A stretch of 64,000 nucleotides of DNA from Heteronotia binoei (taxonomy: Eukaryota), in contig NC_083223.1 of the NCBI RefSeq assembly GCF_032191835.1, positions 221,154,001 to 221,218,000 on the forward strand. The letters run 5' to 3'. The notes beneath the pieces were generated by a model. It made no database searches and was not told the origin of the DNA. It saw only the letters and a program-made list of their open reading frames with translations. Shown here piece by piece: positions 1 through 64,000 of the stretch. The first letter of the stretch is position 1. The number at the start of each line of letters is the position of its first letter. The translations under genes were made by a program, and so were the position numbers.

Positions 1-700
1 CCAATTAAAAATGCTGTACAAAAATACAGAAAGGGTTGTATTAAACAATCCCGTTTCACTGCTGCTTTGTACAGGATATAGTTTCTGATTAGAGATTAGT
101 AGTCTTATATTTTAGAAGAAAGCCCCAGTCCAAAAGCGACTTTCATAGGATTGCTGCCCCAGAAGTGCAGGGCTAATTTGGGGGTCTATAATTTGCATGC
201 ACAGAAAAAAATAAAAGTGTGTCACCTATGACCTGGAAATATACCTTCTGGCTCAAAACATGCTAACTTTCAGCCAGACACTTCTTAGCTCATCTCTTTG
301 AAATGCCAGACATGATGGTTTGTTGAACTGCGACTGTAGCGGTGCCACACTAGGGAGGGCTGAGGTGAGATTGACATCCTTTCGCTATGTTTTAAATAGC
401 ATACAATTCTCCCAGATGCACCTGTATCTCTGGCTCTACATGCTGACCATTGTTATGAAGTTCATAATTCAATGGGCCTGTGCACTAGGTATGCATGTCA
501 AAGGCACAAATCCATTTTCTTAAGGGAAAAAATGAAAGATTTTAAACTTGCTTTTGATATAGCTATTATGAGGTATAAAAAGTACCACATACTTTTAAAA
601 TTCACAGTAACTTTGCAATTTAACTATGAACTTACTGAAGAGCAAGCCTTGAAACCCAGCAGAGAATCTTCTTCCCTCTTCCCACAAACAGTGACCATGA

Positions 701-897
701 TAAGGTTGCCAGCTTCTGGTTGGGGACTGGAGATCATCCAATATGACAAATAATCTCCAGACAACAGATATGAGTTCCTTGGGAGAAACTGCCCATTTTG
801 GAGGGTGGACTTCATGGGATTATACCTGATGAGGTCCCTCCCTAGGCTCCACCCCCAAAATCTTCAGGTATTTTCCAACCCAGAGCTGGCAACCCTA
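701..897. mobile_element. Short hAT MITE (same family as 5796, 12080, 12581, 18190, 61880 remnants)
   Basis: TAAGGTTGCCAG...CTGGCAACCCTA; shared interior ggagatc...gggtggactc; no TSD recognised. Confidence 0.7.
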
Positions 898-1281
898 CCT
901 ATATTTCAGATATTTTGAAGAAAGCACTTAAAGCCTCTGAAATACAAGCCTGACCTTGCCTGTGCTACAAAGGAATAGTCTCCTTCACTGAGTGAGCTAG
1001 CTTCATTTTCCTGCTATCCCAGTGTGCATAACAAAGAAAGGCAGGAGGTATGTTACCCTTGCTGCAACAATAGCAGCAAAAAATGGCAGCTACAGAGGTG
1101 CTTGTGGGACTCTGTTACCCGCCTGAGGATCCTGACTCATGGGTTAAAGAACTCTCCACTAAAACAGTGTGATTCTAGTTTGGTGCCGCCCATTCTAGGG
1201 ACTGTTATACCTGACAGTGTCGATCAAGTTCCAGAAGAGAAAACAGGGTCACCCACAGCCAAGCCAGAGATTTCTGCATAC

Positions 1282-1434
1282 TCAGGAATTTCCCAAGCAT
1301 GTAGAAAAATGTCTCTGCATTTTTAAAAATGCCTGCAGATGATTGAGCACAATTAGAGACAATGCTGAGGTCAGCTGAACTTTAGTGCAGGCAATGGGGA
1401 GATAAACCTTAAGAGAATCGGCTTGCTCAAGCCA
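1282..1434 (-). CDS. TTBK1: Candidate TTBK1 alternative terminal exon B (WLEQADSLKVYLPIACTKVQLTSALSLIVLNHLQAFLKMQRHFSTCLGNS*), 50 aa + stop
   Basis: Acceptor tatgttcttag|TGG in phase 0, open 50 codons to TGA; non-repetitive sequence; absent from the ORF track because of length. Confidence 0.55.
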   Translation of the reverse strand, partial: WLEQADSLKVYLPIACTKVQLTSALSLIVLNHLQAFLKMQRHFSTCLGNS

Positions 1435-2801
1435 CTAAGAACATATAGAATCCTAGAGGGAGATATTTGGGTTGAGAAGAAATTCCCCAGTGGCTTATTT
1501 CCCCCTCCCCACCCTTTAAATGTGCCCGGAGCTTGGCTAGAAAGCCATTACTAATAAGAAGACTTGCTAAACTACTCCTTGCAGCAGAGGCCTGTCCATT
1601 TCAGAGACCACACTGCTCTTGATCTGAGTGTACACGATCCAGAGTCATATCACCTTTGAATCAGCTCTCAGGTAGAATTTCACCACACCCACAGAGAAGT
1701 GCATGAATTTGCACACAAAGTAAGGAGGAACAAGGATAAGTCTCCTCCTCATAAATCTTTCTGTAAAAGTCCATCTGGCTTTAACAGACTGCTGTAACAT
1801 TCTTCATAATTATTTCTCTATGGAGGACAAACATTACATGAGAACCCAACTTCTCTCCAGGCTTACTATAACTAAGGACTCGGATCTGGAGTGTGGGGGG
1901 GAAGTATAGCAATCTCACCATTTCATGCTACAGTCTGTTTCCTTGTCTCAATTTCATTTACACGGAAAAGAGAAGAACATTATTGCCAACTCATAGTTAC
2001 ATAATCATAAAATCTTGTGACCCTCAGCTTTGGTTTTAGTGAAGAGAGATTTCTATTTGCCTTGGCTGCCCAAAACCCCTTGAAAGTATAGTTGAAAGAA
2101 AGCTCCAATCAAGAGACACTGGTGTTTTTAAATATATATATAAACTTTTTTTTAACAAAAAAAAGCCAATTGTGATTTAAGATCCCTCATAACAAATACA
2201 TCATTAGCTAGCCCCCCAAAAAGGCTAAAAGAAAAAGCTGTGTGGCACAGAATACAAAACCAACTGCTATCCTAGACTTCTTTTCAGAATTTCAAACATT
2301 CCATTTCCTTCCACCAGGAACTAAACTCCTTTAGCTGATGGCTTTTGTTCTGCAGTTCGTATCAGCATCACCAGCACCTCTCTCCTGCTTAAAAAGATCT
2401 ACTTGCATTTGCTTCATAATATCCCATTTTCCATAAAGTCAGAAGGAAATGGAATGTTTAAAATTCTACATTCATTTAGGTCAGCAGAAAATTTGATCCT
2501 GCATGATGATTCACATCAACAGGGGTCATATCCTGCACTGGAATGGGCAGGGGGTTGTATGGCCTTTTGACAAATTAAGTCGCCATTGAGGATGAGGCTT
2601 ACCAAGTTTCATCATGTGACAATGACTCTTTCTAGCCACATAATGGATACTGAAAGGAAATGCGGTTCAAATAGCTAAAGGCAAGCACTACTGTAGCCAA
2701 TTAAAATATTGCCTTTTCATCTTGTCTTATTACACTGACTGATCACACTCTTCTTTTCTTAACCAAACAAGCAGTATTATTGGAATAACTAGGAAAAGGT
2801 A

Positions 2802-3309
2802 TAGGGTTGCCAAGTCCAATTCAAGAAATATCTGGGGACTTTGGGGGTGGAGCCAGGAGACTTTGGGGGTGGAGCCAGGAGCGAGGGTGTGACAAGCTGA
2901 ACTGAACTCCAAAGGGAGTTCTGGCCATCACATTTAAAGGGACGGCACACCTTTTCAATTCCTTCCTTCCATAGGAAATAATGAAGGATAGGGGCACCTT
3001 CTTTTGGGGCTCATAGAATTGAACCCCCTGGTCCAATCTTTTTGAAACTTGGGGAGTATTTTGGGGAGAGGCACTAGATGTGATATTGAAAATTTGGTGC
3101 CTCTACCCCAAAAAACAGCCCCCCCAGAGCCCCAGATACCCACAGATCAATTCTCCATGATTTTGTATGGGAATAAATCTCCATAGGGAATAATAGAGTT
3201 CCCAGAAGACATTTCCTTCCCATCCCCCTGCTTTCTGACTACCTTGAAGCGGGGGGAGAGCCTCCAAACCGGGGGATCCCCTGCCCCCACCTGGGGATTG
3301 GCAACCCTA
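2802..3309. mobile_element. hAT MITE (~0.5 kb)
   Basis: TAGGGTTGCCAA termini; flanks AAAAGGTA / TAAGGGTA (6/8); reverse-complement copy at 57657-58148. Confidence 0.88.
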
Positions 3310-4184
3310 TAAGGGTATTATATCTTCTGGTTCTCCAAAGAATCAGTATAATCACCAGTTCCTGCCGAAAAGGAAATCTAATCAAATCCAGACTAGGCAA
3401 GAGGCAGGCAAGCAGACTCTAAGATCCTGAAACCAGGGTGAGAGGTGGCTAAGGATGAAAACTGTTGCTATACCATCATGCCTGCCAGTCAGAGCTGGGG
3501 AAGAATAAGTGCAGGTGGGTATATGCAGGAGGAATAGACTAAAATAGTTACAGAGTAAAAGCAAAGCCTCAGGGGACCAAGGGATGCAGTTTGTACGTGA
3601 CACACAAGCTGGAATAAAAGTACTGCAGTTAGGGCTGTGTAGGGATAGGCAGCTGTGAATCCTCCTCAGCTCCTGAGCTCTTGACTCAGACTTCTCATGC
3701 ATGAATCAAGAGCTGAGTAAAATGTGAGGGGAAGGCCTCCATATGTGGCCAAGCATCACAGATCAACACACACATTTGCACAGACTTATTTTTTTTCTTT
3801 TTAAACTGGGAAGACAGCTGGATGTGCACTGCCTCTTTCCTCAAGCCCTGCAGTCTCTGTCAGTTCACTGAAGCAGCCCTAAAGTCACCACTCCACAGCT
3901 GCAGGTTGTCACCATGGAGCCCTAATGTAAACCCTTTAGCACATTAATGTCCACTGTTTGTATTCTTATCTTAAATCGTGATGCAGCCTCTAGCCCAGCA
4001 TGTTGGAGAATTAGAAAAGTGGGTGTTCTTAAAGGTCTCTGCATTTTCTTTCAGAGGGGCTTAGAAGTTACAGTACCTTTTAGGCCAAAGTTGTCTGGGA
4101 TTCAGTATTGCATTAAATGGTGACACACGGGGCAGATGGGCTCTATTATTGCATTACAAAGGCTGCTGCTTCCCCCGGCACAGG

Positions 4185-4469
4185 CTATGTTTTGTGTGTG
4201 AAGCGGGCCCACACCTGCTGGAGCTGGGATCTGGAAATGCGGAGGACAGAAGGCATGAGTCTGTGGTTTCCTGCTGTGAGGGGCATGTGCCTGCGGTGGG
4301 GCATGCGCACGGGGCTGCTCTCCGCCGAACGGCTGCGCTGTATGAAAGTGCCGCCAAGGTGAGGGTACTGTTCTGTCTCCAGGGTTGAGGAGGAGAAAAC
4401 GGAGGACGCCAGTCTTCTCAGGGGGCTGTACCTCGGGAGGGAGTGCTGAGAATGCCTGTCCTCCTCCAA
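4185..4469 (-). CDS. TTBK1: TTBK1 alternative terminal exon A (LEEDRHSQHSLPRYSPLRR...QLQQVWARFTHKT*), 94 aa + stop
   Basis: Strong acceptor cttggtctttttcag|TTG in phase 0 with the 21333 donor; TAG at 4187-4185; resembles, from recall, the C-terminus of the short mammalian TTBK1 isoform. Confidence 0.85.
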   Translation of the reverse strand: MEEDRHSQHSLPRYSPLRRLASSVFSSSTLETEQYPHLGGTFIQRSRSAESSPVRMPHRRHMPLTAGNHRLMPSVLRISRSQLQQVWARFTHKT

Positions 4470-5795
4470 CTGAAAAAGACCAAGAAGAGTGGAGGAAAAG
4501 GTGTCAGGCAAAGACTTGACTCGCCCCTGGTTTTGTGCTGTGCATGCTGCAGAAATCTTCACTGGCGGGGAGCAAACACTTGCTTTAGGGGGATATGGCC
4601 TCTGGGTTCACCTCTTACCATGCTAACACATTATTACTTGAAAAAGCCTTTTAGGGGCAAGTTGCACCACAGTACTCTATACTGAGGAATAGAGCTGTAC
4701 TTTCTCCAAAAAGGAGAGAACCTTAATGAGAGCAAGGGGTCATGGTCCTTGCCTTTCCCTCAGTTTGGCTACTTTCCTCACCTGTCATTCACTCTCACCC
4801 GTTTCATTTTTCCAGAGATAGGTTACTGGTTGTTGGGATTCAACTGGACATTTTATTTTACTGCATTTGTTAGAGCAAGTGCTGTGAGCTAAAATTAAGC
4901 ATTAGAAACATCTAATAGTGGAATATTGTCTTAGAAAGATTCAGTCTTTAAGTGAATCAATATGCTATTCCAAGCATTGTGCTACGGGAAGCCACCCCCA
5001 ACATCTTAAGCTGCAGCGCTTCATACGATTGCCAAGAGACTGGCACTGCCAACTTTACAATGACACATTTCATCTATTTATCTAGCATAAATGCACCCTA
5101 AACCCCTGAGCTGCTACAAGTTTCTGAGAGCACAGACACAGATCTTCATTTAAAGCAAGCTGTGCTGGTGTCTACTCTGCAGGTACCTGCATAAAATCTC
5201 TTTCTTCCCTTACTAGGTAGCTTGGTCTTCCCTAGCTCTGTTTCTTTTCCCAAAGCACATACACCAAAATTCACTATTTAGAAATCCTTGACATTTCAAA
5301 ACAGTATGCCACTGAAGTTACAGAAGGCCTTGCCTCCTACCATGAATTGTCCAATCAATTTAAGGACAAAACAGAAAATTCAGGGTAAGGATCCACCCCA
5401 CCCCATATTATAATGCTACATTGCTTAAAATTAGTGTGCAGTTGTAACGTTAACTTTTTCCTAGAATAACAGGACCTTACTGGCTGAAGTTATAGCAAAT
5501 GTTGTGGGACGAGGCCTTCTCTGCAGTGGCATGAAGGCTGTGGAATTTCCTCATTAGGAAAGTTCACCTCAGTGTTTCCCTACTAGCATTTAGGCATCAA
5601 GCCATGAGACTTCTATTCCAGAGAGTCCATGCTGCTAGTGTCAGTTTATTTCATTTATACCCCACCTTTCTACCCATTGGAGACCCAAAGCAGCTTATGT
5701 CATTCTTCTATCCTCCCTTTTATCTTTACAACCCTCTGAGGTAGGTTACACTGAGATTGTGTGACTGGCGCAAGGTCATCTAGCAAGCTTCCACA

Positions 5796-6098
5796 TAGAG
5801 TTGCCAGCCTCCAGGTGGGGCCTGGAGATCTTTTAGGGGCAAGTGGCATCACTGAGGAACAGACCTGTACTTTCTCGAATAAGGAGAGAACCTTAATGAG
5901 AGCAAGGAGCCATGGCCAGTTGGCCACAGCTTTTGCAACTGATCTCCAGCCGGCAAAGATCAGCTCCCCTGGAGAAAATGCCTGCTTTGAAGGGTGGACT
6001 CTATGGCATTCTACCATGCTGAGGCCACTCCTCTCCCCAAACCCCAGATCCACCCTTAAAGTTTCCAAGTATTTTCCAATACAGACCTGGCAACCCTA
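5796..6098. mobile_element. Short hAT MITE with an internal foreign insert, itself inside an older SINE
   Basis: TAGAGTTGCCAG...CTGGCAACCCTA; TSD CTTCCACA / CTTCAACA. Confidence 0.85.
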
Positions 6099-7934
6099 CT
6101 TCAACAACAGACTGGAGGTGCAAGGCTGACCTATCTCTCAGATCCTAAAATGACATTTTAAGCAGTAGTACAACCCACTGGCTCCATTAATATATTGTTT
6201 TATTTTGTTAGCTATCTTTGTCTTAATGGTTTTAATTTATATTGTGGTATATTTATTTTACTAAATTGTTATCTGCCTGTAGTTCAAAAGCCAAAAGTGA
6301 AACAAACATATTAATAAATAAAATATATTACAACTTAGTCCTCAGCTGAGACAAAGGGGAGATAGAAAGGGCAGTTTTCAGCATATGAATCTAATGGATT
6401 CTAAAATGCAACCACTGCAGAAAACTCAGCTATTTGACAACTGATTTGCTCAAAGGACCTGGTCTCCCTGCTACTCCAATCAATCAATCAAATGCCTGGG
6501 TGGAAGGAATCAAAGCTCCTCAGTCTAGGAGCAAGATCTAAATCCTTGTCAATGGAAAATCTCCTGAAAGTTCCAGATGACATCCCCCAAGCAATTTGTG
6601 CTAATACCATTGCTTTCTTTTGAGCAGTAACGCAGTTCTAGGAGGCTTGGTATGGGGTGTGGCCTAATATGCAAATGAGTCCCTGCTGGGCTTTTTCTAC
6701 TAAAACCCCTGCGTGAAACATGGTGATGTCAGGGGGTATGAAACATGGTGATGTCATTGGTCTAATGTGCAAATGATTATTGCAAAAAAGCCCTGCCTAA
6801 TCTTTTTACATTCTTACAGAAAGTAGTGGGTAAAAATAATGCTTTCTGCAGCTGAAGACCACTGGCTTTGGTTGGCCCTCAAGTAACAACTATTGGCTTC
6901 TATGCCCCAACTATGGCATCTGTGCGAAGCAGCATGCTGGATAAGGTGGTCTCTTCCAGCAGTGATTACATTTTATTGCTTCTCTGAATCTTCTTTTCAG
7001 GGGGATGCATGTACTACTTTCTTCAAATATTACTTGAAGTACTTCCTTCAAATAGTACATCATCTTTACTAGTGACCCTAGTCCTTCTCCTCTTTGCCTA
7101 ATGATGTCTAAAATCTAGACAGAGACCTAACTACTGGCAGTTACAGCAGTTGAAACCTCCTCCTTGTTAACTACTTCTGTTAGCAACTGGACCACACATT
7201 TATTTTCCTTTTTATCAACAGATATATACTGCTGCATCATGTTCAATCTAACTTCTGGTTTATATTATGGATCACGTCATACTAAATTTGCTATGAGAGG
7301 GACAGTGAGCAAAAATCATCACAGTGTCATTCTGTCATATGTGCCTCAAAGGTCTGCCCCCAAACTAGCAGTCCTGATCACATCACTAAATGGCCACAGT
7401 ATTTGAACCATGGTTGCCCGGTTTCCATTTCCACGAGTCCTCTCACCCCCTTTGTCAGCTCTTTATGCTGCTGCACAGTAGGGCAACACTTTTTTGGGGG
7501 GGGAGGGGTTGATGAGCAGAGTTCTGATGCGATGCCAGTTATGCCACAACTGGAAGTGATGCCATTGTGTTGTTAGTGAAACTCTAGCATTCAGTCATAG
7601 CTCTATGGTTGAACCATGGAATTCTCGCTGAATGCTAGAGCATCACTGGTGAGTCGTGGCAACACAATTCCATTGCTTCCACTCATGCTAGCAGTGACAT
7701 CATTGCATCACCTGCAATGTCTTTACATCACCAACAAGCCCTCCCACCCATGTGACTTTTCTACTGGTTGCTGGCTGACAACCCCAATTTGAATGAATGC
7801 AATCTAATCAGATAGTTTGCAGAAGAAATGCAAGACTCCCGCTGGAGGAGAATGAGGAGGGTAAAGAAGAATCAGGAAAAATTGAAATAACAAGAATAGA
7901 TCACCTATGACTTTACTGAACTTTCCTTCTACAG

Positions 7935-8080
7935 TTAGAACATAAGAACATAAGAGAAGCCATGTTGGATCAGGCCAATGGCCCATCCAGTTCAACACTC
8001 TGTGTCACACAGTGACCAATACACACACACACACACTGTGGCTAATAGCCACTGATGGACCTCCGCTCCATATTTTTGCT
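7935..8080 (-). mobile_element. CR1 extreme 3' end fragment
   Basis: cataagaacataagagaagccatgttggatcaggcc... near-identical to the other CR1 tails. Confidence 0.9.
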
Positions 8081-8722
8081 CATGTCTATAAAGCTACCTG
8101 TAGTATATTGGCCTCTTTGGTTTGCTGTACAGGTGGTGTTGGAGCTCAACCCTTATGTAGGCTCATGACGCCTCATATTCAGTTTTATTTTTTTTCTTGC
8201 AGGCAGTTGCATCCGTTCAAATTATGTTGTATTTTATGATCTACAATGAAGCTGACATTTTTCTTTTCGGAATGACCTCTCCTTTCAGAGAACTTAACAC
8301 TGGCAATTAAGGTGGGAGCAGAAATCCCACCACCACCACCGGTGGATTAAAGCAAGTATGGAATTGTGGTGAAGTTATTGCCTGGACTGTGTAGAAATTA
8401 CTTCAGAATACCCTTCAGTCAGTTGGAAATTTCGGGGGCATGGCAACTCAGGATATATGGAAGAATTTGATCCTGCATATTCCAGTAAGTGGGGAAATTA
8501 TGCAGCTAGATTGGAGTTTGGTTTAACAACATCACAGAGCCAGAAAGGAAACATACTGTGTTACTCAGCGTCGGCAGCACAGATATTTTTGATTTAGCCT
8601 TTTAGCACCAGCTAAGCTTGCTGACACACCTTATAGGGACATTTTGACTATCCTGGGAGAACATTTATCACCACAGCCTTCTGAGATAGCACAACACAAT
8701 GTTTTCTGCAAGTGCAACCAGA

Positions 8723-8821
8723 AGAAGATGATGATGATATTGGATTTATATCCCACCCTCCACTCCAAAGAGTCTCAGAGCGGCTCACAATCTCCTTTAC
8801 CTTCCTCCCCCACAACAGAAA
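8723..8821 (-). mobile_element. 3' fragment of the same SINE family abutting the Gypsy relic
   Basis: ATATTGGATTTATATCCCACCCTCCACTCC... matches 27340-27425. Confidence 0.8.
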
Positions 8822-11480
8822 GTGTTTCTACCTATGTATATTGCTGAATTGTGACGGCTGGCACACCATTGCAGTTTTCCAGTTTTAGAGATGTAAAGTG
8901 ACCGTTTGGTCTGTGACTTGCATGATAAAGGTATCTGTTTGCAAAGAAATAGCTTATGTTTCAAAATGCACAAGAAGCAGCATTGGCCTCTGAGGCAGCA
9001 GCACTAGACACAAGGAAAGTGTGGCTGGCAAGGAGTCTACCTTGTCCTCAAATTCATTTGACCAGAAGTTCTGATTTGCAGGTGGTGGATATTCATAGGG
9101 TGCAGTACAACAGCCCTCCAACCAAAATGAATGTTGTGGGAAATCAGAGGTTCCTTCTAGTGCCATCAGTGAAGTGCAACAGTTGTGGAGGACATCATGA
9201 AAGTCTGTCCTCCCAATTTAGAGATGTGCAATGTTGTTTTTGCAAGTATTTTAGGCATTTTGAGCAAGTGTGTAGGGCTAAAGAAAAGCAAGCTATTTCC
9301 AGGAAAATAGCAGAAAGGAAGCCCCCAAGTCATTATACCATACACTCTGTACAAGCGTTATATGATGAAGCAGAGAATATTGTTAACCATATTTAGCTCA
9401 GTGCAGAGAAAAAAATGACAGCAACTGTTACTATCCAGGGTGTTCCAAGTGTTATGGAAGTGGTCTTTGGGCTAGGTTTCTCTATTATCTCATCAGAGAC
9501 TTATCACCAGATTTTTCCACAGATTGTTCCTTTCCATGCCCAGCTTACTGACTATCACAGAAATAAGGTGAAGGTACAAGGCATCTGTGAAATTGAAGTG
9601 CAGTACTTTATGGCTACTGGTTGTTTATAGTCAGTGCACTAGTCTCCTTGGGCCAGACTAGGTTTGCCAATCCCCAGGTCCCAGCAAGGGATCTCCTGGT
9701 TTTGCAGGATCCTTCAGCTGGCTCCAGTCAGCTGGCTGGCAAAGGGGAAGCCCTGCCCAAGCAGCCACCATGTGCCTTTCCACCTTGGAAGGCTAGAAGA
9801 AGCTTGGAAACTACTTGCTTTTTGGAAGGTGTGTGTGCCTTTAAATCTGTAGAAGCCAGGCTGGATAGGGGTGGAGCAAGCTGGCAGAACAACAGTGGCT
9901 GCACCTAGTAAGCTGTGAGTAAGAAAGGGAAACTAGCCCAGTCTTATATGTTTTATATTCCTTTCAAAAGTCATTTGCACAGTAAAATAGAGAGTAAAAT
10001 AGAGAGTAAATAGTAAACTAGAAGCTTTGTTTCCCTGTGTTAGTCTAAAGAACTTGGCTGAATATACAGCAGATAGTTACATTCAACAGCTCCATGTGTA
10101 AATTGCCCCAGTAAGATCACAAAAGTGTGTGCTTGCAAATTGTTTGTTTTGGCTGCTTTGCGTGTGTATATGGGGGAGGAGGGGAAGGAAGGAGGATGTG
10201 CAGCTGATGGAGGATGAGAAAATGAAGACAGTATTCAGGGTAACAGCACTGCTGTATTTTGATTTATTTAATTTAGGGAATGTGAAAGTCTCCCGGCTCT
10301 ACCCCCAAAGTCTACTGGCTCCACCCTCAAAGTCCCCAGATGTTTTTTGAGTTAGACTTGGCAACCCTAGGCTGGACTAGGTTGAGCCTTTGGAGATTAC
10401 AATTACATGCTTCCATCAAGTTAATGATTCATCCTTTAATGATATTACTTTGAGTTTAAGGCTGTATCTGCTGAGCGGTTAGGGTAGTATAAGGGACCAT
10501 TTGTTTCACTCGTCCTGGATCCTACTGTGGTATCTATTCAGATGAAGGCTTGCAGTGTCCCATTTGCACTTCAAGAAAAGATTGATGCTGAACTTGATCA
10601 TCTGTTGGAGCAAAGCATACTAGAGCCAGTGACACATCCTACTTGGGAGACACCAACTGTCACATCAATGAAGGCTAATGGGGACATTTGTATTTTGGTG
10701 ACTATAAAGGTTGCTTACATTACAAAGCCTTGCAGCAGCATCCATACCTAATTCTAGTGGTGAGTCATCTTCTGGCTTCCCAGTTGGGGGAAGAGTTTTT
10801 GTTAAATAAGACTTGGCACAGGCCTATCAACAGTTGTTGGTGGATGATGCTGCAACTGATGCCTAAACTATTATCCACTCATCATGGGGCTTTCAAAGTA
10901 CAGCGCCTTCAGTTTGGAGTTTGTGCGGCTCCTGGTATTTTTCCGAAACTTATAGAGGACATTTTTAAGGAAATTTCTGGTATGGTACCATATTTTGATG
11001 ATATCCTTATTGCTGGTGTATCCACTGAGGAATTTCCAACATGGGTACATGAGGTGTTGCATCATTTTGTGGATGCTGGGCTCCATGTTAAATGTGAGAG
11101 GCGTGTTTGGTGAATCTCAGGTTGAGTACCTTGACTACCTTATAGATGCAGATGGTATTCACCCTACTCCAGCTAAGGTTAAAGCAATCCATGATGCCCC
11201 CACGCCACAGACTAAACAAGAACTTTAAGCATTTGGGAGACTTCTTACTTGTGATGCTTCCCCATATGATACTAAGGCTGTTCTGAGCCATCGAGTTGTA
11301 GATTCTCGTGAGGCCCATATTTCATTCTACTCTAGAACAACAAATACAACTGAATGGAATTATGCACAGCTTGATAAGAAAGTTCTTGCAATTGTAGTAG
11401 GTGTGAAAAAATTCCACAATTATGTTTACGGTTGACCATTCATCATAGTCACTGACCATAAACTGTTGCTCAGCCCTTAA
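8822..11480 (+). mobile_element. Degraded Gypsy LTR-retrotransposon internal region (gag Zn knuckles, protease, RT, partial RNase H), interrupted by a hAT MITE
   Basis: C-x2-C-x-H-like knuckles (CNSCGGHH, CCFCKYFRHFEQVC), RT segments VPFALQEKIDAELDHL, FGVCAAPGIF, YFDDILI, RNase H CDASPY and YAQLDKKVLAIV; many stops; no LTRs recognised. Confidence 0.88.
9659..10369. mobile_element. Non-autonomous hAT element inserted in the Gypsy relic
   Basis: TAGGTTTGCCAA...TTGGCAACCCTA; TSD GGCCAGAC / GGCTGGAC; interior homologous to 50632-51208. Confidence 0.85.
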
Positions 11481-12580
11481 TTAGGCTGATTACATTCCAT
11501 GCCTCATACTCAGTTTCAGTTTTTCTTGCTGGCAATGGCAGTTGTTTGAAGGACACTGTATTTTATGGATCTACGATAAAGTTGTCATTTTTATCTTCTT
11601 GGAGTGGCTTCTCCTTTCAGAGAATTTAACACTACCTGCTACCTTTTCCCTAAGTAGGGCTGACAACCTCCAGGTGCCTTGAGCCATTCTGAGTGTAGTG
11701 CCAGTTTGAAATTTTAGTGGAGATTTTTTGTCCCATTTTTCTATTGGAAATTCTTCTGCAGTATAGTGACACATAAGAAACCATCAGTATATTTTTCTGA
11801 GCATTTGTCCTTTGGTTGATGTACTATTTGTGGAGCATCCTTTGCTGGAAGAAGACTTGAAACAGGAGTAACCAAGTTGACTTCCTGTACATCAGGACTC
11901 CGTGGACAGAATTGTGGAATTTTGGGAATAGAAATTTGGGAATTGTTTTTCAGTCTTTAATTGACGTTTCAGTCTTTAAATGAATTTATATTGTGTGTTT
12001 GATGTAATATAGTAGTAATCCAGTCACTATAACTTTTGTTGTGTGTTTATATCCCGTAAGTGACCTCTCTCTGCTTGACTAACCTCCAGGTGAAGCCTGG
12101 CATTCTCCCAGAATTGCAACAGATCTCCAGACTACAGGGATCCTTTTTTTGGGGAGGGAATGGCTGCTTTGAGGGGCAGACTCATGGCATACCATAGAAA
12201 CCAGGAGAAACTGAAGTGTAGAATGACAAGACATTTCTGTTGAGCTCCCTCTCTTCTTCAGACTCTACACTCCTCGGGCACTACTCCCTAATCTCCAGGA
12301 TTTTGCTAAACTGGAATTGGCAACCATATTCTTGAAGTTCTTCTGCCCCACTTCCAATTTAATCTCTCAGTGACAGGTTCCTGCATCACTGAGTTTGTCA
12401 TCAGGACACAACAAAGACAAGTAACAATCACTCAGCCTCCAATTTTAATCTACAAAATAGTAATCTACTTGGCCAGGCTAAATTGAAGACAAACACTCAC
12501 AGAAAAACATAGCCAGGAAGTGGACAGAGAGACAAGGAGCCAAGGCCTGGGACAAGAGGCTTTGAAAAAGAGGACAAGAC

Positions 12581-12799
12581 TAGGATTGCTAATCTCCAGG
12601 TGGGGGCCTGGAGGCCTCCCAGAATTATAAATCAACTCCAAACCAAAGAGATAATTTCCCATGGAGAAAATGGCTGCTTCAGAAAATGGCTCTACAACAT
12701 TGTACCCTGCTGAGCTCCCTTACCTTCCCAAATCTTGCCCTCCCCAGGCTCCACCCCCAACATCTCCAGGAATTTCTCCACCCAGACTTGGAAACCCTA
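12581..12799. mobile_element. Short hAT MITE
   Basis: TAGGATTGCTAA...TTGGAAACCCTA; a related copy lies at about 12080-12330. Confidence 0.7.
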
Positions 12800-13081
12800 A
12801 AAGAGAAACACCAAAGTGCTAAAGGTCAAGAGGAAGAAGAGATGACAGGGGTGCTAGAAAGGACAACTAGGAGGGCAGGGAGCTAAAGGATGTGGTAAAA
12901 TAGTGCAGTGGGCTTAAAGGCAGAAACCAGAGGAGAAACAAAGAATAATAATATTAAATAAATATATAAGTTAAGTATTTGGATGGTGCTTTCACTGGAT
13001 CAAAGAATTTCATGTATATTACCTTGCTGTAATTCTTACAATAACCCTCAATCCTGTCAAAGTACTTCTTACATATGGCCT

Positions 13082-13724
13082 CAGGGCTGGCTCGCCCACT
13101 AGGCAAACTAGGCAGTTGCCTAGGGTGTCGGGAGGAGGGGGCACCAAATTCGGCTCCCTCCCCTTTTGGTGCCCACAACAACCACCTAGTTTGTCCTCCT
13201 GCCACCACCTGCCTTCCCTCCCTCCCCGTCGCTGCAATGCAGCCACGCTCAGTCACCCCCCCCCCCTTTCACAGAGGCATGCTGTGCTGAGGCTGGACCC
13301 AACGGCTTCGATGCAACTGGCGTGCCATCTAACACTTTGAAGCCTGCGTGGGAGAAGGCTTCACTCCCCCTCACTTTCAGTTCCAGGAAGGAGAGGGGGA
13401 GAAGCCTTCTCCCACGTGGTCTTCAAAGCATTAGATGGTGCGCTGGCCACATTGAAGCCGGTAGGGACCAGCCTCAGCGCAGCGTGGCTTGACAGACTTC
13501 TGAGGAGGAGGAGGGGGGGCAATGGAGTGCAGCTTCATTGCAGTGATGGGGAGGGAGGAAAGGCAGGTGGTGGTGGCAGCAGGGGGGGAGCCGAGCTGAG
13601 CCTCATGAGCGGCTGGAGTGCAGCATAGCACTACATTGCAGTGCTGTGAGGGCCAGGGGGGCAGCTAAGGGGGCAGCGAACAGGAAGCTTGCCTGGGGCA
13701 CTATGTGCCATCGGGCTGGCACTG
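13082..13724. mobile_element. Non-autonomous hAT (Tip100-like CAGGGCYGGC termini)
   Basis: CAGGGCTGGC...GCTGGCACTG with subterminal GCCTAGGG motifs; flanks only 5/8 similar. Confidence 0.65.
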
Positions 13725-14085
13725 GGTGGCCCACCTATGGTCACTTTGCAAATTCAAGGAATATAAAAGCAAGGGGAATGTAGGACTTCTGCAAAATCTC
13801 AAATGGGGTCTAAGGAACAGGAGGGTGTGACAGACAGAAGGCTGTCCCACCCCTGAAGGGGAAAACAGCCACTCACATATGGCAGTGCTATTCCAGCAGT
13901 CACCTTTGACAAGGGGGATTGAATGTTGGAGGGAAACACAGCAAGAGTTCAGTTCAGATCTGCCTCAGAAAGAGTGCAGAGGGAGTTGAGTTTTCTGCCT
14001 CAGGTAGAGAGCAGTGAGAACTCAGGTCTAGCTCAAGAGGCAAGCAGAGTGAAGGGTAGCTCTGGCAGAGTGGTTTGGCTCTACT

Positions 14086-14169
14086 TAAGAACATAAGAGA
14101 AGCCATGTTGGATCAGGCCAAACGCCCATCCAGTCTAACACTCTGTGTCACACAGTGGCCAAAAAAATT

Positions 14170-14200
<31 letters not shown>

Positions 14201-14596
14201 CACACTGTGGCTAATAGCCACTGATGGACCTCCATATTTTTATCTTACCCCCCTCTTGAAGCTGTCCATGCTTGTAGCCACCATCACCTCCTGTGGCAGT
14301 GAATTACACATGTTAATCACTCTTTGGGTGAAGAAGTACTTCCTTTTATCCGTTTTAACCTGTCTGCTCAGCAATTTCATCGAATGCCCACGAGTTCTTG
14401 TATTGTGAGAAAGGGAGAAAAGAACTTCTTTCTCTACTTTCTCCATCCCATGCATTATCTTGTAAACCTCTATCATGTCACCCCGCAGTCGACATTTCTC
14501 CAAGCTAAAGAGCCCCAAGCGTTTCAACCTTTCTTCATAGGGAAAGTGTTCCAACCCTTTAATCATTCTAGTTGCCCTTTTCTGGACTTTTTCCAA
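14086..14596 (-). mobile_element. 5'-truncated CR1 3' fragment
   Basis: ORF 14240..14656 LEKVQKRATRMIKGLEH... and CR1 tail. Confidence 0.94.
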
Positions 14597-15127
14597 CAGA
14601 GAATAGAGTACCCAGATGTTAGTCCTGTCTCTCGCAATGAGCAGACCTTGTGCCATTTAGTCTGATTCTTCGGAAAGGGCAGGCTGGTGTGGGTGGCCTC
14701 CTGTGTGTTTGGCAGGATCCAGCCTAGTGGCTAATTATTAAAGGACTGTTCAAACCTGGAAGAATTAAATAAATTTGAGACTCCTTTCTAAATTGATGTG
14801 CCTCAGCCACATTTCTCTTTGTCTGTTTGGAGACCTGTGCTGCTGATCTGTTCCTTGAAAACCACTTGTAAATAATCTTTCTTTGTTGTTTTATCATTCC
14901 TGTCTCAATGGCCTTCCAAATTCTGCTTGTGCACCACAAAACTTGCCTCATAGCAGTGAACCCAAAGCCTAGATACTTGCTACTTTTAGAACACCTGGTG
15001 ACTGAGGGGAAAGTTTATAGTTTAAAATACACCTGGCTCCCTCCCAAATCATAGGAGGCTGTGTGGGTCCCCTCAGTAGACAGAAATGGCTGATCACAGA
15101 GGGACCATGCAATATTGGCAGAAAGCA

Positions 15128-15400
15128 AGAAGAAGACTGCAGATTTATACCCTTTTCTCTGAATCAGAGACTCAGAGAGGCTTACAATCTCCTATATCTT
15201 CTCCCCCCACAACAGACACCCTGTGAAGTAGGTGGGGCTGAGTGGGCTCTCACAGCAGCTGCCCTTTCAAGGACAACTCCTGTGATAGCTATGGCTAACG
15301 CAAGGCCATTCCAGCAGCTGCAAGTGGAGGAGTGGAGAATCAAACCCGGTTCTCCCAGATAAGAGTCTGCACACTTATTCACTACACCAAACTGGCTCTC
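15128..15400 (-). mobile_element. tRNA-derived SINE (Squam3-like, CTT tail)
   Basis: Head CAGTTTGGTGTAGTG..., B-box GGTTTGATTC, tail (CTT)n; near-identical copies elsewhere in the window. Confidence 0.88.
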
Positions 15401-16565
15401 TTAGGCAGGCAAGGGGAATTAGAAGGCTGGGGGTTGTGATCCAGGCAGCAGAAGGGGCAACAGGGTTGCTAAATCCAGAATTGGGATACTGACAGGGCTG
15501 TTGGACCCTTTAAGAACAGAGTAGTAAGGAAAGAGTGCCAAGGGGGCTACTAAAATCTCTGCTGCAGTGTAACCTGGCAACTCTAAGGAAGCAGTGAATA
15601 TTGATCTGAACCAAAGAGCCAATTGCTTTGCTAAGCTGGTTTTCAGAAAGCAAATAATTATACCAGATGCATTCATACCATTGGGAGTCGCTATATTCTG
15701 CCTGTCAGACAAGACAGCCAACCACAGAAAAGAGTTCTACAGACTGCAAGACATATAGAAACTGATCTTAAATCAGAGTGTATTTAGATATTTATATCCT
15801 GTTCCCCCACCCCACCCCCACCCCCGTAAGTGGCTTACAAGAGCTTCCGCCCATATTCCATTTATATACCTATTTTCCAAGTGTGGCCCACATCTGCAGA
15901 TAACTAAAGGATTGGGGCCACACTTACACTGATCAGATTTTTCTGCAAACTTGAGGGGGGGGGGGTCAAAAATCTGAAAAGTAAAAAATAAAAATAAAAA
16001 ATCACTGGAGTTTTTAAATTCCCCCCCCCCCCAATTAAATATCATTGAGCAGCTGGAGAGGGGCCCAGTGCTCGCTACGACAGCCTGGAAGCCGCCACCA
16101 GCAGGACTGGCTATGGCTGTGGTGAAGCCTGAGAAGTATTCAAAGCCTGGCTGTGGCAGTAGAGCCTGGGAGCTGCTCCAGTTCCACACATGGAGGTAGG
16201 AGAGGCTGGGAGCTGCCAGCAGGCCTGGCTGTGGCTGCAGTGGAGCCTGAGAGCCCCTCTGAGTCCAGACGCTGCAGTAGCAGAGCCCAGAAGCTGCTCT
16301 AGGCCTAGCTATGGTGGTGGCAGAGCCTGGGAGCCCCTCCAGGCTTGGACCAGCTCCCAGACATCACTGCTGCTGTGGCCGGGCTCCAAGGGAGCTGTGC
16401 CAGATAGCAATGGGGATAGAATCGGATTTTATCTTAATGACCACCACCCTGCAAAGTGGATTAGAATTAGAGAGACTGTGACGAGTCCAAGATGCCCAGT
16501 GAGCTTCCATGACAGACTGAGAATTCAGATCTGGGTCTCCCAGATCATTGTCTGAGACTCTAACG

Positions 16566-17296
16566 TAGGGTTGCCAAGTCCAATTCAAGAAATCTCTGGG
16601 GACTTTGGGGGTGGAGCCAGGCGACTTTGGGGGTGGAGCCAGGAGACACTGGGGTGGAGCTAGGAGCAAGGGTGTGACAAGCATCACTGAACCCCAACGG
16701 GAGTTTTGGTCATCACATTTCAAGGGACGGCACACCTTTTTAAATGTCTTCCTTCCCTCCACCCTCCCCTTCTCTGATTTCACCTCAGAGGCGGAGCGGG
16801 CGGCGCCGCTGTGCGGCTGCCGCCTCTTCTCTGCTTCACCATAACTGCTCCTCCGAGATGGGCTCAGGCTGAGCCCATCTCAGAGCAGCAGCTATGGTGA
16901 AGCGGAGAAGAGGCGGCAGCAGTGCAGCGGTGTCGCCTGCTCCGCTCCGCCTCTGAGGTGAAATCAGAGAAGGGGAGGATGGAGGCAGGCCAGGAGCATG
17001 GCAAGCTGCGAGTCCGGGTCCTAGAAGGACCCAGATTCGCAGCTCACCATGCTCCTGGCCTGCCTCCACCCTCCCCTTCTCTGATTTTACCTCAGAGACG
17101 GAGCGGAGCGGGTGATGCCACTGTGATGCTGCCGCCTCTTCTCCGGTTCACCTTAGCTGCTCCTCCGAGATGGGGAGGCTCGCCACGCTCCTTGGCGCCA
17201 TTTCCCCCCCTCCCCCGCTTCCGTTTTTTTTTAGAGCGGGGGAAGAGGCTGTAAATCCTGGAATTCCCCGCCAGGGCGGGAGGGTTGGGAAGCCTA
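16566..17296. mobile_element. hAT MITE with palindromic GC-rich interior, inserted in an older tRNA-SINE
   Basis: Termini TAGGGTTGCCAA / TAGGCTTCCCAA; perfect TSD CTCTAACG; host SINE continues on both sides (about 16400-16565 and 17297-17325). Confidence 0.9.
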
Positions 17297-18391
17297 CTCT
17301 AACGGCTATACCACACTCTGCTCAGAAATATAACTGCAGGTCATATTCTAAGGTAAGATATTTATCTCAGAAAACTGTCTTATTATAAACTACAGACTGA
17401 CTTGACTTTTAGGATTTATGGACCAGTATAAACTTCATCAGATTATCAACTCTCATACAGTGGGAAGCAGTACAACATGCATGTTGTGGTTAAGCTCCAG
17501 GGTTGGACTGTGGCTTCTCCGACAGGGACATGATTTTGATCACAGTCAAATTTTACTACAGATCATGCTAAGGTTGTAACCATAAATACACTTACCTGGG
17601 AGTAAGTAAATATGCTTAGGACTGGGACACAAACAATAAAAGCCTATCAAGTATCGTGACCAGGCTGTTTCTTACACCGTAAATGTGATTAATACAGATT
17701 TTTTAATAGGAAAAGAAAGGAGACTATGCAGGTGTGTAATCAAATTCAGGACCAACTTAGACTAATAAACTTTTCAGGTAACTAGCTGAATAGTCTAAGA
17801 TCCCCTACAACTGAACAAATAAAGAACTTGGAGGTTACCCAGAATACTGGCAGTTATTCACATGGCCTTCCAGTGCTGCTCTAGGCAAAAGACTTGTCTG
17901 ATCTGTTGCAAAAGATTAAGCATTGACAGACTCACACTTTCCCATGATCTAAATTCCCCACTTGTTTTCACAAGCTAACCCCAAAGAAAGAACAACCATC
18001 TTTCCTTACACTGAAAGTTGTAGGGGATAATACGCAGACTGCCCAGTTACTACTGATGGTGCTCTACTCCACTTTTCCATTGGGATGAACTCTCTCAGGC
18101 TCCATCTTTCCTACAATCTATGCATAGCAGTGTGGGGAAGGCTTATTAAGGCAGTCCGTATTTCCAATATCTCAGTACCATTAGGGGGTTAGGGTTGCCA
18201 ACTCTAGATTGGAAAATACCTGGAGATCTGGGGGGTGGAGCCTTAGGAGGATGGGTTTTTTAGAGGAAAGGAACTTCAATAGGTTATAATGTCACAGAAT
18301 CCACTTTCCAAAGCAGCCATTTTCTCTAGGTGAACTGCTCTCTGTTGCCTCAAGACTTGTAATGGTGCAGGATCTCCAGCTATCTCCTGGA

Positions 18392-18660
18392 GAAGACTGC
18401 AGATTTATATCCTGCCCTTCTCTCTGAATCAGAGACTCAGAGCGGCTTATAATCTCCTATATCTTCTCCCCCCACAACAGACACCCTGTGAGGTGGGTGG
18501 GGCTGAGAGGGCTCTCACAGCAGCTGCCCTTTCAAGAACAACCTCTGCCAGAGCTATGGCTAACCCACGCCATTCCAGCAGCTGTAAGTGGGGGACTGGG
18601 GAATCAAACCCGGTTCTCCCAGATAAGAGTCTGCACACTTAACCACTACACCAAACGGCT
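18392..18660 (-). mobile_element. tRNA-derived SINE (same family)
   Basis: Aligns end to end with 15128-15400. Confidence 0.88.
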
Positions 18661-18680
18661 CCCTTTTGGAGGTTATCAAC

Positions 18681-18874
18681 CAATGATATCTCTAAACTGC
18701 AGAGCCTTGTGAGCAAAAATTCTGCTTTGTGAGCTACTGGCATTAAAGTTGTGAGGTACTGCATAAATTATTGTGCTCTAGGGTCATCCTTCCTGAGCAA
18801 AGACAAAAATGTGTGAGCTGGAGGCTAAAAATCTGTGAGCTAGCTCTCGCTAACTCAGCTTAGAGGGAACACTG
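18681..18874. mobile_element. hAT MITE (CAGTGTTCCCTCTAAG type)
   Basis: CAATGATATCTCTAAACTG / CAGTGTTCCCTCTAAGCTG termini with repeated TGTGAGC. Confidence 0.65.
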
Positions 18875-21332
18875 TTGCCAATCCCAGGTTATGTGAATAC
18901 TTCATATAGGTAATGGCACTAAAACTCCACCACACTTTTCTGGCACTGATGCTATTCGTCACAACTGATTATTTGTGTGGTCTTCCAATTTCTTCTTCAT
19001 TTTTTTCACAGCTAGCCTTCATCTGAGGCCATTCCACAGTATAGTACCTCTGACCTAACTTGGCAGCACAACCTAGAGACTAAAGTCCTGCACTGAGAGA
19101 AGAGGTACTTATTGTCCCATAATCAGGAATACTCATCTATCAGCACAGCATCCAGGTGGAATATTATATCATCTGCACAACATACAATCCCTGACACAGG
19201 GGACTTTGTGAGAGCCCAGGGGCCCTGTTGGGTATGTGCGCTGTACCACACCATCAGTAAAAGGGTGAGGATGCCAGCCAAGGAGGATACTCAACTAGCT
19301 TATTACTGGCAGCACAGAACAGCGGTTGATGGAAAGGTAAGGACTTGAGTGTTGGAAATCTCCTGCCCTTCTAGGCTGGGGAACACAGAGGAATCAGGGC
19401 AGCACCTGCAAATTGCTCTCACAACAGAGAAGGGGACGCTGGAACTCCCCTATACCACAACACCAATTCATTTTTCAGAGTTGTCATTGATTCTCTAAAA
19501 TACAGCTGTGAATCCTAGTAGTTACTGAGAGTTATGGAATATACATCACTCAGGTGAACCACCAAGAAACAGGAACATAGGCATATTTGACAAGCCTGGC
19601 AAGGAAGCTTGCCACTACCATTTATATAGGAACATAACTAATAGGTAATATTCCCCTGTATAGTTTGCACTTTATAGTAGCACTTGGAACTTCTCAAAAG
19701 CTTCACATACATCATAAGTAACTCTTTAGCCTATCCTAAGGAAATTTTGGAAGGCTCTAAGTACCCCCCCCCCCCGCTTTTATTCTCTAAGCAATCTGAA
19801 TGGCAGCTATATTTTGCAAAATGTAACCATTAGAAAGGGACTGAACAGTTGTTTTGACCAACAAGGTGGTCTAACGAAATATGCCAACATACTCAGTCTT
19901 CCCGTAGCTCCAATTTATCATCTAAGCTGATTGTGTACCATGGTAAAAAGAGCTCCCCACCAATAGCCTTTGTACCTGTGTGGCAGGGCAAGAGGCATCT
20001 TGGGAACTCTTCCAGCATTGTATTCAACATTTCAGTCCTAATTGTAATTCTGCTAAACAGCTGAACAAGCATGATGCAGCAAATACCAGACAGCCTCCTC
20101 ACTTCACCTTGTTCTTGTTATTCCATGGGTTACTACAAATTATTTTTTTATTTCTTTTATTTACTAAAATATTATTTGTGGTCCATGGTGGCTGACAATA
20201 ATAGTTAAAACATCCCCAGCTAAAACCAAAGATAAAAATAACAGGCCCCAAATCCCTCTCCCTCTCCCTCTTTCCACTGATGATACTGTTGAGTTTATCA
20301 ATGGGGCAGGATGGAAATACTGAAGTGGTCGAAGCTTAACTACCTTTTGAATTCTAGTTCATCTATAAATTAATCCATTTTGAGCAGCCCTAGTGCTTTC
20401 CTCCCTAAAACTCCAGCTGAACTACCTGAGGGAAGTAGGCATAAGAAGGGCTGATTCTCATACTTTCACTGGGTTCTAAAATTTATCAACAGGGAGTTCC
20501 CTCCTCTTAGGGAAAATAACTCTGAAAATTGTTTGCCAAGCCTTCTGGGTCCTTAGGAAAGTTTTCCACTCAGATTCACTCCGCAGCATTTAGTGATGGG
20601 ATACTAGTTTAGCTGTCTTTAAGGGAGATTAGGCAGATTCACAGAGAATGAATCCTTTAGTCTATGTAGATTGTAGACTAAATGGGTCCTTTGTGTTCAA
20701 AGGCAGAAAATCCTCTTGATACCAGTGCTAGGTGCAGCAGCAGGGGGAAAGCTTTGGCCTCCATGCCCTATTTTGTAGACCTGCCACAGGCATCTGCTTG
20801 GCCTTGAAGCCATGCAAATCTTATTATGTCCTTCCCTAAATGTTTGCAAAAAAACAAAAACACCACATAATTTCTTTGCAAGTATTACAAGTAGTGCTAC
20901 AGTACAGCTCTGCTTGCATACATACTAACATAACATACTGATGGAGAGAGAATAATTTATTTTTCAACAAATTCTATCACTTAACTAAAGCAGCTCAATT
21001 TTCAGTAGTGGCCAGTTAAATTCTTCCCTGTCCACTTCACTCTAAAGGAATTAATGGAGAACCAGCCAAACAATAGAAACTGCAACATCTCTGCTCCAAA
21101 AGCATCATGAGAACCTACATACAAGGTGGAATTTTGTGAAACATTCTTGATGCTGGTGCTGTAACTCTAGTATCAATAATGAACCTCTGGAACCTTTTGC
21201 AAAAGTACATCTGTGTCCTTTGTATAACAGATTTAGAGGGAGGGGTGTCCTGGATGACTTTACTAGACTACACAAATACAACAGATGATAAGTAGCAAAA
21301 TGGATGAACAATGTTTCCATTATACATCTTAC

Positions 21333-21891
21333 CTGTCTCTCAGGACCAGTAGGCTCAGATTCACGTCTCCGCTGTCGGATAGCTGGTGCTGAATGTAAGG
21401 GGGACTGTGCAGGGCTTCCTGGTTGCAGTTCATGTTTGCTGTCAGATACACTCTGACAATGCCCTTCATGTCTGTGGGAACTGTCCTCCTCAGCCACAGG
21501 CTGCATACCCCGGGTTCTCCCATCATGTATTTTTGGCCTGACTGCCACTTCTGGTCCCAAACGCCTCCTTTCATCGCCCTCTTCAATGGGCCTCAGTTCC
21601 TCAGGTTCTTCATCTGTTGTTCCAGATGTGCTTGGTTCAGCACCCGGATGGAAGTCCTTCAGCTCTGTTTCTTTATCAATTATAACCCATTCTTTACTGT
21701 CGAAGTCCTCCTCCTCAGCCAGGGGCACCGATCGAAAAGCATTGCTAAGCGCTTCATGCTCCACAGAAGCAGACACATCCATTCGGCCACTCGCCTGCCT
21801 GTCTACCTGACCAGTGTCAATGGACAGCATCTGTGCTGGCTGGGAAGAACACACAAGCCGAGAAGGAGAGCCAGGCAAATCCACTCGAGAT
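21333..21891 (-). CDS. TTBK1: TTBK1 exon ([11 protein letters not shown]...[22 protein letters not shown]...[13 protein letters not shown]), 559 nt, phase 2/0
   Basis: Acceptor cactttcag|A, donor CAG|gtaaga; lies in ORF 21105..21923; conserved TTBK acidic motif. Confidence 0.96.
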
Positions 21892-23989
21892 CTGAAAGTG
21901 AGAGGAAATGTTTTAGGACTCATAGCCAGCTAGCCTCCCGCTCAAGATTTAAGATTGACCTATTGTTAAAGTCTGATCCCAGTATTCATTTTATAAGCAG
22001 CAAAGGTGAGCTGTTTCTCTCATTTCCTGCCTTTCTTCTCAAGGCATCAACCATGAGGTGAAATCAGCTATTTACCATGTGCTTATGACCCCTAGCTGCT
22101 GGCATATCTTACGTTCCTTTCTTGCTAAGCATTTGTTCTGCATAAGTATTAGCCACCTTTAACCCAGTCTATTTGCCAAAAGGGGGTCAAGCAGTTTCCA
22201 ACAGAATGGTTCCAAGAAATCTCTCCTCAAAACTTTCACTCTTGGTGTAGGAGGATTTTAGCTGCCAGCCTTGAACAAACTTCATGGTGCTTCCAGCCAA
22301 GAAGCTTCAGATGACTAAGTAGGAGAATGCAGGGCATTCTCCATTGAACTAAGACACAGAGATTACTTTTAAATTCCAGGAAACAGTCCTCAAATATGTG
22401 ACATAATAATAAAAGGCCATTTTTACCTAATTAGCCAGTAGTCACAATCAACTCAACTATTCTTCAGGGGAGAGATAAAAGCTCCCATTGCAGTATGTAC
22501 AATTTCTAGGCACTGACTAGCTACGTCTGCTGCCTATCTCATCCTCCCTGTATCTATCCCCCTGCTGGGTTCTAAAATCTTTCTTAGGACAGAACTACAT
22601 ACTGTCAGAAACATGAGTCTGCTGCTGGTAGGAAAATGTACAACCTAATGATGCCAGGATGCAGATGAACTGGATGAATCACAAGTGGGTGGGAGACTCA
22701 AGCAACAACTTCGAGCTTCTGATAACATGCAGTGCCATCCTTTTACTTCTGTTGCTCTCTGTTGACATCAAAAACCCCTAAACACAGCCAGTTTATGGCA
22801 TAGATGCATGTCCATTGTCTTGAAATGCACTTGTCTGCAATATGACACAGTAAGCATGAGCCCATTATCTAGCCACTTGTCAGGAGGAGGAAGCGTGTAA
22901 GTGAAGTTGAGGATCTATTTTGAACATAAATATGGGTCATTTTTAGCACCAGAATGTGCTGCTTGTAAATCCTAAAACAGCTTTCCTCAAAAAAACCAAC
23001 TGCTTGATATTCTGTCCAGACTCTTTATTGGATCAATGGTCAGAAGAGAACTGAGTAGGAAGGCTCACCTCCACACCAAGTTACATGCAGTACTGCAAAA
23101 CTCCCTGGCGATGTGTGCTCTGATTTGTGGGTTAGAGTTCTAGAACTTTCTAGACTCTCCTTTACACTGACATGAAACACAGATGTGGGGGTGCATAGAG
23201 ATCACACAGAGGAAGCCTTGTTAATCTCCGGAGCCACTCCTCCCCACTCTGTTTAAAAGTATCCATTAAAGGAGTTTCATTTGGAACTAGCTGCAATTAT
23301 TTTTTTTTAATTTTCTCCTTTGAAATGGGTGAACAATCTTTACTGACACTTTGAGCTCAGTATGAAGTCACAGCATGGATAATTTCAGTCCAGACTGTTA
23401 GTGCAAATTATGACCAACTGAAAGAACAAGTCTTGCAAAATAAAATGCTACATGGTTTGAAACCACATAGCACTCCCAGCTGTAAGACTTTTTCTTTGTT
23501 CTATGTTGCGTGTTGTCCATGACAAACTGATTTGTTTAATGATTTCTATAAATGTTAAAGACATTTCAGGCTTATGTAATAAAATGAAAACAGTTAAAAT
23601 TAACATTGATTTGCCAGAATGATCTTAACCTAATCATTATTTATTTGTTTACAATATTTATATCCTGCCCCCAGAGCAGGTCACCATAAACTAGAAGCCA
23701 TAAATTGTAATACTGTGATTTTTTTAAAAAACCATTTGTTAACAGTACAGCCCTTAATTTCTCTTATCAATCTCATTATAGTTGCCAAATACAATATTTC
23801 CCTCTAATCTTTATTCATTTCAGTACAAATATATCAAATTCCATTTCAATTATGAACATGTTCTATACTTCCAAATACTACCATGTTCAACATGAAGCTA
23901 CCAATAATATGGTAGACAATGACTTGGCAATATTGCATGCAACAAAAGGAAAGGCAATTTGAATACCAAGTGGGGGGTCTCAGGCAGCA

Positions 23990-24500
23990 TCATTGGTGAA
24001 AATGCAAAAAAACCTACCATTTTTTTCAACCTAACGTGCCCTACATGGGTCCACCTTTGAAACCAGTCCAGAAACTCCAGTTGGTCCAAAGTGCAGCAGG
24101 CAAGCTATATAGGGACTATGTCATCCTAGGGCTGAAGAATCTGTACTGGCTCCCTCTTTCTTTCCTGGTACAATTCAAAGTACTGGTTCTTACCTTTAAG
24201 GCCTTAAATGACTTCGGACCAGGTATTTGAATGACTACCTCCTCCTATATTGTCCTGCCTGCAAGTTAAGATCTGCCTCGCAAGTCCTGATCTCTTTCAT
24301 TTGTGTAGTCTTTTTAGCCTGAGAAATATTTAAGATCCATTTAAAGCTGCTCCATATTTTCTGTTGTTTTATGGCCTGGATATTTTTTTGAATGCTGTCT
24401 TTTATTATGTTCTATGTTTTTATTATATTTTAATTAGTTAGCTGCCTTGGGAAGGTTCTCTTGGAGATGCAGCATAGAAATTTTCTGAATAAATACACAA
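23990..24500 (+). mobile_element. Older L2 LINE 3' fragment
   Basis: KLQLVQSAA, LYWLPL, FKVLVLTFKAL motifs; AATAAA tail. Confidence 0.8.
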
Positions 24501-25013
24501 ATAAAATAAATAGTAGGAGGCTTCCTTCTCCTATTCAGCAATTATATGTCTGTAGTACATTTATATGTCCTCTTGATCTCTGAAATAATCTAACACAGCC
24601 TTGATTTCTAGAACTCTCAATATATGAAAAACTCCAGCAGTCATTAAAGCAGCACACTCCTTAACCACTGATCTTGTAGTTATTTTGACTGGGCAAGAAC
24701 AAATGAATCCAGCACAGCATTTGTAAGCTGACTTAACTAGTTAAGACACATTTGATACGAAACCAATGAAATAGTCTTGAGCATGTGCAAAAATACTGCA
24801 TGTGGCAAACACATGACCAACACAAACATTCTGAGCATCTAAACAAGCACGCAACTGGGATACAAAGAATCCAGCTTGGCTCTTGGAAATGGGAATTATT
24901 TATTTTTCACTTATATACCTAGGACCAAAATTCCACTTACTTTTATTTACATTTCCTTACACCAAGTTTAAACAACAGCAACAACAAAAACAACCTAGAC
25001 CCCAGCAACAAAC

Positions 25014-25189
25014 CTTCTTTCATGCTGATCTGCTTTGCCATCAGCAGTTGAGAGGCGCTCTGACTCAGGGCTGTTCACTCGACGGTACCTCAGGGAACGT
25101 CCTTGCGTGGTCGGGGAGTCTGGTGGGGCTCTGACAGGGGAGCTGGGGCACACACCACTTTTCTGATCTTCTTCTGCTAAACATTGTGT
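25014..25189 (-). CDS. TTBK1: TTBK1 exon ([58 protein letters not shown]), 176 nt, phase 0/2
   Basis: Acceptor cttgcacag|ACA, donor AG|gtttgt; [13 protein letters not shown] and [14 protein letters not shown] are TTBK1 motifs. Confidence 0.94.
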
Positions 25190-26704
25190 CTGTGCAAGAG
25201 AGAGGACACAAAGAAAAAATCATAAATCCAGTCATTGGGTACTCTGCACAATGCAACATAGGCTGCCACCTGGAAGAGCTATTTAATACCCAGTCTCTCA
25301 TTCATCCTTAGTTGAGACTGCACCAGGATGATACAGTCATGATTATACTGTCTTGGTCAGCGTTGTTTAATACAAAGAACCACCACAGTTACAACCCAAC
25401 AGATTATGAAATTGTCAGTGATCACCTGAACAAACCAGGGAATGTTGGGTGGATGCTCCATAATTTGATCCTTATGCAAACACTCAGAATGTACACATGG
25501 GAGAGAAGCGGTGAATGATATCAGAACATACAACCCCTTTTTTCTGCATAACAGAGCCACACAACTAACAGCTGATTGAAACATTATTTTCTCTAGCTTA
25601 GTCTTGCCTGGTCTAATTGTATGAGAACATAGGAAGGTGAATCATGGAAAAAGTGCACAGATTACTTCCATGAAAAGGAAAAGCCACTTGCAGCTCATGT
25701 TTCCAAAAGCATGACATCCTCCAACATTATGCTGCTTGTGCAAATAGGCAAATCAAAAGAAGCCATTTTGTTGTGGAGGAACTTTATTTTCTCTTGAGCC
25801 ACAGTCTCTCTCTTCCCACTTCAAGGAAGAATAACAAGACCTAGAAAATTGGATTTCTGAAAATTCAGGAATCTTTGATTAATACTGCCAAGGAACTTAC
25901 TACTGACAGGCACACACCATTCTGAAATCAACCTATTTCAACATGGAAATTAATTTCCATAGCAGAAAAGCTGCATTTTTTTCATGATGGATGGACATTG
26001 ACACAAGTACCTGCTTGATCATTTGCCATGTATCGGCTTTACTAAGTATGTGCATAAAGCCCAGGAGATATTCATGCACATGAAACTGAACTTTTACTGA
26101 ATCATACTATTGGCCCATCAAGATCAATAAAATCTACTAAGACTAGCAGAAGTGCTCTAGGGTCTTAGGTAGAGGTCTTTCACATTACCTACTGCATTTT
26201 AAGTGGAGATGCCAGGGATTGAACCTTGGACCTTCTGAACAAAAAGCAGCTCTTCCACTGAGCCATAGACCCTCCCCCACACCACAAGCTTTCCAACAAA
26301 GAAAATCTATGTTTTCTAAACTGTAGCAAGCACCATAGTCCTTGCTGGAGGATTCTGAATTACAGCAAAGAACTGGTATAACACACTGCATTTGCAGCAA
26401 TGCAGAATTCATGGACTACCTAACTCTAGACTCCTGATCATGCTTGATGGGTTGCTTGCATGGCAGGAAAGAATAATACTCTACAACATGTTTCAACATC
26501 AAGTTTTGGTGTCCTGAATTTGCCAAAGGCCAAGAGCAAAGGCAGGAAGGATATCTCTTCAATTCCACAATTTGATTACTCTCTTTTTGTTAGAAATGCT
26601 ATGTTATTATTATTGATCATTATTATTAATTGTGAAGACTCTCTCAGGGTTAAAATCAGGAAGAGTGTTGTGAGGGAGGGCAAGGCACATTCCAAGAGAT
26701 TTAC

Positions 26705-26924
26705 TTTGCTGATGCTGATCCTGAGTTTGTTGCGGTTCACATCTGTCTCTTCCCAAACCTCTCCTTCATTGAAGGCAATGTTTGGTGCTTGGCCCAAGGT
26801 CTCTGCTGGCCTGCCAGACAAGATTGGGGGAGCATTCTCCTGGTCACTCAAGTGCTCTCCTTGCAAGACATCCTCTGTGTTCTCACGAAGCATATCTCCA
26901 GGAACTGGAGTGACGTTAACAACA
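26705..26924 (-). CDS. TTBK1: TTBK1 exon ([33 protein letters not shown]...[11 protein letters not shown]), 220 nt, phase 2/0
   Basis: Acceptor ccccttcag|T completes the Gly codon; donor AAA|gtaaat. Confidence 0.95.
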
Positions 26925-27327
26925 CTGAAGGGGAGACAATACAAAAACCATGAAACAAAACAGCCTGCACTGTGCAGTAAGGGTTGGGCTCACCACCATA
27001 GTAGTGCCAAAAAGATCACACCAAAGAGCAGCCAATATTATGGAAAATGTATTAGCACACAGAACACTTCACAGCAGAGCAGCTGTTTTGGACCTTGATA
27101 GGATAAGGAATCCATCAAAAGAACTCTGTCCTGAGAACCCACTTGACCCAAGTGGTAAACTTCCTTGCAATTCATGTTTAACAAAGTTCAAAATATATCT
27201 TAAACATTTTATTTCACCCATAAATAGGTCATAACTTGAGAATTGCCATACTGAAGAGATTCTGCTCATTCAGTCAAGAAAGGATTTTAATTTATTGCAG
27301 TAATAGACCTAATCAGTGTGCTCACTG

Positions 27328-27603
27328 ATGAAGAAGAAGATATTGGATTTATATATCCCGCCCTCCACTCCGAAGAGTCTCAGAGCGGCTCACAATCTCC
27401 TTTACCTTCCTCCCCCACAACAGACACCCTGTGAGGTGGGTGGGGCTGGAGAGGGCTCTCACAGCAGCTGCCCTTTCAAGGACAACCTCTGCCAGAGCTA
27501 TGGCTGACCCAAAGCCATGCTAGCAGGTGCAAGTGGAGGAGTGGGGAATCAAACCCGGTTCTCCCAGATAAGAGTCCACTCACTTAACCACTACACCAAA
27601 CTG
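27328..27603 (-). mobile_element. tRNA-derived SINE (same family)
   Basis: Aligns end to end; GAAGAAGAAG tail. Confidence 0.88.
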
Positions 27604-28800
27604 ATGACACATAATGCAGAAATTCAGAAACTGGAAACCTAGTATCCTCACAGCACAACCCTGAGGGCTGCCTCCATCCCAGCAGCTGGCTGCTCGCACA
27701 CTTGAAGTGCTGCCAATGTACTCCCTAAAGGGTTCTGGCAGAGGCCAGGAAGTAGGCAGAAGACTCTGGAGTGGGGCCATATGGAAAGGGTCTCAATGGA
27801 AAGGGTGGAAAGAACAAATCATGTGGTGACACCAACAAAGACCTGGCTCTATGCATATCACAGCTGAGGAATGAGAAGGGGTGGGGCTATGGCCCAGAGG
27901 ACCATGCCTATGGCACACATCCCGCCCCCTTACAAGCACAGGGCTCTATGACACAGGATTAGAGCAGAGGACAAACTGAACAGTTGGGAAGGGGTCACAG
28001 CAATGTGTCACTGGCAGTGACCCCAAACAGATCCATGATCCACAAGGTCCAAAGGGCCCAGCTCCCAAGAAAGAGGCACAGTAGAGGACAAGGAAAGCAT
28101 GCCCAGCCAGGGGTGCCTGCTGCTACTGGATGCCTCCCAGAGGCCTGGCCATACTGCCAGGGTGGCAGGGTGGAGCAGAAAGAGGACCATGAAGGTGGAA
28201 GACTAGGTTGGGGCCTGCAGCAGTATTTACAGATCCCCAAGAGCCTCTTGATGCATGCATGCCCATCCTTGATGTCCCTAGTGACAACCAGCAGCCTTCC
28301 TAGGTGCCCAGGAGCTGCCACTACAGACACTTCCAGCCTCTCCATGCATTGATGACCTTGGGAGACAGCATTCTTCCACTTGCAGCAGGCCTTCAACAGA
28401 AGTTTTTATTAAATTTTAATTTTTCCTCTGCCATCACTTGAAGTGACAATGTAGAACAGGAACTTGGTGTGGGACTGGGTGTTTGGGTGTTTGGCAACCC
28501 TAAGATGGGAGAGATGAGCTGTGCTAACTGCAGGTCCCATACTCAGGTCCCAGCAAGGTTTCCAAGTCCCTCATGCTCCCAGGGACCACAGTTTACCACA
28601 GCTGGCATTGCTTCCACAGCCTGAATGTCCAGGCCACCCGTGATCACAAGGACACCTTCACAGACCTTGTGGACAAGTTCCTGGGCAGTTTGTATGATGC
28701 TCCAAACTTTGCAGCATTTGTCCTCAACTGCCTGTTGGTTGCCCAGCCAAAGGACAAAAGGTAGCTGCTGGGTCACTTGCCCAGGGAGTGGGGGGGGGGG

Positions 28801-29082
28801 ACAGTTTGGTGTTGTGGTTACGTGTGTGGACTCTTATCTAGGAGAACAGGGTTTGAGTCCCCATTCCTCCACATGCACCTGCTGATGTGACCTTGAGTCA
28901 GCCACAAGTTCTTGCAGAGCTGTTCCTCTCAAAAGCAGTTCTTGGGAGAGTTCTCACAGCTCCACCTACTTCACAGGGTGTCTGTTGTGGGGCAGGGAAG
29001 TGAAAGGAGATTGTAAGCCACTCTGAGACTCCTTCAGGTAGTGAAGGGAAGGGTATAAATCCAATCTCTTCTTCTCTTCTTC
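28801..29082 (+). mobile_element. tRNA-derived SINE (same family)
   Basis: ACAGTTTGGTGTTGTGGTTA head, CTCTT tail. Confidence 0.85.
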
Positions 29083-29512
29083 TCAGATGGGCCAACCAGG
29101 CAGGGGGGCCTCTGACTGTTGTGCTTCCTCCTAGATGATTGGATTCAGCTGTAGTTGGCATCATATGCTCTGCCAGGGCCGGGCCAGGCCAGTGGGGGGG
29201 GGTGCATGGATGCCTTTGGGCTGTGCTGTGTTTTTTTCAAGACACAACTTTCTGCCACTGATAGAAAGTACTCCTGGGCTGCAGCAGCTTAGAGAACTAA
29301 CTCCTACCACACACCCCAGCCTGACTACTTCTACACTGGCACAGGACCTATGCTACCACTTTACTGATGGGAAGCTGTAGCAGGGCTGCACTGGTGGCTA
29401 GGACTGGCATGGCAATGCTGGGGTACTGCCAAAGCACAGCTCCTGCTTCTGATGGCATATCTCCAGGATATGCCAGCAGCACACCTACTAGTTGGCTTCC
29501 TGAATACTGCCC

Positions 29513-29676
29513 NNNNNNNNNNNNNNNNNNNNNNNNNNNNNNNNNNNNNNNNNNNNNNNNNNNNNNNNNNNNNNNNNNNNNNNNNNNNNNNNNNNNNNNN
29601 NNNNNNNNNNNNNNNNNNNNNNNNNNNNNNNNNNNNNNNNNNNNNNNNNNNNNNNNNNNNNNNNNNNNNNNNNNNN
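29513..29676. other. Assembly gap (164 N)
   Basis: Run of N. Confidence 1.
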
Positions 29677-29961
29677 TGCTGCTGATTGCTGAGGAGGGCC
29701 TCTGCTCCACCCTCTTTGCATTTTAAGCTGCGCCTTGCCAAAGGCGCGAGCCTTTGGCATGAGCTGAAGGGCGAGAGCTAAAGGGCTCTTGACCTGTGGC
29801 TCTTCGCCTAGGGGCTCTCTAAGGACCAGGAACCCAGATCCCTGATTTCCTTATTCTCCCAATAAGGTAAGTTCCCAATAAGGTAAGTTAAGGTAAGGTA
29901 AGTTGACCCTCCAGAAGGGGAGCTACTTAAACAAACAGCATTTAAAGAGGACTGTATATTT

Positions 29962-29964
<3 letters not shown>

Positions 29965-30007
<43 letters not shown>
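29965..30007. repeat. (TA)n microsatellite directly before the CR1 ORF1 ATG
   Basis: About 21 TA dinucleotides. Confidence 0.95.
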
Positions 30008-30009
<2 letters not shown>

Positions 30010-30913
30010 GAAGATAGAATGCCAGCAGGGGGTTGGGGGCTTTCCAGTGTTTTGCACTGAGTGTCACATGTATGACTATCTGCCCAAAGGACAGAAGTCT
30101 TGGGTGTGTGCTCGATGCAAGGAGCTCCTGGTCCTCAGGGAACGAGTTCGTACCCTTGAGGCCGAGGTGACTGCCCTGGAGAAGCAGAGACGGTCAGTTA
30201 GGCACTTGGGGAAGACTCTTGGGGGTGTATTAGATGAGCCCCGCTCTGAACGTAGCAGCCCCTTTGCTGCCAGAGAGTGTGAGGGTCGATAGGGAACAGG
30301 GCACCGTGCTGAGGATAAGGGGAATGCGCCCTCAGAAGGGACCTCTTCTTTGGTTGGTGACTGGAAATCCTTTTGCGCCAAGAAACCATCCCTGAGCAGG
30401 GGGAGGGGGGGGGTTGGTAGTTGGTGATTCGATCCTTAGGCAAGTAGACAGCTGGGTGGCGAAACCGCGTACTGACCGTATGGTGACTTGCCTGCCTGGT
30501 GCGAAGGTAGCGGACATTACGCGTGTAGTAGATAGGCTAATAGACAGTGCTGGGGAGGAGCCTGTGGTCGTGGTGCGTGTTGGCACCAACGATGTGGGGA
30601 AATGCAGTCGTGAGGTCCTGGAGGAAAAATTTAGGCTGCTAGGCAGGAGACTTAAGGCCAGGACCTCCAAGGTAGCCTTCTCAGAAGTGCTACCTGTTCC
30701 ACGTGCAGGGCAGGAGAGACAGGCACAAATTAGAAGTCTCAATGTGTGGATGAGACGATGGTGTAAGGAGGAAGGGTTTAAGTTTGTTAGGCACTGGGAT
30801 GCTTTCTGAAACAAGTGGGAGCTGTACAAAAGAGACGGTCTCCACTTGTCCCCGGATGGAACCAGGCTGCTGGCGCTTAAAATTAAAAAGATGGCAGAGC
30901 AGTTTTTAAACTA
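30008..30913 (+). pseudogene. CR1 ORF1 (zinc finger/leucine zipper + SGNH/GDSL esterase), disrupted
   Basis: CTEC...CARC, VVGDSIL, VGTNDV, DGLHL motifs; stops at about 30290 and 30807 plus a frameshift. Confidence 0.92.
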
Positions 30914-30943
30914 AATCTTGGGGGAAAGCCGACAGGAGATGAA

Positions 30944-33860
30944 ATGTCTCTGGTTTGGGAGGACTCGTCTCAAAGAGATGAAGGGTTGGCTGCTATTTTT
31001 CTACCGGGTAACGGACCAGAGTTGTCCACTGTGAAGGTGACAAACAGTATGGACTGTCTGCCAGAGTCTCGAGGCGGCAGGAGGAAGGTGGCGGGCCTAG
31101 CTTGCCTGCGAAATTATAGATGTTTGTATGCAAATGCTAGAAGTGTTCGAAGTAAAATTGGTGAATTGGAATGTTTAGTGTTGGGAGAAAACATAGACAT
31201 TGTGGGAATTTCAGAAACTTGGTGGAATGGGACACGGTGATTCCTGGATATAAGCTATATCGGAAGGATAGGGAGGGAAGGGTTGGAGGTGGGGTGGCTC
31301 TGTATGTCAGAGAGGATATACGGTCCAGTAAGACTGAGGTCAAAGAATTAGATTCACTTTTAGAAATGCTTTGGGTTGAAATAGAGGGCCCAAAAGGAAA
31401 TTTAACTACGGGAGTTTGTTATCGCCCACCAAATCAAAAGAGAGAGGACGATTATAATATAATAGCTTAAAGATAGCGGCTAAACATAAAAACTGTGTCG
31501 TAATAGGTGATTTTAACTACCCGCAGATTGATTGGGTCAATATGTTTTCTGGTCGAGAGAAAGAGATTGAGTTTCTTGATGCTCTCAATGACTGTGCTAT
31601 GGAGCAGATGGTCTCAGAACCTACCAGGGGTGGGGCGATCCTGGATTTGGTCCTAAGTAATGCCCAAGACTTGATGAGAGATGTAAAAGTGATTGCGCCA
31701 CTTGGGAGCAGTGACCATAATGTTATTGATTTCACCGTTTGTATAAATAGGGAGTTATTCAAAAAGACCGCCACAACCATGTTTAACTTTAAAAGGGGTA
31801 AATACACTGAGATGAGGAGGCATGTGAGGAGGAAACTGAAAGGAAAGGTACATACGGTCAAAACCCTTGGGGAAGCTTGGACACTATTTAAAACTATAAT
31901 CCTAGAAGCTCAGATAAAATACATACCACAAGTTAGGAACGGCACAAACTGGCATAAGAAAAGGCCTGCATGGTTAACAAACAAAGTGATGGAAGCTGTA
32001 AAAGGTAAGAAGGACTCCTTTAAGCGGTGGAAAACCAGTCCAAGTGAGATTAGTAAAAGGGAACACAGGCTGTGGCAAATCAAATGCAAGACTGTGATCA
32101 GGCAGGCAAAAAGGGACTATGAGGAGCATATTGCAAAAAACATAAAGACCAACAATAAAAATTTCTTCAAATATATTAGAAGTAGGAAACCAGCCAGGGA
32201 GGCAGTGGGGCCCTTGGATGACCTTGGGGTAAAAGGATTACTGAAGGAGGATAGGGAAATGGCTGAGAAGCTAAATGAATTTTTTGCCTCCGTCTTCACT
32301 GTGGAAGACAAGAACTTTTTGCCCGCCCCAGAACCACTAATTTTGGAAGGGGTGTTGAAAGACCTGAGTCAGATTGAGGTGACAAAAGAGGAGGTCCTAC
32401 AACTGATAGACAAATTAAAAACTAATAAGTCACCGGGTCCGGATGGCATACATCCGAGAGTTCTGAAAGAACTCAAAGTTGAACTTGTGGATCTTCTAAC
32501 AAAAATCTGTAATCTTTCATTGAAATCTGCCTCCGTTCCTGAGGACTGGAAGGTAGCAAATGTCACCCCCATCTTTAAAAAGGGTTCCAGAGGAGATCCG
32601 GGAAATTACAGGCCAGTCAGTCTGACTTCAATACCGGGAAAGTTGGTAGAAACCATTATCAAGGACAGAATGAGTAGGCACACTGATGAACACGGGTTAT
32701 TGAGGAAGACCCAGCATGGGTTCTGCAAGGGAAGATCTTGCCTCACTAACCTGCTACATTTCTTTGAGGGGGTGAGCAAACATGTGGACAAAGGAGACCC
32801 GATAGATGTTGTTTACCTTGACTTCCAGAAAGCTTTTGATAAAGTTCCTCATCAAAGGCTCCTTAGAAAGCTTGAGAGTCATGGAGTAAAAGGACAGGTC
32901 CTCTTGTGGATCAAAAACTGGCTGAGTAATAGGAAGCAGAGAGTGAGTATAAATGGGCAGTCTTCGCAGTGGAGGACGGTAAGCAGTGGGATGCCGCAGG
33001 GCTCGGTACTGGGTCCCATGCTCTTTAACTTGTTCATAAATGATTTAGAGTTGGGAGTGAGCAGTGAAGTGGCCAAGTTGGCCAAGATGACACTAAATAG
33101 TTCAGGGTGGTGAGAACCAGAGAGGATTGTGAGGAACTCCAAAGGGATCTGTTGAGGCTGGGTGAGTGGGCGTCAACGTGGCAGATGCGGTTCAATGTGG
33201 CCAAGTGCAAAGTAATGCACATTGGGGCCAAGAATCCCAGCTACAAATACAAGTTGATGGGGTGTGAACTGGCAGAGACTGACCAAGAGAGAGATCTTGG
33301 GGTCGTGGTAGATAACTCACTGAAAATGTCAAGACAGTGTGCGTCTGCAATAAAAAAGGCCAACGCCATGCTGGGAATTATCAGGAAGGGAATTGAAAAC
33401 AAATCAGCCAGTATCATAATGCCCCTGTATAAATCGATGGTGCGGTCTCATTTGGAGTACTGTGTGCAGTTCTGGTCGCCGCACCTCAAAAAGGATATTA
33501 TAGCATTGGAGAAAGTCCAGAGAAGGGCAACTAGAATGATTAAAGGGCTGGAGCACTTTCCCTATGAAGAAAGGTTGAAATGCTTGGGACTCTTTAGCTT
33601 GGAGAAACGTCGACTGCGGGGTGACATGATAGAGGTTTACAAGATAATGCATGGGATGGAGAAAGTAGAGAACTCGTGGGCATTCGATGAAATTGCTGAG
33701 CAGACAGGTTAAAACGGATAAAAGGAAGTACTTCTTCACCCAAAGGGTGATTAACATGTGGAATTCACTGCCACAGGAGGTGGTGGCGGCCACAAGTATA
33801 GCCACCTTCAAGAGGGGTTTAGATAAAAATATGGAGCACAGGTCCATCAGTGGCTATTAG
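30944..33860 (+). pseudogene. CR1 ORF2 (endonuclease + reverse transcriptase), frameshifted
   Basis: YANARS, ISETWW, GDFNYP, SPGPDG, YRPVSLTS, QGSVLGP motifs; frameshifts near 31235, 31465, 33085 and a deletion near 33670 relative to the 62.5-kb copy. Confidence 0.95.
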
Positions 33861-33967
33861 CCACAGTGTGTGTGTATATATAAAAATTTTTGCCACTGTG
33901 TGACACAGAATGTTGGACTGGATGGGCCGTTGGCCTGATCCAACATGGCTTCTCTTATGTTCTTATG

Positions 33968-34247
33968 AAAGGTCCCCTGTGCAAGCACCAGTCATTTCCA
34001 ACTCTGGGCTGACGTTGCTTTCACAATGTTTTCACAGCAAACTTTTTATGGGATGGTTTCCCAGTCATCTACACTTTCCCCCCAGCAAGCTGGGTCCTCA
34101 TTTTACTGACCTCAGAAGGATGGAAGGCTGAGTCAACCTTGAGCCGGCTACCTGAAAACCCAGCTTCCACTGGGAATCGAACTCAGGTCGTGAGCAGAGC
34201 TTAGGACTGCAGTACTGCAGCTTTAACACCCTGCGCCACGGGGCTCT
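33968..34247 (-). mobile_element. Sauria-type SINE (BovB-related tail) directly following the CR1 3' end
   Basis: AAAGGTCCCCTGTGCAAGCACCAGTC... GGATGGAAGGCTGAGTCAACCTTGAG... tRNA-like head at the right end. Confidence 0.82.
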
Positions 34248-35017
34248 TAAAAGACACAGACGGGACAGCATACTGGACTAAGAGCTGGATTTGGACCAGG
34301 AGTATCTGGATTCAGATTCCTGTTCAATCCTGAAGTTCACCAGTAACCCTGAGCAGCAGGAAGGGCACGATATACATATAACAAATTGTATTATGAGTTC
34401 ATCATTTCTAGAAGTATATGGACTTGAGGTATCTGTTGCTGCCTTTCATTCCCATATTAGTTATGAGACATCTATTGCCCAATATAACTTACCACTGAGA
34501 GCATGATCCTTGGGGAAAGGGCATTTCTCTTTGCAAGACAAATAGCAACATGCCCAGAACAAGACATCACCCAGTTCCACTGAGGCAGATATTCTTGTGA
34601 ACCTGTCTATCTGCTGGCCAAGTGCCTGTGAGTGCCTCAGTATCTCCATTGGCCCTGCAGGTCCAAAGTTGCACAAAGGCACTTAAACATTTAAATAATA
34701 AATAATCACAGAGGAACTGTGATGACATTTCTCCAAAATGATCTGAGGCAGCATTCAGAAGATTTGCTCTTAGAGACATCCATGGATTCAAACAGAAGTC
34801 ACATATTTCAATTTTACATGTAACATTTACAGGTATGAATTCTTAGTATGGCAAATCTAAACTATATTATCATATTTTTTGAACTTGGAAAGGATCTAAT
34901 AGATCTGGATGTGCTGTATAAATAAAAATTGTTCTTGAGGAATAACTAATCCCTCTAGGGAGATTCTTTAAATTCCACAGCCTGTTAACTGTGTTATGGG
35001 TTCAGATCTGTCACTCA

Positions 35018-35173
<156 letters not shown>

Positions 35174-35689
35174 CTAGAAGGCAGGGGGGAAATTAAGTAA
35201 TAAACTTGAAGGACCTCTATGCATTTTGGGCTTTCATGCATTATAGGACAGCAGATAGTTAGGGTCAAAACTAGTAGTCTTATGCAACTGTCACTGAATA
35301 CTGCCAGTCCTGGAGGCAATCTTTATCTCTGGGTGCACCAGAGAGAGAACAGCTTCTGTCCAAGGTTCTGCATTTGTGCACTCTGGGTCATTTAGATAAC
35401 ACTGCTGCTTGTTTCCATTTGATGGACAAATAAGATGGAAACAAGCAAGGCTCAGGCTTACACTAAGTGCAGTTTACAAGAGTAAGATGTCCTGAATGAC
35501 AAGTGATTTTTTTTTAACAGCAAAAGAACATTTTGGCCTGCACAATTAAAATCTACCCCAAAGAACAAACACAGCTGGAATCAATAGCATGCCTCCAAAC
35601 CGGGATGGAGTAAAATATGTTGCTTTCATTCTGATCAAATTTTGACAAGTTGGCATAAACATAGCACTAAACCAACAAAATATCGCGAC

Positions 35690-36610
35690 TCCATGGCCCC
35701 AGCCTGACGGAACTTGCTCTCACCTGAGACCAGAGCCCTGTGGGACCTATTACAGTTCTGCAGGGCCTGTAAAACAGAGCAGTTCTGCCAGGTCTTTGGG
35801 AGGCAGTGGGTGTTAAACCAGGTCTTTGGGTGAGGCAGTGGGTGTTAAATCCGCCTTTTTCCATCTTAGGTGGGTAAGGCAGTTGGTCCCATTCCTTGAG
35901 TGTGGCGACCTGGATCCATGCTACGGTCACTTTGAGATTGGACTACTGTAATGCCCTCTACATGGGGCTGCCCTTGTCTCAAATCCGCAGACTACAATTG
36001 GTGCAGAATGCAGCAGCCAGGCTGTTACTGGGGCTTTCCATGCGGGAGCACATACAGCTGGGGCTGCGGGAGCTGCACTGGCTGCCAATAGCGTACCGGA
36101 TTCGCTACAAGGTTCTGGTTATTACCTTTAAAGCTCTATATGGGTGAGGACCTATATACCTTAGGGACCGTCTCTCTCCACATGTTCCCCAGAGGGTACT
36201 TAGATCTGGGACACAGACTTTATTATCGATCCCTGGGCCGAGGGAGGCAAGATTGAAAACCACCAGAAAGAGAGCCTTCTCAATCATGGCCCCCTACTGG
36301 TGGAACCAACTTCCGGAAAAAGTAAGAGCCTTGTGGGACCTCATCCAGTTCTGCAAGGCCTGCAAGACATTATTTCAGCTCACCTTCAACTGAATTTATA
36401 GTAGTATAAGAGGATACCCAAGAGGGCTGAATGACACCAGAATTAATGACACTAGCACCAACATTGCTTTAAATTGTTAATTGTTTAATCTGTTTTAACT
36501 GTCAAATTCCAGAACTGATAAATTGTCTAAATGTTTTATTGCTGTGAGCCGCCCTGAGCCTGCTTCGACAGGGAGGGCGGGATATAAATCCAATAAATTA
36601 ATAAATAAAT
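35690..36610 (+). mobile_element. L2 LINE 3' fragments in tandem
   Basis: RLDYCNALY, LQLVQNAAARL, LHWLP motifs (35848 onward); 35693-35775 is homologous to 36286-36370; AATAAAT tail. Confidence 0.88.
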
Positions 36611-37340
36611 CTTGGCCTCCCTTTCCTTTGGTACCTGCTCAGTGTCTTCCAGATACTGTTTATTACCTATAGGGCACTGTTGCATATCAGAGTACCTACT
36701 ACTATCTGCTTAAAAACTGTCATTAATCAGGCTATTACCATCAGTTTAAAATGCTACAGGAGACGTTGGGCTGTTAGTGTTTTTAGTGTCATCTTGTTCT
36801 GATTGTTTAAATTGTTTAATTGTATTTCTATTATCACTTTTTTCATTATTTTATATGTTGTGAGCCGGCTTGAGCCCACTCGGATGGTAGGGTGGGGTAT
36901 AAGTTTAATTAATAAATAATAGATAGGTCAATAAACTCAGAGATCTCCTAACCAGCAGGGAAGCTGGTCCCTCATATACCAAGTTTGAATGGTTTCTTGT
37001 GAGAGACTAAAATAATGGAATTCTTTTTTAGTTGTCCCTCAAGATCTAACTGAATGTTCCATGAAGTTACATGTTTCCTTTAATCAATAATTTTGTTTTT
37101 ATACTACATAGCTGCTGGGGTTGCAATCTGAAACAAAAAAGTCAGTATATGGAGAGCCTGTCTTCCCTCCTCACTGCTTTTTGGCTACAAATTGCTACTT
37201 CAGCTACTGTAAAGAGTAGAAACAAAAGATATCCATTAGAGGATAATGCTACTACTGGTAAGGTTCTATCTTCAGGTATTCTTCTTTTCTGGTGTTCTAG
37301 TGTATTCACCCGGATGCTGCCCAAATGACATGTTAAACTA

Positions 37341-37487
<147 letters not shown>

Positions 37488-37580
37488 CTAGGAAAAAAGA
37501 TGCTTGAATCAAGTATCACGCAGCACTAAACATAATAGACAACTAAAAGCAGTAAGGGAATTAGAAATGAGCAATTGTTA

Positions 37581-37775
<195 letters not shown>

Positions 37776-39124
37776 TTATGAAAAAAATCTTTATTGTCGA
37801 TTGGCCTTATCTTTATAGCTTTGCTCCATGAACCAGCAACTACTAGTTAGAAAGACAATTCTACATTCACTGTAGACTAGGCATCCATCCAAGCTTCAAT
37901 TCTCAAACTATGGTTTTCAAGCATCCTCGTCTCAGGGAACCCCTGCTCATCAGTCATGGAATTTCTTCATGCAGTAGACATCATGAACATTCCCTACTCT
38001 TGCCATCTAGAGTACTGCCTAGGCCTGAGTATATACCCAGAACATGCCCAAACTCTATGGCTTCACTTTGTAAGGAAAGATTGCTGATGGTGGACAAGCT
38101 GTCCAGAATAGGGCAACTAGCTGGCCTTCCTTTTAGAGGCTACTGAAGCTTTGTTTGTGTGCATTATGTGGACCATACTTATTCATGTAAGCATTTCTCA
38201 TAACTGGTATCACATTAACATACAATTACTACATGTGTCATGCTTAGTGATAGAATCAATTCAGCAGGCCACACAGCGACCCAAAAGGACCATTGCAAAA
38301 GGCAGAGTTGCTTTTCTGCTAACAGCTAATTTTCCTGTGTCTTCTGAACCCCAGAGAACCCTACCAATTATGTCAAACTTGCTGTATTTCATATTTGTAA
38401 TCAATATGGTGAAATCATATAAATTATATCTACATGTCATGTCTTTTAAAGATGCTTGTTCCCCACTCTTGATCTTCCCAATAAACCTTAAAGGAAACAC
38501 AAGATTTAAACAGCAATCACTGTTCTACAGAGAACCCTGAACTGGTATTTGTTAAGTGCCGGCAAGTTGCTTCCACCACTGGCAACCCTACGAGTTAATG
38601 ACCTTCAAATTGTTCCAACATTAATAGTCTTGCTCAGGTCTTGCAAACTGAGGACCACAATTTCCTTTATTGAGTCAATCCATCTCTTTTTGGGTCTTCC
38701 TTTTCTCTTGCTACCTTCTACTTTTCCTAGCACTATTTTCTTTTCTAGGACTCTTATCTTCTCATAATGGAACTAAGGTATGATAGCCTCAATTTGAACA
38801 TTTTTGCTTCTAGGGAAAGTTCAGATCCACAATACCTGGAAAACTCACCACCAACACCACATCTCACAGGAATCAGTATTCTTCCTGTCACCTTTCTTCA
38901 CTGTCCAACTTCCATACCCATACATAATAATGAGTAATACAGTATGAATTGTCTTGATCTTAGTTGCCAGTGATACATCCTTACACTTATAGCCCAGGAT
39001 CCACCATAGACCCCCACAAAAATATATGTACAGAGAAACGTGTTGTGTGTGTGTGTGTTTCTGGGCACTCCTGCTTTAAACTACTGAGGCTGTTACTCCT
39101 TTGGAGAAGGAAGGATAACTCAGC

Positions 39125-39975
39125 TCTTTAGGGTTTGTAGAATCTTTCGGGATCAAGTGCCGTGTTCTACTGGAGAAAGTTTTCCTTCCAGACGTTTCGT
39201 TCTCAGCTGCGGAGAACATCCTCAGTGGCGTTGCAGCCGGAGCAGGCGCTCAGACCTTCTTGGCTGCTGTGCATTTAGTGGGGCCAGGGCTGCTGGAGAG
39301 CTGCTATTTGTAGGCTGGAGGGGGTGTGATGAAAGGGCAATTGTTTTGTAGAAGTGCCCATTGTTTGGTGGGGCTTCCTGGAAGGGTAGTGATAAGGAAA
39401 CTGGCTGTTGAATGTGACCATTGTTCTGTGTTAATTGCTGGGAAGGTTGGAAGGGGTTTGAAGATAAGGAAGATGGTTGTTGACTGTGCTGATTGTTCTG
39501 TGGAATTTGCTGGTTGTTCTGAGACTTTCTGCAATTTATAGTCTGTAGGGTGTTTTGCAGAGCTGGGTACCAAGATTGGTGGATGAAAATGCCTTCTTCC
39601 TTTCTGTTAAAATTGTGCTGGTGTTTGTAAATCTCAATAGCTTCTCTGTTCAGGCGAGTATGATAATGTGAGACCGTAGAAAGGACTTCAGTTCTTTCAA
39701 AGTGGATGACGTGGTCTCCTTCTTGAAGTGCATGTTCAGCTACAGCTGATTTTTCTGGCTGAAACAAGCGACAGTGTCTCTTGTGTTCGGTGAGATGGGT
39801 GTTGATACTGCGTTGGGTAGTGCCAATGTAGACTGCACCACAGGAGCAGGGTATCAAACGCCATAATGTTGACACAGTCTTCAAGCCCACACAACAGATC
39901 CGCCACATGCTGCGCTCGGCCAAAGATATGAGAGATCCACTTTCAACCTCTGGAGTCTACAAAATACCCTGCTCT
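39125..39975 (-). mobile_element. Penelope-like retroelement 3' fragment (GIY-YIG endonuclease, terminal repeat) with inverted 5' segment
   Basis: Minus ORF IPCSCGAVYIGTTQRSINTHLTEHKRH...REAIEI; plus-strand 39856-39975 encodes the adjacent upstream peptide ...LRSAKDMRDPLSTSGVYKIPCS. Confidence 0.93.
39188..39228 (-). ncRNA. Minimal type I hammerhead ribozyme motif in the Penelope terminal repeat
   Basis: Minus strand CCA-CUGAGGA-U-GUUCUC-cgcagcu-GAGAAC-GAAA-CG-UC/UGG: core boxes, 6-bp stem II, ACGU palindrome at stem III, GUC cleavage triplet. Confidence 0.8.
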
Positions 39976-40292
39976 CAGGAAGAGAGAGAAAGAAAGAAAA
40001 AAAAAACTTTCTTTTCCAGCACCGCCTACCACCTTCAACCCCCGTGCTCCGGCAGGCTGGAGCTATGTCGTCTTGTGACGCCGCAGGCTTCGGGACAAAG
40101 GTAAAAGAGGCTGAAACGGGGTAAAAAAGTACTCCCGTCCACTCCCCCTCGCCCCTTCTGTGTGCAAGCTCCACAACTGGAGTCTTGTACGGACTTTTAG
40201 CCCCCCGAAAAAGCCTTTGTTCGGCATGTCTCCAGTAGAACTCTAGAGACGCTGCTGCACCGCTCCGCCAGGAACCGGAAACCCCCTCAAAA

Positions 40293-40491
40293 CAGGGCAT
40301 TTTTTGAGCAGGAACACATAGGAACTCAGTTCCGGCTGGCTTGGCATCAGGGGTGTGGCCTGACATGCAAATGAGGTCCTGCTGGTCTTTTTCTACAAAA
40401 AAGCTCTTTGTGAAACAAATATGATGTCAGGGGGTGTGGCCTAAAATGCAAATGAGTTCCTGCTGGGCTTTTTCTACAAAAGAAAGCCCTG
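40293..40491. mobile_element. hAT MITE with ATGCAAAT-containing repeats (related copies about 6640-6796 and 60310-60500)
   Basis: CAGGGC...GCCCTG termini; duplicated GGGGTGTGGCCT...ATGCAAATGAG. Confidence 0.7.
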
Positions 40492-41949
40492 GTTTAAAAC
40501 ATCATCATTGGTTAGATTGTGGTGCTTTGCAATAATGCTGCATACTTCCAATCCAAAATTGGTATAAAGGAATGAAATGTCATTTTTTCTCAAATTCTGA
40601 ATCTGAACTAAAACTTATCTAAACCTTTGCTACAGAAGGTAGACATGTACTGAAGCAGTAGTACTACTGAATATTTATCATTGATTATTATTATTGATTT
40701 GATTTGATAGGCTGTCTATCCCTGCAAGCAGGGCTCAGGGCAGCTTACAACAATTTGCTAAAATACAATACAGAATATTAAAATACATCAAAACAATTTA
40801 TGAAACAATACTAACACTAAACAATACTATATCCTATTCAAGATGACGTATAATCTCAGTGTCCACCAACCCCCTGTGGAGAACCTGGGGTGGCAAGCCC
40901 CAGTGTTGTACCCCTGCCATCTGGGAATGGAGCAGGGTGATAACCCCTGAGCTGTGCATGATACTGCCTGGCTCTACCCTGAAACCCCTTAAAGGGATCC
41001 TTAAAATGGCTGAGGTGGACTTCCTCCTGAAAAAAGATCAGACCCAATACACAAACTGCCACCAGGGCCAGGCAGAAAGGGCCCACCAACAGGATCAGCC
41101 ACAGCAACAGTTGTGTAAACGGGAGGGGCAGACTAGGGGGAAGCCTATACGTCCCAGTCCCTCAAGGCCCTGTCCCCTCTGGCCATCACAGGCAGCTGGT
41201 GACTGGCTGGCCAACTGACCAGGCAGTCTGCAACTGGCTTGCTGGAGCTGCAGCCAGGCCCACCCAGTAGACTTACTGCTACATGAGGTTCCCTGCCACT
41301 GCTAAGACAAGAAAACAAAAAAAAAAACCCTTCCTTTCGAGCATGTGACACCGGGACTGTGGAGTTAGCAAATATCTGCCCTGATATGTGAACTCCCGCT
41401 CAGATGACCAAGTCCTAGACATAATTTCAGAACAAACCTAATTGTAAAATTCTTAGTTTTTAGTCTTACTAGTGGGTGGGAGGGTCTAGTGAGTAGAGAA
41501 CTGGGTTGGAAATTGATTGTATGTTGTTTGTATAACCTGGTTAGTTGATGTATATTATCCAGTGTTGTAATTTGGGTAATTGTTGTTAATTGTGGGTTTA
41601 TCCCACTGCATTTTGTGCGGTGCTGCCAGGTGGGGTGGGGGAGGTTAAGAGGAAGATGGTCTTTGAAAACATTCCAGGTGTCAGCTCTGGGCTGGGGATC
41701 CCAGTTATCCAGGGCTGCAGGAGGAATGGCAGTGGGAGAGGGTCTTGGCATGGAAGGGGATGGAGATATAGGTATGCTCAATTCCCTTCAGACCTTCGTC
41801 CCACCATGAAATGTCATAATCAACCTTGAAGTTGTATAATTCCTCAGTAGTCATTACTTTTGTCTTTTTGATGTCCAGCTGGTAATACTGCTTTGACACT
41901 TTTTGTTTGAACCTTCATCAGAAGGTGTCATTTGCATGTCTCAAATTGT

Positions 41950-42870
41950 AAATGTTCCTTCCACCAGTTTTTAATCCACCCTTCATCTAAATCTAATCCA
42001 GTTTTTTATGTGTTCTGCATATAAACTGAAGAGATAGAAAGATAAAATACACCCTTTTCTTTTCTTTTTTTTCTTTTTTGTCTCTCAATCTTTACCTTTT
42101 ATTTATACATTACAAAACAACAAAAACAGATACATTGACAATTTGCAACATCTACAAACATAAATGAAGATAGAGAACCCGGTAAAGCTCATCAAACATG
42201 TTATATGCAACCCAAAACTGATATATGCAAATAGAGAAGTATTATATTACACCTTAATTGGCAGAAGTCTCATCTGCCCCTACTATTTTTGGCTAAATTT
42301 CCATTTACCTTTGCCATTTTAACCTTTTAACACTTTGTTAACCAATCATAAAATAAAATCCAATTTTTGTCTACATATATCTCAGGTTTGATTCTTAATG
42401 CATCTGAGAGCTTATCCAACTCTACAATATCTATTATCTTTACAATTAAATCATCTATTATTGGTAATTCCTTTCTTTTCCAATATTAGGGTAACAATAT
42501 TCTTGCGGCAGTGTTTACATGAATTATCAAATGTTCTCAGTTTTACCCATTTTATCCGGTAGCAAATTCAAAAGAAAGAGTTCTGGCTTAAAAGGAACAA
42601 TAATTTTCAACATTTTTTGGAGAATTTCATGAACTTTTATCCAAAATTCTTTTACTTTTTTACAGAACCACCAGACATGGAAGTACGTTTCCAAATTGTT
42701 CTTGCACTTCCAACACCTATTTGATAAGCCTGGAAACATTTAGCTAGTTTGGCTGGCATCATATGCCACTGATATATCATTTTGTAAATATTTTCTTTAA
42801 AAGATGTTGACTTCGTGATCTTTATATTTGTTTACACCCTTTTCTGACACCCTTGCCAATTGGAAACCAT
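41950..42870 (-). mobile_element. L1-type LINE 3' fragment
   Basis: RCWKCKNNLETYFHVWWFCKKVKEFW (L1 ORF2 C-terminal Cys motif) followed by an A-rich tail. Confidence 0.85.
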
Positions 42871-43352
42871 TCTTCATATTCTGTTCTAACAGTAGCTTCT
42901 TATCCAGAAGTATAAGTTGTGCATCAAAATAATTGGATGCTGTGGCATACCCATTTCTTTTAAAACTATCCACAACTGTTCATTATCCACACAAATTGAT
43001 GTTCTTCTGAAATTATTTTGTATGCTCTTGAACCAATGTAAATTTGCAATACAATGTCCAGTGAGTCTTCCTTTTCTGAATCCAGATGGAACATCTGACA
43101 TTTCTTATTTCATGTATGTAACAGTCTTTGTTGTAAGCATCAGTTTGTGTGAGAAATTAATGCTATGGTCCAATGGTTGCTGCAGTCTTTGACATCTCCT
43201 TTTTTCAGCACTGGAATGTAGCTTGAACATTTCCAATCTGTGGGTTATTGTTTTATTTTCATATTTGTTGGCATATTCTTATTAAGATTTTGATGGACTT
43301 GGTTTCTGTGGCTTGGAATTGTAGTGAATTGTTCCCATCTCATCTTTTCTAA

Positions 43353-43630
43353 GAGGGCCAGTTTGGTGTAGTGGTTAAGTGTGTGGACTCTTATCTGGGA
43401 GAACCGGGTTTGATTCCCCTCTCCTCCAATTGCAGCTGCTGGAATGGCCTTGGGTCAGCCATAGTTCTTACAGAGCTGTCCTTGAAAAGGCAGCTGCTGT
43501 ATGAGCTCTCTCAGCCCCACCTACCTCACAGGGTGTCTGTAGTGGGGGAAGAAGATAAAGGAGACTGTAAGCTGCTCTGAGGCTGATTCAGAGAGAAGGG
43601 CGGGGTATAAATCTGAGGTCTTCTTCTTCT
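43353..43630 (+). mobile_element. tRNA-derived SINE (same family) inserted in an RTE LINE
   Basis: GCCAGTTTGGTGTAGTGGTTAAG head, (CTT)n tail; RTE sequence on both sides. Confidence 0.88.
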
Positions 43631-46600
43631 TGTTGCTGTTTGTTCTATACAGTTAATGTTTCCATGTTGATCTTTCAGCATGCCTAGCCTTGCTTTAAAT
43701 TTTCCCTTGATTTCTTGGATATTTTGAAATGGATCTTTTGATCTTCCTTTTTTGTTGTTTTAGGTAATCCAGTCAGCAGTCTGGCAGCATAGCTAAAAAT
43801 GACATTTTCCTAATGTATTTCTTTGAAATGACTGTTCACAGACATATAAGCCTTATGTAACAATAAAACAAGCTCTATAAAGTGTACAGTATGTATGCGA
43901 TTTCAAAATATCTGTCAGAAATACAGTCCTGGAAGGTGACCAAGGACAAGCAGCTACCCTTTTCTGGGTCAGTTTTCCAGATAGTAAGAGGGAGAGTTAC
44001 TGATTTCTCAGTTCTCAGGGTGAATTGCAAAAGACAATTAACAGTCTGAAAAACTACAAGTGATCTGCAAGACTCACCTAGAACTAGGTGCTTGCTATTG
44101 TTCAACAGCAGCTAACCCATAAAAGCCACTGTGGTGCAGTGGTTATTGTTTTAACTAGTACCTGGGAAAAGCAAGCTCAAATCCCCACTGTCCTGGGAGC
44201 TCAATGGGTGTCCTTGAGCCAGTCAGTCAGTCTCACCTTAACCTATCTCACACAGTTGTTGTGAGGATAAAAAGGAGGAAAGGGGAATGATATAAGCTTC
44301 TTTTGGTCCCCTTTGTGGAGAAAGGTGATGTATGAGGTAAATAAATAATAAATACAGCTGAAGATGAGGGGTATTTAAAAGGTTTGGTTGATTGGTGGGT
44401 GGATGGGTAGAACAGAAGGAAGATGGGAAAGGGCAGGCTAGGGAAGGAAGGGAGATGTAGGTGAAAATGAGGTGCTCTCATAAGTCCCTGCTGGTTCCCC
44501 ATCATGTCCCCAGCCTGATAGATAGCTATGCATAGCTGGGCCATAGTTTCCCCAAGTAGAAGCTGCCAGGGGAGGAAATGAGGGAAAGCTGAAGACAGGG
44601 GGCAGATATAGGTAGGTTGGCTGGTAGTTGAAAGGAGAAAAGGAAGAAGGAAAAGAGGAGAGGGTGGGAAAAGGAAAGAAGAAATAGTGGGAGAGAGACA
44701 AATGAGATGCCCCCTATAAGTCTTCATGGTTTCCTCCATTTGTCATATCTAATTCTCAATATAGCCTCAGATGCAGACCCTTAAACCCACAGATTATGGG
44801 CATCAATAGACAACTCAGATCTTTCTACAATCCTGAGGAAAATCCCCAAGGTTTTTTTTTTGGGGGGGGGGGCCTAGTTCCCTTGTGGTTCCCCCATTTG
44901 TTTTTTTTTAAATATTTATTTATTTATAGTCCACCTTTCTCACAGGGACTCCAGGTGGATTACACATATTAAGCCTGTACAGTCACAAAAATGGTCACAA
45001 TAACCAATGCATCAGGATTTTAGAAGTCTGTAACCACCTGAAAGAACTGAAGCATAGAATAGGAATTTATATGACACATTAAGTGGGACAAAAATTACAT
45101 TTATTTATTTATTTCGATTTATATCCCGCCCTACCCCACTGAAGCGGGCTCCTACTTACAATAAGCTAAACACAGCAGTATTGACCTCAGTCTCTAATCA
45201 TTCATCCAAGCAAGTTTGTAAAATCATTTTGTGCAGTGGAACCATATTACCTGCAGAAAATGTATAACTGATTTACAGAATTCACTATCATAAGATGTGA
45301 CAATGGACAGAATCTCAGCTCTTACAGGTCTATTCTTAAGTCAGGATAGTTATACAGTATTACTATGAGCAAAGGCAGTATACTTCCAGATGCTGGGGTC
45401 AAACAGCAGGGGAAGACAGTTGCTTTCATACCCTTCCTGTGAGCATCCAGAAGTATCTGCCTGGGTGCCACTGAAAACAGAATACTGAACTAGGTAGACC
45501 TGCAGTGTGATCCAGCAGAACATTTCTTTGGTTGGACACAGCCCCAGTAGTCCTGTTTCCAGTAAAACAGAACACACTTCAGCCAGGTCACTTAGGATAA
45601 TGGATTGTTAAGGTCTGGCAGCCAGAGCACAAATCAGCATGGGAGCTGTCCAGAGTTCATTTCATTCATTTTTTCATTTCATTTTATTTGATTTATATCC
45701 CGCCCTACCCCACCGAAGCGGGCTCAGAGCGGCTCAACCAGTTCAATAAACTGGTTCAAGATCGGGGCCTGGAGAGCAAGGAAGCTGTCTGGGAACACTT
45801 GCTAGAAACCAGAGCTGGTCTAGATGAATGCTGAACCAGCAACTGACAAGCTATTACTGAAGCTTGTTATGCACAGTGTGCTTGACTGCCCCAGCCTTCC
45901 TGGTGGAGGGCTCTGATTTTACCAAGGTTTTGTGTTTAGCTCCATCTTCCTGTGTAGATGTAGGAGATGGGATGCCCTGAGCTGCTAGGTGAACCCTACA
46001 TCATCTGGTTTGATGTCCTGAGAGGTGATTGTGGGAGATCCAGAAGCAAAGAGATTCACTAAATGCAGGGACGGTGCTAAGGGTTCTGCTGCTAGAGGCA
46101 TGCGCATAGCATGCGCCCCATGATGACGTTACTAAAAGTGACGTCATCGTGAGGGGGACTAGAGAGTGGTGGGCGACACACGACAGTGCTGCCGCGCCGC
46201 TGCTTTCCCCTTGCACTACACTCTTTGAAGGCTTCCTTGTTAGTTTTTAAAAGGCGACCGGCTGCTTTCAACCCAAAAGTGGCCAGGCGCCGCTGAGAAA
46301 CTACGCTCTAGGGGAGTAAGAGAGTGTCTCGTAGTGCCCCCAGGCGGAGTAGCACTCGAGGCCACCACCTACCCCACCTACTCCCACATGCCAGCCCTGA
46401 CTGAATGAGGTTTTTCTCCTGGGGAAGGGGCAGGCTTTGGGCTTTCAGATCCTCAGGTGCTGACGTTAAAAGAAAGAAAGAGAGGTGCATGTGGGGGAAC
46501 TTTGTCCTATGAGGTGATTATGTCTCGTTCTAGGGTTGGGCATATATAGCTGACACCATTCCAGAGAATCATAAAGGGAGAAACCAGATGAATAAATTGA

Positions 46601-46880
46601 CTTCTTAAAAATTTCAGCCCCACACACTGCATTTCATTCTTTGTTTAAGAAGCAGCTTGTGGTGCAGTGTAGGGAAATTACCTTTTAGCAACAACAAATG
46701 GAAACCCCATTGCATGCATAAAATCCCTTGTTTATGTGTATTTGGGGCATTATGTTCATATATAAAATATAAAATACACAAGAGCTGTTACTTTGTAAGG
46801 CAACTTGCCCCAGAACCATCTCCTGAATATATACTGTATAGCTACAGAACACAATCCTTCTGAAAGGAAAGGAAGTTCTT

Positions 46881-47031
46881 NNNNNNNNNNNNNNNNNNNN
46901 NNNNNNNNNNNNNNNNNNNNNNNNNNNNNNNNNNNNNNNNNNNNNNNNNNNNNNNNNNNNNNNNNNNNNNNNNNNNNNNNNNNNNNNNNNNNNNNNNNNN
47001 NNNNNNNNNNNNNNNNNNNNNNNNNNNNNNN
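46881..47031. other. Assembly gap (151 N) overlapping a TTBK1 exon end
   Basis: Run of N. Confidence 1.
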
Positions 47032-47088
47032 GTGCGCGTTCACAGAAGCATAGCGAACTGTTCCCCGGAAACCAGCAACATTACGAGG
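47032..47088 (-). CDS. TTBK1: TTBK1 kinase-domain exon (PRNVAGFRGTVRYASVNAH...), 3' end lost in assembly gap
   Basis: Acceptor ctttcctaatag|CCT; 57 nt readable then Ns from 47031; the expected final KNR codons and donor fall in the gap. Confidence 0.93.
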
Positions 47089-50000
47089 CTATTAGGAAAG
47101 AAAAAAAAATTATAACCTGCTGAGAACTTGCAGAGTATCTTGTGCTCATTTATTATTGTGGCTCATAAACTATTTTAACCTACACATGCATGTTAACCTA
47201 CACAGATGCCCTAAACAGATACATTGGTTATAATTTAAGAGTTGTGGACAAACCAATCATAAGTAAAAAATGTTTACATGTTAATTAAAACAGAAGTCGC
47301 TGAAGGATGCTGTTTCAGCCTTGAGTCAACAGAGACCAGCAACAATTCTTCACCTGCGTATAAAACGGAAATGTACACTCGTGCACAATAAACTCAACTT
47401 TATAGTATTTGAAATGGCAAAACAGTGGAAACTGATCCTGACTATCTCATCCTTGCTAGAGCTTTTTAGTTCTTTCAGTTGCTTATCCATGATCCTCCTC
47501 TATGCATACTGTTTCAAAAGATTATCCTAGCTTATAATAGCAACATCCACTTATTATTGAAAACAAGTAGCTCCTTGTAAGCTAACTCACACATTACACT
47601 TTTTAGGTTTGCACCTAAACCATTTATTGTCTCCAGACTATGTAAATCTTTGTCCCAAGATATCTGCGGGTCTCCTTGATGTTAGTCCTGTTAACGTTAG
47701 GCTATTCTGGAGGGGCTTGGGTAATTGAGGAATACTGTCCGCTTTGTGAAAGTGTAATGTTTCTATTTCAGGCTGTTTTCAATGTATTTCTGGAATGTAT
47801 TATTTGTTCTACTGGGCTGCTTTTATCATCTATTGCTATCTGACATTAGTTTCATGTCTCACTCCTACAAATGTTTTTTAAAGTAAAAGGACAGAGTGAA
47901 AACATTCTGAAAAAGTACCCTAGAAAATGTAAAGCATACCTCACAAATGGTAACAACCATCTGTACGCTACTCCTGCAGGAAGCCAGGATCAGCTATGGT
48001 TTCATGTCAAGCACAATTTCAGTAGCAAACCTGATTTTTTTTAAAAAGGCCTTAAGTATGGCAGCTATAAGGTACATAATGCACTATTGCCATTTTAAAA
48101 ACATGACTAAATAATTAAATCTAGATTTGCAGATCTATTTCTTGAACACCAAATTGCACAAAAGCTAACTTCAACTAGTACAAGCTCCATGGCTTGGAGT
48201 AAAATTCCTCAGAGGGTTTCTTAACGGTCAGTTTGAAACAGTGACCTCTAATCTTTTTTAATTCTCCAGATGAACCTGAATTATGAAAATGTATATAATC
48301 ACTAACCAGAAAGGTCTTTCCTTCTCCTTTGGGACTAAGAACAAGGAAACATATGCCAAAGAAAACTAACATGTTCTGTCACATAAGTCAAACCATCCTT
48401 GCTGTTGTGGCTAGGGTTCCAACACTATAACGAATTTCAGTTAGGATTGCCAGGATCATCGAGATGGTTGGGCATGGGGAAATGACAGGATGTGTGACAT
48501 CAGTGAGATAACTACATCATGTCCAGAGGAAAACCTGGAAGCGATGTAGGGTAGTTGCAGGAATGTAAAAAAACTCTTATGTTTTTACTATAGAGAGCTA
48601 CCCTACTTCACTTCCAGCTTTACCCTAGAAGTGACATAATGACATTGGTGATGTTGCTTTTTAAAATTTGTTGCCTACCACCAAGCAAAGTGGACTGCCA
48701 GCAAGAGACCTCCCACCACAGTGCAAGGGCCAGCAGTCTTAATTTCAGGTGCATATTTCATCATCTCTACTTTAGGAGGAAATTATTTGGTGGTCCTGAA
48801 CATCCATCAACATGGACTCCCTCCCCCCTGGCATAAGAAGCTAGACCTGAATGCAACAATGGAGAGCAGGAGTAACAGTTCCCTATGTGACAAAATCTTA
48901 TGTATGCCTGACACTTTTGTAGTGATGGGCGTAATTTAGATACACTCCTTATAGGGACACAGAGGATGGAAGTTTACACAGGATCCCTGCTGGCTAGAGG
49001 GGAGGAGCTGCAGGCAGAGTGCATTTAGGGAAGCCAGGAGAAGACTGACAGTTTGGAAATAAACTGCTTCCTCACATGACTGAACCCTAACGATGACAAC
49101 TTTTGATCCTAGAAGATTTATTTATTTATTCTTGGCCTAGGAGTCAAAAGCATTAATTAATGTCCCAGTCCTGAAAAGCAAAAATTATATCATGAAAAGC
49201 AAAACAAAAGCAAATGTAACTCTGAGCTCTAATAATAATTAAAGAAAAGCAAGTAGAAAATAAAAGACCGAGTAGCATCGTGATGGCTCACTCACAACTC
49301 ATGGCTGAGATGGTTACAAGCAGCAGATGGGAAGCCAACGCATCAAACACAGTCTCAAAAAAGGAGCCCAAAAGAACTGTAAAAAAGAGAAACCCAAAGA
49401 AAACCATGATAATAAAAATGCAAAACGGACAGAAACAAAAACAGAAATGAGTTTACAATCAGGTCAACACTATTTTTTGCCTTCCCCTGACGCGTGCACT
49501 TGTGGCTGTTGTTCTTGCATTCTCTAAAGCTCACAAAGTCTACATTGTGAAGCCTGATATTTGGGAGGTGGGAGGAGATGATCCTCCCTTTGGGTACAGA
49601 GGGTTAGAGGCAATGACCCATAGTTTCTACTGTGACGCATGATCAGACACTATTGCTGTACTCCAATCAGCACTTCCCTACTCAGATTAGTTAGCATCTG
49701 CTTTTTCTTTCCAGTGTGCCATGTTATTGGTTACATCACCACATTTAATTCTAGACCCAAACTTAGTTCTCACTTTGTTAACTCTTGTATTTGTATGCTA
49801 ATTTGCTGCTGCCATTGACAGGTTTTAACAACTGCTTTAATCCAATCTCAGCTAAACTTAGTTCTCAGTTACTTATGCATCTTGACTTTATATAGCACTT
49901 TCTGGCAACCACTCCCCCACCTATTTGTAAAGCTTGAGGAAATTCTGTTTCACTGTATCTGAAGATGTGCACATGCACACAAAAGCTTATACCTAAATTT

Positions 50001-50631
50001 TGTTGATCTTAAAGGTGCCCCTGGACTCAAATGTTGTTCTATTGCTTCAGGCCAACACAGCTACCCCACCTGAATCTAATTACATTGTCATTGTTTGTAT
50101 AAGCCAAGGACAAGCAATTTTTGCATGCTCAGGAGACACTATCCAATATGCTCCAAGCTGATCGATTATCATGGACAGCCTTTATTTTCTGGCATCTGTC
50201 CCTGTCAAACCTCTGTCCTTGTGACACACATTAGTGTACACATGCACCCTGGCTTGCCTGGTCTCTGGGAATTAAGTTAAATATAACATATGTAGAGCCA
50301 CATGAGGCTCTTTACCTGTGAAGCCTGCATCCACCTTCCTTCCAGTTGTGCAATTTGAAGGACACGATGCTAGGAGCAATACAAGGACTCTTGCCAATGC
50401 TAGGAGCAATACAAGGTCCAATAAATTTAACTATGTCTCTGGGAGAGCACTGTGCTTCTTAAACAACAACTTGCTGATGATCCCCAGCCCTAAAGACATC
50501 CGTCCTACTCTTCAACGAGGGCTAGGCCTTTTTAATCCTGTCCCTAACCTGGTGGAACTTTCTGCCAAATACCATCAGGGCCCTGTGGGATCTGATACAA
50601 TTCTGCAAGGACTGGAAGGCAGAGACGTTCC

Positions 50632-51208
50632 TAGCGTTGCTAAGTCTAACTCAAAAAATACCTGGATACTTTGAGGGTGGGGTCAGGAGATTTTGGGGGT
50701 GGAGCCAGGAGACTTTCCCATTCCCTAAAATAAATAAATAAAAAACAGGAGTGCAGTTCCCCTGAATAGAATCTTCATTTCTTCACCCCACAGCAGCTGG
50801 CTGCGCCTCTCTCTCTGGGGCAATTTACTTACCATGGGAGTTGTTGAATACTGTATACTCAACCAAGTTCTTCAGACTAACACAAGGAAACCAAAGTTCT
50901 CTCTATTTTACTGTGGAAATGGCTTCTGAAGGGACTGTACAACAAACGGAGGAACTGGGCTGCTTCCTTTCCCTTCTTACAACAGCCACATTGTTCTGCG
51001 GGCTCACCCCACCCCCATTCAGCCTAGCTCCAGAGATTTAAAGGCGCACACACATTTCAAAAAGCAAGCTGTTCCCAAGTGTCTTCTAAGCCTTTCAAGG
51101 TGGAAAGTCACATAGTGGCTGTTGGGACAGGGCTTCCTCCTCCCGGCCAGCTGACTGGGGCGGGAAGCAGCCTGCTAAACCAGGGGATCCCCTGCTGGGA
51201 CCTGGGGA
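50632..51208. mobile_element. Non-autonomous hAT element, inverted copy of the 9659-10369 family, right TIR missing
   Basis: Left end TAGCGTTGCTAAGTCTAACTCAA; TSD GACGTTCC / GATGTTCC. Confidence 0.8.
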
Positions 51209-52829
51209 GATGTTCCACCAGGCTTTTGATTGAGAACAGCGATGGTTTCCATCTGACACCCTCCTCTACTATTTACACCTATCTTGCCCTCCTACCCACA
51301 GCCCGTGAATGTGGCCAGCAATTGGAACTGGGATCACTTATTATTTGCCATCTGACTGTTAAAATATCCTATTAATGGTCTTAACTGTTTTTTATCTTAT
51401 TGTTTTACATATTCTGTACATCCCTTCAGTAGTAGGGATTGGGTAATAATACTGCCTGCTGGTAAATCCTTTAGTCTAAGCAGTTTTTTCACTGCCTGAA
51501 GACTGTGCTAGTTCTACTGATCCTGATTCCTCCTGGCAATATGATCTTATTCCAAGACTCTTCTCTGGACCATCTTGAGGACTCCTAACTTCTGGCGGGA
51601 CCCACTTCTGCCACACTCTATGGACTCATTGGCTGTCTCTGATTCTCTGGCTACCTAATCCTTGGCTTGACTTTTGATTCTTCCATCCTGCCTGATGCAA
51701 CTATTCCCAAGCTTTTTTTTTTTAAGCCACAACCACATATTTATTTATGTATTTATCCTCTGTCTTTTTTTCCAGTGGAGCAACACTTTAAAACTGGTCT
51801 AGGGAGAGGGGTGGGATGGCCATGGTGACATCAGCTAACAAATGCTATACACAACAGCTGGTTTGTCTTGCAAATCTGCAGAACATTTTTTCCTTTGAGC
51901 TTGGCCAGAGGAGGAAAGTTATGTATGAACTCAGTGTGATGAAGCCGCTTCCCAACCGGCTGCAGTGCTTTACAAACATTATGTTTGTCTTCGCCCAAGA
52001 AGTTAAATCTCAGGGATGGGCAAAAAGGCAGATGGATCTAGTACAAATCCTTACAGATGAGCATTAAGGTGCCATCTAGTGTAAAGCCTGCTATATAATG
52101 CAGGTAGTTAGATTCATTTTGAACAGGGAACTGCCCTATAAACATATCACACAGAAGGCTAAACCCAGCTTTCAGAGATGTGTAATAGTGAGGGGAGAGG
52201 CAGAAAATGATCCTATGAGCAAGAATAGAGGTATTTCAAGTACACATATATTTCAAGGCTGTCCCTATTTTCATCTGTTAAAACCCTATTTTCATCTGTA
52301 AACTGTCAGCAATATGCTATTCTTCAGAGTACTATTTTGTGATGCAATTCAACCCCTTTCACAAATTGTCAGCCTCCACAACAAAGATAGTGTTATCTTA
52401 CAACAAGAATTTTACCATCACAGACAGTACAATGTGTATTGGGCCAGTACAATCAAAATCCAGGGGGAAAATGTAATATGAATTGTGGAATATCTCTGTT
52501 TCTTAGACTTGAAAATATTATCTCTGTCTTCCCTAGGTCCTTTTCCACATATAGACTAAAATCTGATAGGTCTTAGGGTGGCCAGACCGTCCCGGTCTCC
52601 CGGGACATTCCCGGTTCTGGCCACCCAATCCCGGCTCCCGGGCTGCCTATACCGGGACCATTAAAGGTCCCGGTTTAGCCAGCCCCGGAGGCGGTGGGCC
52701 GCGAGCGCCGGGGAGGAAGGCGGCGAGTGAGGGAGGGAGCATCCCTGCGCCTGCGCAGGGCCCCTGCGCACGCGCAGGGACGCTCCCTCCCTCACTCGCC
52801 GCCTTCCCCGCCCGCGCGCGGGGCCGGCA

Positions 52830-53720
52830 GCGGTGGCGGAGGCCTCTCCGCGGCCTCCGCTGGTCGCTGGAAGCCCTCCAGAGTCTCTGGAGGGCCTCCA
52901 GGGACCAGCGGAGGCCGCGGGGACGCCGCGGAGCACCCGGTGCTGGTCCCGGAAGGCCTTCCAGAGCCTCTGGAAGGCCTTCCGGGACCAGCGCCGACCA
53001 GCGAAGGCCTCCCCGCGGCTTCCGCTGGTCCCTGGAGGCCCTCCAGAGTCTCTGGAGGGCCTCCAGGGACCAGTGGAGGCCGCGGGGACGCGGCGGAGCA
53101 CCCGGCGCTGGTCCCGGAAGGCCTTCCAGAGCCTCTGGAAGGCCTTCCGGGACCAGCGCCGACCAGCGAAGGCCTCCCCGCGGCCTCCGCTGGTCCCTGG
53201 AGGCCCTCCAGAGTCTCTGGAGGGCCTCCAGGGACCAGCGGAGGCCGCGGGGACGCCGCGGAGCACCCGGCGCTGGTCCCGGAAGGCCTTCCAGAGCCTC
53301 TGTAAGGCCTTCCGGGACCAGCGCCGACCAGCGAAAGCCTCCCCGCGGCCTCCGCTGGTCCCTGGAGGCCCTCCAGAGTCTCTGGAGGGCCTCCAGGGAC
53401 CAGCGGAGGCCGCGGGGACGCCGCGGAGCACCCGGCGCTGGTCCCGGAAGGCCTTCCAGAGCCTCTGGAAGGCCTTCCGGGACCAGCGCCGACCAGCGAA
53501 GGCCTCCCCGCGGCCTCCGCTGGTCCCTGGAGGCCCTCCAGAGTCTCTGGAGGGCCTCCAGGGACCAGCGGAGGCCGCGGGGGACGCCGCGGAGCACCCG
53601 GCGCTGGTCCCGGAAGGCCTTCCAGAGCCTCTGGAAGGCGTTCCGGGACCACCGCCGACCAGTGGAGGCCGCGGAGAGGCCGCAGAGCAGCCGGCGCTGG
53701 TCCCTGGAGGCCTCCAGAGG
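52830..53720. repeat. GC-rich 165-bp tandem array (~5 units), each unit two perfect palindromes
   Basis: GGAAGGCCTTCCAGAG recurs at 52951, 53116, 53281, 53446, 53612. Confidence 0.95.
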
Positions 53721-53838
53721 CCAGCGCCGGCAGCTCCCTCCCTCCCTCGCCGCGAGGCCGCCGCCGCAGGACTCGCCGCCGCCGCTGGACTCTCCGCTGC
53801 CCTGGAAGCAGGTAAGGGGGCCGAAAGCGGGGGGCGGG

Positions 53839-54203
53839 NNNNNNNNNNNNNNNNNNNNNNNNNNNNNNNNNNNNNNNNNNNNNNNNNNNNNNNNNNNNNN
53901 NNNNNNNNNNNNNNNNNNNNNNNNNNNNNNNNNNNNNNNNNNNNNNNNNNNNNNNNNNNNNNNNNNNNNNNNNNNNNNNNNNNNNNNNNNNNNNNNNNNN
54001 NNNNNNNNNNNNNNNNNNNNNNNNNNNNNNNNNNNNNNNNNNNNNNNNNNNNNNNNNNNNNNNNNNNNNNNNNNNNNNNNNNNNNNNNNNNNNNNNNNNN
54101 NNNNNNNNNNNNNNNNNNNNNNNNNNNNNNNNNNNNNNNNNNNNNNNNNNNNNNNNNNNNNNNNNNNNNNNNNNNNNNNNNNNNNNNNNNNNNNNNNNNN
54201 NNN
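53839..54203. other. Assembly gap (365 N) inside the composite hAT element
   Basis: Run of N. Confidence 1.
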
Positions 54204-55224
54204 CCTTATGTTCTTATGTGACACAGAGTGTTGGACTGGAGGGGCCACTGGCCTGATCCAACAGGGCTTCTCTTATGTTCTTATGTGACACAGAGTGTTG
54301 GACTGGAGGGGCCACTGGCCTGATGCAACAGGGCTTCTCTTATATTTTTATGTGACACAGAGTGTTGGACTGGAGGGGCCACTGGCCTGATCCAACAGGG
54401 CTTCTCTTATGTTCTTATGTGACACAGAGTGTTGGACTGGAGGGGCCACTGGCCTGATCCAACAGGGCTTCTCTTATGTTCTTATGTGACACAGAGTGTT
54501 GGACTGGAGGGGCCACTGGCCTGATGCAACAGGGCTTCTCTTATATTTTTATGTGACACAGAGTGTTGGACTGGAGGGGCCACTGGCCTGATCCAACAGG
54601 GCTTCTCTTATGTTCTTATGTGACACAGAGTGTTGGACTGGAGGGGCCACTGGCCTGATCTAACAGGGCTTGTCTTATGTTCTTATGTGACCAGAGTGGT
54701 GGAGTGGATGAGCCATTCGTCTGATGCAACAGGGCTTCTCTTATATTTTTATGTGGCACAGAGTGTTGGACTGGAGGGGCCACTGGCCTGATCCAACAGG
54801 GCTTCTCTTATGTTCTTATGTGACACAGAGTGTTGGACTGGAGGGGCCACTGGCCTGATCTAACAGGGCTTCTCTTATGTTCTTATGTGACCAGAGTGGT
54901 GGAGTGGATGAGCCATTGGTCTGATGCAACAGGGCTTCTCTTATATTTTTATGTGGCACAGAGTGTTGGACTGGAGGGGCCATTGGTCTGATGCAACAGG
55001 GCTTCTCTTATATTTTTATGTGGCACAGAGTGTTGGACTGGAGGGGCCACTGGCCTGATGCAACAGGGCTTCTCTTATATTCTTATGTTACACAGAGTGT
55101 TGGACTGGAGGGCCACTGGCCTGATGCAACAGGGCTTCTCTTATGTTCTTATGTGACGCAGAGTGTTGGACTGGATGGGCCACTGGCCTGATCCAACAGG
55201 GCTTCTCTTATGTTCTTATGTGAC
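54204..55224 (+). repeat. Tandem array of 15 x 66-67 bp units derived from the CR1 3' terminus
   Basis: Units start at 54218, 54285, 54352 ... 55153; unit GTGACACAGAGTGTTGGACTGGAGGGGCCACTGGCCTGATCCAACAGGGCTTCTCTTATGTTCTTAT aligns to the CR1 end at 33900-33966. Confidence 0.96.
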
Positions 55225-55352
55225 AATACTGACTTTGGTGGACCCAAGCACTGATTCAGTGTAAGGGAGCTTTGTGTTTGTGACTGGAGTAGATAATACT
55301 GACTTTGGTGGACCCAAGCACTGATTCAGTGTAAGGGAGCTTTGTGTTTGTG
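55225..55352. repeat. Exact 58-bp direct repeat, period 70 bp
   Basis: 55225-55282 identical to 55295-55352, separated by ACTGGAGTAGAT. Confidence 0.95.
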
Positions 55353-55362
55353 TCTTCTGGTG

Positions 55363-56270
55363 CAATTTTGTTCTCAGATCCTGTATTTACTTCATCAGTA
55401 TATGGGATAAGGCACTTTCTCAACTGTGCTGCATAATGCAGCCTATTTATTTTGTCCTGTTGGCTCTGTTGGCTCTGTCTGCGCCACCTTCATCACTTTC
55501 GGGGTGTGGATCCCCCAGTGGGGTGGTCTCGTGACTCCCTCCGCCGGCTGTTTCTGATAGCCCTGCGCCCCCTCTTTCATTTGATATGTGTCCCGTGCGG
55601 GTGCCACCCTCCCGCCGGGAGATGCCGCAAAATGAGCCCCCTTGAGGCTTATGGCAGCAGGGCTCGGGGGAAGCGAGCTAGACTGCTGTTCTTTTGAGGG
55701 GTTATAGAGTGTTTCGAGCCCGTCCCTGTGGCATCGGTCCCATCGTTGTGGGGCCCAGGGGGCCGGCGCAGCGGCACGCTGAAGCAGCCTGTCGGTCACT
55801 TCCGGGTTCCTGTCCTGCATCTCGACCTGTGTTATTAGTGACAGGCTGCTTCGGCGTGCCGCTGCGCCGGCCCCCTGGGCCCCACAACGATGGGACTGAT
55901 GCCACAGGGACGGGCTCGAAACACTCTATAACCCCTCAAAAGAACAGCAGTCTAGCTCGCTTCCCCCGAGCCCTGCCGCCATAAGTCTCAAGGGGGCTCA
56001 TTTTGCGGCATCTCCCGGCGGGAGGGTGGCACCCGCACGGGACACATATCAAATGAAAGAGGGGGCGCAGGGCTATCAGAAACAGCCAGCGGAGGGAGTC
56101 GGGAGAGCACCCCACTGGGGGATCCACACCCCGAAAGTGATGAAGGTGGCGCAGATAGAGCCAACAGAGCAAACAGGACAAAATAAATAGGCTGCATTAT
56201 GCAGCACAGTTGAGAAAGTGCCTTATCCCATATACTGATGAAGTATATACAGGATTTCAGAACAAAATTG
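55363..56270. repeat. 908-bp inverted repeat (~430-bp arms, 46-bp spacer)
   Basis: 55363-55793 is the reverse complement of 55840-56270 with only scattered mismatches. Confidence 0.96.
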
Positions 56271-57656
56271 TTTCCGGCGGTGATATTTGGGGGATTTTTG
56301 GGGATGTCACAGGAAGTGCTGTGAAGTCACTTCCTGTTCCCGGCAGTGGCATTTGGGGGAAATGATGTCATTTGGGGGAAATGATGTCACAGGAAGTGAT
56401 GTCACTTCCCATTTCCGGCAGGTGACGCGGGGAAATGATGTCACAGGAAGTGATGTCACTTCCTGTTTCCTGTGGTGGCATGCCATCACCGGAAGTGCCG
56501 TCACCGGAAGTGACGTCACTTCCTGTTTCCGACGGCGCGCGCACACCCCTACCTTCCCCCCCCCCCCAACGTGTCCCTGGCTGGCCTTCAGACATTATGG
56601 TCACCCTAATAGGTCTACTGGGACATTGTGTTGTACCTTGAACCCCTGAGTGGTCAGAACTTCCGCAATCACTTGGCCAAACCACAAAGGGTAAGAAATA
56701 CATACTCAGAGAACTACATTGTTAAAGTATTTCTGCTTCAAGGTGTTAGAGACAATCTGTCCGCCTCCCCTGGCCCCTCCAGGATATGCATTTGGTTCCT
56801 TCTGTTTCAGCTCATTTCATTATTTCACTCTTCTCAAAGGGATTTTTCCTAATTTCATACATTTGCTTCCATCTTAGGAAATATCTACATTAACCATTCT
56901 TTTTTTTTTTGCCAGATACAGAGAGAAATCTATGTTAATTAAATTCATAATATTTTATTGATTTGTTTCCTGCAACTTTTAACCCATGTTCATCAAAGCT
57001 GGTTATGTATACCCTTGTCTAATTTGCTGCTTCTACAGAGACAAACCTGCACTTACCCATACATACAATGTCCTCAGTCAGACAATGCAAACCACTGCAG
57101 TGCAGTCTGAATCACAAGGAGATAGAGCTCTAATCAATGTGCTAGAGCTGAGTTGGCAAAAACAACAGCATGCAAAGCACAATAATGCATTGCCAGCTCA
57201 TGCAAACAGGAGAAGATTGTTGTGATACAAACACAGCTTTTCCTTTGCCACTATATGCACAATAATGTGCGCAGTGACTGCACAGAATTTTCAGCAGAGA
57301 GCTTCAAGGGGCAAGTATAATAATAGCCCAAGGGTTGTTGAATTCATGAAAGAATGTAGAAGTCAGTTTTCAAACTGAAAATCAGTCTTTGCGCAGCAAG
57401 AAAATAATTACGAATGACAGTCCATTCAATTACTGGTAACAGTAAAACTATTTCTATATGCAGGTATCTATTTCAGAACACAACTGAAAGCCTAATGGCA
57501 TGGTATGACACATTACTAAACTTATCCAGGATAATAAACATTCTAAATACCTTCCAAACCAAGAGTTTACATGAAGGATTGTGTGGTGTTAATACTTATT
57601 ATATCAGATTTTTCTCAATGCAGAGATATGCAAGGTCTCCTAGCACTCTTTATCAA

Positions 57657-58148
57657 TAGGGTTGCCAATCCCCAGGTGGGGGCAGGGGATCCTCCAGTTT
57701 GGAGGCCCTTCCCACGCTTCAGGTTCATCAGAAAGTGTGGGGAGAGGAGGGAAATGTCTGCTGGACACTCCATTATTCCCTATGAAGCCTGATTCCCATA
57801 GGGTATAATGGAGAAGATCTGTGGGTATCTGGGGCTCTGGGGGGCTGTTTTTTGAGCGAGATGCACCAAATTTTCAACACAGCATCTGGTGCCTCTCCTC
57901 AAAACGATTGGAATGGGTGGGTCCAATTTTATGAGCCCCAAAAGAAGGTGCCCCTATCCTTCATTATTTCCAATTGGGAGAAGACATTTAAAAGGTGTGC
58001 AGTCCCTTTAAATGTGATGGCCACAACTCCCTTTGGAGTTCAACTGTGCTTGTCATGACCTTGCTCCTGGCTCCACCCCCTCCCCCAAGTCTCCTGGCTC
58101 CACCCCCAAAGTCCCCAGATATTTCTTGAATTGGACTTGGCAACCCTA
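57657..58148. mobile_element. hAT MITE, inverted copy of the 2802-3309 family
   Basis: TAGGGTTGCCAA termini; TSD TTTATCAA / TTCATCAA. Confidence 0.9.
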
Positions 58149-59698
58149 TTCATCAAACTGAATTAATTGTTCTGCTGGTATAACTTAACAGTTATCAGTA
58201 TAAAATTCTTGCTTGCTCGAACTAGCTCTTGACATGCCCTCTATAAAGCCACATATTTTTGATTACCCATTTGTGGTTCACTGCACAGAAGAAACACCCT
58301 TTCTGGCTATTTCCTTACAAATAGAAAGTATCATGGCTCAAAATAATATCTAATTATAGAAAATGATTGCGGGGTATAGTACACCACAAAAGGCCAATGA
58401 AAGAAACTCCTTGTTCATCTAAGAAGTTCTTGAGCTACCTCATCACCAGGCTGCAGATAACAGAAAAGCTGGATCTCATCCAATCTGGACACCTGCAGTG
58501 TCATTTTCCATGAACTTTAAAAGCCCACATGGTTTGTATTACAAATCTCTAATATGGAAATAACTCTCTATGAAAAAAATCGTGGGTGCCATTTCTTTTG
58601 AGAAAGGGCACCAGACAAAGAACAATCTAATAGCTGCTTAGAAAAGTTGCCATGGTTTGCTGTGGCATGGGCAATAACCTTACATCATACATGTTAAGTG
58701 GACTGAAGCAGGTCCATACAAGCAGTGGAGTACACTCAATGATAAATCAAGTCCTGTTTCTCCCTGCCAAGGTCACTTTACTTTTCTACTTGCCCCTTCT
58801 TTTCAGAGACTTCTGCGTCTCAGTTTATTATTTCCTGTAAACTGAAGAGGCTGTACCATTCTTCAAGTGAACCTTAATTAGTAAGCTCTGGGGAGGAGGG
58901 GCTTTACTTTTTGCAGTCAAAACCATCACTCCTTCCCCCCCCCACACACACACACAATCATTCCAATTGTTCAAATTCTATTATGAAAAGCAAAGGAAGC
59001 ATGCTCTCCCTTGGATATAATTTCATTGCTGGGCAGCAAATGGCAGTTGCTGGATGCTGTGTTTTCTAGTTACTTCCAATGATTAGAAGGTCTTTAATAT
59101 TCCTGGGAGTGTATCAGAGAGAAGTCAGGGGCTATTCTGCCCAAGATATTAAGGAACAACTGTCATTAAAGCTTGTCCCCTCAGTGGAACACAAATGATT
59201 CAGAAACAATACTTGAGGAAAGCATTTGAAATTTACTGCTGCAAGTTAATACTACATCTCACTTCTATCCAAATATAATGCATGTCATATAAGGAAGGTA
59301 GAAATGGCTGCAGGTTTAATACACATGATTTGTCACAAAACATTCTTGAATATTTAAAGAACACTGGTCTAAGAAAAATATCTCTATACCCAGATTACCT
59401 ACAAATCCCAATTTTAAAACGTATATATATATATATTTGGCATAAATAAAGGACTCCAGTAAAGCTATCAGAACAATGAAGATAACTGAAACAGCATTAA
59501 CTCAAAATATTGAGCTACAGACACAGACATATATGGAAATAACACTATGATTAGAAAAGAAATATATTCTCTCTTTCACAACAAGAAGGATCCACCATGT
59601 TCAATGTCCATCCCAATGAATGTGCATGCCTCACCAACAGCTAACAATATTGCAACTGCAAATTAACAGCATAATAGGTTTTAAAATCCCATTACCTA

Positions 59699-59836
<138 letters not shown>

Positions 59837-60309
59837 CTATACAAAAACAACAGAATATCTTTATAAGTTAGTGAGTCAGAACTAATTCACTTATTATAAC
59901 AAACTCACTATTTAGTGCCCTGTTCCAGCTACCAATATCATCACACTAACATTTGCCATTTCCTACAAAGACTTTTGAAATTATAGTGGAATTCATCTTT
60001 CCATCCACCTGCTTTTCATAAATCAAGACTACTTAAATAATGACAGCAAATGTAAAATGGTACAGTCCCTACTGTTTATGCTAGCTGAGGCTTTGCCTAT
60101 TAAGGTTTCTCATTCATGTCATCATCCTTGCTGAGGAGTTCTGCTTTCCTTACTTCATCATAGAGATCAAGTGGAATACAGAAATCCAGAAACCCACAGT
60201 GTACACCCAGGCAAGAAAGGAATATATTCTGGCTACACATCAAGGCGCGTTGGCACTGATGAGCAGCCCCAACCATTAGTAAACCAGAGGTATATATCTT
60301 TCTTGGACC

Positions 60310-60500
60310 CAGGACTTTTTTTTTGTAGCAGGAACTCCTTTGCATATTAGGCCACACATCCCTGATGTAGCCAATCCTCCAAGAGTTTACAGGGCTCTTA
60401 GTACAAGCCCTACTGTAAGCTGCAGGAGGATTGGCTACATCGGGGGGGGGGGGTGCAGCCTAATATGCAAAGGAGTTCCTGCTACAAAAAAAAAGCCTTG
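60310..60500. mobile_element. hAT MITE, near-palindromic, ATGCAAA-containing
   Basis: CAGGAC-T8-GTAGCAGGAACTCC...GGAGTTCCTGCTAC-A9-GCCTTG; flanks CTTGGACC / TTTGGACG. Confidence 0.75.
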
Positions 60501-60934
60501 TTTGGACGTATAGCTAATGTACCTACCAACATATAGCAGCAGTAAATGTGACACAGGACAAACTGGAACTGACAAGAACTGACCTGATGTACTGATTAAA
60601 ATCCCTCCCCATCTTTCTAGCTCTGGATTCAGGAAGCTTTCAAAAAGTCAAAAAAGCTAGGTTCTGATACCCAATCTAATTAAACTTTGATAGTGACACA
60701 ACTAACTCCCAGAATGTATAAACATCCTCTAAGGCCAAAAGGATTATCGGTACCAGGCCACAGCACCAGCAGAGTTCTGCAGACTCCTGGGATACAGAAC
60801 CAAAGATTCAACTATGGAGGCTAGTTTACCACAGCAATTAAAGTCACAGGTTTAGCAGGGGGCTGAGGCTCAATCCAGGCCTTAATTCAGTGACAATTTC
60901 CCCCCCTTTGAGGCTCAGTCATCTGCCTCATTCA

Positions 60935-61306
<372 letters not shown>

Positions 61307-62522
61307 CTAGTATTTAGACAGACACAACACAATTACTTCATTCAATCCATAGCTTAAGGGAAGTTTTGGTCTTTTGCTCTGCACTGGCATTTTTAGCATT
61401 CCAAATGCTCATGCATTCAGTGTGGAGAGGGAGTCATCTGAGCATTCCATTGTGGATGAAAACTGTCCCTGTGTAACATTCAGTTGAGCTATGGCTAGGG
61501 GGTGTGCCTATGAGACATTAGGGAGTGTGCCTACAACAGAATGCTCAGACAAAGGCACACCAAAATAAGATTCATTTAGGATAAAAGGGCTGGTTCACCC
61601 AGAATGAGAAGTGTTTTCTACATTAATACAAGAGATTAATGGCATACAAAGCATGGAAGGGAGAATCACATTTCCAAACAATTTGAGGACATATCCGCAG
61701 AAGCTGTGAATGGGCATGGCTCTATGGCCCATATCTACAGTATATTTGTAGATGCATAACTCTATTTACCACATGTACTTCCTATAAAGATCAGTGGTTA
61801 CATGTACCAAACATGCCACTGAAAATCATGCCTTGTTCCAATGACAACAAAAAATAGGGATGCGACTTGTGGATTCCCTGGAATTACACTCTATATCCAG
61901 ACTACAGAGATCTGTTTCTCTGGAAAAAATAGATGCTTTGGAGGGTGGACTCTACGGCATTGTATCCCAATGAGATCCTTGTCCTTCCCAGGCTCCATCC
62001 CAAAATCTCCAGGAGTTTACCAACCTGGAACTAGCAACCTTACCACCCATCTCCCACCAGTGGCTAAAGGGGACCTTGAAACCCTACAACAAACCCCACG
62101 ACTCATGAAATTAGGCTCTTAGTTTATTTGATCTATGGGGCTGTGGCTTTTGAGTATCCAAATGTAATCCCTAGGGCAAAATTAGATGTCATAAGGAAAG
62201 ACCCATTAATGGATCACCCGCAGAACTCCCAAAGAGTTTAGCAGCCAAACACAACCCATACTGTAGATGAAGGCTGTGAAACAGGAGTATAGGGTGGTGA
62301 GCCACTATCCCAACACCATTTTTCCTAATGTAAATCACCCCATCAGAACTGCTATTTGTTCCATGGATGAAAGGATACGAGTAATTTAAATTGAGAAAAA
62401 AGGATTTTTAAATATCTCCACTCTGGCATTGCTCAAAAAATGTACATGATATGAGGCTAATACTTTCTACCCCATATCAAGTATATTCCCAGTCACTGCA
62501 TTCCAATCTAAAAAGCATTCTT

Positions 62523-63825
62523 AACATAAGAACATAAGAGAAGCCATGTTGGATCAGGCCAACGGCCCATCCAGTCCAACACTCTGTGTCACACAGTGGC
62601 AAAAAATTTTATATACACACATACACTGTGGCTAATAGCCACTGATGGACCTGTGCTCCATATTTTTATCTAAACCCCTCTTGAAGGTGGCTATACTTGT
62701 GGCCGCCACCACCTCCTGTGGCAGTGAATTCCACATGTTAATCACCCTTTGGGTGAAGAAGTACTTCCTTTTATCCGTTTTAACCTGTCTGCTCAGCAAT
62801 TTCATCGAATGCCCACGAGTTCTTGTATTGTGAGAAAGGGAGAAAAGTACTTCTTTCTCTACTTTCTCCATCCCATGCATTATCTTGTAAACCTCTATCA
62901 TGTCACCCCGCAGTCGACATTTCTCCAAGCTAAAGAGTCCCAAGCGTTTCAACCTTTCTTCATAGGGAAAGTGCTCCAGCCCTTTAATCATTCTAGTTGC
63001 CCTTCTCTGGACTTTCTCCAATGCTATAATATCCTTTTTGAGGTGCAGCGACCAGAACTGCACACAGTACTCCAAATGAGACCGCACCATCGATTTATAC
63101 AGGGGCATTATGATACTGGCTGATTTGTTTTCAATTCCCTTCCTAATAATTCCCAGCATGGCGTTGGCCTTTTTTATTGCAAACGTACACTGTCTTGACA
63201 TTTTCAGTGAGTTATCTACCACGACCCCAAGATCTCTCTCTTGGTCAGTCTCTGCCAGTTCACACCCCATCAACTTGTATTTGTAGCTGGGATTCTTGGC
63301 CCCAATGTGCATTACTTTGCACTTGGCCACAATGAACCGCATCTGCCACATTGACACCCACTCACCCAGCCTCAACAGATCCCTTTGGAGTGCCTCACAA
63401 TCCTCTCTGGTTCTCACCACCCTGAACTATTTAGTGTCATCCGCAAACTTGGCCACTTCACTGCTCACTCCCAACTCTAAATCATTTATGAACAAGTTAA
63501 AGAGCATGGGACCCAGTACCGAGCCCTGCGGCACCCCACTGCTTACTGTCCTCCACTGCGAAGACTGCCCATTTATACTCACTCTCTGCTTCCTATTACT
63601 CAGCCAGTTTTTGATCCACAAGAGGACCTGTCCTTTTACTCCATGACTATCCAGCTTTCTAAGGAGCCTTTGATGAGGAACTTTATCAAAAGCTTTCTGG
63701 AAGTCAAGGTAAACAACATCTATCGGGTCTCCTTTGTCCACATGTTTGTTCACCCCCTCAAAGAAATGTAACAGGTTACTGAGGCAAGATCTTCCCTTGC
63801 AGAACCCATGCTGAGTCTTCCTCAA
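62523..63825 (-). mobile_element. 5'-truncated CR1 LINE, same family as 29677-33967
   Basis: RT C-terminal ORFs 63427..63825 and 62632..63420 (FADD motif); same 3' tail; flanking duplication ATTCTTAACA at 62517-62526 and 63825-63834. Confidence 0.96.
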
Positions 63826-64000
63826 TTCTTAACACCACTGGTGAAGGAATTGTGGCCAGCGCCACCCCAGAACATTGTGGCTTTTTTATTTTGAAAAACT
63901 TTCAAATGATCAACTACCTTAAAAACTATAGAATGGAGAGCAATGTCAGTAGTCATGTATTTTGTCTATCATATCCCTTTGCTTCCCAATCATTTATCTG

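Follow-up and report, generated by a model that had tools for sequence, protein, structure and literature searches.

A probable non-autonomous hAT transposon of a multicopy family, with an interior of hairpins, minisatellites and CR1 tails

Non-autonomous hAT transposons, among them the maize Ds-type elements and the hAT and MITE elements of vertebrates, carry an 8-bp target-site duplication, short terminal inverted repeats starting with TAGGG, and subterminal repeats, and encode no transposase; they occur in many copies in different flanks and include internal-deletion forms with filler DNA. Tetris, Galileo and other foldback-type transposons, apparently also non-autonomous, are modular and exist in many rearranged forms; their internal tandem repeats originated within the element itself, change through unequal exchange and are able to found satellite arrays (PMC4079207). 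Those of Tetris are placed within terminal inverted repeats of great length. CR1-mobilised SINEs such as TguSINE1 and PittSINE combine a tRNA-derived Pol III head with a single tail made of the 3' hairpin of CR1 and an 8-bp microsatellite; this tail, the presumed recognition signal for the CR1 reverse transcriptase, forms the 3' terminus of the SINE, the site at which reverse transcription is primed (PMC5729268). Pack-MULE and Pack-TIR elements, in turn, hold GC-rich DNA resembling the 5' ends of genes between their transposon ends (PMC5861414).

The 4-kb element described here, at positions 52574-56608 of the 64-kb stretch of DNA that was analysed (the window), shares traits with each of these systems. 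It is probably a non-autonomous hAT copy belonging to a multicopy family in several related (squamate-like) genomes. Its termini, TAGGGTGGCC…GGTCACCCTA, enclose an interior of minisatellites, duplications able to fold into hairpins, and LINE tails that make up a passenger block (Table 1). All the traits listed above for non-autonomous hATs recur, but the interior is unusually large, consists almost entirely of palindromes, a hairpin with 431-nt arms and two tandem arrays, and keeps a CpG-island-like composition. Modularity and rearranged forms recall the foldback transposons; unlike in Tetris, the terminal repeats measure 10-11 bp, the target duplication is hAT-like, and the long inverted repeat is an interior structure placed off-centre, with 2.8 kb between its arms and the left end but 0.34 kb on the right. 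The hairpin and octamer microsatellite of the CR1-mobilised SINEs are found here as well, but as 15 tandem tails in the middle of a DNA transposon and with no Pol III head. Finally, gene-5'-end-like DNA lies between the ends as in Pack-type elements, whereas here it may be the element's own leader.

Table 1. Features of the element and its target site, with positions in the window; array copy numbers are as assembled.
Feature	Positions	Strand	Basis or remark
Left target-site duplication ATAGGTCT	52566-52573	.	identical to 56609-56616
Left terminal inverted repeat TAGGGTGGCCA	52574-52584	+	10/11 against reverse complement of right end
Left subterminal region, six TCCCGG repeats	52574-52696	+	motif count; present in all four runs
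GC-rich palindrome, 64-nt arms, 1-nt centre	52697-52825	.	palindrome search, folding
165-bp minisatellite, 5.1 units, 97% matches	52836-53670	.	tandem-repeat analysis
Degenerate last unit (seed), then GC-rich 5'-exon-like stretch	53671-53838	+	ends CAG/GTAAGG
Assembly gap (N), 365 N	53839-54203	.	sequence
Tandem array, 15.3 copies of 67-nt CR1 3' terminus, three-unit higher order	54204-55225	+	tandem-repeat analysis
70-bp local duplication, TGTGAC microhomology at junctions	55226-55362	+	sequence comparison
Inverted repeat, left arm	55363-55793	+	431 nt
Inverted repeat, loop	55794-55839	.	46 nt
Inverted repeat, right arm	55840-56270	-	431 nt
Right subterminal repeats on palindrome GGAAGTGAYGTCACTTCC	56271-56545	.	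motif analysis; in all four runs
Right terminal inverted repeat, TGGTCACCCTA on + strand	56598-56608	-	sequence comparison of ends
Right target-site duplication ATAGGTCT	56609-56616	.	perfect 8-bp match to left

The terminal inverted repeats of hAT transposons begin with YARNG, and their target-site consensus is nTnnnnAn. Both ends of the element fit the short-repeat YARNG start, the left reading TAGGGTGGCCA and the right, as reverse complement, TAGGGTGACCA; the duplicated ATAGGTCT has the T of the consensus at position 2 and a C at position 7. This combination of TAGGG-starting ends and a perfect 8-bp duplication is the sole such pair in the window, in which 0.0005 perfect pairs are expected by chance, and a scan of the 64 kb for YAGGGTG…CACCCTR pairs with 8-bp duplications found no further one. 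BLAST of each module against the rest of the window likewise revealed no second hAT copy within 64 kb; the CR1 tail alone recurs. Pfam detected no domain in the nine open reading frames of the element, and no part of a hAT transposase (BED finger, RNase H-like core or hAT C-terminal dimerisation domain) was found in these or in the ten longest open reading frames elsewhere in the window, as expected of a non-autonomous copy; nor did an autonomous partner come to light. The first-pass annotation had proposed hAT-type ends with a perfect duplication, no transposase and an ordered series of modules from the left palindrome to the palindromic repeats on the right, and each of these was recovered in its place. 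Metagenome and viral contig collections contained no exact match to the left terminus or to the loop of the hairpin, and the terminal motif led only to unrelated papers in the literature.

Evidence that the element is not a single-locus curiosity comes from four public runs (two or more organisms, DNA and RNA) mapped onto the locus. All four cover the element exactly from 52574 to about 56608-56611, with zero depth beyond; the unique flanks have depth 0 in every run. In X1 record 1 and X9 records 17 and 18, the match starts exactly at 52574 and the sequence outside is unlike the flanks of this locus. Zero flank depth, coverage of the element and contigs with other flanks together establish a multicopy family, whose other copies are known from short contigs of these runs only, none of them a full-length copy with a target-site duplication of its own. 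These contigs also speak to the earlier premise that the cargo may be part of the family. The 70-bp unit runs into the left hairpin arm in other copies too (join 55323-55461; in X1 record 4 over 139 nt with 0 differences), the arm and loop region is joined as here (55765-55852 and 55669-55816; the loop is spanned by X1 records 5 and 6, X9 record 23 and X3 record 13), and the right arm continues into the ETS/CRE repeats (55935-56419; X9 record 24, 486 nt). To judge by these joins, much of the cargo is a property of the family. The 165-bp array varies between copies: one form in X1 skips from 52825 to 53754, and single units at about 90% identity occur in X1, X3 and X9. That skip, with 25 filler letters, is one of several internal-deletion forms, the others running from 52684 to 55955 (17 filler letters), from 52746 to 55787 and from 52757 to 55804. 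Read depth in X1 is 16-100 times higher over the 70-bp unit and the hairpin arm than over the hAT termini, which indicates that both modules also exist outside this hAT family.

The inverted repeat totals 908 nt, and its arms are 97% complementary. At 6 of the 13 positions where the arms mismatch, the letter carried by other runs restores the pairing; only this copy has those six mismatches, which makes the hairpin a family trait that predates this insertion. The palindrome GGAAGTGAYGTCACTTCC to its right unites an ETS-like GGAA with a CRE-like TGACGTCA, and every palindrome is followed by GTTYCCGGC; perfect versions stand at 56392, 56446 and 56506, accompanied by two degenerate ones, and they are putative promoter or protein-binding sites. 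Other identities considered for these sequences were set aside. No target duplication borders the inverted repeat, which was therefore rejected as a nested MITE. An rDNA-spacer origin of the arm, which is deep in small DNA data sets, was dropped, as contigs join the arm to the hAT-specific ETS/CRE repeats and the loop. In Rfam (52000-57000, E up to 1), palindromes gave sub-threshold matches to many unrelated microRNA-hairpin models, and there was one weak pRNA match (21.7 bits against a threshold of 34); all were set aside as generic hairpin look-alikes.

How might such an element move and grow? A transposase encoded elsewhere would cut and paste it, binding the TAGGGTGRCCA ends and probably also the subterminal repeats, among which the TCCCGG repeats are candidate binding sites. 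The non-coding, modular interior probably stems from post-excision repair and replication errors: shorter forms would arise by internal deletion with filler DNA, the palindromes and the hairpin with 431-nt arms have a geometry that suggests fold-back (snap-back) synthesis, and the 165-bp and 67-bp arrays could reflect slippage and unequal exchange. The CR1 tails with the 70-bp unit probably form a passenger block. Its source would be either ordinary genomic DNA captured as a CR1 3' end plus the flank downstream of it, or a truncated CR1 nested in the element, and the block was afterwards amplified as DNA into a satellite. What was a picture of one locus becomes a defined repeat family, represented in both DNA and RNA libraries from several related animals and characterised by hAT ends, the 431-nt-arm hairpin and promoter-like subterminal palindromes. 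Such elements break short-read assemblies (compare the gap here), mimic CpG islands and, as the sub-threshold Rfam matches illustrate, microRNA hairpins, can spread satellite seeds, and would record how the interiors of DNA transposons are rebuilt by post-excision repair.

The left half of the element bears on a rival account, in which its GC-rich interior, and perhaps the ETS/CRE cluster, is a host promoter, CpG island and first exon captured by a Pack-type hAT and spread genome-wide. Composition speaks for capture, with a GC content of 74-81% and CpG observed/expected of 0.7-0.93 (0.78 in 53671-53838), as does the exon-like stretch, which ends in a good splice donor at about 53812. ETS-plus-CRE palindromes are typical of promoters, and those on the right resemble such motifs. 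However, the exon-like stretch has neither an ATG nor coding similarity, no parent gene was identified, and no spliced read from it appears among the joints listed for the four runs. The same features fit a native promoter and GC-rich leader of a lost transposase gene, an arrangement that the transposase gene of maize Ac possesses. Moreover, the left interior derives from itself, having been largely self-duplicated from one short seed. Every 165-bp unit contains two palindromes, of 86 and 59 nt, related to each other as diverged copies. In the GC-rich palindrome at 52697-52825, whose core of about 93 nt is near-perfect and which folds as DNA at -77 kcal/mol (z -13), the arms have a 31-nt stretch in common with the exon-like piece at about 53723-53753. 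The palindrome and the roughly five double-palindrome units of the first-pass annotation are real structures. We consider a captured host origin of the GC-rich interior improbable, though it is the strongest of the competing accounts.

A non-autonomous hAT with a self-made interior and a passenger block also accounts for the CR1 tails better than the dual mode of movement first suggested, in which a cut-and-paste hAT would produce transcripts ending in CR1 tails that the CR1 machinery also reverse-transcribes and inserts. The array and the adjoining 70-bp duplication were found as that suggestion described them. Each 67-nt unit comprises a hairpin and two TTCTTATG octamers and corresponds to the genuine 3' end of CR1, as comparison with four other CR1 copies in the window shows. 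One CR1 copy of the window, at 31542-33967, has an open reading frame for reverse transcriptase. Authentic CR1 termini with hairpin and octamers, a CR1 with such a frame nearby and the presence of all modules in RNA libraries speak for dual movement, and the tail module may even be family-wide: the only join of a CR1 tail to hAT sequence seen outside this locus, a weak joint in X9 (55215 to 55287, shorter side 24 letters), suggests that tail concatemers might be part of the full-length form of the family and not a late passenger. However, the LINE-derived tails do not form the 3' terminus of the element: the last one stops at 55225, which leaves 1.38 kb between it and the right terminus at 56608. 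Nor was a head of known RNA type found: Rfam gave no tRNA, 7SL or 5S match in 52000-57000 (E up to 1), and no other Pol III head was seen. The array itself bears the marks of DNA-level growth. Identity is greatest between units that stand three apart; the block of units 1-3 is the same as that of units 4-6 (201 of 201 positions), and units 7-9 match units 10-12 at 193 of 200. From these three-unit block duplications we infer expansion as DNA. CpG observed/expected is 0.03 in the array, 0.0 in the 70-bp unit and 0.12-0.15 in the flanks, against 0.6-0.93 in the hAT modules that make up the rest of the element; the tail block has the CpG-poor make-up of ordinary genomic DNA, unlike the remaining element. 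RNA reads are equal on both strands and show no clusters of read ends at the array edge, no retroposed copy was seen, and the CR1-tail reads in the runs come from all CR1 copies. Dual DNA and RNA movement is accordingly very unlikely. A further version, in which a conserved full-length form with the long hairpin, the ETS/CRE cluster and CR1-tail concatemers exists and its CR1-tail transcripts are occasionally retroposed by CR1, seems to us hardly more than a slim chance; if it were true, each insertion would plant a CpG-island-like promoter, a source of dsRNA, and hence of small RNA, and a satellite seed.

The multicopy hAT reading treats the element as one continuous insertion, and the scaffold is probably correctly joined across the gap: the same 8-bp duplication on both outer flanks, together with the matching ends, argues for a correct join. 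The CR1 array borders directly on the gap and includes a 201-nt block twice without a difference, so that its true length is uncertain. The least probable reading of all is a chimera of scaffolding, in which the sequences left and right of the gap stem from separate loci or hAT copies. A 365-N gap in mid-element, a neighbouring array that is hard to assemble and 0 contigs bridging the gap in the four runs would allow it, but two unrelated copies would share an 8-bp duplication next to matching inverted ends only about once in 65,000, and the module order of each half was found independently in other runs. At the insertion point, the expected empty-site sequence reads …AAAATCTGATAGGTCTACTGGGAC….

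The element at 52574-56608 is real: a multicopy, non-autonomous hAT of modular build. Its left end is TAGGGTGGCCA and its right end the reverse complement of TAGGGTGACCA (10/11 match), and an identical 8-bp duplication, ATAGGTCT, lies on both outer sides. Among all YAGGGTG…CACCCTR pairs tested in the 64-kb window, this is the sole one with an 8-bp duplication, where 0.0005 perfect 8-bp-duplicated pairs are expected by chance, bearing out the hAT-type ends proposed in the first-pass annotation. Every module listed there was recovered between these ends, and its statement that the element lacks a transposase agrees with the absence of Pfam domains from all ORFs of the element. TCCCGG occurs six times within 100 nt of the left end, and another motif is repeated at the right end. 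The folding of the palindromes is far beyond chance (z -12 to -14 for the short ones, -70 for the long inverted repeat). The element most resembles Ds-type derivatives and Tetris-like modular elements.

Modules of the hAT element in window coordinates
Module	Position	Structure
GC-rich palindrome	52697-52825	64-nt arms, 1-nt centre
165-bp array	52836-53670	5.1 units; unit of an 86-nt and a 59-nt palindrome
N gap	53839-54203	
67-bp array (CR1 tails)	54205-55225	15.3 units
70-bp duplication	55226-55362	
Inverted repeat	55363-56270	431-nt arms, 97% complementary, 46-nt loop
GGAAGTGAYGTCACTTCC palindrome cluster (ETS/CRE repeats)	56271-56545	

The sides of the assembly gap belong to one insertion, since each has an inverted end next to the same 8-bp duplication; two unrelated copies would have an identical duplication with a chance of about 1 in 65,000. 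Because the CR1-tail array begins at the gap edge, the copy number given for it is a minimum. Other assembly gaps in the window lie at 29513-29676 and 46881-47031.

Other copies of the element were observed solely as short contigs of public runs. We compared 52300-56900 with four runs from at least two organisms: two of RNA (contigs X3, raw reads X18) and two of DNA contigs (X1, X9). In all four, depth extends from 52574 to ~56611; the left flank has none and the right flank hardly any. The match of X1 record 1 and X9 records 17 and 18 begins exactly at 52574, with unlike sequence outside; these are other loci, and the element is thus a member of a multicopy family, which may already be catalogued in Repbase or Dfam. 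That the cargo is part of the family, as first suggested, holds for the right-hand modules: the join of the 70-bp unit to the left hairpin arm recurs elsewhere (X1 record 4, 139 nt, 0 differences), as do the arm-loop-arm join (X1 records 5 and 6, X9 record 23, X3 record 13) and that of the right arm to the ETS/CRE repeats (X9 record 24, 486 nt). The 165-bp array differs in length among copies, given its thin coverage and its being skipped in one form. Four shorter forms skip 52825 to 53754 (joint carrying 25 other letters), 52684 to 55955 (17 other letters), 52746 to 55787 and 52757 to 55804; this pattern is typical of deletion derivatives that carry filler DNA. In X1, the hairpin arm (55777-56201) and the 70-bp unit region (55226-55461) are 16-100x deeper than the hAT ends; both modules therefore also occur outside the hAT family, amplified in another repeat or satellite.

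Four CR1 copies, at 7940-8009, 14083-14152, 33899-33967 and 62524-62593, have the 67-nt unit as their authentic 3' terminus; in them it is preceded by CR1 coding and untranslated sequence and followed by unrelated flanks. The unit carries a hairpin plus two TTCTTATG octamers, in agreement with descriptions of amniote CR1 (PMC8665684, PMC5729268). The copy at 31542-33967 (+) suggests that CR1 was recently active in this genome: its 523-aa reading frame is open and encodes a reverse-transcriptase domain (Pfam RVT_1, E 6e-28), and its 3' hairpin and octamer tail is complete. In the copies at 7940-8009 (-), 14083-14152 (-) and 62524-62593 (-), a microsatellite, (TG)n or (TA)n, and a T-run closely precede the last 67 nt; the hAT tandem unit begins directly after this spot. 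Within the array, the higher order is three units: units 1-3 match 4-6 at 201/201, units 7-9 match 10-12 at 193/200, and mean identity peaks at a three-unit lag (0.949 versus 0.926 at lag one). Multi-unit blocks were therefore duplicated as DNA. The microhomology TGTGAC, common to the 67-bp unit junction and the 70-bp duplication junctions, fits slippage or template switching.

Does the element also move through RNA? The first-pass annotation had raised, as a possibility if the cargo belongs to the family, cut-and-paste together with CR1-driven retroposition, a dual mode that our data leave unsupported. CR1-dependent SINEs have a tRNA-derived head, and their hairpin and microsatellite are strictly terminal, at the site of reverse-transcription priming (PMC5729268); in contrast, the last CR1 tail of the element stops 1.38 kb inside its right end, and no tRNA-derived head was found in the element. 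RNA reads fall equally on both strands, and over 52300-56900 their starts and ends do not cluster at the edge of the CR1-tail array. The 70-bp unit and ETS/CRE repeats are 5-20x deeper than the left end in X3 and X18 (RNA) but not in X9 (DNA), so some transcription of these modules is likely, the signal being assignable neither to this locus nor to one strand. A weak X9 joint of 55215 to 55287 hints that CR1-tail concatemers may be carried along by the full-length form of the family. If so, the element would seed satellites on landing, as had been proposed, which says nothing for retroposition.

Regarding the origin of the interior, CpG observed/expected is 0.6-0.93 in the left end, palindromes, 165-bp array, hairpin and ETS/CRE repeats, against 0.12-0.15 in the flanks, 0.03 in the CR1 array and 0.0 in the 70-bp unit. 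The CR1 and 70-bp block thus resembles ordinary genomic DNA, and a CR1 3' end followed by downstream flank is exactly what would be expected of a nested truncated CR1 or a captured genome piece. About 2.4 kb of the element (52574-53838 and 55363-56545) is CpG-island-like, with a GC content of 54-81%; copies of such composition are either young or escaping germline methylation. The left interior derives from the element's own sequence: a 31-nt stretch is common to the arms of the first palindrome and the GC-rich exon-like piece 3' of the 165-bp array, the two palindromes within the 165-bp unit are diverged copies of each other, and a degenerate seed unit terminates the array. At 6 of the 13 arm mismatches of the long hairpin, the letter found in other runs restores pairing; these six are substitutions private to this copy, and the inverted repeat therefore predates its insertion. 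Mechanistically, a hAT transposase encoded elsewhere would mobilise the element in trans. Palindromes may have arisen by fold-back synthesis during repair, a documented mechanism for inverted duplications in general (PMC3907307), and tandem arrays through slippage and unequal exchange, a route proposed for Tetris (PMC4079207).

Rfam searches of the element gave no match above threshold, and those below it were to unrelated microRNA hairpin models. The 86-nt palindromes (53013-53581) score 54-56 bits against mir-1258 (threshold 74), with lower scores to many unrelated microRNA models on both strands, and are a likely cause of false microRNA calls in annotation.
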